Positions 1-64,000 of a stretch of 64,000 nt of DNA are shown piece after piece. This stretch comes from a bacterium (GTDB taxonomy: Bacteria; UBA8248; JACPRG01; G963555815). The DNA lies in the NCBI GenBank assembly GCA_965261595.1, contig CBDHDG010000006.1, positions 1,056,001 to 1,120,000 of the forward strand. The letters are read 5' to 3'. Position numbers and translations under genes: made by a program. Within the stretch, counting starts at the first letter, position 1; each line of letters begins with the position of its first letter. The notes beneath the pieces are model-generated. The model was not told the origin of the DNA. It ran no database searches and saw only the letters and a list, made by a program, of their open reading frames with translations.

Positions 1-113
1 ATACCTGAAAAAAAAACAATCGGAGTCTTGTCCCATGAGACATGAGCCTGAACGGTAGGAGCGAATCCCACGAGAGATGAGCCTGAACAAGGGGATTTTG
101 GGATCATCGGAGG

Positions 114-334
114 ATGATCTTGAAACTGGACATCGGACGGGTGCGGACCATAGACGAGGTTCGCGATTTCATGGCCGGCAGCGACGCGGTTGACTTTCAC
201 CTCACCGACCGGCGGGGGGCGTACGACTTCGTGACGCGGACCCTGAGGCGGCTGAACTACGCCGGGTCGACCAAGGCGCGGACAAGGGGGTCGTGCGTCG
301 CTTTGTGGCGAAGGTCACGGGGTTGTCGCGGGCA
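114..334 (+). pseudogene. Integrase/transposase N-terminal remnant, frameshifted and truncated
   Basis: MILKLDIGRVRTIDEVRDF...YDFVTRTLRRLNY, then after a frameshift ADKGVVRRFVAKVTGLSRA, resembles the N-terminus of rve-type integrases. A 12-bp direct repeat ATGAGCCTGAAC lies upstream (42-53, 77-88). Confidence 0.55.
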
Positions 335-460
335 TCCAATGAGTGACAAGCAGAACTGTTGCATTCGGAAGCCCGTCTTTGGGCGAGGGACGGGTGTTCT
401 CATTTCCCATTCTCGTGCTGCGCTTGCGCGAGAGAAACGGAATCCCGTCACGTTGCGGAG

Positions 461-700
461 TGGAGTTGGCCCCATTTCGGTGGACACTTTCGCACTGTGC
501 GCAGGAGGTGTTCAGATGACAAAGACTCATTCCCCTTACGCGCCGGCGTAACGGCGCCAGATGGTCGAGCGGGTCCGCGCGGGGCGCAAGCCCGGGGAGC
601 TGGCTCGGGAGTTCGAGTGTTCCGCTTCGGCGATTCGCAACTGGGTGCGCCAGGCCGACCGCGACGAAGGCCGTCGTGAGGACGGTCTGTGGAGTTCGGG
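461..700 (+). pseudogene. IS3-family left end plus orfA fragment with a premature stop
   Basis: TGGAGTTGGCCCCATTTCGGTGGACAC at 461 resembles the end of the IS at 57878-57904. MTKTHSPYAPA*RRQMVERVRAGRKPGELAREFE...WVRQADRDEGRREDGL is similar to orfA at 57532-57846. Confidence 0.75.
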
Positions 701-916
701 GCGTGGAGGAGCTCGGGCGGATCGTTTTTCGTGAATGGAGCCGTGCGGCGGGCCGCGGTGCGGGGATGTCGGAATCAGGGTCCCGGGAGCGATAATCGAA
801 AAGCGTAACCGTTCGGCCGGGCCGTGATGGGCACAGCGTTGGAAGCATCGTCTACATTGGATGGAATCTTCCCAAGACACTGGTAACGCGATTCGGCATG
901 TGGTATTCATGTCGAC

Positions 917-3045
917 ATGACGATTCGCGCAGAAGTTGCTCAAGCGGAACTTTCGTTGGTCGAGAGGCCAGATGTCCGATGGCCTCTTCCCCCCAAGACG
1001 TCCTCATGCAGGGAGTCGGACTGGCGTTCGCTGTTCAAGCGCGAACGGGCGCGGGCGGAGGCGCGCTGCGAGGAGTTGCGGTGGGCGGAGGTGGATTCCC
1101 GCGCCCGGGCGGGTTCGCTGAAGTGGCGACTCGACGCCTGCCGGAGCAAGCTGAAGGCGGCCGTGGAGGAGACGAAGGAAGTCCGCCGAGCGGCGCAGGA
1201 CGCCCTTTCCTTGCAGGCGGAAGTGGCGCGGCTGGAGAAGCGCCTTTCGGAAGCCAGGGTCAAGTCGGCCGGGGGCCGCTCGGGCGCGTCGCCGTCGGGG
1301 GAGGCCGCCCGGCTGCGCAAGGAGGCGGTCCGGCTGACCAGGGAAGTCGCCCGGCTGGAGGACCGGCTGGCCCGGGAGACGCAGGCGTCGGAGACCGACA
1401 AGGAGACCATCAGGTGGCAGGGCCGCGAGGTCATTGGGCTCCATGCGGAGTTGAGGCGATTGCGCGACCAGGCGGAGGCGGTCAAGTCGTTGTCCGGGGA
1501 GGTCTACCGTCTGGGGGTCGCCCTGGAAGTCGCCGGATCCGCGAAGGAGCGGCTGAAGGCCCGGCTTTTGCGCGCGAGCGAGGCGGCGCGGTCGAGGTCG
1601 CCGTCGCGTGAGGACGCTGAACTGCGCAAGGCCCTGGGGAGGTCGCGCCGCCAGAAGACGGCGCTCAGGTCCCTATCCAGGGAGAACGCCCGGCTACGCA
1701 AAGCCGTGAATGCATCGCAGAGCCGGAACGAGACGCTGGAAGCGCAGCTTGCGAAGCTTCGTGCGAGCGGGGCGGTGCTGTCGAAGGCGCTGTTCGGGCG
1801 CAGGAGCGAACAGCAGGAGCGAACAGCAGGAGAGGCCGCGCTCTGAGCCGCCGGGCATGGCCGCACCCTGCGGCCCGCGCTCGAGGAGAGGACGGAAGAG
1901 CGCAATCCGCCGGCCGAGGCATGCGTCTGTGGCCGATGCGGGAAGCCCTACGTGGCCAACGGCGCCGAGGTCTCCACCATCGTCGAGATCGAAGTCTCGG
2001 CTCACAAACGCGTCATCCGCCGTCCGCGATGGCGCCGGAGGTGCGACTGCGCGTCCTCACCCACCGAAGTGTCGGCGCTCCCGGCACCGCGCCTGTTCGC
2101 AGGCACGCCCTGCGGGACCAGCGTGTGGGCGCGGTTCCTGTTCGAGCGCTATGCCTGCTTCCGTCCCCTGCGCCGGGTCGCCTCGTGGCTGTCCGCCATG
2201 GTGATGAGACTACCTGGCGCGTGCAGTCGCTTCGCGAGGAGAGCCGCTCGAGCCGGGCTTGGCTGTGGACCTCGGTCAGCGAGGACGCGGTCTACTTCCA
2301 CGTTGACCCCTCGCGCGGTGCGGAGGTCGCGAGGAAGCTGTTCGGAACGGCCGGCCTCCATACGGTCATCGTCTGCGACCGCTACAGCGCCTACAAGAAG
2401 ATGGCGCGCATTCCCGGGGGCCTGGTGACCCTCGCTTGGTGCTGGAGTCATATGCGGAGAGATTTTATCCACTGCGCGGCCGGCGAGGTGCGGCTGACGC
2501 GGTGGTGCCGGAGATGGATCGAGCGGATCGCACTGATCTATCGCCTGAACGAGGCTCGCCTGGCCCATTACGACCCCGGCCGCGACCGGCAGAGCGCGGC
2601 GTTCGACGCGGCGCAGGCCGCGCTGAAGAAAGCGCTCGACGGCCTGTTCGCGGAAGCCGGGCGGGAGTTGGCCTCCTTGCCGGAGAACGCGCGCGAGGGC
2701 AAGGCGTTGCGCTCGCTGCTGAACCATCGCGAGGGCTTGAGCGTCTTCGTCGACCGCCCGCAGACGCCGATGGACAACAACGCCGCCGAGCGCGCGCTGA
2801 GGGGACCGGTGATCGGGAGACGGCTCTCGTTCGGCTCCGACCGCGAGACCGGCGCCCGGTTCACGGCGATGATGTACTCGGTCCTCGGTACCCTCGCGCC
2901 GGGCGGCATCGACCCTCTCCGCTGGCTGGAGGCATGGCTGGCGGCATGTGCGGAGAGAGGCGGCCGGGCGCCTGAGGACCTCTCGCCGTGGCTGCCCTGG
3001 TCGATGGGCGCGGAGCGCAGGCGCGCCCTCATGGCGCCGGGATGA
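917..3045 (+). pseudogene. IS66-family transposase (TnpC-like) with a long N-terminal coiled coil; frameshifted
   Basis: Coiled coil ending LFGRRSEQQ, a Cys-containing segment, then HGDETTWRV, VCDRYSAY, CWSHMRR and PMDNNAAERALR motifs spread over three frames. A 13-bp duplication GAGCGAACAGCAG near 1804-1829 breaks the frame. Confidence 0.85.
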
Positions 3046-3049
3046 CGTC

Positions 3050-3922
3050 ATGATCGAGTGCCGCTATTACGGACGCGACTTCACCACCGAAGAGATGACG
3101 CTCCTGCGCGCGCTGATCGCCGGTCCTCCGGCGCTGAACCGCCACGCGCTCTCGAAGGAGTTCTGCCGGCGCATCGGCTGGCGCAAGCCCGACGGCGGGC
3201 TCAAGGACATGATGGCCAGGGTGACCATGCTGGCCATGCACAAAGACGGCCTGATCGCCCTGCCGCCGCCGAAGTGGCGGCAGAACCGGCCCGGGCTGAT
3301 CGTCTTCGGTCCGGAGACCGAACCACCACCGGTCCCGGCGCCGGCCACCCTGGAGGAGGTCCGCCCGCTCGACATGCAGATCGTCGTGCGCGGCACCGCC
3401 GGGGGCAAGCGGTGGAACGAGTTCGTCGCCCGTTACCACTATCTCGGCTACAGGACCCTCGTCGGCGCCCAGATGCGCTACGCCGTCCACGACCGCAACG
3501 GTTGCCCCATCGCCATGCTCGGCTTCTCCACCGCCGCGTGGAAGCTGGCCTCTCGAGACCGCTTCATCGGTTGGACGCCCGGGCTGCGCGAGAAGAACCT
3601 CCCCCTCGTGGTCGACAACCCGAGGTTCCTCATCCTGCCCTGGATCAAGATCCCCAACCTCGGTTCGCACATCCTCGCCATCGTCCGCCGTCGCCTGCCC
3701 CAGGACTGGGCCGAGCGCTACAACACCACCCCCGTGCTCATCGAAACCTTCGTCGAGACCCCCCGTTACACCGGCGCCGTCTACAGGGCATCGGGATGGA
3801 CCCACGTCGGAACCACCCAGGGACGCGGACGCTACGACAGGTACACGAGACGCGCCCAACCGAAAAAGGATATCTGGCTCCGCCCCCTCAAAAAAAATTG
3901 GAAACGAACCCTCAACAGCTAA
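3050..3922 (+). CDS. DUF4338 (DruA-like domain) protein
   Basis: Motifs RYYGRDFT, YHYLGY, GFSTAAWKLASRDRFIGW, NPRFLILPW..IPNLGSHIL and ETFVE..RYTGAVYRASGWTHVGTTQGRGR. ATG follows the transposase stop by 4 nt. Confidence 0.85.
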   Translation: MIECRYYGRDFTTEEMTLLRALIAGPPALNRHALSKEFCRRIGWRKPDGGLKDMMARVTMLAMHKDGLIALPPPKWRQNRPGLIVFGPETEPPPVPAPATLEEVRPLDMQIVVRGTAGGKRWNEFVARYHYLGYRTLVGAQMRYAVHDRNGCPIAMLGFSTAAWKLASRDRFIGWTPGLREKNLPLVVDNPRFLILPWIKIPNLGSHILAIVRRRLPQDWAERYNTTPVLIETFVETPRYTGAVYRASGWTHVGTTQGRGRYDRYTRRAQPKKDIWLRPLKKNWKRTLNS

Positions 3923-4129
3923 ATTACCCCCCCATCACGGCCCGTCCGAACGGTTACCGACAGGGACTCGCCGAGATGCGCAGGAGTTTTAACGAATCCG
4001 CTTTCATTTTGATTACGGACTGCAGAAGGCAGGTTCCGAATGAGATTGGAAATTATGTATATTCTCAATAATATCAATAGTATAATAGGATCTCACGGCT
4101 GGAAAGAACGGCTTTACGGATGAATCAAG

Positions 4130-4533
4130 ATGCAAAACGTCGTGAAGAAGGTCCGAAAGCGCAACCAGGAGGCGGTGGTCTCGGGCGCACAAAGGATCTA
4201 CGAGGCCCACAGCCGCCGGGCGGCCATCGCCGCCTTTTGGCGATGGGCCAAGCAGTGGCGAGGGCGGGAGCCCAAGGCGGTGGCGTGCATCGAGAGCGAC
4301 CTCGAGACGTTGTTGGCCCACTTCCAAGAGCCCCCCGCCCTTCGGGTCACCCTGCGCACGATAAACCCCATTGAGCGGGTCTTTCGGGAGGTGAGACGAA
4401 GAACCAGACCCATGACCGTCATGAACAACAACGAGTCCCTGGAACGCGTCGCCTACAGCGTGTTCCACCGCATTAACACCTAGTGGGAGACAAACCCTCT
4501 CTGCACTTCTACACAAAACTCGTGACATTACCC
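4130..4533 (+). pseudogene. IS256-family transposase C-terminal fragment plus right end
   Basis: PKAVACIESDLETLLAHF...LRTINPIERVFREVRRRTR, followed by an IS256-like end TACACAAAACTCGTGACATTACCC. Confidence 0.75.
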
Positions 4534-4693
4534 TGGGTGACGTGGGGCCCGCAATCCATCACGGCGGAGGCCGCGGACGGATCCGCTTTGCGCCGCGGGG
4601 CGCGACGAATTCGGTGGGCCGCCGATGCGGGAAGAATGTTCTCGGCGGGGCCGGGGCCGGGGGGGGGGGGGGGGGAGGCCCTCAGCGGTCTCT

Positions 4694-6091
4694 TCAGTGT
4701 TTCACGGGCCAGAAAATCTTACCGGGGTTCATGACGTTGCGGGGATCGAAGACCGCCTTGATTTGCTTTTGAAGCTCGATGATCTCGGGAGATTGCTCCA
4801 GGGGAAGAAACTCCGACTTGGTGATGCCGATGCCGTGCTCTCCCGAAAGCGTCCCATTCATCTCGACCGTCGCGACGAAGATGTCCCGGACCGCCTCCAG
4901 GGCGCTGGCCATCCGCGCGGGATCGCGTTCATCCGTCATTACATTGACGTGGAGGTTTCCGTCGCCCGCATGGCCGAAGGTGATGATCAGGTGGCCGCGC
5001 CGCTCGCCGATTTCCTGGAGCTTTCTCATCATTTCAGGGATGCGTGAGCGGGGGACGGTGATGTCTTCGTTGATTTTCGTGGGCTCGATTTGGAGGATGG
5101 CGTTGGCCAGACTGGTGCGCACCGCCATCAATGTCGCCGCTTCCTCGTCGTTTTCGGCGATGCGGATGGGATCGGCCCCCTTTTCGCGGCAGATGTCCCG
5201 AATGCGGTCGAGCTGCGGCGAAATGGATTCTCGGGGGCCGTCCACCTGGATGAGCAGGAGGGCCCGCGAATCCACCGGCAGGCCGGCGTGGAGTTGATTC
5301 TCCGCCGCCCGGATGCACTGCTGGTCCAGGAACTCCAACATCGAGGGGATGATGCGGGAGGCGATGATCCGCGAGACCGTCTCGGTGGCGGCCGCCGGGT
5401 CGGGGAAGGCCGCCGTCATCGTCCCCGTGGCTTCGGGTTTCGGGATGAGGCGCAGGGTTATCTCGGTGATGACGCCGAGGGTCCCCTCCGAGCCTACGAG
5501 GAGCTTGGTGAGGTCGTAGCCGACGACGCCCTTCATCGTCCGGACGCCCGTGCGGATGCGGCCGAAGGCCGGCGTGACGGCTTCCAATCCGATGATGTAG
5601 TCTTTCGTCACGCCGTACTTCACCCCCCGGGGTCCGCCGGCGCACATGGCCGCGTTTCCGCCCAGCGTGCATACCGCCCTGCTGGCCGGGTCCGGGGGAT
5701 AGAAGAGTCCGAGCTTCTCGACCGCGGCGTGGAACTGTCCCGTGACCACGCCGGGCTCGACAACGGCCACGAGGTTGTCCGTGTCGATTTCCTTGATCCG
5801 GTTCATCGCCGTGAGGTCGAGAACGATCCCCTTCTTCACGGGAATCGCCCCGCCCGTGGTGCTGGTCCCGGCGCCGCGCGGCGTGATGGGGACCTGATGC
5901 TCATGGGCGAGAGCGACGATGGCCTCCACCTCATCGGCGGAGATGGCCCGCACAACGACGTCCGGCACGGACTCCGCCCGCTGCGTGCCGTCCCGGGCGT
6001 ACGTGATGCGCTCCTCGAGGGCTTCGAGGACGCGGTCGGCGGGGAGGATATCCCGCAACCGGGCGGGCAGGTTTTCGGTCATCGCCATCAT
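4694..6091 (-). CDS. glcD: FAD-linked oxidase, glycolate/D-lactate oxidase subunit GlcD-like
   Basis: PRGAGTS, YPPDPAS, GGPRGVKYGVTKDY, GSEGTLG, GHAGDGNLH, SGEHGIG and NPGK motifs. Confidence 0.85.
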   Translation of the reverse strand: MMAMTENLPARLRDILPADRVLEALEERITYARDGTQRAESVPDVVVRAISADEVEAIVALAHEHQVPITPRGAGTSTTGGAIPVKKGIVLDLTAMNRIKEIDTDNLVAVVEPGVVTGQFHAAVEKLGLFYPPDPASRAVCTLGGNAAMCAGGPRGVKYGVTKDYIIGLEAVTPAFGRIRTGVRTMKGVVGYDLTKLLVGSEGTLGVITEITLRLIPKPEATGTMTAAFPDPAAATETVSRIIASRIIPSMLEFLDQQCIRAAENQLHAGLPVDSRALLLIQVDGPRESISPQLDRIRDICREKGADPIRIAENDEEAATLMAVRTSLANAILQIEPTKINEDITVPRSRIPEMMRKLQEIGERRGHLIITFGHAGDGNLHVNVMTDERDPARMASALEAVRDIFVATVEMNGTLSGEHGIGITKSEFLPLEQSPEIIELQKQIKAVFDPRNVMNPGKIFWPVKH

Positions 6092-6205
6092 CCCCCTTCC
6101 CCCCCCCTACGCTATCGCCGGATCAATGATTCAACCCGGTTGGACATGTTCGACAATTCCCTCCCCCCCCCCCCCTCTTTCAACCGGGTCCGAAATCGAC
6201 AAACC

Positions 6206-6784
6206 TCAAGCATTCCCCGGGAGATCCATCTCCTTCCCGTTGATCGTGATGACGCTTTTCAGTGGAACGGCCGTCCGGACCATACTCTCGGCGAAGCACC
6301 CGCCTTTGGCGTTTCGGACGAGGAGGCGAAGCCTCTCTTCGGGCGCGTCCGATTCAATTTCGAATCGTGTGCGGACCTGTCTGCATCCGGATTGCACGTC
6401 GCCCCGCAGGACGGAGCCGCTGCGGAAGTATTCCATCTCCACCCGCACCCGGGCGCTCCGCAACTCGATCTTCATCATGGAAGCGAACCGCTTCACTTGG
6501 GTCAGGAGTCAGGCGCCGATTCCGCCGGCGATATAGGTCAGGGGTTGCGGGTGCTTTCCCTCCCCGCCGAGGATCGGAGGCTCATCCACGTAGAACATCT
6601 GGTCTCCCCCGATCAGCTCGGGATCATCCCCGTCCGTTCCCTCGCCCGGGTATTCGTCCTCATTTTTCAGGATCTTCTGGTGACCCACGACGGTGTGGAC
6701 CAGCGTCTCGCCGGCCTCGCAGTCGGCGACGACAAAAGCCTCCAGTACATCCCGCCGCCCGCCGCGAGAGGATTTCAAAGGCAT
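6206..6784 (-). CDS. OsmC-like protein with an in-frame UGA at the catalytic Cys position (putative selenoprotein)
   Basis: ORFs 6509-6808 and 6206-6496 share a frame and are joined by TGA at 6509-6511: DEPPILGGEGKHPQPLTYIAGGIGA-U-LLTQ...AKGGCF. RBS GGAAAGGGGAG precedes ATG 6784. Confidence 0.8.
6480..6494 (-). promoter_or_regulatory. SECIS-like hairpin
   Basis: GAAGCG-GUU-CGCUUC perfect 6-bp stem starting 14 nt after the UGA, with G as the first loop base. Confidence 0.65.
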
Positions 6785-6829
6785 CCGCGCTCCCCTTTCC
6801 AAGAACAAACAGGTTTCCCGCCCGCGATC

Positions 6830-7291
6830 CTATTTGTCGAGGGCGAACTGATAGGAGGCCGAGAGGATCCGCATGATCACGTCCAACTCCGCCGCGTCCC
6901 GCGGGCCGTAGACCAGAACCGTCTGCCTCGGGCTTTGTCCTCGAATGACGTTCGGGTGCATCTCCCCCCACCCCTTGTCCAGAAGCTCCCGCACGTCTTC
7001 TTCGGGGAGCGTCATGTGCATGCTCCCGTCGTAGAGCGGGTGGATGTGGGCGAACTCCCCGCCGAACATGAAGGCCTCCTGGCGGCGGTGCGCGCTCTCT
7101 TCGCTGAGCCAGAGCGCTTCGGCGCCCGGGACGGAGAGCTCGCTGGGGCGGCGCTCGACGTGCGGCAGGGCGAACGCCTGTTCCTTCAGTTTTGCGTAGA
7201 TCTCGGCGGGCGGGTTCTGGTCGAGCTGTTCGTGCGGCTGGTCCGGGGATGTCTTGGGTTTCTCTCCGGAGCGTTGGGGCAGCTTGAGCAT
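6830..7291 (-). CDS. DUF5519 / luciferase-domain-like protein
   Basis: EFAHIHPLYDGSMHMTLP, GWGEMHP and LVYGPRD..EL motifs. Confidence 0.7.
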   Translation of the reverse strand: MLKLPQRSGEKPKTSPDQPHEQLDQNPPAEIYAKLKEQAFALPHVERRPSELSVPGAEALWLSEESAHRRQEAFMFGGEFAHIHPLYDGSMHMTLPEEDVRELLDKGWGEMHPNVIRGQSPRQTVLVYGPRDAAELDVIMRILSASYQFALDK

Positions 7292-7478
7292 CGAGACCTC
7301 TCACGGCGAGGGATGGACCATCGGCCGTCCGGTTTCTCTGATTGGCGGTTCATCGAACAGCGTAGCACAGGGGGGGGCCGCCATCGCCAAACCATTCGAG
7401 CGCGGGCGGATGGACCGTCTTCAAGGGCCTTCCCGAGTCAACCGGTCCGTGGGCGAAGGATGTCCCCTGAAGATTCTC

Positions 7479-7907
7479 CTAAATCCGTCCCAGCCATACG
7501 CCCAGGAAGAAAACGATGGCGATCAGGTGGATGTTGATGACCATCCAGCGTTTCCGGTTCTGTCTCATCGATTCCAGCGCCTTGACGGGCGCCAGGACGC
7601 CGAAGGCGATGAAGAAGATCCCCAGCGCGAGAATGACCTTGATCCCCAGGATGGAGTGATAGAGCGGCCGGGGGACGCCGGCTCCGGTGACCACAACGAG
7701 CATCCAGATGCCCGTCAGGACGAGCAGGGCGATGACTATCCAGATCATCCGGCCGAACCGGGGGATGACCCCGCCCATCAGCTTTTCGGCCGCCTCGGGG
7801 TCGATTCCCCCCATGGAGGGCATGAGCGCCCAGAGGGCGAACGCAACCCCGCCCATCACGATCCCCGCGGATGCGACGTGAAGAAACTTGATGATGACAA
7901 AATCCAC
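7479..7907 (-). CDS. Small multi-pass membrane protein (CopD/DUF2269-like)
   Basis: GGAGG RBS before GTG 7907, four hydrophobic segments, and a FLHVASAGIVMGG start. Confidence 0.65.
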   Translation of the reverse strand: MDFVIIKFLHVASAGIVMGGVAFALWALMPSMGGIDPEAAEKLMGGVIPRFGRMIWIVIALLVLTGIWMLVVVTGAGVPRPLYHSILGIKVILALGIFFIAFGVLAPVKALESMRQNRKRWMVINIHLIAIVFFLGVWLGRI

Positions 7908-8114
7908 GAGCCATCCTCCCCACTTCTGTGAATTCCAAGGCGCCTCTTTTGCCGAGGCGGCCGGGCGCCAAGCGTTTCCCGTCGCCGTCCACCAGTCTAA
8001 CAGGCCGCGCCCAATCGCGAAACGCGGGGCGGAAGCGGGTCGTGCCCTCATTTGAAACTTTCTGTTAAAGTTGCCTCAGAGATAGCGACTCCACAAAACG
8101 GGGGAGGAAACACA

Positions 8115-8411
8115 ATAGCGGAAGAACGGAAAAAACAGTACGGGCAGTTAATCGCCAAGGCGTGGACAGACGAGGAGTTCGAGGCCAGGCTCAAAGCCGA
8201 TCCCAAGGCCGCGTTGAAGGAAGTGGGGATCGATGTTCCTGAGGGCCATGCGGTTCATGTACACGAAGCGGCCTCGGATGAGCACCACCTGGTCATACCC
8301 CCCAAACCCGCCGGTGAGCTCTCGGACGAGGACCTGGATAAGATGGCGGGGGGAGCGGCGGCTTACGACCGCCTTCAGCGATTGCCCTGCGGACCGTTTT
8401 ATTTCAAATGA
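8115..8411 (+). CDS. NHLP (nitrile hydratase leader peptide) RiPP precursor; start codon reads ATA
   Basis: LIAKAWTDEEFEARLKADPKAAL...HLVIPPKPAGELSDEDLDKMAGG leader followed by core AAAYDRLQRLPCGPFYFK. GGAGG RBS lies 7 nt upstream of ATA 8115. Confidence 0.8.
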   Translation: MAEERKKQYGQLIAKAWTDEEFEARLKADPKAALKEVGIDVPEGHAVHVHEAASDEHHLVIPPKPAGELSDEDLDKMAGGAAAYDRLQRLPCGPFYFK

Positions 8412-8990
8412 GGACACTACCGGGAAGCGGATGTTGGGCAAGATCCGAATTTTCTCTTGATTTGTCATCGGTTTCTATGTCTTAATGGTTGCGGAAGAAC
8501 TCTCGGAATTCTGAAAATCCAGTGTGTTACGGGTTTTTCCTCTTCCCCGCAACGGGGAAATTCCGGAGGCCCTTCAAGGCGATGAAAAAAACTCCTGTCC
8601 AGAATTCTCAGGCATGGGCGCAGCGCATCGGCCGCGTCACGCCGCGCAGGCTGATGAAGTTTCGTACGCGCGGCCGGCCATAGTCCAGCGGACAGGGGTT
8701 TCGACCCAAATCCCGCCACCACATTTTTGATTCGGCACCACCTCGAAATCCCTGATCTCGATGAATCGCGCCCGGCGGCTCCGCCGGCCTGATGGATTTG
8801 GTGTGTTCATTCAGCGTGCGGGATGAAGCCGCTTGTGAATGTTCGGCCGGTCCGGCGAGCGCTTGAGCAAGGGATCAACGAACGATGATCCATGAAACAG
8901 CCCGGCGAGGCCGTTTTCATTGAGGGTGTTCTCCCGGCCGGCCAACCGGCCGAAGTCCAGTCAGGGGGGGAGTCCTCTCACACGGAGTGA

Positions 8991-9374
8991 ATGGAAGCCA
9001 TGGCGACAAAACCCAGAAAGGTCAGACAACGGGCGACGGTGAAAGTCTTTCGCTACGACTCCGAGAACAACCCGGAGCCCTACTACGACACCTACGATGT
9101 TCCATTCGACCCCCAGAACAGCGTCCTGCAGGTTTTGACCGATATTCGGGAGGAACACGACCCGACCCTGGCGGTGCGCGAATCCTGCTGGGTGGGGTGT
9201 TGTCTCATCTGCACGTACCGGGTCAACGGAAAATCAAAGGTCACTTGCCGCACGCGGATGGATCAGGAGATGGTGATCGAGCCCCTGAAAAAGGAGCGCG
9301 TCGTCCGGGACCTGATCCAGCTCGAGCGGATGGACGTGGAAAACCGTGATGACGATGTCGGCGGGGAGGAATAG
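8991..9374 (+). CDS. 2Fe-2S protein (SdhB/FrdB N-terminal domain only)
   Basis: VKVFRYD, SVLQVLTDIREEHDPTLA, SCWVGCCLIC..VNG....C and IEPL....VVRDL motifs; no 4Fe-4S domain. Confidence 0.8.
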   Translation: MEAMATKPRKVRQRATVKVFRYDSENNPEPYYDTYDVPFDPQNSVLQVLTDIREEHDPTLAVRESCWVGCCLICTYRVNGKSKVTCRTRMDQEMVIEPLKKERVVRDLIQLERMDVENRDDDVGGEE

Positions 9375-9404
9375 GCCCCGAGCCGTTTCACAAGGAGCTT
9401 CGAG

Positions 9405-11201
9405 ATGAAAATCAACGGAACCGAAGTGAAGGTGGTCGAAACGGACCTTCTCATCATTGGGACGGAGGCGACAGGCGGAAAGGCGGCCCTGGAGGCGGCG
9501 GACCTTTTTCCCGATTGCCGGATCACCGTCGTCAACAAGCAGATCATTGCCAGAAGCGCGGTCACCATCACCGCCGTGGCCACATACAACGCCGCCGTGA
9601 ACCCCTACGACCATCCCGACATCCACACGGCGGACACCATCAACGGCGGTGGGCACCTGGCGGACCAGACCCTGACGAAGATCATGTGCGACCTCGGCCC
9701 GCAGTGCGTCCATGAGATGGAGGCGTGGGGATGCAAGTTCGCCCGCCAGGAGAAGAACCGCGAGCTCTTTGACTGCTTCGAGTACCCGGGGCACTCCAAG
9801 GCGCGGGGGACGTACACCTTCCCCTATGGGACCACGGGCCGGAAGATGGTCCAGATCATGAAGCGGCAACTCTTCAAACGGCCCAACGTCCAGATCCTGA
9901 ACGACACCTACATCTCGGACATGCTGATGGCCGACGGCCGGTGCGTGGGCGCGCTGGGGGTGAGCCTGGTCAACACCCAACCCATCGTCATCCGGGCCAA
10001 AGCCGTCATCATCGGCGCGGGCGGGGGGATGGAGATCTTCAAGAACAGCGACGCCGCCCGGGACGCCACGGGCAACGGCTACGGCTGGGCCTATCGCGCC
10101 GGCAGCACGCTGATCGACATGGAGCTCGTCCAGTTCTTCCCCACCAACGTTGTGACGCCCAAAACGATGTACGCCCAGCAGCCCGTCGCGGTCATCCGGT
10201 ACGCCCTCGGCGCCCGGCTCTACAACAACAAGGGCGAGCGCTTCATGCACCGCTACGACCCGGTACGCGGAGAGTACAGCACGCGGGACCTGACCTCCCG
10301 GGCCATGTGGATGGAGATCCTCGCGGGACGCGGCGGCCCCAACGGCGGGGTCTATCTCTCTGTCGCGCATCTGCCCGACAACGTCATCGACAACTGGGTC
10401 GCCAAGAACAACCCGGGCTACAACTTCGGCGGCGTGAAGCTCGAGGAGGAGGGCGTCGACATCAAGCGCGACGGCCTCGAAGTCGCTCCGATGGCGCACT
10501 TCTACCTGGGCGGCATCCTGATCAACGAGCGGTGCGAGTCGGACATCCCCGGCATGTACGCCGCGGGCGAGGTCGCGGGCAACCTCCACGGCGCGAACCG
10601 CCTGGGCGGAAACGCCCTCACCGACTGCCAGGTCTTCGGCAAAATTGCGGGCGCCGAGGCCGCGAAATACGCCTCGACCCAAGAGGGGCTCGGGCCCGTC
10701 AACGAGGATCAGGTCCGGGACCTGGTCGGAAAGATCGACGCCATGTACAAGCGCGAGGAGGGAACCGCCCCCCATGTGACGCGCGACAAGGTCCGCGACG
10801 CCTTGTACGACGTCAGCCTGGTCAAGCACGCGGACTGGATCGAAAAGGCCATGGGCATCCTGAAAGATGTGAGGGAAAACGACCTCCCCGCGGTCAGCCT
10901 GACCGGAAAGGCCAAGTCCTTCAACAAGGAGCTGATGCTCGCCCTGGAGAACGAAGACCTGCTCCTGACGGCCGAGCTCCACCTGAAAGGCGCTCTCATG
11001 CGCGAAGAGACCCGGGGGGCCCAGTGCCGCACCGATTTCCCGGATACGGACAACGAAAACTGGTGCAAGAACATCCTCTACCGGAAGGACGGCGACGATG
11101 TGAAGATGTGGACCCGGGACGTGGATTTTCACTTCTACAAGCCGGATTGGGTCGTCGAGAAGGAGAAGGAAGCGGCCGGCGCGGCTCAGAACGGGCAATA
11201 A
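9405..11201 (+). CDS. SdhA/FrdA/TfrA-family flavoprotein, substrate unknown
   Basis: TGNG, DMELVQFFPT, HFYLGG, AAGEV.GNLHGANRLGGNAL and REETRGAQCRTDFP motifs; AAGGAG RBS. Confidence 0.85.
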   Translation: MKINGTEVKVVETDLLIIGTEATGGKAALEAADLFPDCRITVVNKQIIARSAVTITAVATYNAAVNPYDHPDIHTADTINGGGHLADQTLTKIMCDLGPQCVHEMEAWGCKFARQEKNRELFDCFEYPGHSKARGTYTFPYGTTGRKMVQIMKRQLFKRPNVQILNDTYISDMLMADGRCVGALGVSLVNTQPIVIRAKAVIIGAGGGMEIFKNSDAARDATGNGYGWAYRAGSTLIDMELVQFFPTNVVTPKTMYAQQPVAVIRYALGARLYNNKGERFMHRYDPVRGEYSTRDLTSRAMWMEILAGRGGPNGGVYLSVAHLPDNVIDNWVAKNNPGYNFGGVKLEEEGVDIKRDGLEVAPMAHFYLGGILINERCESDIPGMYAAGEVAGNLHGANRLGGNALTDCQVFGKIAGAEAAKYASTQEGLGPVNEDQVRDLVGKIDAMYKREEGTAPHVTRDKVRDALYDVSLVKHADWIEKAMGILKDVRENDLPAVSLTGKAKSFNKELMLALENEDLLLTAELHLKGALMREETRGAQCRTDFPDTDNENWCKNILYRKDGDDVKMWTRDVDFHFYKPDWVVEKEKEAAGAAQNGQ

Positions 11202-11404
11202 GGCGCGGCGGGCACGGTGTCCGCCGCCCGCCCGGGGACCGTCCGATCACCCCGGGAGAAACGGCGCGGTTGACTTGTCTTTTGTCCGCCGTCTACGATG
11301 AAGGCGACACGTCGTTATCGTGGGAAGAAAGAAGCGCCCGTGCGGAATGAATCGGCCGGGCCGTAGGCCGGAAGCCGATTCTGACATAAAAAGGAGATGG
11401 ACCC

Positions 11405-12079
11405 ATGGCCCGTGACACGCTCGACACCCTGGCCAAAAAAGTGGACCCGAACAACGCGGCCCTTCTGGTCGTGGACGTCCAGAACGATTTCGCCGCCGAG
11501 GGCGGGATGATGGACCGCGAGGGGAACGACCTCAGCATGTCCCAGGCAATCATTCCCCGTCTGGAACAGTTGATCGACGAGGCGCGGGAGGCGGACGTTC
11601 CGGTCATTTTCATCCGGAACGTCTACAACACCGACGCCAACTGGTACCTCTCGGACGTCTGGCTGGAGCAGGCCGCCCGGGTGCGGCAGGGAAGCTACGT
11701 CATCCACTCCGTGTGCGCCCCCGACTCCTGGGCGGGAGACTTCTACAAGGTCCGCCCGACGGACAAGGACGTCATCGTCACCAAGCACCGGTTCAGCGCG
11801 TTTCAGGACACCGACCTGGACCTGATCCTGCGAAGCCGGGGCGTTCGCACGCTCATCATGACGGGCATCGCCACCAACGTCTGCGTGGAGAGCACCGCCC
11901 GGGACGGTTTCTTCCGGGATTACTACATCGCCTTCACGTCCGACTGCACGGCCACCTTTTCAAAGGAAGACCACGAAGGCACGTTGAAAAACATCCGCCG
12001 CTTTTTCGGGGAAGTCGTGAGCGCGGATGAAGTCGCGTCCTGCTGGAAGACGGCGGCGGTCAAGGCTGAGACGGTTTAG
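11405..12079 (+). CDS. Isochorismatase/cysteine hydrolase family (RutB-like)
   Basis: VVDVQNDF, KHRFSAF..TDLD..LR and GIATNVCVESTARD motifs; AAGGAG RBS. Confidence 0.88.
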   Translation: MARDTLDTLAKKVDPNNAALLVVDVQNDFAAEGGMMDREGNDLSMSQAIIPRLEQLIDEAREADVPVIFIRNVYNTDANWYLSDVWLEQAARVRQGSYVIHSVCAPDSWAGDFYKVRPTDKDVIVTKHRFSAFQDTDLDLILRSRGVRTLIMTGIATNVCVESTARDGFFRDYYIAFTSDCTATFSKEDHEGTLKNIRRFFGEVVSADEVASCWKTAAVKAETV

Positions 12080-12122
12080 AAGGACCCGGCCGCCGACCGG
12101 GGACCGGGAGGGAGAATTCTCG

Positions 12123-13629
12123 ATGAAAACGCCTGCCCGGTTTCGACTTCCGAGGGCCGCCGGGACGCTTGTTTGGGTTGCTCTTTCGGTTGCGGGGCTT
12201 TTTTGCCTGCCCTCCGCCGTGTGGTCTCATGGCCTCAACGCGGGGATCAACACGCCGATCTCCGAGCCCACGCTGGAGGCCTTTCGGGTTCCGGCGATTC
12301 TGTTCGGCGCGCTTCTCCTCGTCTGTCTCGTCGCCCTCCGGTTTTTGCGCGGCTCGGAATACCTCGAATCGGGTGCGCGGCTTCAGCCGGAGCGCCCGGC
12401 TTCTCCTGATGCGGGGTCCCTTCCTGGGCATCGGCCTCGGCGTCTGGAACCTTCTGTTCAACCTCTATCTCCTGGCGCTGGGCTTCGAGACCGCGTTCGT
12501 CGTCAAGATGATCGCCGTCAATTGGCTCCTGCACGGCCTGATGGTGATTCCCGCCGGGATGATCTCGGACCTGTTCGGACGGCGCAACACCTACTTGATC
12601 TTGTACGCCGCGAACGTCGTGTCCAAGGTTCTGTTGTTGATCACGCTGAACCCCGCGTGGCTGCTGGCGATCAACGCCTTCAACGGCGGGGCCGAGGGTT
12701 TTCACGCCATTGTGGGGCCCCCCTTCCTGACCGAGCAGAGCAAGCCCGAGGAGCGCGTTCACCTGTTCAGCCTGGATTCGGTTTTGAGAACCGGCTCCAG
12801 CTTCATGGGCACGCTCGTCGCGGGGGTTTTGCCGCTTATTGTGGTGTTGACCTTGGGGGTCAGCTCCGGCGGCGCGGGGGCCTTTCGAGGGGCGCTGCTC
12901 CTGTCCTTGCCGTTCATGGCGGCGGCCTGGATCCCCATCTTCATGATTCACGAGGATTGGCAGCGTCTGTCCCTGCAGAAGTGGTGGAGCGGTCTCCGGA
13001 GTTATCGCCATATCTCGATGCTGGCCCTGACCTCGGGGCTGATGAGCGTCGGCCTCGGGGCGACGGCGCCGTTCTACAACGTCTATTTCGCGTCCAAGTT
13101 GCACGCGACCACCGAGAGCATCGGATTGATCTTTTCCTTGGGCGCCCTGGCGGTGGCCGGGGCCACGTTCCTTACGCCGATGTTGGTTCAAAGGTGGGGC
13201 AAGGTGAACACGATTGTCTGGCTCAGGATGGCGGGCATCCCCTTCGTCCTCCTGATGGGCATGGCCGACAGTCTCCTTTTGGCGGCGGTTTCCTACTTTT
13301 TCGTTTTGGTCCTGATCGGCTCCATTTTCCCGACGCTGGGGATGGTGGACCCCGTGTACCAGCTTTTTCCGATGGAGCTCGTTGAGCCCGCCGAGCGGGG
13401 GACGACCAACGGCGTCATTCACGCCTTCAAGGAGTTCCCGATGGCCATCGGCTCGGCGGTGGCCGGGTTCTTTCTCGCCCAAAACCTGTGGCTCCCGACG
13501 TTTTGGATCGCGGCCATCTGTTATGCGGCGTCCTTCGTGATCTACCTGGTCTATTTCAAGCGCTTCGACGTTCGGGCCGGCGCGGCCGCGCCTTCCGTCG
13601 CCGTCTCGGAGCCGAAGGGGGCCGCGTAG
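12123..13629 (+). pseudogene. MFS transporter with a single frameshift near 12366 (possibly sequencing error)
   Basis: RBS plus ATG 12123 gives an N-terminal hydrophobic part. One extra base precedes NRVRGFSRSARLLL. Downstream are GMISDLFGRR and about 12 hydrophobic segments. Confidence 0.75.
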
Positions 13630-13706
13630 GAGCGGAAGCGGGCAAGGGGTCGTCCGACCCGAACGCCCGGCTTGCCGGTTGGTGGAAAGCCGGTGTTTCT
13701 AAATAG

Positions 13707-13846
13707 GTAGGGCGGGCATCTTGCCCGCCTTCAGCGGCTATGGCCCGCGTCGCCCCGATCTAAGGGGAGTGCGGAGCCCCATGGACCGCGATTTCCGCTG
13801 ATGGGGCGGGCGTTCCGCCCGTCGCCGGGCTGGAAGCCCGGCCTAC
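13707..13846. repeat. GTAG-type REP pair in inverted orientation (REPIN-like)
   Basis: GTAG-GGCGGGCATCTTGCCCGCC and GCCGGGCTGGAAGCCCGGC-CTAC. Confidence 0.6.
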
Positions 13847-14251
13847 CGAATCACGGGCCAAAGATCTTTCCTCTTTTCCTGAAACCTTTTCCGGTTTCGT
13901 GTGTCTAATCCCACAAGAAGCAAAGGAGGCCGGTCCTGATTTGGACGGGCGTCCGAGGTTGAAAACATCGGGCGGACCCCCATGAAAGCAGGTGGCGAGG
14001 TCCCCCGTTGAGCTTCAGGCCCCAATGCCCGCGTGGCGGGGCCTACGAGAAGTTCTCCCTCCCGATCCGGGCGGCAACCCCTCCGTCGCCAGACACCCCC
14101 CCGCCCGGCTCGGGCTCCCCCTCCCCTTTTTTTGCCAAGCTTTCCCGCGCGGGGCTGCTCCCCCCTTCGCGATTTCGGTCGTGGGTCAGTTTGATTTTCC
14201 CGAGCGACAGATTCTCTGGAAAATCCGGTCAAGGTGTGCTAGCTTTAGGGC

Positions 14252-14503
14252 ATGCTTGAGCGGACCAGCAAGAGATGCCCTGCCGACTTGAACAAGCTGG
14301 CAGCCAGCATAGCCCATGCCGCGACCAAGGACGAGCCGGAAGTGTCACCAGGGGACGAGGGGAAGAACCCGCACGCGGTTGCACTGGGTCGGCTTGGTGG
14401 GTTGAAGGGCGGAAAGGCGCGTGCGGAGAAGCTGACGCCAGAGGAACGGAGCGAGATCGCACGAAGAGCGGCCAAGACCAGATGGGGGAAAAAGAAGGGC
14501 TGA
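14252..14503 (+). CDS. Small basic KGG-motif protein, IS1-associated passenger
   Basis: KNPHAVALGRLGGLKGGKARAEKLTPEERSEIARRAAKTRW. Confidence 0.7.
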   Translation: MLERTSKRCPADLNKLAASIAHAATKDEPEVSPGDEGKNPHAVALGRLGGLKGGKARAEKLTPEERSEIARRAAKTRWGKKKG

Positions 14504-14745
14504 TTTTGTGGTATCATTCTTGCTCAGTTAGTGTTGAAATTGGGCGGAATGTAGGTATATTGAAAGGCGATACCCAAAACTGGGCGGAGGAGATCATGCA
14601 AGAGCGGGCACATATCTTGAGTCCGGAGGAGTCCCTTGAGGCGGGAGAGCGTGCCCTTTTAGGAGCGGCAACTGAAGGGATGTCCAGAGAAGACAGGCTT
14701 GAGGCCAGAGAAGTCTTACGCTCCAAGGGTGTTCCAGAAAAGACC

Positions 14746-15900
14746 TGGACCGCCCCTGGGTTATTGGACACTCGGGTGAGGGTATTCGACCTCATGCGGC
14801 CTCCGCAACTTGAGCGAGTTTTTCCTGCCTTGCCTGGGCCGGCGTTCGGTAGCCGTAGCCCTCGAGAATCCAATGATGGTTGTACAGGTTCTTGAACTCA
14901 AGCAGCGCCCACCGCAGTTCCTCTACGGTGGCGAAAGAGCGCACCCACAGGAGATTCTCCTTCAAGGTGCGGATAAACCACTCACAGTAGCCATTTCCCT
15001 CGGGCGCCCGCACGAAGCTGGGCGAACTGGTCATGCCCAGGTAGGCGATCTCCCGCTGAAAGTCATCGGACAGATAGGCGGGGCCGTGGTCGTGACGAAC
15101 TTTAAGCCCCTCGGCGACATCCGCCTCCAAGCCGGCGAAGCGCTCGGCGACCCCCTGCCGGATCGGCTCCAGGGCCTCGAAGCGGTTGCCGCTCTTGGCC
15201 GCATGGATCCCCACGCAGTCCACCGAGCAGTGATCCACCGCCACGAACACCGAGGCCATCCCCTCCTCGGTGGTCACCGTCGTCGTCATGTCCGTGCCCC
15301 ACATTCGGTCGGGCCGCTCGGTGCGGATGGTCCCGTTGTGGGCCTTGGGACCTCGGGGTTTGCCCACCCGGTGGGGGGCCTGAAGCCCCGCCTCCCGCAT
15401 CAGGCGACGCACCCGCTCCTTGCTGGTGCGGATGCCCGCGAAGCGCAGCCTCGCCCACACCTTGCGGTAGCCCTCGCCATGGAAGGGAGAGTCCTCCAGG
15501 ACCTGCCGGATGTGGCCGAGGAGTTCCGCATCGGTGCACGGGCCCACAGGGCCGCGCTTATTGGGCGTGGGGCGTTCATGAACGGGGACCGCCTCTCGCC
15601 GCCGTTGCGCGTAGACCGTGGAGCGCGCCAAGCCCCAAAGGGCGCACACCCGCTTCAGGCCGTAGGCTCTGCCCGTGGAGGTGAAGCGGGCCTGACTCAT
15701 CGCCTCCACCTCCTGCCGGCTAAAGGGCGGCCGGCCTCCAGGCGGTCGATCTTCTCCCGCAGGACCTCGCCCTCCATCGTGAGTTCGCCCACCTTGGCCT
15801 TGAGCCGGGCGTTCTCCTCGTCCCGCTCATCCGCCGGGCGGGCTTTGAGTGCCGCCTCGCCCCCGCGAAGGAACGCCTCGCGCCAGGCGGAAAGCCGAGC
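14746..15900 (-). mobile_element. IS3-family element type A, truncated copy (orfB 14792-15709 intact, orfA 5' part missing)
   Basis: End TGGACCGCCCCTGGGTTATTGGACAC at 14746; near-identical to the corresponding part of the copy starting at 15901. Confidence 0.9.
14792..15709 (-). CDS. IS3-family transposase OrfB (rve integrase core)
   Basis: GYRKVWARL, WGTDMT, RHDHG..Y.S..F and PEGNG..E motifs. Confidence 0.9.
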   Translation of the reverse strand: MEAMSQARFTSTGRAYGLKRVCALWGLARSTVYAQRRREAVPVHERPTPNKRGPVGPCTDAELLGHIRQVLEDSPFHGEGYRKVWARLRFAGIRTSKERVRRLMREAGLQAPHRVGKPRGPKAHNGTIRTERPDRMWGTDMTTTVTTEEGMASVFVAVDHCSVDCVGIHAAKSGNRFEALEPIRQGVAERFAGLEADVAEGLKVRHDHGPAYLSDDFQREIAYLGMTSSPSFVRAPEGNGYCEWFIRTLKENLLWVRSFATVEELRWALLEFKNLYNHHWILEGYGYRTPAQARQEKLAQVAEAA

Positions 15901-15946
15901 TGGACCGCCCCTGGGTTATTGGACACTCGGGTGAGGGTATTCGACC

Positions 15947-16864
15947 TCATGCGGCCTCCGCAACTTGAGCGAGTTTTTCCTGCCTTGCCTGGGCCGGCGT
16001 TCGGTAGCCGTAGCCCTCGAGAATCCAATGATGGTTGTACAGGTTCTTGAACTCAAGCAGCGCCCACCGCAGTTCCTCTACGGTGGCGAAAGAGCGCACC
16101 CACAGGAGATTCTCCTTCAAGATGCGGATGAACCACTCACAGTAGCCATTTCCCTCGGGCGCCCGCACGAAGCTGGGCGAACTGGTCATGCCCAGGTAGG
16201 CGATCTCCCGCTGAAAGTCATCGGACAGATAGGCGGGGCCGTGGTCGTGACGAACTTTAAGCCCCTCGGCGACGTCCGCCTCCAAGCCGGCGAAGCGCTC
16301 GGCGACCCCCTGCCGGATCGGCTCCAGGGCCTCGAAGCGGTTGCCGCTCTTGGCCGCATGGATCCCCACGCAGTCCACCGAACAGTGATCCACCGCCACG
16401 AACACCGAGGCCATCCCCTCCTCGGTGGTCACCGTCGTCGTCATGTCCGTGCCCCACATTCGGTCGGGCCGCTCGGTGCGGATGGTCCCGTTGTGGGCCT
16501 TGGGACCTCGGGGTTTGCCCACCCGGTGGGGGGCCTGAAGCCCCGCCTCCCGCATCAGGCGACGCACCCGCTCCTTGCTGGTGCGGATGCCCGCGAAGCG
16601 CAGCCTCGCCCACACCTTGCGGTAGCCCTCGCCATGGAAGGGAGAGTCCTCCAGGACCTGCCGGATGTGACCGAGGAGTTCCGCATCGGTGCACGGGCCC
16701 ACAGGGCCGCGCTTATTGGGCGTGGGGCGTTCATGAACGGGGACCGCCTCTCGCCGCCGTTGCGCGTAGACCGTGGAGCGCGCCAAGCCCCAAAGGGCGC
16801 ACACCCGCTTCAGGCCGTAGGCTCTGCCCGTGGAGGTGAAGCGGGCCTGACTCATCGCCTCCAC
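15947..16864 (-). CDS. IS3-family transposase OrfB
   Basis: Near-identical to 14792-15709. Confidence 0.9.
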   Translation of the reverse strand: MEAMSQARFTSTGRAYGLKRVCALWGLARSTVYAQRRREAVPVHERPTPNKRGPVGPCTDAELLGHIRQVLEDSPFHGEGYRKVWARLRFAGIRTSKERVRRLMREAGLQAPHRVGKPRGPKAHNGTIRTERPDRMWGTDMTTTVTTEEGMASVFVAVDHCSVDCVGIHAAKSGNRFEALEPIRQGVAERFAGLEADVAEGLKVRHDHGPAYLSDDFQREIAYLGMTSSPSFVRAPEGNGYCEWFIRILKENLLWVRSFATVEELRWALLEFKNLYNHHWILEGYGYRTPAQARQEKLAQVAEAA

Positions 16865-17238
16865 CTCCTGCCGGCTAAAGGGCGGCCGGCCTCCAGGCGG
16901 TCGATCTTCTCCCGCAGGACCTCGCCCTCCATCGTGAGTTCGCCCACCTTGGCCTTGAGCCGGGCGTTCTCCTCGGCCCGCTCATCCGCCGGGCGGGCTT
17001 TGAGCGCCGCCTCGCCCCCGCGAAGGAACGCCTCGCGCCAGGCGGAAAGCCGAGCCGCTGTCGTGCCCAACTCGCGGCAGAGCGTCTCCAGGCTCTCGCA
17101 CCGCAAAAGACGCAGGACCGCCTCCCGCTTGCGCTGGCAGGAGAACCGACCCCGCTCACTGCGATGCCCTGGGGCCTTGGCTCCGTTCGCCCTACGGGCG
17201 CCCTCCGCCAAAGCCCCCTCTTGCTTTTGTTCGTTCAT
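16852..17238 (-). CDS. IS3-family transposase OrfA (HTH plus leucine zipper)
   Basis: KREAVLRLLRCESLETLCRELG...ENARLKAKVGELTME; overlaps the start of orfB. Confidence 0.8.
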   Translation of the reverse strand: MNEQKQEGALAEGARRANGAKAPGHRSERGRFSCQRKREAVLRLLRCESLETLCRELGTTAARLSAWREAFLRGGEAALKARPADERAEENARLKAKVGELTMEGEVLREKIDRLEAGRPLAGRRWRR

Positions 17239-17304
17239 CGCGACACCCCTTTCTCCATGAATCATGGATCAATCGAGTGTCCAACAAAACCCTAGAGCGG
17301 GGGA

Positions 17305-18353
17305 GGGCGTCGCAAAGACGGGCTCACGAGCGATGAGCGGGAGGAGTTGCGCCGACTTCGCCGCGAGAACCGACAGCTCCGCCAGGAGCGGGAGATCTTA
17401 GCAAAAGCCGCGGCCTGGTTTGCTCGGGATACCGATTCGATCCCGTCCGGATCTACGGGTTCGTGAGGGCGAACCAGGCCATGTATCGGACCGCCACCAT
17501 GTGCCGGGTGCTGGGCGTCTCCTCCAGCGGCTACTACGCGTGGCGCAGGCGCGCGCCGTGTGCCCGCTCGTGTGCCGATCGGGCGCTCACCAAACGCATT
17601 CAGGCGATCCACGAGCGTTCTCGGGGGACTTACGGCGTGCCGCGCGTCCATGCCGAGTTGGAGGCTGAGGGAGTGCGTGTGGGCCGCAAGCGCGTCGCCA
17701 GGCTGATGCGTGGGGCGGGACTTGCGGGCGTCAGTCGGCGCAAGGGAGCGCGCACGACGCAGCGCCGGCAGGAGGCGCGGCCGGCCCCTGATCTGGTGGA
17801 CCGCAACTTCACGGCCGAGGCCCCCGACCGGCTGTGGGTGGCCGACATCACCTACGTTCCGACATGGGCGGGGTTTTTGTATCTGGCCGTGGCGCTCGAT
17901 GCGTTCAGCCGGCGCATCGTGGGGTGGTCGATGGCCACACACCTGCGGGCCGAGTTGGTGCTCGACGCGCTCGACATGGCGCTGTATAAGCGCCGTCCCC
18001 GGGCCGTCATCCACCACTCCGACCAGGGCACGCAGTACACCTCGGTCGCCTTTGGGCAGCGCTGCCGCCAGGCGGGCGGGCGTCCCTCCATGGGTTCGGT
18101 CGGGGACTGCTACGACAACGCGCTGTGTGAGAGCTTTTTCGCCACGCTGGAGTGCGAGCTCCTCGCTCGCCACAGTTTCCGCACCCGGGCCGAGGCGCGC
18201 ATGGAGGTGTTCGGGTTCATCGAGGGCTTCTACAACCCGCATCGTCGGCACTCCTCCATCGACAACCTGTCACCCGTTAACTACGAAAGGAGACAACAAC
18301 GCACACCCTGAAAACCCAAGTGCTTAACTCTCCACGAAACCGGGGTAAGTCCA
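17305..18353 (+). mobile_element. IS3-family element type B, 5'-truncated copy
   Basis: Matches the reverse complement of 56645-57692; right end CTCTCCACGAAACCGGGGTAAGTCCA. Confidence 0.9.
17463..18311 (+). CDS. IS3-family transposase OrfB
   Basis: [26 protein letters not shown] and [13 protein letters not shown] motifs. Confidence 0.9.
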
Positions 18354-18773
18354 ACAACCGATGGTCACCGCTCCCATCTTCAGGCTGTTGAAGAAATCTT
18401 TGGGGCTGATATCGACTACGCTCAGTGGGTCAAGATCTACGGCCCTGAGCCTGAGGGTGAGTCGCGGTACAGCCCTGGGAAGTGCAACGGAGCGGAGAGA
18501 CACAAGATCCAGGGAAACCCGGACCCGGACCACATCAGCACAAGCTACGTGGAGCGACAGAACCTCAATATGAGGATGAGCATGCGGAGATTCACCCGGT
18601 TGACCAATGCGTTCTCAAAGAAGGTTGAGAACCTGGAGCACGCCCTTGCGCTCCATTTCATGAATTATAATTTTGTCAGGATTCACCAGACGCTCAAGGT
18701 GACCCCGGCCATGGAAGCCGAAGTGACGGACACCCTGTGGACGCCAGAGGACGTTGCGGCCCTTGCGAATTGA
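18354..18773 (+). pseudogene. IS1-family transposase C-terminal half
   Basis: TTDGH...IDYAQWVKIYG...ISTSYVERQNLNMRMSMRRFTRLTNAFSKK...YNFVRIHQTLKVTPAM. Confidence 0.85.
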
Positions 18774-18965
18774 AACTGACCCACTAGCGCGAATTCCATC
18801 GCCTTTCAACCGGCCGTCTCTTTTGAGAGAATAGAAGCGAGCAACGGCGCTCCCGCTTGCGTGTTCACCCCGGCGTAGGGTTTGCTGTAGGATGAGCGGC
18901 TGCTCCTACGGGCCGGGTCGGAGGACACCGAAGCCCTTCATCCCTCAATGAGAGGAGGCGGATAG

Positions 18966-20360
18966 ATGGCCAAAATCCTGATCGGCAACGGCACAGTGAT
19001 CACGATGGACGCCAAGCGAAGGATCATCAAGAATGGCGCGGTCCTCATCGAAAACGACCGGATCGCCTGGGTGGGGAAGGCCGGCAGGTTGAACCCGAAG
19101 GCCGCCCGGGGGGCGAGAAAGATCGACGCCTCGGGCAAGATCATCATGCCCGGACTCATCGACTCCCACGTCCACCACGTCCAATCCCTCGCACGGGGAA
19201 TCGCCGACGAGATCGACCTCATCGGCTGGATGCATGAGCGGATCTTCCCGTATGAGACCGCCATGACGGAGGAAGACACCTACTGGAGCGCGATGATGAC
19301 CTGTGTGGAGATGGTCCGCACGGGGACGACCACGGTCGCGGACCCCGGCAGCTATTTGATGAACAGCGTGGGCCGCGCGTGGGAGACATTCGGCATGCGG
19401 GGCATCCTCTGCTGGGCCGGGGCCGACCAGTGGAGCGGGGACCGCGCGCTTCCAAAGGGATTTCGCGGCAGGTTGACGACGGACGAAACCATGCGGGCGG
19501 AAGAGGCCCTGGTCGAGCGCTGGCACGGGAAGGCCAAGGGAAGGATCCGCGTCTCCGCAGGGGTCCGCGTCGAGCCCAACTGCTCCCCCGAGCTCCTCCA
19601 GCGCTGCAACGCGCTGGCCGAGGAGAAAGACCTCATCGTCCAGTTCCACGCCTGTGTCAATCAGGAGCAGGTCAATTGGGTGAAGAAGAGATGGGGCAAG
19701 CCGACCATCGAGTGGATGGACTCCCTCGGGGTGCTCACCGACCGCTGGCTCCTGACGCACATGGCGGCCGTGACGAACCGAGACGTGGCGCTGATCAAAA
19801 AGCGCGGCACCAATGTTTGCCACAACCCCGGCGCGACGCTTCATGGGGCCTATGCGGCAATCTCCGGGGGAAAATTCCCGGAGATGCTCGACCGGGGTAT
19901 TACGGTGGTCATCGGATGCGACAGCACGGCGGCCAACAACAGCCTGGACATGTTCCGGACCTTGTACCAGGTGGCCACCTCCCACAAGGAAGCCCGGGTG
20001 ATCCCCGACCTCATCCCGCCGGAGAAAGCCCTGGAGATGGCGACGGTCGATGCGGCCAAGGCCCTTCACTGGGAGGAAATCGGGTCGCTGGAAAAGGGCA
20101 AGAAGGCGGACGTCATCGTCGTGGACTGCTCAAAGACGAACTGGACGCCCAATTATGAGTTTGCCCTGGTTCCGAACCTTGTCTACTCGGGGGACGGCCG
20201 CGATGTCGAGACGGTCCTCATCGACGGGAAGGTCGTCTACAAGGACCGCAAGTTCACGACGGTCGATGAGGCCGAGGTCAACCGGCAGGCCCAGCGCGCG
20301 GGCGATCGGATCATGAAGCGGCTCCCCTACAGGCTCAAGTCGCGCTGGCCTGTCGTGTAG
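18966..20360 (+). CDS. Metal-dependent amidohydrolase (MtaD/AtzA/guanine deaminase-like)
   Basis: PGLIDSHVH, QFH, LTHM, IGCDS..NN and GSLEKGKKAD motifs; GGAGG RBS. Confidence 0.88.
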   Translation: MAKILIGNGTVITMDAKRRIIKNGAVLIENDRIAWVGKAGRLNPKAARGARKIDASGKIIMPGLIDSHVHHVQSLARGIADEIDLIGWMHERIFPYETAMTEEDTYWSAMMTCVEMVRTGTTTVADPGSYLMNSVGRAWETFGMRGILCWAGADQWSGDRALPKGFRGRLTTDETMRAEEALVERWHGKAKGRIRVSAGVRVEPNCSPELLQRCNALAEEKDLIVQFHACVNQEQVNWVKKRWGKPTIEWMDSLGVLTDRWLLTHMAAVTNRDVALIKKRGTNVCHNPGATLHGAYAAISGGKFPEMLDRGITVVIGCDSTAANNSLDMFRTLYQVATSHKEARVIPDLIPPEKALEMATVDAAKALHWEEIGSLEKGKKADVIVVDCSKTNWTPNYEFALVPNLVYSGDGRDVETVLIDGKVVYKDRKFTTVDEAEVNRQAQRAGDRIMKRLPYRLKSRWPVV

Positions 20361-20412
20361 GCGGGTTCGAGACTACGCGCCCATTGGCGCAAAGCTTGGG
20401 CAATCCGGAAAG

Positions 20413-20446
20413 AAAAAAGCCCCGCACGGCGGATCGTGCGGGGCTT
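20413..20446 (-). terminator. Intrinsic terminator between convergent genes
   Basis: Stem AAGCCCCGCACG / CGTGCGGGGCTT with an A6 run, giving a U-tract on the minus strand. Confidence 0.75.
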
Positions 20447-20470
20447 CCTCATTCCGCTATCGCGCGGCCT

Positions 20471-21481
20471 CTACTGCGGCGCGAACAGGTCCATGAGCCG
20501 TTGGGCCTGATGAGGCTGGGCGGGCCGGACGACGGGAAGGTTGACGCCCGCTTCCCGGTACTTCTCGATCCGGGCCTGCACCTGCTCCGGCGTGCCGGAG
20601 GCCGTCAGGTTCTCGACGTAAGATTCGGGCAACGTCTTGGCGAGGAGCTCCTTGCCGCCCTTCTCTTCGGCTTCTATGAATTTCGGGAAGTCTTCCTTGT
20701 TGAGATGGGGGTCGCCCACGCGGATTCGCTGGCCGGCGTTGAATTTGATCTGGATCCGGTCGAACTTGCTGGCGACCTCCCAGCGGATCTGCTCGATGGC
20801 CTCCTCGTGGGTGTCTTCCACCGAGGAGACGACGATGCAGGCGATCTCGAACTTGCTCCAATCCCGGCCGGCCGCCTCGCAGGATTCCTTGCAGATCTGG
20901 ATGGCGTTCTTCAGGTACTCGGGCGAGGTCACGGCGTTGAGCATGACGCCGTCGCCGATCTCGCCGGCGATCTTCAGACCGGTCTTGCTCGTGGCCGCGA
21001 TCCACATCGGGATCTCTTTTCGGTAAGGCTCCCAGGCCAGCTCCACCCGGTCCAGTTTGATGGTCTCGCCCTGCCAGACAATCTGTTTTTCGCCCGAAAC
21101 CATCCTTCGAATGGCGGTGATGTATTCCTTCAGGGAGACCACCGGGTCGTCCGGCTCGAGAGAGTTCCAGGCGGCGTGGGTCTTCGTGCAGGCGCCCGGG
21201 GCGAGGATGAGCCTGCCCTCGGAGAGCTCGTCAATCGTCGCGACGGTCTGGCCGTGGATGACCGGCGACCGCAGCCGGACAATCTGCGTGCATCCGATGT
21301 TGATCTTCTTCGTGGCCAGGGCGAAGGCCGTCATCGCGGACACGGAATCCCGCATGATCTCGATGGTTTCCGAGAAAAAGCCGAGCTCGTAGCCGCGCTC
21401 GTCCGCCTGCTTCACCCATTCGGCCATCTCCCGGACGTTCAGCTTCGGGGAGTAGCCCTGTGCGAATCCGATTCGAGTCAT
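20471..21481 (-). CDS. LLM-class flavin/F420-dependent oxidoreductase (Mer-like)
   Basis: ADERGYELGFFSE, ATKKINIG, ATIDELSEGRLIL, AGEIGDGV and GTPEQV motifs. Confidence 0.85.
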   Translation of the reverse strand: MTRIGFAQGYSPKLNVREMAEWVKQADERGYELGFFSETIEIMRDSVSAMTAFALATKKINIGCTQIVRLRSPVIHGQTVATIDELSEGRLILAPGACTKTHAAWNSLEPDDPVVSLKEYITAIRRMVSGEKQIVWQGETIKLDRVELAWEPYRKEIPMWIAATSKTGLKIAGEIGDGVMLNAVTSPEYLKNAIQICKESCEAAGRDWSKFEIACIVVSSVEDTHEEAIEQIRWEVASKFDRIQIKFNAGQRIRVGDPHLNKEDFPKFIEAEEKGGKELLAKTLPESYVENLTASGTPEQVQARIEKYREAGVNLPVVRPAQPHQAQRLMDLFAPQ

Positions 21482-21813
21482 GGATCTGAATTCCCTTTTT
21501 TCAACCCCGGGGGCCGGGTTCCGGTGAGCGCGACAAAAGGTCCGACCCCGCAAACGCCGGGTGAGGACGCAACACTCCGCCCACCTTCGACCGGTTTGTC
21601 GGTATCGACGCAAGCTCCAGCAAGAAGACACTTTTTACCTTTCACGGGGTTGTTCTGTCAAGACGGCGGGTCGGGACGCGGATACGTCCGGATTCGGCCG
21701 GTCCCGCTTCAGCGGGCGCGTCCGCTCCCTGTTTCCGAACGCCTCGCAACCGGGTAAAATTACATCCTGCGCGAGATTGGAACCTCTCTTCCCCTTTTAC
21801 TTGAGGATGTGAC

Positions 21814-23403
21814 ATGGAGTCATACGACGGAATCATAATCGGCAGCGGGCATAACGGCCTCATCTGCGGAAGCTACCTGGCCCGCGCCGGCATGAAGGTC
21901 CTGGTCGTAGAGCGGAACAGCCGCGTCGGCGGCGGATTGCTGACCGAGGAGTCCACCGTCCCCGGTTTCAGACATAACCATCACGCGAATTTTTTCATGG
22001 GGGTCGAGCTGACACCCTACTACCGCGACCTGGACCTGACGCGCTACGGCTTCGAGATGATCTTCCCCGAAGTCCAACACGGCATCGCCTTCCCCGACGG
22101 GACCGGCATCTGCATCCACCAGGACCCCGAGAAGACAGCCGCCTCCATCGCCCGGTTTTCGAACAAGGACGCCGACAGCTATCGGGAGATCCACGCCAAA
22201 TTCACGCTGGGGATGCGGGAGTTCATCACGGAGACGATGTTCAACCGGCCTCTGCCCCCGGAGGAGATGGCGGCGCGCCTGAACGGCGACCTGGGGGAGG
22301 AGGTGAAGGCGTACAACGCGATGACCATGTACGAGGCCGTCGAGCGGAACTTCGAGGAGGCGCACGTCCGGACGCTCTTCAAGCTTTGGTTCCACATCCT
22401 TGCCCTCGAGGACGACCCCGGGACGGGTGCGTTCTTTCCCCGCGTCTTCAGCCGGATGGACCGGTTCTCCATCGTCAAAGGGGGCAGCATCCGCTTCGCT
22501 GAGGCCCTCGAGGAGTGCTTCCGGTCTTACGGGGGGGAGATTCTCCAGGACGCGCACGTCTCGGAGGTCACCCACAAAAACGGAAAAGCCACGGGCGTCC
22601 GCCTCGAGGACGGCCGGACGCTGAAGGTGAAACAGGTGGTCATCAGCACGGTGGACCCGCCCCAGACGCTGCGCATGGTGGGCGAAGACGCGTTCGGCCC
22701 GGAAATTTCCGAAAAGGTCCGCAACTTCAAGCCTTCCCCGCACGCCATCTGCACGATTCACCTGGCGCTCAACGAGGCCCCGCGCTACACCGCCGCCGAA
22801 TTCGATCCCGACCTGAACCGGGCCTTCAACATGTTCATCGGCGTGGCCGACGAAGCCCAGCTGGAAGAGAATTTCAACGCGACGATCCATGGGTCGTTCC
22901 CGCCTTTCCCGATGGGCAACGGGGCGTGCAACTCGCTCCACGAGCCTTCCTACGCGCCGCCCGGAAAGCACGCGGCGTTCTGGTGGCCGTTCGTCCCCTA
23001 TGACCTCACCGACGGCGGACCGGACGCCTGGGACGCGAGACGCGAGGAGTACACGAACCGCCTCCTGGAGGTCTGGCGGACCTATGCCCCCAACCTGGAC
23101 GAGAAGAACGTCCTGGGAACTTACCTCTTCACCCCGCGCGACACCGAACGGAGCTGCATCAACATGATCCACGGCAGCCACCACGTCGGCGCGTATACGC
23201 TGGACCAGGTTGGCTATAACCGCCCCACGCCGGAGCTCTCCCACTACCGGACCCCGGTCGAGGGTTTCTATATGGCGGGGTCGGGCAACCACGTGGGAGG
23301 CTCGATCAACGGCGCCGCCGGATACAACGCGGCGAACACGATCGCCGAAGACCTGGGGATCAAGAAGTGGTGGACGCCGGTGCCCGAACCGGTGTTGGGA
23401 TGA
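21814..23403 (+). CDS. Phytoene desaturase-like FAD/NAD(P)-dependent oxidoreductase
   Basis: IIGSGHNGL..YLARAG..VLVVE...VGGG and YRTPVEGFYMAGSGNH.GG.I.GAAGYNAA motifs. Confidence 0.85.
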   Translation: MESYDGIIIGSGHNGLICGSYLARAGMKVLVVERNSRVGGGLLTEESTVPGFRHNHHANFFMGVELTPYYRDLDLTRYGFEMIFPEVQHGIAFPDGTGICIHQDPEKTAASIARFSNKDADSYREIHAKFTLGMREFITETMFNRPLPPEEMAARLNGDLGEEVKAYNAMTMYEAVERNFEEAHVRTLFKLWFHILALEDDPGTGAFFPRVFSRMDRFSIVKGGSIRFAEALEECFRSYGGEILQDAHVSEVTHKNGKATGVRLEDGRTLKVKQVVISTVDPPQTLRMVGEDAFGPEISEKVRNFKPSPHAICTIHLALNEAPRYTAAEFDPDLNRAFNMFIGVADEAQLEENFNATIHGSFPPFPMGNGACNSLHEPSYAPPGKHAAFWWPFVPYDLTDGGPDAWDARREEYTNRLLEVWRTYAPNLDEKNVLGTYLFTPRDTERSCINMIHGSHHVGAYTLDQVGYNRPTPELSHYRTPVEGFYMAGSGNHVGGSINGAAGYNAANTIAEDLGIKKWWTPVPEPVLG

Positions 23404-23409
23404 AACCTT

Positions 23410-23458
23410 GGGGGGGACATTTTGAAAACGGTCCCCCCCCCCCCCTCGAAAAATTTTC
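23410..23458. repeat. Intergenic palindromic repeat family GGGGGGACATTTTGAAAAC(T/G)GTCCCCCC
   Basis: Related copies at 34901-34926, 62041-62111 and (inverted) 62361-62412, each just after a stop codon. Confidence 0.7.
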
Positions 23459-23617
23459 ACGAGGCCCAATAGGACTTCTCAAAGGGGGGTCCTATTGCGC
23501 CTCTGCCTGAAAGGTCTTGAGGACTTTTCGGAAGTCGCCATGAGCAATTCCATCGATCTCTGACGTCCGGGGGACCTCTTTCCCCTTTTCAGGGCATCAG
23601 ATTGTGTGGGAAGATCC

Positions 23618-23887
23618 CTAGCAGGTTGCGGAAAAACCCCCAAGATGGGCATCCCCGCAACGGAATTCCAAAACGTTCCGCTGTCGGGTTGTAGGGGAGC
23701 CCCTTGCGGGCTCCCATGCAGGATCGACACACCATCGATGGAGGGATCAATGAATCAATGGGTTATCTTCCTCTCGTGAGAGGCGGGAGGGCGCAAGGCC
23801 CTCCCCTACAACAATCGCTACGGGAGGAACGGGTCTCAGAAAAGGTTCAATGACCCAGGCCGAAATCGTTTTTCCGCAACCTGCTAG
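23618..23887. mobile_element. MITE-like element containing a GTAG REP pair
   Basis: Perfect 20-bp IR CTAGCAGGTTGCGGAAAAAC (23618-23637 / 23868-23887). Internal REP pair GTAGGGGAGCCCCTTGCGGGCTCCC...GGGAGGGCGCAAGGCCCTCCCCTAC (23691-23809). Confidence 0.7.
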
Positions 23888-23911
23888 TTGTACAGATAAA
23901 AGGAGAATTTC

Positions 23912-24316
23912 ATGACACGAACCGCGCTCAACCCCGCTTCCATCGGCGCGCCCGTCGCCCCTTACTCTCACGCCATCAAGACCACCGGCAGCGAGATCCT
24001 CTTCCTGGCGGGGCAGGTGCCCATCGACAAGGAGGGAGGCACGGTCGGCGTGGGCGACTTCGAGGCCCAGGCGCGCTGCGTTTTCGACTTGTTGGGCGAG
24101 GTGTTGAAAGACGCGGGGATGGGCTGGGACAACGTCGCGAAGCTCAACGTCTTCATGACCCGGCGCGAGGACCGCGGGAAGATCACCGCCCTGCGGGAGG
24201 AGCTGTTCTCCCAGTGGTTCCCGGACGGCGACTATCCCATCAGCACGCTGCTCTTCATCTCCGGTCTTTACCGGGAGGAGTTCCTGATCGAGATCGAGGC
24301 CATCGCGGTTCGGTGA
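23912..24316 (+). CDS. RidA/YjgF family protein
   Basis: APYSHAI, LFLAGQVP, VAKLNVF and LIEIEAIA motifs; AAGGAG RBS. Confidence 0.88.
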   Translation: MTRTALNPASIGAPVAPYSHAIKTTGSEILFLAGQVPIDKEGGTVGVGDFEAQARCVFDLLGEVLKDAGMGWDNVAKLNVFMTRREDRGKITALREELFSQWFPDGDYPISTLLFISGLYREEFLIEIEAIAVR

Positions 24317-24416
24317 GGTCGAGGGTGGATGTGTAGTCGGGATGAGTCAGAGGCCACCGGTCGTCACCTGCACAACCGGCGGCCTCTCTCATCTTGGAGA
24401 CGCTCTTCTCAGGGCT

Positions 24417-25439
24417 TCAAGGAGCCTTCGGGAAGAGCTTGGGCAGGAACTCGTTCGTGTAGAGATCGGCCGCCTTGACGTTGATCGTCTCCTCGGACGT
24501 CTGCTTGACGACCGCCAGGGTCCGCTCCCACTTCTCAAGGGTCATGTGGCCGATGCCGAGCTTTTTCGACTCCGGCGTCAACAGGTGCTCCACGGTGAGC
24601 CGCCAGACGGCCTCGGCGACTTTCCTGTTCGTCGTCGGCGCGTTTTTCAGGAAGATGTCGAGGGCCCCCTTCGGGTTCTCGACCGACCAGGCCAGGCCCT
24701 TCATCGAGGTTTTCATGAAGCGGTCCACCAGTCTCCGCCTCTCGCGGATCGTCTTCTCCCGGGCCACGATCCCGATGGGATAAACGTCCACGCCGAAATC
24801 GGCGTACGGAATGACGACGGGTTCCTTTCCGTGCTTTCCGACGGCCCCCTCCACGATGGGGTAGGATATGGTGAAGAGCGTGATTGCGTCCACCTTTCCG
24901 GCGGCCAAGCTGGGCACCATCGCCTGGGGCGACATCGGGACATGCACGATTTTGGCCATGTCCACGTTGTTGGCGGCCGCCAGGGCGGGCAGGTTGACGA
25001 AGACGGTCTCCCCGACCGGCGCGCCCAATCTCCGCCCTTCCAGGTCTTTGGGCTTCGTGATCCCGTTCCCCTTCAGGGAGTAGATGGCGTAGACGTTTTT
25101 GGCGTGAATCACACCCAGGGCCTTGAGGTCGCCCCCCTGGTTTCGGATCTTGATGACCGAGCGCGGATCGGCGTGACCCAGCTCAATCGTCCCGGCGGCC
25201 ACGTCTTTCGCCACCGCCGAGCCTCCGAAGCCCCGGACGATCTTGATGTCGAGACCCGCGGCCTTGTACCAGCCCAAGTCCCTTGCGACGAAAAAGCCCG
25301 CGTCCCGGGGCAGGGGGATCCATCCGGTCGCGTAGGTCGCGGAGTCGAGGGCGACGGCCTTGCTCGGCGCCCCGGGGAGTAAGCTGAGAATGGCCAGTGC
25401 GGCCAGAACCATCCGAAAGACCAGTTTTGCGGACATCAT
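24417..25439 (-). CDS. ABC transporter substrate-binding protein, NMT1/THI5/SsuA-like
   Basis: Signal peptide, GWYKAAGLDI..VRGFG, I..PKDLEG and LYTNEFLP motifs; AAGGAG RBS. Confidence 0.85.
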   Translation of the reverse strand: MMSAKLVFRMVLAALAILSLLPGAPSKAVALDSATYATGWIPLPRDAGFFVARDLGWYKAAGLDIKIVRGFGGSAVAKDVAAGTIELGHADPRSVIKIRNQGGDLKALGVIHAKNVYAIYSLKGNGITKPKDLEGRRLGAPVGETVFVNLPALAAANNVDMAKIVHVPMSPQAMVPSLAAGKVDAITLFTISYPIVEGAVGKHGKEPVVIPYADFGVDVYPIGIVAREKTIRERRRLVDRFMKTSMKGLAWSVENPKGALDIFLKNAPTTNRKVAEAVWRLTVEHLLTPESKKLGIGHMTLEKWERTLAVVKQTSEETINVKAADLYTNEFLPKLFPKAP

Positions 25440-25498
25440 TGAATTCTCCTTTTCCGGGACAGCATCGAAACTTCATCCAGGAGCTGCGATGACCTCTT

Positions 25499-26160
25499 CT
25501 ACGGCGGGATTTCTTCCTCCTCCGGGGACCCTGTCCAAAGGCGCCACTTGGGCCGGAGCATCTCGAAGATGTCCCCGCACCGGGTGCAGTTGTTCTTCGA
25601 GAGGCGGGCGATGGGACGGAGCCGTTTGACATCGACCGTCCCGTCCAGAAAGAGGTCCTCCCGGAGGTGGAACATGACCACTTGTCCGATGACCAGATTA
25701 TGGCTGCCCAGCTCGACGAACCGTTGGAGTCGGCACTCCAAAGCGCCCGGGCTTTCGGCGACGCGGGGGGGCTTCACCACGCGGCTGGGGAGGGTCGTCA
25801 ACCCGGCCTCTTCCAGCTCGTTGATTTCGGGGCCATACGAGCCAGCGCAGATGTTGATCGCCTCGGCGATATCCTCGGTGGCGATGTTGACCACGAACTC
25901 GCCCGTTTCCTCGATGTTGCGCAGCGTGTCCTTCTTTATCTTCTCTCCGGAGTAGCCCGGCCTCTCCGCACCCTGATAGGTAGGAGAGAATACACCAGCG
26001 GCGGTTTGTTGGCAATGGCGTTGAAATAGGCGAAGGGGGCCGCGTTCAGCAGGCCGTCCGCGCTGAGGGAGGTTACGAAGGCGATGGGCCGAGGGACCAC
26101 CATTCCGCTCAAGAGCTGATAGTTTTGGCGGCCTGTATGATCGCTGGGGTCAATTTCCAT
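25499..26160 (-). pseudogene. Flavin reductase-like protein with a frameshift near 25992
   Basis: VVPRPIAFVTS...NAAPFAYFN in one frame, and KKDTLRNIEETGEFVVNI...PPRVAESP..LEC in another. Confidence 0.8.
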
Positions 26161-26520
26161 TTGAGGTCTCTGGTCCCTGAGAGCATCCGGGCGGCGCCCT
26201 TAGGGGCCGCTCAGTCCATCCCGCAAAGAGAACTTCCCCCCCTCCCCCCATCCACCGCCTTAGGGAAAGAAGCGGATTCACGGCGCGTCCTGTCTTCCGT
26301 GTCCATAAAGGATGGTCCCACTGTCATTGCTTGGGTCCGAGGCTAGCAAAGGGCCCATCGGCTGTCGACGAGAAGCCGCGTCTCGTTCTTTGTCGTTGGG
26401 TCAGTCATCCGTCGGTTGCGGCGCGAAGGGGCGAACGATGAACCGCCGGGCGGGGTGCGCTCATTGGCGCAATTCGGGGAAAATGGCTCCAGACATTGAA
26501 CCGCCCGCCTCCTCCTCCGG

Positions 26521-26549
26521 TTGACACCCTTCAAAGTGATCTCCACACT
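26521..26549 (+). promoter_or_regulatory. Putative sigma70 promoter
   Basis: TTGACA-17 nt-CACACT upstream of ORF 26594. Confidence 0.45.
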
Positions 26550-26593
26550 GAGGATGTCGGGAGGATTGATTCTTTTTGCTGGGGAGAGCGTCG

Positions 26594-26851
26594 ATGATGC
26601 TGGACCCTCGTGTTCCCGGACGCGAGAGCAAGGAGGCTGCGGAGCGTTTGAGCCGGATTTTCACCGATGACGCTTCCGGCATCGATGGGGACATCCGTTA
26701 CCACTTCGCGAAGACGGGATTCCACCTCACCCGCCGGTCGGCGGCGGACCCGGCGGATTCGCTCTTTTTGTCTTTCGTCCAACTCCGTGAATTGAACGAC
26801 GACGAGATCCGCACCATCATCCAATCGGGCTTCCAGGATGAACCGTCCTAA
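26594..26851 (+). CDS. Small hypothetical protein
   Basis: GGGGAG RBS, candidate promoter upstream, and globular composition. Confidence 0.55.
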   Translation: MMLDPRVPGRESKEAAERLSRIFTDDASGIDGDIRYHFAKTGFHLTRRSAADPADSLFLSFVQLRELNDDEIRTIIQSGFQDEPS

Positions 26852-26880
26852 AGGGAGTTGACCCCGCCGCCGGTTTGCGC

Positions 26881-27936
26881 TCAACGCGGTGTCCGCTGTT
26901 TCCCGCCTCCCGAATCTTTTTTTCGCCGATAGGGTCTTTTTTCCTCTGCGGCCAGCGAGGGCCGGTCCGGCGTCGCGTTGCTCTCCGCGTAACGGCGATG
27001 AAGGCGCGCGGCTTCCCGGGCGATTTCGCCGCGCAGGGCCCCGGGGGACAGGATTTCCGCGCCCGCGCCCCATTGGAAGACCCACCACCCCACCTCCCTC
27101 GGCTCGGCGACGTCCACCTCCAGGATCAATCCCCCGTCCGGCTGGTCGGTGAGCGATTGGGATGAATGCCACAGGGATTCGCGGATGAAAGGCGCGATGG
27201 AAGGGTCGAATTTCACGCGAACCCGCGACGATTTTTCGCCGGGGAAAACGCTGAAGGCGCCGCCGTGGCGGCCGGAGAGCGAGTAGTCTTCGCGGACGGG
27301 GACGTGAATCGGCAGGATCTTCACCTCTTCGATCCGCCCGGCGCGGAACATTCGGAATTCCCGCGCTTCCAGGGCGTATCCATCCAGGTAAAAGGCCCTG
27401 CGGCGGAACAGGAGGGCGCAAGGATCCACCGTACAGGTCTTGACGCGCCCCTCCCGGATCGAACGGTGTTTCAGGATGACGCGACGATGCTCGGCGGTCG
27501 CCGTTTGCAGGGCTTCGAGGACTTCGGGCTTGCATCCAAACCCCTGCCGGAGGACCGCGTCCTCCAGGGATTGCCTGAGAAAATCGCGCTCCACGTCCGG
27601 CGATTGGCCGATGAGTTTCCTCACGGCCGAGAGCGCGTCCACGCCCAGGGTGTAATCCCCAAAGGTCAAAAATTGCCGAACGGCGAGAACCAGCGCCATC
27701 CGTTCGGGAAACGTCAGGTCTTGGGTGGGGAGGAACGGGTCGGTTGTGATCCGGAAGCCATGGTCCGCGCGCGAGAAGCGAAAATCGAACCCGAGGCGTT
27801 TCAGCGCCTCTTTGTCCTTATAGAACTGAGAGCGGGAAATCCCCAAATTCCGGCTGAGCGCCTGGGGGGTCGTTTTTGGGTTGGTCTTGATCTCCGTGGC
27901 CAACCGGATGAGCCGAATGGGCCAGCCCAGGGGCAT
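26881..27936 (-). CDS. WYL-domain transcriptional regulator (HTH-WYL-WCX)
   Basis: N-terminal HTH (LGISRSQFYKDKEALKRLG), VDP..L......FYLDGY......FRMFRAGRI, and W..QWG.GAEILSP..LR; GAGGAGG RBS. Confidence 0.88.
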   Translation of the reverse strand: MPLGWPIRLIRLATEIKTNPKTTPQALSRNLGISRSQFYKDKEALKRLGFDFRFSRADHGFRITTDPFLPTQDLTFPERMALVLAVRQFLTFGDYTLGVDALSAVRKLIGQSPDVERDFLRQSLEDAVLRQGFGCKPEVLEALQTATAEHRRVILKHRSIREGRVKTCTVDPCALLFRRRAFYLDGYALEAREFRMFRAGRIEEVKILPIHVPVREDYSLSGRHGGAFSVFPGEKSSRVRVKFDPSIAPFIRESLWHSSQSLTDQPDGGLILEVDVAEPREVGWWVFQWGAGAEILSPGALRGEIAREAARLHRRYAESNATPDRPSLAAEEKRPYRRKKDSGGGKQRTPR

Positions 27937-28160
27937 GGAACCTCCTCCTCATTCGGGAGGTGGGCGTTAAAGGGTGGATGAAGACCGGTCGGGATCGCGA
28001 ACCGCCAAGCCGAACCTGAGACGCGATGAACCGTTTGATCAGCGGATTTCGCTGGATCCATTTCACCCTTGAGGATGGGATACTTATAGCACACGGAGAG
28101 GGGGGAAAGGCTGAACTCAATCCAGGCGTGGGTGGAGCCGGCTTCTATGAATGACGTCTC

Positions 28161-28277
28161 TTAATCCCGAGAATGGGAATTCCGCCCTTTCGTGGTGTTC
28201 GATTCCCGTATGTCCATACGGACCAGAAGCCAAACGGAAAGGAGAAGGGCGACGGCGACCGCGAGCAGGAAGAACAT
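28161..28277 (-). CDS. Putative 38-aa single-pass membrane peptide
   Basis: GGGGAG RBS before ATG 28277; MFFLLAVAVALLLSVWLLVRMD... Confidence 0.45.
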   Translation of the reverse strand: MFFLLAVAVALLLSVWLLVRMDIRESNTTKGRNSHSRD

Positions 28278-28381
28278 GAGAAATCTCCCCAGAGAGAACG
28301 GCGTATCCGGATTTGAAACCGGCCGGAGGCCTTCCGTGGCGAATCCGCCGGCCGATTTCTCCCGACTCGCACGAGCAAAAA

Positions 28382-28397
28382 TGCACAAACCGTGCCA
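28382..28397 (-). promoter_or_regulatory. Sigma54 (-24/-12) promoter
   Basis: TGGCACG-GTTT-GTGCA versus consensus TGGCACG-N4-TTGCA (one mismatch). Confidence 0.6.
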
Positions 28398-28585
28398 GTT
28401 CTCCGGCCGCCGGTTCTATCCATTTCATCGGCCATCGCCTTGGACGCATAAGAAAAAATGATGGGGGGCTGGGTAAATCCGGGAAAACGCGGCGTCCGCG
28501 GCGCCGCCTTCAGGTGCCGGTGATCCACCCGCGCGAATCAACGGACTGCCGGTCCCGCGCGAACCTCCGCCGGGGTTTCAGGGGT

Positions 28586-29911
28586 TCATTTGAGTTGGGT
28601 GAACCAAAGACGTTTCTGGAAAATTCCTCCGGGAAGATTCATCCCCGCGCTCAATGGGCCTCTCGCCGCGCCCCCCCGGACTTGGGCCAGCAGATCCCGG
28701 ATCCCGGGCAGGATGTCCCGCCGGTATCGGAAAGGTTCGTCCGAAAACAAGACATGGGCGGACGCCCATGAGGTGGAGGAGGAAAGCCGGTTGGGGATCG
28801 CGTACCGCCGGCCCGCCACCGTCCGCTCGCTGAGGTCCGCGCCCCTCTTCGGGAAGATCACGTGCGCCTCGCCCCCGCTGTCCAGCCGCAAGACCAGGAT
28901 GTAAATCGGTTGGACGGTGAGAAAGCTGACCAGGTAGGAATCCGCCGTGGTCAGGACCGTTCCATCCAGCCCCTTGCGCCGCCGACCTCCGGCCTGGATG
29001 ACCTCGTACCAGACACTCAAGGGGTTCCAGGTCCAATCCTGGGGCGCCTTGGGGAGGAGGCTCCGCTTGCGAGCGGGGATTCGGGCGATGATTTCCAAGA
29101 GAGACAGAGCGCTCAGGGGCATCGAGACCCTTGCGCGCGCAATGATCAGGATGCCGCCCGGAAGGGCCGGAACCAGGCGCTTCAGCTCGGCGCTCAGGAT
29201 CACCTTCTTCCGGGTGGTTCGGTAACGGCTATCGAGAACCGTGTCCGCGGCCCCCAGGGTCGCCGCACGGTGACTGGTCTGGTGGGTGTAGGACCGGAAT
29301 CCAAGATCGCCGGGTGTCTTCTCCAAGGCCAAGTCCTGTTCCCATTTGACCATCATGTTCCTGGGAAGGACCGGTAAACGGCTCACCTGGACCAGTCTTC
29401 GGACCAGGAGGTTCTCCAGCCGCTGAGAGAGCAGGGTTCTTTGGCTCTGAGGGTTTAAGACCGCCCCCACGGCCAGCCGACCCAAGGGGGGGAGGATCCG
29501 GCGAAATTTTCCCGGCTTGAACTTCTTCTGTTCGCGCCACAGGGTTTCCACCAGGAGGGAGATCGCCCGGCCGGGGTCCGGGGCCGTCCCGGGGATGTCA
29601 ATCCAGGCTTCCTGTTTGAGGACCGGTTTCGCGGCGCAGGAGGAAAGAAAAATGAGCCCCATGGCCAGGAAAGCCGTTCGGACCCCATCGAGGCCAAACA
29701 CCTTCTTGGTTCGTGTCGGCCCAACGCTTTTCCGCCGAAGGCTCAACCGTCTGTTTCTCCGGCGATCTGTTTGGGTCCGGGTGAGAAGCCGAGGACCGTT
29801 TTCACCGAGCTCCCCGGCGGGAAATAGGGTTCGCGGCCCGTCTCCGCCGCGCGCCCGTCGGCCGAGGGGCGCTGCGACCACGGGAAAATCCCAACTCGAA
29901 AAAGTGCGCAT
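28586..29911 (-). CDS. Putative lipoprotein, DUF4384-like C-terminus (true start probably near 29660-29700)
   Basis: Lipobox-like LIFLSSC; C-terminal YILVL..DS.G....IFP......V.AG..Y.IP. Confidence 0.55.
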   Translation of the reverse strand: MRTFSSWDFPVVAAPLGRRARGGDGPRTLFPAGELGENGPRLLTRTQTDRRRNRRLSLRRKSVGPTRTKKVFGLDGVRTAFLAMGLIFLSSCAAKPVLKQEAWIDIPGTAPDPGRAISLLVETLWREQKKFKPGKFRRILPPLGRLAVGAVLNPQSQRTLLSQRLENLLVRRLVQVSRLPVLPRNMMVKWEQDLALEKTPGDLGFRSYTHQTSHRAATLGAADTVLDSRYRTTRKKVILSAELKRLVPALPGGILIIARARVSMPLSALSLLEIIARIPARKRSLLPKAPQDWTWNPLSVWYEVIQAGGRRRKGLDGTVLTTADSYLVSFLTVQPIYILVLRLDSGGEAHVIFPKRGADLSERTVAGRRYAIPNRLSSSTSWASAHVLFSDEPFRYRRDILPGIRDLLAQVRGGAARGPLSAGMNLPGGIFQKRLWFTQLK

Positions 29912-30055
29912 CCGTGATTTCCCGTGTGAAGATGTCCTTGACTGAGCTTGGCAAACTCTTTAAATTCGAGTGCGGGCCGAGGTTCAAGCGTCGTTGCTTT
30001 TCCCAGCGAAACCCGAGGGCCTCCGCAAGGGAGGCTCCGATCATCATAACATTCC

Positions 30056-30721
30056 GTGTCCTCAATTCCGGAACTCGAGGGCCTCTATCGGGAGGTTCCA
30101 GCCATCAATACCGAAGGCATCGTCAAAATCTATTCCCGGTATTCGTGTTTCTACGACCTGCTGTTCAAGAACATATTCTCTGAAGGGCGGGAAGTCGCCA
30201 TCGAGCTTCTCGCCATTCGTCCGGATGAGCGGGTCTTGGACGTGGGCGCGGGTACGGGGCTATCATTGCCCCTCTTTCCGAGTTGGTGCCAAGTGGCCGC
30301 CATGGATATTTCCGAGAAGATGCTGGCCCAGGCCGCCAAGAAGATCCAAAAATTCGGATTGAGCAACGTGGGCATCGTGGCGGAGGACGCGAGCGCCATG
30401 AGTTTCCCCGACGACAGCTTCGATTGCGTCTCAGCCGCCTATGTGGCCAGCGTGGTGCCGGATCCCAACCAGTGCGTTCAGGAGATCAAGCGCGTCTGCC
30501 GACCCGGGGGCCGGATTGTCTTCCTCAATCACTTCAAGAGCCAAAATCCGCTTTTGGCCCGTCTGGAAGAGCTGTCCAACGGCCTGTGGAACAAGATGGG
30601 CTGGAACTCCAACCTGGACCTTTGGACCTTGATGGAAGAGAACGACCTCAGGATTCAAAGCGTGGAGCGGGTCAACCTCTTCGGGTACTGGAAAAGCGTC
30701 CTCTGCATCAACGAAAAGTAG
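30056..30721 (+). CDS. Class I SAM-dependent methyltransferase (PmtA-like phospholipid N-methyltransferase)
   Basis: VLDVGAGTGLSL, FPDDSFD.V.A.YV.SVVPDP and RVCRPGG.I..LNHF motifs. Confidence 0.82.
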   Translation: MSSIPELEGLYREVPAINTEGIVKIYSRYSCFYDLLFKNIFSEGREVAIELLAIRPDERVLDVGAGTGLSLPLFPSWCQVAAMDISEKMLAQAAKKIQKFGLSNVGIVAEDASAMSFPDDSFDCVSAAYVASVVPDPNQCVQEIKRVCRPGGRIVFLNHFKSQNPLLARLEELSNGLWNKMGWNSNLDLWTLMEENDLRIQSVERVNLFGYWKSVLCINEK

Positions 30722-30786
30722 CCGCTCCCTCCCCGGCGGGAGATCCACCCGCAACCGCCCGCCTGCCCGCCTTCTGAGGTCGGGCC

Positions 30787-31734
30787 ATGCCCCCGCGCCA
30801 CCTTCTCATCGATTGCGACCCCGGCGTAGACGACGCCCTGGCGTTGATCCTGGCCTTCGCCGGCGCCGACGTACGGGCGGCGGCCGTGACCACCGTGGCC
30901 GGAAATGCTCCTGTCCACATTTGCACCCGAAACGCCCTGCGGGTCCTGGCGATCGCGTGTCCGAAGGACGCGCCTCCGGTCCATCAGGGCGCCGCCGGAC
31001 CCCTCAGCGGGATCGAGCGGGAGCGCGCCCTTCACGTCCACGGAGAGGATGGGCTGGGCAACCTGGATCCCCGCCGTTACCCCGATCCTTCCGCCGCCGC
31101 GGTCCCTCCGCCGGCGCCCGAGGCCATCGTACATTGGGCGCGCCGGCGCCCGGGCGAAGTCACGCTGGTGGCCACCGGGCCCCTGACGAATGTCGCGGCC
31201 GCCGTCCGTTCGGACCCGGAGGGGATGCGGAAGCTGCGGGAAATCATCGTCATGGGCGGCGCCGTTCGGGTTCCGGGAAACGTCACGCCCCACGCCGAGT
31301 TCAATATCTGGTCGGATCCGGAGGCGCTGGAGGTCCTGCTCGCCGAAGGCATTCCGCTGGTGCTCGTTCCCCTGGACGTGACGCACCAGGTCGTTTTGAC
31401 AAGCCGCCACCTGGACCGCCTGGGGGGGGGCGATCCCCGCACCCGTCTCATCCACGATTGCACCCGCGGATACCTGGAGCTCCATCGGGCGTCCCGGGGT
31501 CTCGACGGTTGTTACCTTCACGACCCTTTGGCCCTGGGGGTCGCGCTGGACCCGTCCTTTGTCCAAATGGAAGAGCTTGAGCTTCAGGTGGTCACCGGGG
31601 ACGCCGAAGACCGGGGGAAAACGCTGGAGGCCGCACCCGGCAGGTCCGGACGCCCCCGCGGCCGGGTCCGCGTCTGCACCGCCGTGGACGCGGAGAGGTT
31701 TATCGAATTCTTCCTCTCCCGGATCGGGGGCTGA
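30787..31734 (+). CDS. Nucleoside hydrolase (IunH/Rih family)
   Basis: DCDPGVDDA, HG.DGLG, TGPLTN, MGG...GN.TP.AEFN...DP and LHDP motifs. Confidence 0.92.
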   Translation: MPPRHLLIDCDPGVDDALALILAFAGADVRAAAVTTVAGNAPVHICTRNALRVLAIACPKDAPPVHQGAAGPLSGIERERALHVHGEDGLGNLDPRRYPDPSAAAVPPPAPEAIVHWARRRPGEVTLVATGPLTNVAAAVRSDPEGMRKLREIIVMGGAVRVPGNVTPHAEFNIWSDPEALEVLLAEGIPLVLVPLDVTHQVVLTSRHLDRLGGGDPRTRLIHDCTRGYLELHRASRGLDGCYLHDPLALGVALDPSFVQMEELELQVVTGDAEDRGKTLEAAPGRSGRPRGRVRVCTAVDAERFIEFFLSRIGG

Positions 31735-31756
31735 AGACGCTCATCGGGATCAGCGA

Positions 31757-32710
31757 ATGCATTCCCTACGCATCAACCGGTCTCCGGAAATCGTTATCGT
31801 CGGGAGCGCCAACGAAGACCTGGTCGTCCGCGCCGCCCGATTGCCGCGGCCGGGTGAAACCGTTCTGGGGGGCGGCCTGCGGGAATTCTTCGGCGGTAAA
31901 GGGGCCAACCAGGCCATCGCCGCGCACCGGGCCGGCGGCGGGTTGGGCGTGGCGTTTGTGGGAATGCTTGGGTCGGACGGTCGGGGGGACAAGTACGCCG
32001 ACTACCTCGAAGCCGAAGGTCTGGATGTGTCGATGCTGGGGCGTGCGAAAGATTCGCCGACGGGCGTTGCGCTGATTGTGGTCGGCCCGGACGGCGAGAA
32101 CCTCATCACGGTCGCCCCCGGAGCGAACGCACACCTCTCGCCCGCGGACATCGAAAAGGCGAAGGATGCGATCCGGGGCGCGCGCGTCGTCCTGGCCCAG
32201 CTCGAAGTTCCGCTGGAAACCGTCGAGGCCGCTTTCCGGATCGCCGCGCGCGCGGGCGTCCGGACGCTGTTGAACCCCGCCCCCGCTCCCGAGAAGCTTC
32301 CCAAGGGCCTGCTTGCCCGGACGGACGTGATCATCCCCAACCGGAGCGAAGCCGAGGCGCTTACGGGGGTTGCGATCCCTTCGGTCGAGGCCGCCGGGGC
32401 CGCCTGCGCCGCCCTGCGGGACGCGGGCGCGGGAAGCGTCGTGACGACGTTGGGGGAAGAGGGGGCCGTGTTCTCCGGGCCGGAGGGCGGCGGCCATCTC
32501 CGTCCGCCCGGTGTCGACGCCGCCGACACAACGGGTGCGGGCGACGCCTTCTGCGGGGCCCTGGCCGCCCGTTTGGCCGAAGGATGGTCTCTGTCCGACG
32601 CGGTCCGGTTCGCTTGCGCGGCCGGGGCGCTTGCCTGCACGGTCCGGGGCGCGCAACCTTCTCTTCCGGCCGGAGACCGGATCGAGTCTCTCGCCGCGCG
32701 AATGGGGTGA
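31757..32710 (+). CDS. rbsK: Ribokinase
   Basis: GGKGANQA, GEN.I....GAN, QLE, LNPAPA and DTTGAGDAF motifs. Confidence 0.9.
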   Translation: MHSLRINRSPEIVIVGSANEDLVVRAARLPRPGETVLGGGLREFFGGKGANQAIAAHRAGGGLGVAFVGMLGSDGRGDKYADYLEAEGLDVSMLGRAKDSPTGVALIVVGPDGENLITVAPGANAHLSPADIEKAKDAIRGARVVLAQLEVPLETVEAAFRIAARAGVRTLLNPAPAPEKLPKGLLARTDVIIPNRSEAEALTGVAIPSVEAAGAACAALRDAGAGSVVTTLGEEGAVFSGPEGGGHLRPPGVDAADTTGAGDAFCGALAARLAEGWSLSDAVRFACAAGALACTVRGAQPSLPAGDRIESLAARMG

Positions 32711-32875
32711 GCGGACCGGGGGGATTCGGCCCCGGCTTTTCCGTGAAAATCCGTCAATCTTGCGGGGTTCGGGGCCAGGTGCTACGATCTCAACTGTTTG
32801 GCCATTGCGCGTGCCGCCGCGCCTTTGGGGTGAGCGGACCGGCCGGAAGAACGGCAAATCGGGGGGGTCCCATCC

Positions 32876-33892
<1,017 letters not shown>

Positions 33893-33906
33893 GAGGTTCA
33901 CCCCCG

Positions 33907-34893
33907 ATGCCGAGCGACGCCCCCAAAAACGAGTTGCTGCTTGAAGTCGAGAATCTGAAGAAGTACTTCCCCGTCCGGGGCGGAATTTTCGGGAAGACCA
34001 CGGCCCACGTCAAAGCGGTGGACGGGGTGAGCTTCACCCTCCGGAAGGGGGAGACCCTGGGCCTCGTCGGAGAGAGCGGCTCGGGCAAGTCCACCACGGG
34101 ACGCGCCATCCTGCGTCTCATCGAGCCGTCCGGGGGCCGGGTCCGATTCGACGGCCAAGACGTGCTCACCCTGGGCAAGAAAGAGCTCCGCGCCCTCCGC
34201 CGCCGGATGCAGATCATCTTTCAGGACCCCTACGCCTCCCTGAACCCCCGGATGACGGTTGGAAGCATCGTGGGCGAGCCGTTCGCGATCCACAAGATCG
34301 CCTCCGGTGAGGAGCGGGCGCACCGGGTGGAGGCTCTGCTCATGCGGGTCGGGCTTTCGGCGGACCAGATGCGCCGCTACCCCCACGAGTTCAGCGGGGG
34401 CCAGCGGCAGCGGATCGGCGTCGCCCGCGCCCTGGCGCTCAACCCGGAGTTCATCATCGGCGATGAGCCGGTCTCGGCGCTCGACGTGTCGGTCCAGGCG
34501 CAGGTGATCAACCTTCTCGAAGACCTTCAGAAAGAATTCGGTCTCAGTTACCTCATCATCGCCCACGACCTGAGCGTCGTTCGGCACATCAGCCACCGCA
34601 TCGCGGTGATGTACCTGGGGAAGATCGTCGAGATTGCCGACAACGAGGCGCTCTACGGCGATCCGCTGCACCCCTACACGGAAGCCCTCCTGTCGGCGGC
34701 GCCCGTCCCGGACCCGAGGCGGAAGCGGAAGCGGATCGTCCTGAAGGGAGACATCCCCAGCCCCATCAATCCCCCGTCCGGCTGCGTCTTCCACACTCGC
34801 TGCCCCATCGCCGAGGATCGCTGCAAGACGGAGCTCCCCGAGCTGCGCACCCTCCCCGACGGCCGGATGCTCGCCTGCCATTTGAGGGGTTGA
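33907..34893 (+). CDS. Oligopeptide/dipeptide ABC transporter ATP-binding protein (OppF/DppF-like)
   Basis: [21 protein letters not shown] and [16 protein letters not shown] motifs. Confidence 0.92.
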
Positions 34894-35019
34894 AATCATC
34901 GGGGGGATGCTTTGAAAACGGTCCCCACAGGGGCCGTCTTTGTCTCGCAGATCACAATTCCGAAAAAGTGAACAGTTTCCGACGCCTATTCTTAATCGAG
35001 AAAAATAGCTGAATTACGG

Positions 35020-35691
35020 TTAAAGCAGATGTCCGCTCCCTCGAAGAACCATACGGAAGGCGGTTTCGATGTCTTTTAGAAATCGGGGAAATTTCTCCGG
35101 GCATTGGGATTTGATTTCCTGGAGGTGTATTCGTTCGTCCCAGATTTCCGCAAATTCCCGCGCCAAATCTTGGTTGCCCTCACCATAAGACCGGTCGCAC
35201 TCATCGGAGAGTTTCGTAAGTTCGTCGAGTGTCTTCTTAGGTTGTTCATCTCGTTCCGCACTATACTTCCTCCGAGCATAAGCGCTCTCGGAAGGGGCCT
35301 CAGGGAAACCAAGCCAACCCAAAGTATTCGTACGATCTCCGAGCCACCAGGCTTCTATCTCCTTTTTGCAGATCCCGAGGACAAATCGATCATCACCTCT
35401 GATCAACTTTTTAACTCTCGTTTGGACTTTCGCCGTTCGTTGATCAAGAAGAATAACCACGAATGAATATGGGAACTCCGATGATCCTCGTAACACTCGA
35501 ACAAATCTCTCAAGTGCTTTTTGTACACCGCCATGACCGCGAATGGGCATATGTAAAAAATCCGCCCGATCCTCCGGGTCGATTGGCCAGGTAATATTGT
35601 TTCTGTCCCGGGCGATTCCACTCAAAATTGGCCCGATGAGCTCTTGGTCGATAGGTCCTTCGGCGATAATGCCAACACGGGTGCTCCTCAC
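35020..35691 (-). CDS. DUF4276/RloB-like TOPRIM-type hypothetical protein
   Basis: IIAEGPID, VILLD and EIEAWWLGD motifs. Start overlaps the ATPase stop (GTGA); region is AT-rich. Confidence 0.6.
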   Translation of the reverse strand: MRSTRVGIIAEGPIDQELIGPILSGIARDRNNITWPIDPEDRADFLHMPIRGHGGVQKALERFVRVLRGSSEFPYSFVVILLDQRTAKVQTRVKKLIRGDDRFVLGICKKEIEAWWLGDRTNTLGWLGFPEAPSESAYARRKYSAERDEQPKKTLDELTKLSDECDRSYGEGNQDLAREFAEIWDERIHLQEIKSQCPEKFPRFLKDIETAFRMVLRGSGHLL

Positions 35692-36923
35692 TTCCCCCTT
35701 GCCGTGGCGCCCAAGAGACCCGAGACCCAGGCTTCTCCCAATGAGTGTTCGAATGTATCTCGAACGATTGATAAATCTTTTTTCTCCGAAAGACGCGTTA
35801 TGTTTGTACCTTCTTGGGGCCTTCCACGTTCCACAAGAAATACCTGCTCCGGATGATCATAAAATTCATCAAGAACGTAAGGGCTGTGAGTTGTGAAAAA
35901 CACCTGACAATCGTTTGGTGGCTTCCGTTGCGTCAGCTCACGGAGAATCTGCACGACTTCTCGAATCAGTTGAGGATGTACACCATTTTCGGGTTCTTCA
36001 AAAGTAATCACACTGGGCAAACGCTCGACATAAAGCAACGATGTGACAGCAAGCAACCGAAGAACACCGTCACTCACTTGCCGGCTATTAAAGGACACAT
36101 CTCGACCATTTTGTTCATGAATACGGATGGATTGCGAACCCCGATCTCCACCTCCCTCTATGCTGATCGAAGACACGGTTGGAAAGAGCTTCTTAATCCG
36201 TCTAAGTAGGCGGTTAAAACCTTTTGGGTTTTTGCGGCGCAATGCATTAAGAATTGGAGCCAAGTGTTCGCCGGAAGGCCCTAACATCGTGTGACGTCCT
36301 CGATCCGGGTTACGAAGGATTTTCGGGTCCCAGAACTGGAAGGAACGAAAATTCTCGACCCACTCCTTAAACCTCAAGAGTTCCGGATAGGCCTCACGAT
36401 TTTTTCAATCACTTGGGTCTAGACGACTGATGGCGCTGGATGGAAGACTCAGACCCGGCAAGAGTTCTTTTTCTTTTGAATGGCGATTTTCGAGTAAAAT
36501 TCGACGCCCCTTTCGATTGAGAAGAACTTCATGCGTGTCCGTCCCTTCGGCTAAATAACCCAAGAACTCACTACCAATTGAAAGATATCTTTTCGATGAA
36601 AGAGTCACATGGTAAATATATTGTCCCGCGGCATTGCCATTCTCGTCAGGCGAAAGCGCCGCAACGATAGTCCAGCGAATGACCTTGTTCCTCTCCCGTA
36701 AATTTGGAAGGTCTCTAGAGTTCCAACCGCGCTCCTGTAAATAAACCTCAACGGAGCTCATGAAGAATGCTCTTAGAAAATCAATTGCCTGTAGAACGGC
36801 GGATTTACCGCTGCCATTGGGTCCGACCAGGACATTCAACCTGTCGAACTCCAACGTTTGATCATCGGACTTTGGTATCTGACGCAAGCTCTTAAAGTTC
36901 TTAATTCCTCGCGTCTGAATCAC
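35688..36923 (-). pseudogene. AAA_21/SMC-like ABC ATPase interrupted by an in-frame TGA (36405-36407)
   Basis: IKNFKS and Walker A GPNGSGKS in the 5' ORF; VSDG, ITFEEPENGVHP and TTHSP in the 3' ORF. Both ORFs are in the same frame. Confidence 0.8.
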
Positions 36924-37032
36924 CGTGATTGCCTTCTATGGGTTTGTGTGCTTCGCCGTACATCAGGGGCGGCTCAATCGCTTGATTATCACGAAATCCC
37001 TGGAAAAAGACAATAACCAAAATGAATTCGGT

Positions 37033-37836
37033 CTAGAATCTCAACAGAATACGAGCCGTCTGATACATCGCGAAACATTCCAGGGCGAAGGGGGGGAAGC
37101 CGAGGAAACCGACGATCGGCATCTCGAAGACCTTCACGTCGGAGAGGATCGGGACGGTGTAATACCATTTGGCCGTCGCCCAGAAGTTCCAGAACTCCCA
37201 CAGGAACCCGCAGATCAGTCCGCCTACGAAAAGCGCCGCCATGCGCTCGTAATCGCCCTCGGCGAAATCCCGGAACAGGCTGTCCGGCGCGTAGACCAGA
37301 TTGATCGGCCCGAGGAAGAAGACCGTCCCCATCCAAACGAGCGGCCAGAGATACCCGGACGGGTAAACCAACGGAACCGCCAGACAGATGAAACCAAGCG
37401 TGAAGAGGGCGCGCAGGGCCGCCGGCGACCAGGGCCGCGCCTTTCCCCGGTAGCGCCGGAACCACCGAAACGCCAGCAACAGGTCCGCCGTCACGAAGAG
37501 GCCGGGGAAAATCGTGCCGAACGCCCAGAAGTAACCGAATCCCCGCACCCAGAGATTCTCCGGCAGGCCGATGTAGTGCCAGCCCTGCATCCCGTGATTG
37601 TACAGCTCGTAAATGAGCCACGAGATGACCGAGATGGGAATCAGAAGACAGAATTCGCTTCTGCGCGTCGTCAGCCAGGAGATCCCTTTGAGCCGGAAGA
37701 CAACGGCGTCGGCCAGAAGGATGTATCCCGTCCAAGCCACGGGTGTCATGTTGGCGGCGATCACGGGATCGCCCGCGAACAGAAAGGCCTCGGCCGAAGC
37801 GAGGATGGCGAGGCCGATCCAACCGTAAAGCCTCAA
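37033..37836 (-). CDS. Integral membrane hypothetical protein
   Basis: Multiple TM segments; G..WEFWN.W...KW.Y and FEMP..GFLGFPPFALEC motifs. Confidence 0.75.
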   Translation of the reverse strand: MRLYGWIGLAILASAEAFLFAGDPVIAANMTPVAWTGYILLADAVVFRLKGISWLTTRRSEFCLLIPISVISWLIYELYNHGMQGWHYIGLPENLWVRGFGYFWAFGTIFPGLFVTADLLLAFRWFRRYRGKARPWSPAALRALFTLGFICLAVPLVYPSGYLWPLVWMGTVFFLGPINLVYAPDSLFRDFAEGDYERMAALFVGGLICGFLWEFWNFWATAKWYYTVPILSDVKVFEMPIVGFLGFPPFALECFAMYQTARILLRF

Positions 37837-37862
37837 TTCATTTTCCTTGGATGATCAGGTCT

Positions 37863-38147
37863 TCACAGGCAGGGAATCGGGAACAGACGGTCTACGTCGT
37901 CATGGGTTTTGAGCCCGACGGCTTCCCGCTGAACAATCAGGTTATACCGGCAGCGGTGCGCCCGCTTCACCGCGCGGCCGTAATCCCCGGATTGAAGAAG
38001 CGTTTCCCGGGCCCCCGTCCACGCGGACTCCAACGCCCGAAGCCGCTCGACAGAGGCGCGCAGCTTCCTTCCCGTTCGGCCGAGCGCCGCGGCCTTCTCC
38101 CGCTCAATCTCGATCTCGACGGCGAGGGGCTTGTCGATTACGTCCAC
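37863..38147 (-). CDS. Small hypothetical protein (DUF6665-like)
   Basis: EKAAALGRTGRKL...LIVQREAVGL..H; GGAG RBS. Confidence 0.65.
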   Translation of the reverse strand: MDVIDKPLAVEIEIEREKAAALGRTGRKLRASVERLRALESAWTGARETLLQSGDYGRAVKRAHRCRYNLIVQREAVGLKTHDDVDRLFPIPCL

Positions 38148-38180
38148 GGATGAAAACTCCCTTCAGGAAGGCCCCCGCGC

Positions 38181-38753
38181 TCAAACCAGCTCGATGATCT
38201 CTTCGCAATACGGGGCGTGCGGCCGAATGGCCCGGTAGTTACGCCGGAACCGCAGGCCCGGGTGGATCTTTCGGAGGAGATCGTTCACCGGCCGCTCGTA
38301 GATGGTCTTGCAGACATACCGGGTGTCCAGCCCCAGGTCGGCGCACGCGTGGTGGACCGGGGAAAAGTTGTAGGACCGGATGACCAGCTTGCGGTCCGAG
38401 CGCTCGACGATGGGGACCTCTTGGGGGTCCAGGCCCAGGTACTCGATGTAAAAGATCCGGTAGGCCCGGTCCAGGATCGGGAGCCGAGCCACATCCTGAT
38501 CGGCCAGCCTCTCCCGGTTGGCCTCCCACCACCGGAGCCGCTTTCGCGACACCTCGTCCTCCCGCTCTGCAAAAGCCGCCGCCCCTTCCCCGGCCAGACG
38601 CGAGAGCCGGTCGATCTCTTTCCGGATCTCGCGCCCCTCCGACCCGGAACGGCCCGCTTCATCGCCTGCTTGCTGGAGGATTTCGCGACATGGCCAACAT
38701 CCCTTCGCCCGGACCCGATCTGGCCGCTTGCGGAGTTCGGGGCCGGCGTCCAT
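38181..38753 (-). CDS. Hypothetical Cys-containing protein
   Basis: AC..LGLDTRYVC...RF.RNY..IRP....CEE motif; GGAGGG-like spacing after alaS. Confidence 0.65.
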   Translation of the reverse strand: MDAGPELRKRPDRVRAKGCWPCREILQQAGDEAGRSGSEGREIRKEIDRLSRLAGEGAAAFAEREDEVSRKRLRWWEANRERLADQDVARLPILDRAYRIFYIEYLGLDPQEVPIVERSDRKLVIRSYNFSPVHHACADLGLDTRYVCKTIYERPVNDLLRKIHPGLRFRRNYRAIRPHAPYCEEIIELV

Positions 38754-38771
38754 TTCGCCGGAGGGGAGGGT

Positions 38772-41444
<2,673 letters not shown>

Positions 41445-41692
41445 TTTGCACCTCTACGGGATTCGTTTCCGCACCGATCTCATTGCGCTCCACATCTTCT
41501 CCAAGATAGGGCACATATCGGGCGTAGACAAGAAGAAGCGGGCGGAGGGGTTTCGTGCCGCTCCGGGCGGGCGCCGATACGGCGTCCGCCGCTCGGGATG
41601 GTTAGCGGGGTCTTCCCTCGGAGATGAGAGGAAGGGGGGGGACTTCGATGGGGGGGAGGAAATCGAGGACGGGAGGACGTCCCGCCCCATCA

Positions 41693-42138
41693 TTAAGCCT
41701 CGCCGTTGATTTTGGGCGTTTCCACCAGGGAAAAAAAACGGGCGAGGGCCTGGACCATCTCGACGAGCTTGCGGTATTCAACCGGCTTGACGAGATAATT
41801 GTTGCAACCCAGCTTGTAACAAAGGTCGATTTCCTTCGGGTCATCGGTCGTCGTCAGCATCGTCACCGGCAGCTTTTTGAGCTCCTCCTTTTTCTTGATT
41901 TCCTGGAGGGTTTCGATACCGCTCATCCCGGGAAGGCCGATGTCCAATAACATCTGGTATGAGCCCCCCGGCTCGCGATTGATCCCCTCCGTGTTCCGAA
42001 GGAGAAACGCCAGGCCTCTTCGCCATCCTCGAAAGACCGGATTTCGTTTTCCATTCCGGCGCGTCTCAGGTTGCGCTCGATCAAATCCCGGTGCGCCGGG
42101 TCATCTTCCACAATCAGGATCACACTGTCAGTCTTCAC
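41693..42138 (-). pseudogene. Single-domain response regulator with a frameshift near 42013
   Basis: ILIVEDD...DGEEA in one frame; LLDIGLPGMSG...MLTT...Y.LG.N.Y.VKP in another. Confidence 0.8.
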
Positions 42139-42155
42139 TTGCACCTCCCTCACAT

Positions 42156-45100
42156 TCAGCCCCTAGGCAAGACGATGTAGAATGCGCTACCCTCACCGGG
42201 GTCCGATTCGACCCAGATTTTCCCATTATGCCGGGCAACGATCTGACGTGCAATTGTCAGACCAAGGCCCTCCCCCTGTATATCGGATTTCTTCAGCCGG
42301 TGAAAAATGTCGAAGATCCTCTCCGAGAGGTCGGGGCGGACTCCAATGCCGTTGTCTTTCACGCAATAGATGGAGTTTTCCTCCTCCTCCCGGGCCGAGA
42401 TGTCGATGACGGGGGGCCGCGAAGGGTCCCGGTATTTCAGGGCGTTGTCCACAAGGTTGGAAAATACCTGTGTGATCAGGGTGACATCGCCTCGACAAGA
42501 CGGCAGGCTTTCAATTCGCAAGTCCGCGCCTGTTTTATGAATTCGGTCGTTAAGGGATTCCGCGATGTCGGTCATCATCGCGTTCATATCGAGACGGTCC
42601 ACGCCGACGGTGGCTTGTCCCAGCCTGGACACGCGCAACAGGCCCTTGTGCAATACGTCAATCCGACTCGCGCCGGATTGAATACAGTGAACGAAATGGG
42701 AGATCTTCTCATCGAGCGTCGAAAGGAGCTCCTTTTTGACGGCCTCATCCACGCCCATCCCGTTGAGCGTGGACCGCAGGTCCTGGCAAGTCTCCGCCAG
42801 CTCTTCGCTGTAGCCTTGGATGGTGACCAGCGGGGAGCGCAAGTCATGGGACGCGACGTGGACGATGGTTTCCAGCTCCTTGTTCTTTTCCCCCAGCTCC
42901 CGGTTGAGGTCTTGAAGCGCCTCGTCGGCCTGCTTGCGTTCGGTGATGTCGCGGAGAAAGCTGAAGATGTATTCCTTGCCCGCGAATTCCAGGAAGTTGG
43001 CGGAAATCTCGACCGGGATGGCTGTTCCGTCTTTCGTCAGGTGAAGGGTTTCGAACATCATGGCACCCGAACGCTTGACCCTTTCCCAGTTGTCCGGGAA
43101 GGAATGCCCGGGAGAACCCGGGTCGATATCCGGCACCCGCATGGAGAGCAATTCCTCTCGGGAATATCCGAGGGTGTTGCACGCCGCTTCATTGACAAAG
43201 AGGAATCGGCCGTCCGGCGCGATCCAGTAAGTGGCGTCCCCCGCCCGCTCGATGGAAAATTGTGTGAGGTTCAGGGCTTCTTCCGACCGTTTGCGCTCGG
43301 TGATGTCGCGGACCACGGCCACCACGTAATCGCGGCTTTCGAAGGTCTGAAGAGAAACCGACACCTCAACGGGGAGAGAAGTTCCGTCTTTGCGGCGGTG
43401 AACATTTTCTTCCATGATCAGTGTCTTGCCCGTTTCCCTAAGGTGCCCAAGATGGGCTCGCCACTGTTCAGGGGTTTGAATTTTGTGGGCCACCTCAATA
43501 TCTTTGGGTCCGCGAACGAGCAGCTCGTCGCGTGAGTATCCCAGCATGCGGCACGCGGTGTCGTTCACATCCACGAAATCGCCGGTTTCCCCATCTATGA
43601 TGTAGAATGCTTCACCTGTCTGATCGAGAATCGTCCGAAATCTTTCAAGCGCAAGCTCTGCTTGTTTCCGTTCGGTGATGTCGCGGTGGATCCCGCTGGC
43701 TCCGACAAATCGTCCCCTTTGGTCTTTGATAGCGGATGCTGTAATGGAGACGTTGACCGGCGTCCCGTCCTTTCTTCGTCGAACGACCTCAAAGGGCGGG
43801 ATCGATCCACCGGCTAAGAGCCGCTCCCAAAACGCTTTGAAATCCCTCTCCCCTTCCAGATAGATCCAGGTGATGTGCTCTCCAAGCATCTCTTCTTCGG
43901 AGTAGCCGTAAATGGCTTTCGCACCAGGATTCCATGAAGTGATTCGCCCGTCTAAATCCACCGTCATGATTCCATCTGCGGCGCCGCGGACGAACCTGTC
44001 CAGGCGCTCGCCGGTCTCGCGGACCCTGGCGTAAAGCTCCGCATTCCGGATCGCAGCGCCCAGGTGATCGGCCACCCACCGCAAAAGCTGGATGTGTTCT
44101 TCCGAAAAGGCGTCCACCGCTTCGGCCGCGACGTTCAAAAACCCGACGCACTCTCCTTGGTTGACAATCGGTGTGTTCATGACGGACCGGAGGCCCTCCG
44201 CCTCCAGGACCCGGCTTCTGGGATGGGGGTCCTCGCGTGTATCGGGAATGTAGACGGGTTCCAGGGTTCTCAGGATCTCTTCGAAGCGGGTCCCTTTCAG
44301 GGTCGCGGGCGGCACCCGGGGCTGTCTTTCCTTGACGTCGTCTACGGATGAGATTTGCGAGATTTCCCGCTTGTCCGCGTCCAGGATGAACAGGCTGGCC
44401 CGGTCACAGGGAACCACCCGCTTGACCTGCTGGGCGGTGATTTGAAACAGCTTGTCCAGGTCCAGGGTGGCGTTGATGGCCCTGGAGATCTCGTCCAGGA
44501 CTTCAAGCGTTGTCGCCCGCCCCTGGGCCTCCGTCAGCAACCGCGAGTTTTCGATGGCGATGGCGGCGTGAGCGGCCAGACTCGACATGGCGTTGAGGGT
44601 CGCCTCGGAAAAATCCCGAGGCGTCGGGGTGATGCAGGTGAGGGCGCCGATGACCCGTCCCTGGAAGCGCATGGGAATTCCCAGGTAGGAGCCGATCGGG
44701 TCGTCCCGGTTCATTTCGAGATCCACCCATTTGGGGTCCTTCACGGCCTCACGCAGATAGAGCCGCTTCCCGCTTCCGATCACGTCTCGCATGAGGCCCT
44801 TCTCGTCCTCGGAAATCACATCTCCGGCGGGAGACACGCCTGATGGATTAATCCCGGCGCGGCAGAGCACCTGGTTTCTCTCGGATTCTCGAAGCCACAC
44901 CTCGACAAATGAGGCGCCCGTCAGCCTCTTTCCTCCTTGAAGGATAGAGGAAAGAACCTTGTCCAGGTCCAGTGAAGAGGTGATCGTTTGCGACGATTCG
45001 TCCACCGCGACGAGATCGCGGTAATTCTCTTGAGCCGTCTGGTAGAGCCCGGCCTTTTCCATGGCGACCGCGGCGTGGCCGGCCAGGGATTCGAGGAGGC

Positions 45101-46002
45101 GGAGGTCGGATTCGGTGAAGTAATCCGGCTTTTGCACAAAACATCCGACAAATCCCCGGACTTCCCCGGAGACAGGGAGCGGAACGCAGAGATAGGAGTG
45201 CACGTCTTGCGCTTTGGCCCATTCGGACTCTATCCAGCGGGGGTCGTTATGGACATCCGAGACGATTGCGGCCCCCCCGTGCTGGACGACCCATCCCCCG
45301 AGCCCGACCCCCCGCTTCAGAATGGGGGGGGCGCCGGTGGATCCGGGGATGGTCCCGTGGAAGGCGCGGCATCGCAGCGAGTCGGTTTCATTCTCAAGGA
45401 GAAAGATTTCCGAGTAGAGGCCTCCCAGGAGCTCCACCGTCGCCTTCGCAACGGCGTCCAAGACCTCGGACAAATCAAGGTTCGAGGAAACCTGAAGCGT
45501 CAGATCGTGAAGCCTGTCCAGCCGCCGGGAGGACTCTTTCTCTCCGGCGTAGAGACGGCCGTTCTCGATGGCGATGCCGGCCAGGTCGGTGAACGGCCGG
45601 ATGGCGGATTTTTCTTCTTCCGAAACTTCCCGGACTTCGTTGAAATAGAGCACCAGACGCCCTTGGGCCCCATCGCCGGAAAAGAGGGGAAACCCGACGA
45701 GGAGATTGGATGCCTTCGGTTTTGAACGCGGCCCTCGCGGGCTTTAATTTCGGGTCCGTCCTTGCGGCGGACGTGGAAAAAATCACCGACTCATCGAGAT
45801 GACGGCTAAGAGGCATTTCCTTCCATTTTTTGGCGATCGTGTCGAGATAATCCCGCGAGAGCCCGACGGACGCCTCGCATCGGAAGGTGTCATCGCCGGG
45901 GTCGTAGACGTAGATCGCGGCCCTGTCGGCGTTCAAAAAGCGGCTGCTCTGGGTGACAATCCGCTCCAGAATCTCGGACAAGGAACTGTCCATCGAGGGC
46001 AT
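42156..46002 (-). CDS. Multi-GAF/PAS sensor histidine kinase (frameshift near 45700 separates the first GAF)
   Basis: About four GAF repeats (A.AIEN..L), three PAS (RDITERK), SHDLRSPL, NLVDNALKY, DNGIG and GEGLGL. Confidence 0.88.
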
Positions 46003-46155
46003 TGATAAAACCCCTCCCCTATCACTTGAGTCATACGGATGGCGTTGAATAGTTCAAAAACGGGTGAGAAAATGCTTACACAATCTCGATCAAAAATTAA
46101 CCGGGGAGAATGGGTGTGACACCGGATCGACCGGAATATTGCTTAGGACACACAC

Positions 46156-47160
46156 CTATTGCGGGGAAGCGGGAGCCTTCGAGATCTCGACCCGGATCAG
46201 CACGCGGCCTTTCATCGCGGCTTTGGATTCCGCGGCGCTTTTGACCACAACGCCTCGAAAGACTTGAAGACGCCGGATGAGGGACGGGAGTTTTTCACCG
46301 GCGATGACATAAAGACCCCGGCCTTCGGGACCGACGCTTATCCACCAGGAGGCCGCCGGCCCGGCCCCGGGGGCGGCGCTCCAGGGTTTTCCCTCCGCGG
46401 CGAGGATCTCACCCAACACCCCCGCCTCCAACGCCGGGGAGGAGGTGACGTTCAACGCAACAGGGAGGGGGGGGAGGGGGGGGGCTTGAACCGCCGCGGA
46501 CGATTGGAGCGGCGGCGCGGCCTTCGCCCGGGATAACGGGCGCTCCGCCCCGGCGGCGCCGGTCTCGCGCACCCGCTTGAGCGCCGCCCGCGTTTCGGCC
46601 AGGGTGTGCAACTGCTCCGAGACGAGCAGGGAGAGGGCGTCCGACTCCCGATTTCGAAGGTCCAGGGCGGCCTGAAGCCGCTTCACCCGGTCGGCGTCCG
46701 CTTGCGCGGCCAAACGCTCGCGAAGAGCGCTTTCCTTGGCAAGGCCGGCCTCGAGGCCTTTGACCCGCGCCGAGAGGATCCGGTTCTCCTGCCGCTCCCG
46801 CGTCCCGGAGACAACGAGGAAGATCAGCGCCGCGGCGACCGCCGCGCCCACGGGGAGGGTGACGGCGACAGGCTGGAAGAACCGGCGGACCCATCGCCGC
46901 CAGTCCCCGCCCTGGGCGGCGCCGGCCGGCGCTTCATCGTCGATTCGCCGGGAGAGCGCGCTCCACAAAGAGACCGGGGGGTCCAGCTCCTCCATCTTCC
47001 CAAGCAGACTCACCGTCTCGCGCAGGGCTTCCAGCTCTTTGCGGGCGTTTTCATTCGTGCGGAGAAGCTCATCCACCTTCGCCCGATCGGCCTTGCCGAG
47101 GTCGCCCTCGAGATAGGCCGACAACTGCTCGCCCAATGGTTCTTGATTCAACGCGCTCAT
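46156..47160 (-). CDS. Anti-sigma factor (single TM)
   Basis: LSAYLEGDL N-terminus and a TM segment; lies directly downstream of the ECF sigma factor. Confidence 0.75.
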   Translation of the reverse strand: MSALNQEPLGEQLSAYLEGDLGKADRAKVDELLRTNENARKELEALRETVSLLGKMEELDPPVSLWSALSRRIDDEAPAGAAQGGDWRRWVRRFFQPVAVTLPVGAAVAAALIFLVVSGTRERQENRILSARVKGLEAGLAKESALRERLAAQADADRVKRLQAALDLRNRESDALSLLVSEQLHTLAETRAALKRVRETGAAGAERPLSRAKAAPPLQSSAAVQAPPLPPLPVALNVTSSPALEAGVLGEILAAEGKPWSAAPGAGPAASWWISVGPEGRGLYVIAGEKLPSLIRRLQVFRGVVVKSAAESKAAMKGRVLIRVEISKAPASPQ

Positions 47161-47216
47161 GGAATCCTTATCCCTTCGCGTCATGGCCCGACGGCTTGCA
47201 TGACCCGGGGAAACGC

Positions 47217-47834
47217 TCAGCCCAAATAGGGCGCAAACTGTTTTTTCAACTCGTTCCGGGCTCTGTGAAGCCTGGACTTGATGGTCCATTCAGGGACGTC
47301 CAAGACCTGGCTCATCTCCTCGTAAGCCATGCCCTGAATGTCCCGGAGGACCAGGATCACTCGGAGCTCCGGGTCCAATTTTTCCACCTTTCGCTCCACA
47401 ATCCGCAGAAGCTGGCGGTTTTCAGCGAGGTGTTCCGGTAATCTCTCCCCCGAACCGGGCATGTGCGGACCGGGGTCGGCCGACTCTTCCACCCCATCAT
47501 CACGGAGCACCTCGTTCTCGCCCCTTCGGCGCAGGGTTTTCAGCCGGTTGAGCGCGTGATTGACGGCGACCCGATAGACCCATGTAGACAGCCGGGATTC
47601 GCCACGAAACTTCGGCAGCGCCCGGCGGATGGAAATAAACACCTCCTGACACGCGTCCTCGGCATCCTCCCGGTTCCCCAGCACCCGGACGGCCAGATTG
47701 AACACCGATCGCTGGAATCGGACAAACAACTCATGAAACGCTTCTTCGTCCCCGCCTTGAAACCGCTGGACCAACGGCCAATCCGGATCGGCTTTGCGGT
47801 TCGGCGGTTTTTTGAAGGACGGCATACCCTTCAT
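47217..47834 (-). CDS. ECF sigma-70 factor (RpoE/SigW-like)
   Basis: GDEEAF..L, DAED..QEVF, F.G.S.LSTW.YR..VN and IKSRLHRAR motifs. Confidence 0.92.
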   Translation of the reverse strand: MKGMPSFKKPPNRKADPDWPLVQRFQGGDEEAFHELFVRFQRSVFNLAVRVLGNREDAEDACQEVFISIRRALPKFRGESRLSTWVYRVAVNHALNRLKTLRRRGENEVLRDDGVEESADPGPHMPGSGERLPEHLAENRQLLRIVERKVEKLDPELRVILVLRDIQGMAYEEMSQVLDVPEWTIKSRLHRARNELKKQFAPYLG

Positions 47835-47970
47835 CTCATCCTATATGACAGTCCGGAGCGCTAAACGGTTCTGAACGCTTTCCCGGAGGCCCCGAGAGAG
47901 GCGCGCAATCGGATTAGAACCCACCTCGACGAAAAATCCAACTCGTTTCGAGGGCGAATCGACGGACCCT

Positions 47971-48834
47971 TTATCCCAGGAGAACACCTATCGCGCCCGC
48001 CACGATCAAAACGCCCCCTCCGACCACCTTCCCCGTCACGTTCTCGGAGGATTGCAGGAATATATAGCTCAGGCCCACGGAATACAGGGGATGAATATTG
48101 ACCAGCGGGGACACCAGGCTCACATCGCCCTGATTCAGGGCAAAAAACACCAGCAGATAGGCCGCGACCAGCAGGACGCCGGAGCCGATAAAGAGCCAAA
48201 GGCTCTTTGCGTTCACAACGAACCGCTCACGGCCCGAGGATGACAAAAAGGAGACGTAAAGCGCCAACGTGGCCGTCAAAGCCGTCAGCGCCGCGCCCGA
48301 GACGGGGATCGGGACCAGGCCGAGCCCGAGCTTGGTGAAGATGTCCCGGAAAGCGAAACAGAGCGCCGCGGCCAAAGGCAGGAAGATCGTCCAGGTGCTC
48401 CAGCTCCCGCCGCCGGTCCGGGTGTAACTCATTGTCCCGATGCCGATGATGATGAACAGCGTCCCGAGGAGAACGAGCCCTGAGGGCCGCTCCCCCAGAA
48501 AGGAGATCGCCACGATGACGGAAAACAGGGGCGTCGCGCCGACCAGAACCGATGACCGGGCCAGGCCCATGTGGCGGTAGCCCCGGTACAGAAAGATCCT
48601 CGCCAGGCTGGGCGCGAACAGCCCCGCCACGACGAACGGCCAGGCGGAAAGAGACCAAATCGGCCGGATCGGCGCGAACAGCTCCGCCAGCGCCCAAAGC
48701 CCCAAGGCGTTGACCGTTACGTTGACGGTGACCGCGGTTCTCGGGTTCGAGGTGTCCAGACCGAGTCGGACCATGAAGTGGGACAAAGAGAACGTAAGCC
48801 CCGCGCCCAGCGCCAGCGCGACGGATGAGGTCAA
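47971..48834 (-). CDS. EamA/DMT family transporter
   Basis: About 10 TM segments in two repeats; FLGER and VSPL...PL motifs. Confidence 0.85.
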   Translation of the reverse strand: MTSSVALALGAGLTFSLSHFMVRLGLDTSNPRTAVTVNVTVNALGLWALAELFAPIRPIWSLSAWPFVVAGLFAPSLARIFLYRGYRHMGLARSSVLVGATPLFSVIVAISFLGERPSGLVLLGTLFIIIGIGTMSYTRTGGGSWSTWTIFLPLAAALCFAFRDIFTKLGLGLVPIPVSGAALTALTATLALYVSFLSSSGRERFVVNAKSLWLFIGSGVLLVAAYLLVFFALNQGDVSLVSPLVNIHPLYSVGLSYIFLQSSENVTGKVVGGGVLIVAGAIGVLLG

Positions 48835-48892
48835 CTCGAAAAACCTCTCTGGTGACCGGAATTTCGCGGCGGAAGGAGCCGGAGGGTGTCTC

Positions 48893-48940
48893 CGACACGG
48901 TGTGTCTACGACACGGTGTGTCTACGACGCTGTGCGTCAT
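48893..48940. repeat. 16-bp tandem repeat of mini-palindromes
   Basis: CGACACGGTGTGTCTA twice, then CGACGCTGTGCGTCAT. Confidence 0.7.
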
Positions 48941-48986
48941 CGACGGGAAAAGGATTCGGCCGTCGATCCGACCCGGCTGTCCGGTC

Positions 48987-49847
48987 TCAATTGAACAAAA
49001 TCAAACAGGCACCCCCGACGACAAAGAGGCCTCCCTCGAGCACCCTCCACGTGACGTGTTCCTTCGACTGAAGGAACAGGAAGCTGAAACACACGGAAAA
49101 CAGGGGGAACACGCTGATCAACGGAGTCACCTTGGTCACCGTGCTTGCCCCCAAAGCCAAATAAAAGCTCGCATAGGCGAGTGTGGCGAAGACCCCGCCA
49201 AAACAAAAGAGGATCAGGCTCCTTTTGGTCAGGATGAAATTCTTTCTGCTCCGTGGTCGCAGATAGGGAAAATATAAAACCACGGCGGCGGTTGTTGCGG
49301 CAACCGCGGCGCCGATCACAGGCGCCGGGATCCGGCCCAAACCGAACTTGACCGAGATGTCGCGAAGCGCGAAGAACAGCGCCGCCCCCAACGGCAAGAG
49401 GATCGACCAGCGGGTCCAGGTCATCTTCCGCTCGGGTTTGTAGCTCAACAGGGCGACGCCCAGGACGATCGCGACCGTCCCCAGGATGTCCCACGTTGTC
49501 GGCCGCTCTCCAAGAATCACGACGGCCAGGGTGACCGCAAACAAGGGGATCGAAGCGGCGATCACATCCGAGCGGGCGAGGCCGAGACGCTGATACCCGT
49601 GAAAAAGAAGGGTCCGCGCCAACAAGGGGGCGAAAATTCCCGCGAGGACGAAGGGCCAGAGGTCCATCGAGAGGAACGGACGAATGGACGAGGTGAACAG
49701 CGCGATGATCCAAAGGCCCGTAAAGTTCAGCGTTACATTGATGGTGATGGCGGTTTGCGGATTCGAGTCCTCCATTCCGAGACGCGCGAACAGGTTATTC
49801 AACGCGAAGGCCAAGGCGCCCGCGATCGCGAGGAAAGAAGGATTCAT
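48987..49847 (-). CDS. EamA/DMT family transporter (paralog of 47971-48834)
   Basis: Shares SNP.TA.T.NVT.N, WPFV.AG.FAP.LAR and GLARS with the adjacent gene. Confidence 0.85.
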   Translation of the reverse strand: MNPSFLAIAGALAFALNNLFARLGMEDSNPQTAITINVTLNFTGLWIIALFTSSIRPFLSMDLWPFVLAGIFAPLLARTLLFHGYQRLGLARSDVIAASIPLFAVTLAVVILGERPTTWDILGTVAIVLGVALLSYKPERKMTWTRWSILLPLGAALFFALRDISVKFGLGRIPAPVIGAAVAATTAAVVLYFPYLRPRSRKNFILTKRSLILFCFGGVFATLAYASFYLALGASTVTKVTPLISVFPLFSVCFSFLFLQSKEHVTWRVLEGGLFVVGGACLILFN

Positions 49848-50154
49848 CAATCGAGGCCGCCTCTGTGAGTCGCCGCCAACCCGGCCCGGGCACGTTGAAG
49901 GGAGCCGGATATCCGCCGAACGCGACGCATCGGTCAGGCCGATCCCGCGTCCCCTGATATCCAACTTGTGGAAAACAAAAAGCCTTTTATCCTAGCACGC
50001 CGTAGGAAGAATGCGTTCGAACCGGCGCCGGCCCCGCCGGGCCTCCGGCCGCTCCGCCCTCCCGCCGGCGAACCCTTTCGATAGAAGTGGTAGAATGACG
50101 CCTCTGGAAGAGAGGACCGCTGTCACTGAACCCATCTTTGGCGTGGAGATCCGG

Positions 50155-51066
50155 ATGCCGCGGGAATCGGCGCAAGAGGCCGGGCGCGTCTCCTTGTTGG
50201 TGACCTGCCTGGCGGATCAGTTTTTTCCCGAAGTGGCCGAGGCCGCCGTGCGCGCGATCCGCCGCCTCGGCGTCCGGGTGGACTGCCCATCCGGCCAGAC
50301 GTGCTGCGGCCTCCCTCACTACAACAACGGGTTCCCCGATGAAGCCCGCCGCCTGGCCGAGCGGAACCTCGATCTGTTCGGGGGGGAGGGGGGGGGAGAC
50401 GGCCCCGTTGTGATCCCTTCCGGGTCCTGCGGCTGGATGTGCAAATCCGTCTATCCCAGTCTCTTCGAGGGCGACCCCTGGATGCGCGACCGGGCGATCC
50501 GGTTCAGCGACCGGGTGACCGAGCTCTCCGCTTTCCTGGCCTCCCGTCCGGAAGGGACGAAGGGGGAGGAAGGGGGGGACGCCCCCCAATCCGGGAAGGG
50601 TTTCGGCAAGATCGCGCTCCACGATTCCTGTCACGCCCTGCGAGGTCTGGGACTGCGGGACGAGCCGCGAAAGCTCCTGGCCGAGACCGGGGCCGAGGTT
50701 GTCGATCTGCCCGGTGCGGACCGCTGCTGCGGTTTCGGGGGCAGCTTCGCCGTGAAGCTCGACGAGGTATCCACGGCTATCCTGAAAGAGAAGCTCCAGG
50801 CCGCCCGGGAATGCGGCGCCGATACCATCGTGACGGCCGACGGCGGCTGTCTCATGCAGCTCCGGGGCGGCGCGGGGAAATGGGTCGAGATGGGCTTGGA
50901 CGGCCCCCCGCCGCGCTGTCTCCACTTGGCCGAGGTCCTGGCCCCGCCGGAGGACGGCATCCCGTCGGAAGACGGCGCACCGCCCCCCCCGCCCGTTTCT
51001 CCGCCTCTTCCAACTCCGCAAGCCGGGACGAACGTCCCCCGGGAAGGGGAGGACCATGCCCCATAA
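50155..51066 (+). CDS. lutA: Lactate utilization protein A (CCG domains)
   Basis: VTCLAD, QTCCG.P..N.G, SGSC, HDSCH..R, CCGFGG.F.VK and D.GCLM motifs. Confidence 0.88.
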   Translation: MPRESAQEAGRVSLLVTCLADQFFPEVAEAAVRAIRRLGVRVDCPSGQTCCGLPHYNNGFPDEARRLAERNLDLFGGEGGGDGPVVIPSGSCGWMCKSVYPSLFEGDPWMRDRAIRFSDRVTELSAFLASRPEGTKGEEGGDAPQSGKGFGKIALHDSCHALRGLGLRDEPRKLLAETGAEVVDLPGADRCCGFGGSFAVKLDEVSTAILKEKLQAARECGADTIVTADGGCLMQLRGGAGKWVEMGLDGPPPRCLHLAEVLAPPEDGIPSEDGAPPPPPVSPPLPTPQAGTNVPREGEDHAP

Positions 51067-53338
51067 AGGCTTTCGCCGCAGTGCCCGAATCGCCCTGGCC
51101 GACGCCAATCTTCAGGAGGCCCTGCGCCGCGCCACGCACGCTTTCGACACCCGCAGGGCCGGGGCTCTGGCGACGTTGGAAGACTCCGACGCCCTCCGGA
51201 CGCGCGCGTCCGAGATCCGGACCTCCACGCTGAACCACATCGACCGCCACCTGGCCCGCCTGACAGAAAGCGTCGAGCGGGTCGGAGGCCGGGTCCATTT
51301 TTGCGACGACGCCCAAGCGGTCATCGAGACCGTTCTTCAAATCGCCGAGCGGCGCGGAATGCCGCCCATCATCAAGTCCAAGTCCATGGCCACCGAGGAG
51401 ATTCACCTCAACGCGGCCCTGGAGAAGGCCGGGCTGAACCCGGTGGAAACGGACCTGGGGGAGTGGATTCTTCAACTGGCGGGCGAGCGGCCCTCCCACC
51501 TCATCGCCCCGGCCATCCACAAGACCTCGGAGCAGATCGCCGACCTGCTCAACCGGAAGTTCGGCGAGTCCATTCCCCCGACCGAGAACGAGGCCATGAC
51601 CGCCCTGGCGCGGAAAAAGCTGCGCGGGGTCTTCATGGAAGCGGGGATCGGGATCAGCGGCGTCAACTTCGCCGTGGCGGAAACGGGGACGGTCGTCCTC
51701 GTGACCAACGAGGGCAACGGCCGCATGGTGACGAGCATCCCCCCGGTGCACATCGCCGTCATGGGGCTGGAAAAGGTCGTCCCGACCGTGGAGGACGTCT
51801 GTCTGCTCCTGAAGCTCCTGGCGCGCTGTGGAACGGGCCAGAAGATGACCGCCTATGTCTCGATGGTCACGGGCATGCGGCGGGACGTGGACCGGGCCGA
51901 GGGCCCGGAGGAGCTCCACCTGATCATCCTCGACGGCGGCCGCTCCGCCCACTTGGCGGGGCCGTTCCAGGAGGCCTTCAACTGCATCAAGTGCGGGGCC
52001 TGCCTCAACGCCTGTCCGGTCTACCGGAAGGTGGGCGGCCACGCCTACGATTCCACCTACCCGGGCCCCATCGGCGCCATCCTGTCTCCCATGTTGTGGG
52101 GGCACGAGAGCTCGGGCGACCTGCCGTTCGCCTCGACCCTCTGCGGGGCGTGCCTGGACGCCTGCCCCGTCAAGGTGGACATCCCCCGCATGCTCCTGGA
52201 GATGAGGGCTTCGGCCACGGAGAAGAAAGAGACGCCGTGGCTTGAGCGCGCCATCTTCCGGACGGCCGGGTTCGTCCTTCGCCGCTCTTGGCTCTACCGG
52301 GCGGCCGGCTGGACCGCCGCGAAGGTCCAGCTTCCCTTCGTCCGGGACGGCGGGATCGCGAAACTCCCCTGGCCGTTGAGCCGCTGGACGCGAACGCGCA
52401 TGTTCCCCGCCTTCGCGGAGCGCTCCTTTCAGTCCCGGTGGAGAGAGCTTCAGTGGGACGGCGCGCCGGCCCCGCCCCCGCCGAATGGGCGCGCGGGAGA
52501 GGGAGGGGGAGAAGGGGAGGGAGAGGAAGACGGCCGGGTGCCGAATGGTCGGGAACCGAACGGTCGCGGACCGGAGATGATTCAGCGGGCCGCCCGCGCC
52601 CTGAAGACCGGCGTGGAGCACGTCGGCGGCCTCCGCGTCCAGCCCGCCGATCGGCCGCCGGGAGACATGGCGGAGCGTTTCTGCCGCGAGCTCGAGGGGG
52701 TGAGCGGAAACGCGCACCGGGCGAAGGACCTGCGCGAGGCCTCCCGAATTGTGTCGGACTTGCTTCAAGAGAAGGGCGTCGCCTCGGTCGCGGCCTGGGA
52801 CACGCCGCTGTTGCGCATCCTGGAAGGGGCCGTCTCGGGGGAGGGAAGCGGGGCGGGCTGGTTTTGGGGGCCGGGGCGGAACCGGGATTTCGAGGCCTTG
52901 AAGACGGCGGACCTCGGAATCACCGAAGCCCATCTCGGCCTGGCCGCATCCGGGACGCTCATGCTGATCGCGAGTCCGGGCCGCTCGCGTCTGGTTTCCC
53001 TCCTCCCGGCCGTTCATCTGGCCATTTTGCCGGAAGGCCGCCTGGTGGAGGGCCTGGACGACCTTCCGGGCGTGATCGGGGAGGCCTTCGCGCCCGGTTC
53101 CGGGGCGAACGGGATTCAGGCCATCGACCTGATCACCGGTCCCAGCCGGAGCGCGGACATCGGGATGGTCCCGACCTTGGGGGCGCACGGCCCCAAAGAG
53201 GTCCACGTCATCATCCTGGGAAACGGCGAGACGGCCGATTCCGGCCCGGGACCGATTGGGTCCGCCGAAACCGCGGTCCCGCCGGCGGCCGGAACGGAGT
53301 CCGAGGCCGGCCGGGGATTGGGGTTGGTGGACCATTGA
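51056..53338 (+). CDS. lutB: LutB-LutC fusion (lactate utilization Fe-S protein)
   Basis: KSKSMATEE, ETDLGE, NEGN, CIKCGACLNACP and LCGAC...CPV, then a LutC domain with ITGPSRSADI...GAHGP. Confidence 0.85.
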   Translation: MPHKGFRRSARIALADANLQEALRRATHAFDTRRAGALATLEDSDALRTRASEIRTSTLNHIDRHLARLTESVERVGGRVHFCDDAQAVIETVLQIAERRGMPPIIKSKSMATEEIHLNAALEKAGLNPVETDLGEWILQLAGERPSHLIAPAIHKTSEQIADLLNRKFGESIPPTENEAMTALARKKLRGVFMEAGIGISGVNFAVAETGTVVLVTNEGNGRMVTSIPPVHIAVMGLEKVVPTVEDVCLLLKLLARCGTGQKMTAYVSMVTGMRRDVDRAEGPEELHLIILDGGRSAHLAGPFQEAFNCIKCGACLNACPVYRKVGGHAYDSTYPGPIGAILSPMLWGHESSGDLPFASTLCGACLDACPVKVDIPRMLLEMRASATEKKETPWLERAIFRTAGFVLRRSWLYRAAGWTAAKVQLPFVRDGGIAKLPWPLSRWTRTRMFPAFAERSFQSRWRELQWDGAPAPPPPNGRAGEGGGEGEGEEDGRVPNGREPNGRGPEMIQRAARALKTGVEHVGGLRVQPADRPPGDMAERFCRELEGVSGNAHRAKDLREASRIVSDLLQEKGVASVAAWDTPLLRILEGAVSGEGSGAGWFWGPGRNRDFEALKTADLGITEAHLGLAASGTLMLIASPGRSRLVSLLPAVHLAILPEGRLVEGLDDLPGVIGEAFAPGSGANGIQAIDLITGPSRSADIGMVPTLGAHGPKEVHVIILGNGETADSGPGPIGSAETAVPPAAGTESEAGRGLGLVDH

Positions 53339-53559
53339 GTCGGTTGACGTGGGTTTCCGACGAACGCGGATGCCGAAAAACGGGATAGGCCGAGTCTAGG
53401 GATTGTCTGTCAATCAATGACCCAATGGATGGGCGCTGACCAAGTTTCAACATCCTGTTTTCTGCGGGCGTGTGACGGGCCGGACGGTGCCACCGCCTCG
53501 GTGGTCCCCGTCCCGGCCCGTCTTGATAGGGGCGCGCCCTAACAGCTACGAAGACAAGA

Positions 53560-53773
53560 ACGTGCGCGACGGGGCCTCTATCGCCTGTTCAACCGGGACA
53601 CGGAAGGGGCGATTGTGAGACGGGTCAGGACGACAAATATTGAAGGCGGGTTCCTGATCGAGTCGGACAACCCGGACAAGCGGCGGAACCGACGATGATC
53701 TGGAAAACCGACGAGGACGCCCAGGGCTTCGACCTGATCGGCCGCGTGATTTGGGGCTGGACGCTGTTTTGAG
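53560..53773 (+). pseudogene. Possible S24 peptidase (LexA/CI C-terminal) remnant
   Basis: Broken frames reading EGAIVRRV...FLIESDNPDK...FDLIGRVIW. Confidence 0.45.
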
Positions 53774-53776
53774 TGA

Positions 53777-54517
53777 GTGATGACCCTTAAAAGAGAGCAG
53801 AAGAACTCGGTAATTACGTTAATAAATGAAGCTGGCCTGATTCTCTCCGATTTCAAATGGGAGGATATGGGATTTGCGAAAGACCGGATTGTCTACAAAG
53901 AGGCAGAATTTTATTTCAACATAGCGTTGACTCACCAGCACGATTTCACCGTCAGCTTTACTCCCGGCGGTGAGAGAATGCTGGTTAATGAAGGTCCCCT
54001 TTCTTCATGGTTTCCACCAACCCTCGAGACGATCGATGTACCTCCGTCGGTTTTATCCTGGTGCCGCATTTGGGTCGAGAATCTAAAGAAAGAGCTTGAA
54101 ACCCCAGACCTCTGGGCAGCCATAGAAATTTCATCAGCGTATGATCAATCCAGAAGGCGCTTTTGGGAAAGCCCTGACGTTCTACCAAATGATCCTTTGA
54201 CGGACTCTGAAAAACGCAATATCGAAGAGAATCTTGCCACATTTCAAGAACAGATTGACCGGGTTCTCGAATTAAATGATGAGCAAAAAAAGTTTCTTAC
54301 CGCTCAAATTGAGTATTTTAGGTCAGCTTCAGAGCGGCTTGGGAAACGTGATTTGAAGATGATTTTGACTGGGGGTTTGATTCAACTCGTTGTTGGCCTG
54401 GCCCTTAACCCGGAACTCGCAAGAACATTCTTCAACATGGCGGCGTTGTTTTTTCAAGGATTGTTCGCCGGACCCAGCCCTGCGCCCGATCTACTTCCCC
54501 CGTCAACGCCCGTCTAG
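53777..54517 (+). CDS. Hypothetical protein, AT-rich
   Basis: 246-aa ORF with lower GC and a C-terminal hydrophobic stretch. Confidence 0.65.
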   Translation: MMTLKREQKNSVITLINEAGLILSDFKWEDMGFAKDRIVYKEAEFYFNIALTHQHDFTVSFTPGGERMLVNEGPLSSWFPPTLETIDVPPSVLSWCRIWVENLKKELETPDLWAAIEISSAYDQSRRRFWESPDVLPNDPLTDSEKRNIEENLATFQEQIDRVLELNDEQKKFLTAQIEYFRSASERLGKRDLKMILTGGLIQLVVGLALNPELARTFFNMAALFFQGLFAGPSPAPDLLPPSTPV

Positions 54518-54585
54518 CGACACATTAACAAGGGAAGAAGGGAGCAGTGTTCAAACCCGGGGGGAATTAAGGGGGGGAATTAAGG

Positions 54586-54688
54586 GGACACCATACTTAT
54601 TTCTGGAATTATGTATGGTGTCCTCAAACCCACCCGGATGTTATCGGCGGGTGAGTCCGCCCCCCGGTAGGGCGGGCATCCTGCCCGC
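54586..54688. repeat. Palindromic repeat cluster
   Basis: GGACACCATAC / GTATGGTGTCC IR (54586-54623) and a GTAG REP GTAGGGCGGGCATCCTGCCCGC (54667-54688). Confidence 0.6.
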
Positions 54689-55073
54689 ATCGCATGACTT
54701 TCCATTCGTGCAACCTGATCCTGTGGTCGTGTGGCTCCGAACGCGTTTGGCCTCAAATCCGCCAATCACAACGGAAAACGATCAACTAACCCGCATTTCT
54801 CACAACGGGTGCAGTAGACGATTTTCGAATGGCAGAATGCGCCTGGTATTTCCCGTTTTCCGGGAGCGTCGATCTCCGCTCGGAACCGTTGGGCGATTCG
54901 TATGCTCATCCATCGTGATGACGATTGTTGCAGGGGAGGGCCGAGGGGTCGGATGACCCCGCGCCCTCCCGCCTCTTACGAAAGGAGGATAACTAATTGG
55001 TTCATTGATCCTCCCAGCGATGGCGCATCGAGCCCGCGCGGGAGCCCGCAAGAGCCTGCCCTGAGAAGGGGGC

Positions 55074-56478
55074 TGGACCGCCCCTGGGTTATTGGACACT
55101 CGGGTGAGGGTATTCGACCTCATGCGGCCTCCGCAACTTGAGCGAGTTTTTCCTGCCTTGCCTGGGCCGGCGTTCGGTAGCCGTAGCCCTCGAGAATCCA
55201 ATGATGGTTGTACAGGTTCTTGAACTCAAGCAGCGCCCACCGCAGTTCCTCTACGGTGACGAAAGAGCGCACCCACAGGAGATTCTCCTTCAAGATGCGG
55301 ATGAACCACTCACAGTAGCCATTTCCCTCGGGCGCCCGCACGAAGCTGGGCGAACTGGTCATGCCCAGGTAGGCGATCTCCCGCTGAAAGTCATCGGACA
55401 GATAGGCGGGGCCGTGGTCGTGACGAACTTTAAGCCCCTCGGCGACGTCCGCCTCCAAGCCGGCGAAGCGCTCGGCGACCCCCTGCCGGATCGGCTCCAG
55501 GGCCTCGAAGCGGTTGCCGCTCTTGGCCGCATGGATCCCCACGCAGTCCACCGAGCAGTGATCCACCGCCACGAACACCGAGGCCATCCCCTCCTCGGTG
55601 GTCACCGTCGTCGTCATGTGCGTGCCCCACATTCGGTCGGGCCGCTCGGTGCGGATGGTCCCGTTGTGGGCCTTGGGACCTCGGGGTTTGCCCACCCGGT
55701 GAGGGGCCTGAAGCCCCGCCTCCCGCATCAGGCGACGCACCCGCTCCTTGCTGGTGCGGATGCCCGCGAAGCGCAGCCTCGCCCACACCTTGCGGTAGCC
55801 CTCGCCATGGAAGGGAGAGTCCTCCAGGACCTGCCGGATGTGGCCGAGGAGTTCCGCATCGGTGCACGGGCCCACAGGGCCGCGCTTATTGGGCGTGGGG
55901 CGTTCATGAACGGGGACCGCCTCTCGCCGCCGTTGCGCGTAGACCGTGGAGCGCGCCAAGCCCCAAAGGGCGCACACCCGCTTCAGGCCGTAGGCTCTGC
56001 CCGTGGAGGTGAAGCGGGCCTGACTCATCGCCTCCACCTCCTGCCGGCTAAAGGGCGGCCGGCCTCCAGGCGGTCGATCTTCTCCCGCAGGACCTCGCCC
56101 TCCATCGTGAGTTCGCCCACCTTGGCCTTGAGCCGGGCGTTCTCCTCGGCCCGCTCATCCGCCGGGCGGGCTTTGAGCGCCGCCTCGCCCCCGCGAAGGA
56201 ACGCCTCGCGCCAGGCGGAAAGCCGAGCCGCTGTCGTGCCCAACTCGCGGCAGAGCGTCTCCAGGCTCTCGCCCCGCAAAAGACGCAGGACCGCCTCCCG
56301 CTTGCGCCTGGCAGGAGAACCGACCCCGCTCACTGCGATGCCCTGGGGCCTTGGCTCCGTTCGCCCTGCGGGCGCCCTCCGCCAAAGCCCCCTCTTGCTT
56401 TTGTTCGTTCATCGCGACACCCCTTTCTCCATGAATCATGGATCAATCGAGTGTCCAACAAAACCCTAGAGCGGGGGA
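55074..56478 (-). mobile_element. IS3-family element type A, third copy (orfA frameshifted)
   Basis: Same ends as 15901-17304; 4-bp target duplication GGGC (55070-55073 / 56479-56482); extra C near 56308. Confidence 0.92.
55120..56037 (-). CDS. IS3-family transposase OrfB (WGTH in place of WGTD)
   Basis: Near-identical to the other copies, but the first DDE Asp reads His. Confidence 0.88.
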   Translation of the reverse strand: MEAMSQARFTSTGRAYGLKRVCALWGLARSTVYAQRRREAVPVHERPTPNKRGPVGPCTDAELLGHIRQVLEDSPFHGEGYRKVWARLRFAGIRTSKERVRRLMREAGLQAPHRVGKPRGPKAHNGTIRTERPDRMWGTHMTTTVTTEEGMASVFVAVDHCSVDCVGIHAAKSGNRFEALEPIRQGVAERFAGLEADVAEGLKVRHDHGPAYLSDDFQREIAYLGMTSSPSFVRAPEGNGYCEWFIRILKENLLWVRSFVTVEELRWALLEFKNLYNHHWILEGYGYRTPAQARQEKLAQVAEAA

Positions 56479-56686
56479 GGGCTCCCCTACAACTCCACTT
56501 CAATAAGCCACCGGGAATCGATGCGACAAGCACACGGAAGGAGTTTTTCCACAATCTGATAAGACGGCCAAAGCCCCTCGATCGAGCGGGGGGTTTTGCA
56601 AAGAGAACCTGATTCTGTGGTTAAATGGCGTGCCATCATAAATCTGGACTTACCCCGGTTTCGTGGAGAGTTAAGCACTTGGGTTT

Positions 56687-57535
56687 TCAGGGTGTGCGTT
56701 GTTGTCTCCTTTCGTAGTTAACGGGTGACAGGTTGTCGATGGAGGAGTGCCGACGATGCGGGTTGTAGAAGCCCTCGATGAACCCGAACACCTCCATGCG
56801 CGCCTCGGCCCGGGTGCGGAAACTGTGGCGAGCGAGGAGCTCGCACTCCAGCGTGGCGAAAAAGCTCTCACACAGCGCGTTGTCGTAGCAGTCCCCGACC
56901 GAACCCATGGAGGGACGCCCGCCCGCCTGCCGGCAGCGCTGCCCAAAGGCGACCGAGGTGTACTGCGTGCCCTGGTCGGAGTGGTGGATGACGGCCCGGG
57001 GACGGCGCTTGTACAGCGCCATGTCGAGCGCGTCGAGCACCAACTCGGCCCGCAGGTGTGTGGCCATCGACCACCCCACGATGCGCCGGCTGAACGCATC
57101 GAGCGCCACGGCCAGATACAAAAACCCCGCCCATGTCGGAACGTAGGTGATGTCGGCCACCCACAGCCGGTCGGGGGCCTCGGCCGTGAAGTTGCGGTCC
57201 ACCAGATCAGGGGCCGGCCGCGCCTCCTGCCAGCGCTGCGTCGTGCGCGCTCCCTTGCGCCGACTGACGCCCGCAAGTCCCGCCCCACGCATCAGCCTGG
57301 CGACGCGCTTGCGGCCCACACGCACTCCCTCAGCCTCCAACTCGGCATGGACGCGCGGCACGCCGTAAGTCCCCCGAGAACGCTCGTGGATCGCCTGAAT
57401 GCGTTTGGTGAGCGCCCGATCGGCACACGAGCGGGCACACGGCGCGCGCCTGCGCCACGCGTAGTAGCCGCTGGAGGAGACGCCCAGCACCCGGCACATG
57501 GTGGCGGTCCGATACATGGCCTGGTTCGCCCTCAC
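56687..57535 (-). CDS. IS3-family transposase OrfB
   Basis: Near-identical to 17463-18311. Confidence 0.9.
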   Translation of the reverse strand: MRANQAMYRTATMCRVLGVSSSGYYAWRRRAPCARSCADRALTKRIQAIHERSRGTYGVPRVHAELEAEGVRVGRKRVARLMRGAGLAGVSRRKGARTTQRWQEARPAPDLVDRNFTAEAPDRLWVADITYVPTWAGFLYLAVALDAFSRRIVGWSMATHLRAELVLDALDMALYKRRPRAVIHHSDQGTQYTSVAFGQRCRQAGGRPSMGSVGDCYDNALCESFFATLECELLARHSFRTRAEARMEVFGFIEGFYNPHRRHSSIDNLSPVNYERRQQRTP

Positions 57536-57846
57536 GAACCCGTAGATCCGGACGGGATCGAATCGGTTTCCCGAGCAAACCAGGCCGCGGCTTTTGCTAA
57601 GATCTCCCGCTCCTGGCGGAGCTGTCGGTTCTCGCGGCGAAGTCGGCGCAACTCCTCCCGCTCATCGCTCGTGAGCCCGTCTTTGCGACGCCCCTCGTCA
57701 ACGTCGGCTTGATGGGCCCAGGTGCGGATCGTCTGCGCCGAGGGCTCGAACTCGTGCGCCAGCGCCTCGGGCGTGCGTCCCGCCCGGACCAACTCTACCA
57801 TCTGGCAGCGGAACTCCATTGGATAGCGTGGGTGAGTCTGTGGCAT
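57532..57846 (-). CDS. IS3-family transposase OrfA
   Basis: [33 protein letters not shown] with an AAAAG slippery site. Confidence 0.88.
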   Translation of the reverse strand: MPQTHPRYPMEFRCQMVELVRAGRTPEALAHEFEPSAQTIRTWAHQADVDEGRRKDGLTSDEREELRRLRRENRQLRQEREILAKAAAWFARETDSIPSGSTGS

Positions 57847-58026
57847 CGTGAACACCTCCTTTACCCCCAAATCATCAGGTGTCCACCAAACCGGGTCAAC
57901 TCCAGTGAGGCAGAACGGGTCATGTGGGAGATCCCGGATTCTCTGATCGGACACTCAACGGGTGGAAAACGAATGAATGGCGCGTTTGTGAAACGCCCGA
58001 ATCCTTCTGAGGGGCGATGGGGGGGA

Positions 58027-59392
58027 ATGAAACAAAAAAGTCGTGGCGTGCCGGTAATTGTGGGGTTGATTCTGCTTCTCCTGGGCAGTCTGGTTCAAGG
58101 GTGCGGAGGGCCTAGGCTCATTCAAACCCCGCGGGTTTTTCAGCTTCGCCGCCATCAAGGGCCGCCCATCCCCTTGAAGGCGTATCTGAGTCTCAAAATG
58201 AGGAATGTTGATGAGGACAACCCTTTCCTGGGTCCAAGCTCCTTCGCTCCGCCTGAGGGGGTCCAACTTGGGATCGATATCATTCACCAAAATATTTCCG
58301 ATGCGGGGCTCTTCCAATCTGTCCACAAAGTGAATGGACCTCCTCCTGGCGGAGGAGAAAGTATTCTGCTGACCGGCTTTATTGATATGGTGATTAGAGA
58401 CATTTCGGGAACCTCGGCCTTTGTCACCACCGTGCGTCTGAGCGGTTTTCATATGAGACCCGGTCGTTCAAAGGAGCTCTTGTTTTCCGACGTGCCCTAC
58501 CAAGTCCGTGGCGTAGCGAAAAACAACCCGCTGGGGATACGAGATGTTGTCATGCTGACCTGGCGGAAAGGCGGCGAGGCAATGGGGCCGAGGATCGCGA
58601 ACGATTTGCCGAAACGATTGGAGATGACCCCTGCCGGAAGACGGGTCTTGGCGCTTGCGTCGCCGGTTCCCTCCGCCCGGCGGACCCCTGTCCCTCCGCC
58701 CGCGGCCTCTGCCCGACGCGCGCCCGCGTCCCCCCCCCCCCGCCCCCCCCCGCCCGGCGCGGCGAATGGCGGTCGTCGGGTTCCGGGTTCCTTCTTCGGG
58801 GGACCTCGCACATCCTGACGAGCGATCACGTGGTCCAGGGGGCGAAGCGGATCCGGGTATCCTTTCCTTCGGGCGAGAGCTATCCGGGACGGGTGGTGGC
58901 CAGTGACGCGAACAACAACCTGGCGCTCGTATTGTTGCAGGGGATGCGTCCGAGAAGCGGCGGTTTTTCACCCAATTTCGGAGCGCAGGTGCAACCGGGG
59001 GAGCGCGTTCACGCCCTGGGGTATCCGCTCGGGACGAGGCTGAGCCGCCGGCCGAGCATTGTATCGGGCGCGGTGAGCGCGGCGACGGGCCTGGGGGACA
59101 ACATCGCCCAGTTTCGGATGACGGCCCCGATCAATGAGGGGGCAACAGCGGCGGGCCGGTGGTGACCGATCAGGGCGTCTTGGTGGGCGTCGCGTCGGCG
59201 GGGCTGGTGCAGTCGGGGGTGGAGAACGTCCGGTTCGGGACGAAGATCTCGGCCGCGATGCTGTTGCTCCAGCAAGCCCGGTTGGCGCGAAGGTTTTCCG
59301 TTTCCGTTGTCCCGGAAAGCCGAAAAGCAATGAAGGCGGTGGAGATCTTCCGAAAATTCTCGTCCTATGTTGTCCTCATCGAGGTGCGGTAG
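58027..59392 (+). pseudogene. Lipoprotein with a C-terminal trypsin-like serine protease domain; two frameshifts
   Basis: Lipobox LVQGC and a Pro-rich linker. GSGF..HILTSDHVV, ALGYP and GNSGGP are recovered across frameshifts in the C run (about 58731-58751) and the G run (about 59138-59142). Confidence 0.75.
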
Positions 59393-59904
59393 GGCGACGA
59401 AGTGGATGAATCGGGAGGTCCGGGAGTCGGCAAATTCGACCGGGGCGGGAAGGAGCGCATTCTCGTAATCCCGTTCCGAAGGCTCTTGTCTTGCCCGGTT
59501 TCTTGATTCTTACCTCCCCCTTTTCGCAGACTGGATTTCTCACCACAATTTCGATGAGGCCGCACCAACCGCTCACGGCACACACGCCAACCAACGGAAG
59601 GCCGGTACAGGGGTCAACGACTCGCGCCACACCGCGATTGAATGTGGCGCTTCGTGTATCACGGGCTGTCCAGGCCAGGTGATCCTCGTCTCCTCCGGCA
59701 AGGTGCCTCCCCAAAACGTGTTGACCCGCTGAAAGAAGGATTGCCTCTTCATTTTGTGAGAAATGCGGGCTAGACTCGAATGGACCCTCGGGTCGGTTGA
59801 CTCTTGGGTCGGGTGACCCATGGCGCGATGTTCTTTTAGCCGGGCGGGACGCCCGGCCTAACCCATCAGAAAAAATAACCGGTCCACCCTTTGGAGGAGA
59901 CAAG

Positions 59905-60954
59905 ATGTCCGAACAACCCGTCGGCGTGGGCGTTGTGGGAATCGGATGGTGGTCGACCCCGACCGCCGTCGCTGTCAAGAACAACCCCAAATACCGCCTC
60001 GTCACCTGCTTCACGCGGACGCCCGAGAAGCGGAAGAAGTTCGCCGAGACCTACGGTTGCGGGGAATCGGAGAGCTATGAAGAAATCCTCGGGAACCCCG
60101 ACGTCGAGGCCGTCATCCTGACGACGCCCAATTCCGTCCACGGCGAACAGATCCTCCAGGCCATCGGGGCCGGAAAGCACATTTTCGTCGAGAAACCGAT
60201 CACCAACACCCTCTCCGAGGCCAAGGAGGTGGTCGAGGCGCACAAAGGCTCGGGCCTGACCCTCATGACCGGCCACTGCTACCGCCGAAATGCCGGCCAC
60301 CGGGCCGCCCGGCGGCTGATCGACGAGGGACGGCTCGGCAAGCTCATCATGGCGGAATGCAACTTCAGCGTCGGCGTCGGGCAATCGCTCACGCCGGACA
60401 AGTGGCGGTGGTTCGACGCCGAGTGCCCCGGCGGGCCGCTCACGCAGATCGGGATCCATCACGCCGATACGATGGCCTACCTCTTCGGCCCCATCCGCGG
60501 CGTGACCAGCCGGGTCAGCAAGCTCGACACGCCGGCCGAGATCGACGATGTCCACATGTCCCTGATCGAGTTCGAGTCGGGCGCTTTGGGATACATGGGG
60601 TGCAGCTTCGCCACGCCCCTGGTGTACACCTTCAACGCGTTCGGCAATCAGGCGAACCTCTACATGACCACCGACCGGACGGACCCCGCGGCGACGGATG
60701 AGATGGACCGGACGACCGAGATCTATCTTCAGGAGAAAGGCAGCGCGGATCGGAACCCCGTGGACCTCGCGCCCGGGGACATGACGCGTGAGCAGATGGA
60801 CGAGTTCGCCGACTGCGTCCGGTCCGGCAAGGCGCCGGAGACCGGCGTGGGCGAGGGCGTTCTGGCCGCGGCCTTCGTCCACGCGGCCATCCGCTCGGCC
60901 AAGGAAGGGCGGCCGGTGGAGATCGCCGAGATGCTGGAAGGGATTTCACTCTGA
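59905..60954 (+). CDS. Gfo/Idh/MocA family oxidoreductase
   Basis: VVGIGWW, TPN..H, GKHIFVEKP and GIH..D motifs; GGAGGAG RBS. Confidence 0.9.
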   Translation: MSEQPVGVGVVGIGWWSTPTAVAVKNNPKYRLVTCFTRTPEKRKKFAETYGCGESESYEEILGNPDVEAVILTTPNSVHGEQILQAIGAGKHIFVEKPITNTLSEAKEVVEAHKGSGLTLMTGHCYRRNAGHRAARRLIDEGRLGKLIMAECNFSVGVGQSLTPDKWRWFDAECPGGPLTQIGIHHADTMAYLFGPIRGVTSRVSKLDTPAEIDDVHMSLIEFESGALGYMGCSFATPLVYTFNAFGNQANLYMTTDRTDPAATDEMDRTTEIYLQEKGSADRNPVDLAPGDMTREQMDEFADCVRSGKAPETGVGEGVLAAAFVHAAIRSAKEGRPVEIAEMLEGISL

Positions 60955-61148
60955 GTGCGTTTCCCGCCAACCGTTGGACGCATAAGGTGGCGCGGGGTCA
61001 TGTCCATAACGGGTCAACCAGTCCGCGCTCCATCGTTATTGAATCTGCATTTCCGTGAATCAGGGTGTGTTCAGGGCGGACCCATCGCCTCAGCCCCTTC
61101 AACCATGAGCGCCCGGATAGGGGCGAAATTCGCAGGGAGACTCGCCTG

Positions 61149-62033
61149 ATGATCAAAAACGTCGCATTCATCGGTCTCGGAAACATGGGCGCTCCGCTTT
61201 CCCGCCACCTCCTCAACGCGGGCTTCAACGTGAGCGGGTACGACGTGGTGAAGGAGAAGATGAGCGCCCTCGAGGCCGACGGGCTTCGCGCCGCCTCCTC
61301 CCCGGCCGACGCCGCCCGGGACGCCGACGCGATCCTGACGATGCTCATGCGCCCGGAGATCATACGGGACGTCCTTTACGGAGAACAGGGCGTCGTCCAC
61401 GGGGCGAAGCCCGGGGCCGTCGTGGTGGACATGAGCACGATGTCGCCCGCGTTCCAGCGGGAGCGGTTCGCCGAGCTGGAGAAGCGGGGCTTCCGGCCCT
61501 TCGAGGCGCCCGTGAGCGGGTCGGTCCCGCACGCGGAAGTGCGCGAGCTCACGATCATGGCCGGCGGGGACGAGGCGGTCTTCGACGAGCTGAAGCCCGT
61601 TTTCGAGGCGTTCGGAAAAAACATCTGCTACATGGGAGAGGCCGGGAAGGGGACGCTGATGAAGCTCCTCACCAACTTGATCCTGGCCGTCAACCTGGCG
61701 GGCCTTCTGGAGGGGCTGATCCTGGGGGAGAAGGGCGGACTGAAGGTGGAGCGGATGCTGGACATCCTGGTCATGGGCGCTGCGTTCTCCCGGGTGATGG
61801 ATTTCAAGAACGCGCTCCTGAAAACGCGCGATTACGAGGGCCTTCTTCAAGGCTCCACGGAGCTGATCAGCAAGGATGTCCGGTGCGCCCTCGAGGCCGG
61901 ATCCGAGCTGGGCGCTCCGCTCCCGCACGCGGCGCTCATTCTACAGGATTTCATCAGCTCCAGCGTTCAAGGCAACGCGCACAAAGACTACGCCTCCCTC
62001 CTGAACATCCTGGAATCCCGGGCGGGGTTGTAG
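61149..62033 (+). CDS. 3-hydroxyisobutyrate dehydrogenase-family NAD(P)-dependent oxidoreductase
   Basis: FIGLGNMG, DMST, EAPVSG, MAGG and MKL..N motifs. Confidence 0.9.
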   Translation: MIKNVAFIGLGNMGAPLSRHLLNAGFNVSGYDVVKEKMSALEADGLRAASSPADAARDADAILTMLMRPEIIRDVLYGEQGVVHGAKPGAVVVDMSTMSPAFQRERFAELEKRGFRPFEAPVSGSVPHAEVRELTIMAGGDEAVFDELKPVFEAFGKNICYMGEAGKGTLMKLLTNLILAVNLAGLLEGLILGEKGGLKVERMLDILVMGAAFSRVMDFKNALLKTRDYEGLLQGSTELISKDVRCALEAGSELGAPLPHAALILQDFISSSVQGNAHKDYASLLNILESRAGL

Positions 62034-62040
62034 GAAGTTC

Positions 62041-62412
62041 CTGGGGGAACATTTTGAAAACTGTTCCCCCAGACCCCTCCCAGGGGTTGGGAACCCCCTT
62101 CGAAAACTTTCATTTCGCGAAAGAGGGCGGCGCCTTTGGCGCCGCCCTCTTTCGCAAGAAGCAAATTTTCAAGCGGCACCGAGTGTCCGCCTTCGGAAGG
62201 CGGCCAAGATGGCCGCCCTACCGGCACGTTGGCCGGATGCTGCGGCCGCCAGGGGCGGACAGGCATCCGGATAATGCTAAACGCCATCGACGGGCCACAG
62301 CCAAACCGTCCAGCCTACCCGACACCCAACCCCAGTAAGGCCCGGCTTTGCCGGGCCGCAGAAAGTTTTCGAGAGGGGTCCAGGGGGGACAGTTTTCAAA
62401 ATGTCCCCCCTG
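62041..62412. repeat. Cluster of palindromes between convergent genes
   Basis: Two inverted copies of the GGGGGRACATTTTGAAAACTGTYCCCCC repeat, a hairpin GCGAAAGAGGGCGGCGCC / GGCGCCGCCCTCTTTCGC, and a GTAG REP at 62199-62221. Confidence 0.7.
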
Positions 62413-62421
62413 GGACTTTTA

Positions 62422-63015
62422 TCACCTAGCGTGGTGGTCGATACCTTTGTACGCCTCGATGAACCTCACGATTCGTTTCTCGTCGAATTTATTCAGGCGG
62501 TCGATTCGCGTCCAGGCCGTCAGGGCGATGAGGGGCTTCATCTTCGGGTAGGGCGCGGCGATGACCTGCGTGGGATAGCGGTCCACGAGATCCTCGATCT
62601 TCCGGATGAGATCGGGGCAATCCCGGCAGCGGTAACTGACGATGACGCCTCCATCCTCCAGGTTATGGGTCTGGAGTCCTTTCAGGATGGGCTTTTTGCG
62701 CACCCCCCAGGGGGCTTTGCCGCGATAGTGGTTGCCCGAGGTGGGGGGATTGGTGTTGTACGGAAAGCGCTCCGCCAGTCCCATCGCGACGTGCCGGTTG
62801 CCCTGGCTGGGATAGGACTCCCCCGGCCGTTCCCGGGTGAACCAAGTGTAGACCCCGTAAGCGGCGGCGGCCACCACCACCGTGACCGCCACGGTGGAAA
62901 GAAATTTCTTCCGCCCGCGGGTCCGCGCTTTTTGTCCGGACTGTTCCCGCCTTGCCTCCCGTGTATCCTCCCGTTCCTCTTGCCGTCTCTCTTTGCGGGA
63001 TTTGTCAGCCATCAC
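62422..63015 (-). CDS. DUF3105 domain membrane-anchored protein
   Basis: YNTNPPTSGNH, HNLEDGGVIVSY.C and IALTAW motifs; one TM segment. Confidence 0.85.
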   Translation of the reverse strand: MMADKSRKERRQEEREDTREARREQSGQKARTRGRKKFLSTVAVTVVVAAAAYGVYTWFTRERPGESYPSQGNRHVAMGLAERFPYNTNPPTSGNHYRGKAPWGVRKKPILKGLQTHNLEDGGVIVSYRCRDCPDLIRKIEDLVDRYPTQVIAAPYPKMKPLIALTAWTRIDRLNKFDEKRIVRFIEAYKGIDHHAR

Positions 63016-63133
63016 ACGCCCTTTGAGGTTGAAGGGATCGTCTTACGATTTGCCCGCTCGAAACACTCGCCGCGCCGTCCGCGCGCCGGGGCTTCTCCTG
63101 TAGAACATTCACCGGCCTGATGTATTTCATGGG

Positions 63134-63685
63134 TCAGGCCGCGGACATCTCTCGCAGCCACGCGTTGACTGTATCCGGGATCTCATCCGGAGAGCGGTAC
63201 TTGACCAGCGTCACCCGTTCCGGGTGTTCAGATTGGAGTTGAATAAAGTTGGTCGGGTTCACGCCCGTTTTCACGCTCCCGGGCCGATAGAACCCCAGGA
63301 TGGGTTTTCCGTCGCGGATGAACCGCATCGAGTTCACGCCCGAGCCGAACCCGGCCTCGTCGTAGCAATAGATGGCGGCCCGGGCTTCCGCCCGAAACAG
63401 GCCGTCGCGTTCCAGGATGAACTCGGCGAGGACTTCACCCTCATCGCGCCCCGCCGCGTGCCGCTCCAGGTAGGGTTTCCAGTCTGGGTCGTAGCCCTCG
63501 ACCGGATCGCAGACCATCCGGGCCAGCGCGGCCGGGTCCATTTTGGGGAACCGGCCGCGGTAGAAGCGGTGGCGTGTGTCGAATCCGAGGCCGGAGTCTT
63601 CCAAGGCCTGGATGACGACGACCTTGAAGTCCCGGGTCGTCTCCGTGGCGTGCATGCCTTTGCCGCTGACGTAGCAGGGGATCAA
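63134..63685 (-). CDS. Hypothetical protein
   Basis: 183-aa ORF with a GGAG RBS; DEAGFGSG.N....KPIL segment loosely reminiscent of the deoxyribosyltransferase-like fold. Confidence 0.55.
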   Translation of the reverse strand: MIPCYVSGKGMHATETTRDFKVVVIQALEDSGLGFDTRHRFYRGRFPKMDPAALARMVCDPVEGYDPDWKPYLERHAAGRDEGEVLAEFILERDGLFRAEARAAIYCYDEAGFGSGVNSMRFIRDGKPILGFYRPGSVKTGVNPTNFIQLQSEHPERVTLVKYRSPDEIPDTVNAWLREMSAA

Positions 63686-64000
63686 TCGAGTTTCTCCCGG
63701 GGTCCGGGCGTCCGCTCACAGGTTGCCCGGCTTTCACGGGCGGCTTGATCGGGATTCGCGCGAATGCCGAACAAAACATTCGGTCTCATTCCGACCCGAA
63801 TCCTCGCCCGGAATCCCACTCGCGGGTCTCACATCTTCCAGTTTGAGACGAGAGCCATTTAACGATGAAGGGGAGATGACATTCAAGTTCCGGCAGCACA
63901 CGAAGAGACTGAAATCCTCTACTGAGAACGGAGGAGCGGGGGAAGGAAGAAGATCGGCGGGTTTCCAGACCTCGCCGGCGCTCCGGGTTGAGCCGCGAAA

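Follow-up and report, generated by a model that had tools for sequence, protein, structure and literature searches.

The window, a stretch of 64,000 nucleotides (positions 1,056,001 to 1,120,000 of contig CBDHDG010000006.1 in the bacterial assembly GCA_965261595.1), carries on its minus strand two short open reading frames, 6509..6808 (99 aa) and 6206..6496 (96 aa), that share a phase and are separated by one TGA. Translation of 6808-6206 with TGA read as U is unbroken, U appearing at the internal and the terminal TGA only. From the ATG at 6784 to the stop TGA at 6208-6206 this makes one frame of 192 codons with a single internal TGA, codon 92, at 6511-6509. The read-through peptide around this codon is PQPLTYIAGGIGA-U-LLTQ, and a second cysteine, Cys163, is encoded at 6298-6296 within an AKGGCF motif. 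GGGGAG can be read 5 nt upstream of ATG 6784. A first-pass annotation made from the sequence alone had described two same-frame ORFs joined by one TGA, the LLTQ that follows it and the AKGGCF cysteine, all of which are present on the minus strand, and had anticipated that gene callers would split the gene. The public gene call on record for the locus, with 16 cluster members, does begin at ATG 6784 and end at the internal TGA, giving a protein of 91 aa. The features of the locus and its neighbors are collected in Table 1.

Table 1. Features of the OsmC-like selenoprotein locus and neighboring genes (positions within the window).
Feature	Position	Strand	Basis or remark
OsmC-like selenoprotein CDS, Sec predicted at codon 92	6206..6784	-	Read-through translation; NF041052; Pfam OsmC match across the TGA
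Purine-rich Shine-Dalgarno-like stretch (GGAAAGGGGAG region), 5 nt 5' of ATG 6784	6790..6799	-	Read from sequence; the 91-aa public call starts at ATG 6784
UGA predicted to be read as Sec92, first residue of U-L-L-T (UxxT)	6509..6511	-	Sec/Cys column invariant in alignment A1; TGA in relatives; independent contigs agree
Putative SECIS-type stem-loop	6476..6499	-	Hairpin present in fold; family covariation; stem counts in Sec versus Cys forms
Cys163 codon (AKGGCF), second invariant Cys, putative resolving residue	6296..6298	-	Invariant in A1; aligns with second Cys of 3cje (KKGCF)
Luciferase-domain protein, 153 aa, directly upstream	6830-7291	-	Pfam PF17648 'Luciferase domain', E = 2.5e-22
CopD-like membrane protein	7479-8051	-	Neighbor
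GlcD-like FAD oxidase, downstream	4694-6091	-	Neighbor
IS66-family transposase ORF	1921-3045	+	E = 2.7e-43; about 2-4 kb from the selenoprotein gene
ORF matching Druantia protein DruA, overlapping the IS66 ORF	2948-3922	+	E = 3.7e-36; likewise about 2-4 kb from the selenoprotein gene

No sigma-70-like promoter was found within 5900-8300, and one weak terminator-like site (6825-6809, minus strand) lies between the luciferase-domain gene and the selenoprotein gene. We searched the loci of relatives (L023 onward except L025) for the same neighbors. Among these loci the downstream GlcD-like gene was kept only at L061 (70% identical, the closest ortholog locus), and no luciferase-domain or CopD-like neighbor was present within their 1.5-kb flanks. 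Because the neighbors are not kept at the relatives' loci, we do not claim an operon.

The read-through protein matches the NCBIfam model NF041052 "OsmC-related (seleno)protein" with 145.6 bits (E = 9.6e-43; curated cut-off 95), and a six-frame search of the genome with this model gave 137 bits at the window locus with one TGA inside the match. Pfam OsmC (PF02566) scores 53.3 bits (gathering threshold 27.5, E = 4e-14) over residues 82-184 and spans the TGA, and the UxxT motif is present as U-L-L-T. These matches to the read-through product agree with the earlier proposal of a single 192-aa, Sec-containing redox protein. The model for Ohr proper, NF052637, reached 21.3 bits against a cut-off of 240, which places the protein outside Ohr, and no other Ohr or OsmC equivalog model was matched at E <= 0.1 in the NCBIfam search of the read-through protein.

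An alignment of 12 family members (A1) was used as a profile, and its best match in the PDB was 3cje, 'OsmC-like protein' (7.3e-17). AlphaFold2 modeling of the window protein gave a pLDDT of 78 and a pTM of 0.74, with low confidence in residues 1-10 and 43-57; the latter segment is an acidic insertion (pLDDT below 50) that within A1 is common only to the paralogs L026 and L027. Foldseek likewise placed 3cje at the top (E = 3.3e-9, TM to target 0.76), ahead of 1lql, 6mjn, 2onf and then further OsmC/Ohr entries, with 62 matches at E <= 0.001. The best match in both sequence and fold is 3cje (Jann_2040 from Jannaschia sp. CCS1), in which both Cys columns align (G-C-V-M-T-Q and K-K-G-C-F); it differs from the window protein in having Cys in place of Sec, in being shorter (167 aa) and in lacking the N-terminal insertion. 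The fold is also common to the Ohr/OsmC hydroperoxide reductases 6mjn, 1n2f and 1qwi.

In the predicted model, helix 81-103 contains residue 92, and residue 163 falls in the gap that separates helix 149-162 from helix 164-172. The two redox cysteines of the OsmC superfamily are placed in the same way, one on a long helix and the other in the helical C-terminal region. No sequence in A1 departs from Sec or Cys at column 92 or from Cys at column 163. Sec92 aligned to the first Cys of 2opl, 3cje, 2onf, 9wo1 and Ohr 6mjn, and Cys163 to the second Cys of 3cje. The first-pass annotation had placed the UGA at the catalytic Cys of OsmC/Ohr proteins, and the position is indeed the first conserved Cys column in A1, in 3cje and in the structure alignments.

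The reading of codon 92 as TGA was compared with assembled contigs from other sequencing runs, a comparison in which rare variants would escape. Contigs of the runs X3, X7 and X10, which belong to three further DNA studies, are identical to the window at 6509-6511, and a 222-nt contig (6387-6608) of the run X15, an RNA library (metatranscriptome) that may itself contain DNA, has the same TGA. These contigs are not copies of the window assembly, because they differ from it at 6284, 6598 and 6806. The possibility that a TGC or TGT was missequenced or misassembled as TGA, a concern raised in the first-pass annotation, has nothing direct in its favor; a homopolymer at 6162-6178, about 340 nt away, does vary between assemblies. 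Against it stand the agreement of independent contigs at precisely this codon while they differ elsewhere and the conservation of the TGA throughout the family (below), and we assign an error next to no likelihood.

The same comparison revealed variation within the gene. At 6598, all four of the other runs compared carry C for T, which, as we read the frame, changes Met63 to Val, and at 6284 the three DNA runs carry G for A, which on the same reading is synonymous in Ser167; both are strain variation. Two plus-strand C runs (G runs on the gene strand), at 6093-6108 and 6162-6178, lie in the 115-nt spacer toward the GlcD-like gene. Other assemblies are longer by one C or shorter by one base at 6162/6163, where several contigs also terminate; this site is either a variable homopolymer or one prone to assembly problems.

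We examined which residue relatives carry at the column of Sec92. A length-restricted database search returned only 3 full-length homologs among 205 candidates, and all three have Cys at this column, in the context G-F-C-L-L-T-Q. Full-length homologs are few because, as six-frame searches show, nearly all relatives have a TGA here and are cut by gene callers. In the window genome, five loci exceed the NF041052 cut-off and each contains one in-frame TGA at the same column; of five further OsmC-type matches below threshold, two also contain one TGA at that column. Six-frame searching found the family in 48 of 51 genomes of the window phylum. All 150 matches listed for the phylum are marked '1 TGA', and there are 27 more beyond those listed. 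The aligned Sec-form rows from the window genome and phylum have TGA at the column in 37 of 37 cases, as do all 81 rows (77 of 80 loci) from named genomes of other lineages, where the loci L072, L106 and L136 gave no row under the row filter. Record titles of the named set include Nitrospinota, Dehalococcoidia/SAR202, Tectomicrobia, Betaproteobacteria/Burkholderiales, Dormibacterales and Streptosporangiales.

Overall, TGA occupies the Sec92 column in 118 of 118 extracted relatives from several phyla; the phylum and named sets overlap, and the 118 rows reduce to 86 distinct 45-nt sequences. Comparison of homologs at this column, suggested in the first-pass annotation as a check, thus yielded Cys in the three database homologs and in Cys-form metagenome rows (below) and TGA in the 118 relatives. 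Judged by these alignments, fixation of Sec at this column would be close to complete in the several phyla covered, which is mildly unusual. The Cys form was found in none of the 118 extracted relatives and in none of the 150 listed phylum matches, and in the lineage of the window the family looks obligately selenium-dependent and expanded.

The hairpin GAAGCG-GUU-CGCUUC reported in the first-pass annotation, with a loop 20 nt after the UGA, is present exactly as described. It lies at 6494-6480 on the minus strand, with an upper stem of 6 bp (6494-6489 with 6485-6480), a GUU loop (6488-6486) and 20 nt from the UGA to the first loop base; counted from the U of UGA, the outer pairs C13-G36, A14-U35 and G16-C33 may also form. 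The available text of a 2026 review and inventory (PMC13188914) describes bacterial SECIS elements as having 3-9 nt in the apical loop and 4-16 bp in the upper stem, with a G among the first two loop bases that as a rule precedes a G or U, and sets an energy threshold of -7.5 kcal/mol. Set against the constraints stated there and in the legend of its Fig. 2, the window hairpin fits four of five (loop of 3 nt, stem of 6 bp, G-U at the start of the loop and 20-nt spacing), and its energy falls just short: the 24-nt hairpin folds at -6.8 kcal/mol, where the family median is -8.5. The standing of the hairpin against this threshold varies with the stretch folded, from -6.8 kcal/mol for 24 nt to -23.1 kcal/mol for 71 nt.

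Taken by itself, the window hairpin is not beyond chance. The 71-nt fold includes it with a z score of -1.33, and 19 of 200 shuffled sequences folded at least as well. Of 5000 synonymous recodings of the peptide, 8.4% equaled or surpassed the fold of the 24-nt stretch and 14.2% equaled or surpassed its stem length. When the 60 nt following the UGA were folded, a different structure without the hairpin was preferred. A search of the window with Rfam at gathering thresholds gave no match, and no curated RNA family covers the hairpin. Because the single-sequence tests miss significance, we do not rest the case for a SECIS element on them.

These chance-level values, together with the public 91-aa gene call and its 16 cluster members, are what could be cited for a pseudogene, in which the TGA would be a nonsense mutation leaving a 91-residue fragment or nothing functional. 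Against this, the codon is TGA in all 118 extracted relatives from several phyla and in five paralogs of this genome; the region after the TGA is open and conserved at the protein level, its Cys163 is invariant, and both the Pfam and the NCBIfam matches run across the TGA. We therefore consider a pseudogene highly improbable, and take the frame to be an intact gene read through its UGA.

The stronger evidence on the hairpin comes from the family. The 86 distinct Sec forms align without gaps, and the hairpin has an identical register in all of them. The loop bases G24 and U25 are invariant (86 of 86), the loop reading GUA in 82, GUU in 3 and GUG in 1, and the stem has 6 of 6 pairs formed in 57 sequences, 5 of 6 in 27 and 4 of 6 in 2. 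Five of nine pairs change on both sides; such changes affect pair 18-32 in 33, pair 19-31 in 15 and pair 20-30 in 36 of the 86 forms. The covariation score of 0.284 compares with a mean of 0.088 for shuffled alignments and was reached in none of 500 shuffles, and registers slid along the alignment scored 0.086 or less. The compensatory changes in the stem coincide with amino-acid changes (K...S versus A...H), and protein-level co-variation as their source is not formally excluded.

For comparison we assembled Cys forms by searching metagenome contigs with an alignment of three Cys forms, which gave 46 loci, 11 of them without a row under the filter. The resulting 35 rows have TGT or TGC at the column, and 31 of the 35 come from a subfamily further removed from the query, with which they share 26-35% identity. 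They form 2, 3, 4 and 5 of the 6 pairs in 8, 12, 14 and 1 rows, respectively, and none has 6 of 6 in the same register, even where the peptide R-Y-A is kept. A search of metagenome contigs with the single Cys form P0004 as query confirmed no relative. The family covariation, the stem counts and the weaker pairing in Cys forms speak for the SECIS-type hairpin 3' of the UGA that had been proposed at the outset; as judged from these alignments, the stem-loop is conserved, covarying and specific to UGA forms.

The machinery for Sec insertion, whose presence in the genome the first-pass annotation had named as a check, is complete for the four components sought. On contig C6, the window's own contig, selA is matched at 550.5 bits and selB, next to it, at 389.9 bits; the two matches are over their cut-offs and contain no internal stop. 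This contig also carries a single tRNA-Sec (72.1 bits, over cut-off), which ARAGORN calls SeC with anticodon tca. Since all three are on the contig of the window, contamination is ruled out as their source. A selD match (329.9 bits, over cut-off) is located on contig C5 and contains one in-frame TGA.

Two side observations concern these searches. The selD match (L010, G000:C5:89297-90265, minus strand; G000 denotes the window genome) has its own in-frame TGA, and the selenophosphate synthetase of this genome is thus probably itself a selenoprotein. The remaining matches to the tRNA-Sec model were Ser, Leu and one long-arm Ile-anticodon tRNA. At L020:1502-1596 (G000:C6:63140-63233) there is a tRNA of 93-95 nt with a long variable arm and anticodon UAU, called tRNA-Ile(tat) by ARAGORN. 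Compared with the general tRNA model it has 21 inserted nucleotides, and it scores 54.2 bits with the Rfam tRNA model and 39.4 bits with that for tRNA-Sec. An Ile anticodon is unusual in a tRNA of class-II shape.

Could the UGA be read as Trp, Cys or Gly, or be reassigned altogether, with no involvement of selenium? Such a reading would keep the frame open equally well. General reassignment of UGA is made unlikely by the selA and selB matches, which contain no internal stop, and the gene itself ends in TGA. A dedicated tRNA-Sec is present alongside selA, selB and selD, the G-U-loop hairpin covaries, sits at a fixed distance from the UGA and is specific to TGA forms, and homologs that lack Sec at this position have Cys, its usual counterpart. 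On this evidence, read-through independent of selenium is very unlikely.

We consider it very likely that the two short frames together form a single gene encoding a small OsmC-type redox enzyme in which the catalytic Cys is replaced by a UGA-encoded Sec, insertion of Sec being a prediction from sequence. Decoding would proceed as follows. The stem-loop that begins 14 nt after the UGA would recruit SelB with its bound Sec-tRNA(Sec), and UGA codon 92 would be decoded as selenocysteine; the G-U at the start of the small apical loop, 20 nt past the UGA, would favor insertion of Sec over termination. The second UGA (6208-6206), which has no such element, would act as the stop codon.

The OsmC/Ohr two-cysteine mechanism is the model for the chemistry that we propose. 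Sec92, at the column of the first OsmC/Ohr Cys, would be the peroxidatic position and Cys163 the resolving position. The selenolate would attack a hydroperoxide or another oxidized substrate to give a selenenic acid; Cys163 would trap this species as a selenenylsulfide, and a thiol reductant would complete the cycle. This peroxidase-type chemistry is inferred by analogy.

The protein may instead be a true selenoprotein of another kind, a thiol/selenol oxidoreductase of different specificity such as a disulfide or persulfide reductase. The label of COG1765, 'predicted redox protein', leaves specificity open, and the protein is far from the Ohr model (21.3 versus 240 bits). In a pairwise alignment, the Glu ten residues before the Cys of Ohr 6mjn, which we take to be catalytic in Ohr, aligns with Pro81 of the window protein. 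The neighboring genes (luciferase-domain, CopD-like and GlcD-like) include no peroxide regulon. On the other side, the two-Cys geometry of OsmC/Ohr proteins is kept, and the entry title of the nearest solved structure, 3cje, which is a structural-genomics annotation, names an OsmC-like hydroperoxide resistance protein. Weighing these points, we regard a non-peroxidase specificity as possible though somewhat unlikely, and retain peroxidase-type chemistry as the working model for Sec92.

The family itself is known. An OsmC-like selenoprotein family (COG1765) with a UxxT motif, listed in Table 3, and a predicted SECIS element was described from the Sargasso Sea by Zhang, Fomenko and Gladyshev in 2005 (PMC1088965), and an OsmC-like selenoprotein was counted in a study of Olavius symbionts (PMC1976440). 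Table 1 of the 2026 review and inventory lists PF02566 with UxxT as 'Predicted with high confidence' and not as 'Experimentally verified' (PMC13188914). We found no report of experimental Sec insertion in OsmC-like selenoproteins in the titles and abstracts returned by full-text literature searches. As far as the published family is set out in the available parts of PMC1088965 and in NF041052, the window protein shares with it a match above cut-off, the UxxT motif, Sec at the first Cys column and a small stem-loop with a loop guanosine after the UGA. Nothing essential differs: the window protein adds the acidic insertion 43-57, its loop reads GUU where 82 of 86 forms have GUA, and its genome holds five family paralogs, the window gene included.

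The interpretation given in the first-pass annotation is borne out by each of its proposed checks that the analysis covered. The novelty implied by the word 'hidden' does not hold, given the curated NF041052 model, the 2005 publication (PMC1088965) and the listing in the tabulated part of PMC13188914. The window gene is very probably a true selenoprotein gene that public gene calling has cut short, and its family is known and curated. The finding is an ordinary one, because such selenoproteins have been predicted since 2005, as the available text of PMC1088965 documents, and with the family, its UxxT motif and SECIS predicted then and a curated NCBI model in existence, it opens no new question. 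Its main value lies in annotation: the public call stops at the UGA, with the result that the active half of the protein and its dependence on selenium are lost from databases, and at least four further paralogs of the window genome are affected likewise. The near-complete fixation of Sec at the column and the multiplication of the family in the window phylum, where 48 of 51 genomes have it, are the modest points that remain.

The four further NF041052 paralogs of the window genome are L023 (G000:C7:962751-963188), L024 (C5:439008-439427), L026 (C5:635613-636032) and L027 (C4:731241-731609). In each of them the TGA stands at the same column, and the hairpin after it keeps the register but differs in the sequence of its stem; L027 has ACF in place of GCF. 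Among relatives, Sec-containing family genes occur as tandem pairs approximately 600-740 nt apart, at L031 (1261, 1867), L033 (1656, 2244), L098 (1716, 2329) and L120 (99, 838), and one genome of the window phylum (G048) contains 11 family matches. We speculate, with considerable doubt, that the paralogs might constitute a battery of substrate-specialized, selenium-requiring detoxification enzymes in which Cys is unable to replace Sec; were this true, these bacteria would be unusually dependent on their selenium supply.

Two distant OsmC-type ORFs of the window genome, L029 (G000:C6:216630-217043) and G000:C4:650871-651251, also have a TGA at the column of the first Cys. They score 56 and 39.2 bits, respectively, under the NF041052 cut-off, and carry a C-P-type second Cys motif. 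By eye, a 7-bp hairpin follows in both, with a G-first loop 17 nt after the TGA. From these sequence features, the two ORFs are probably additional selenoproteins of another OsmC subfamily.
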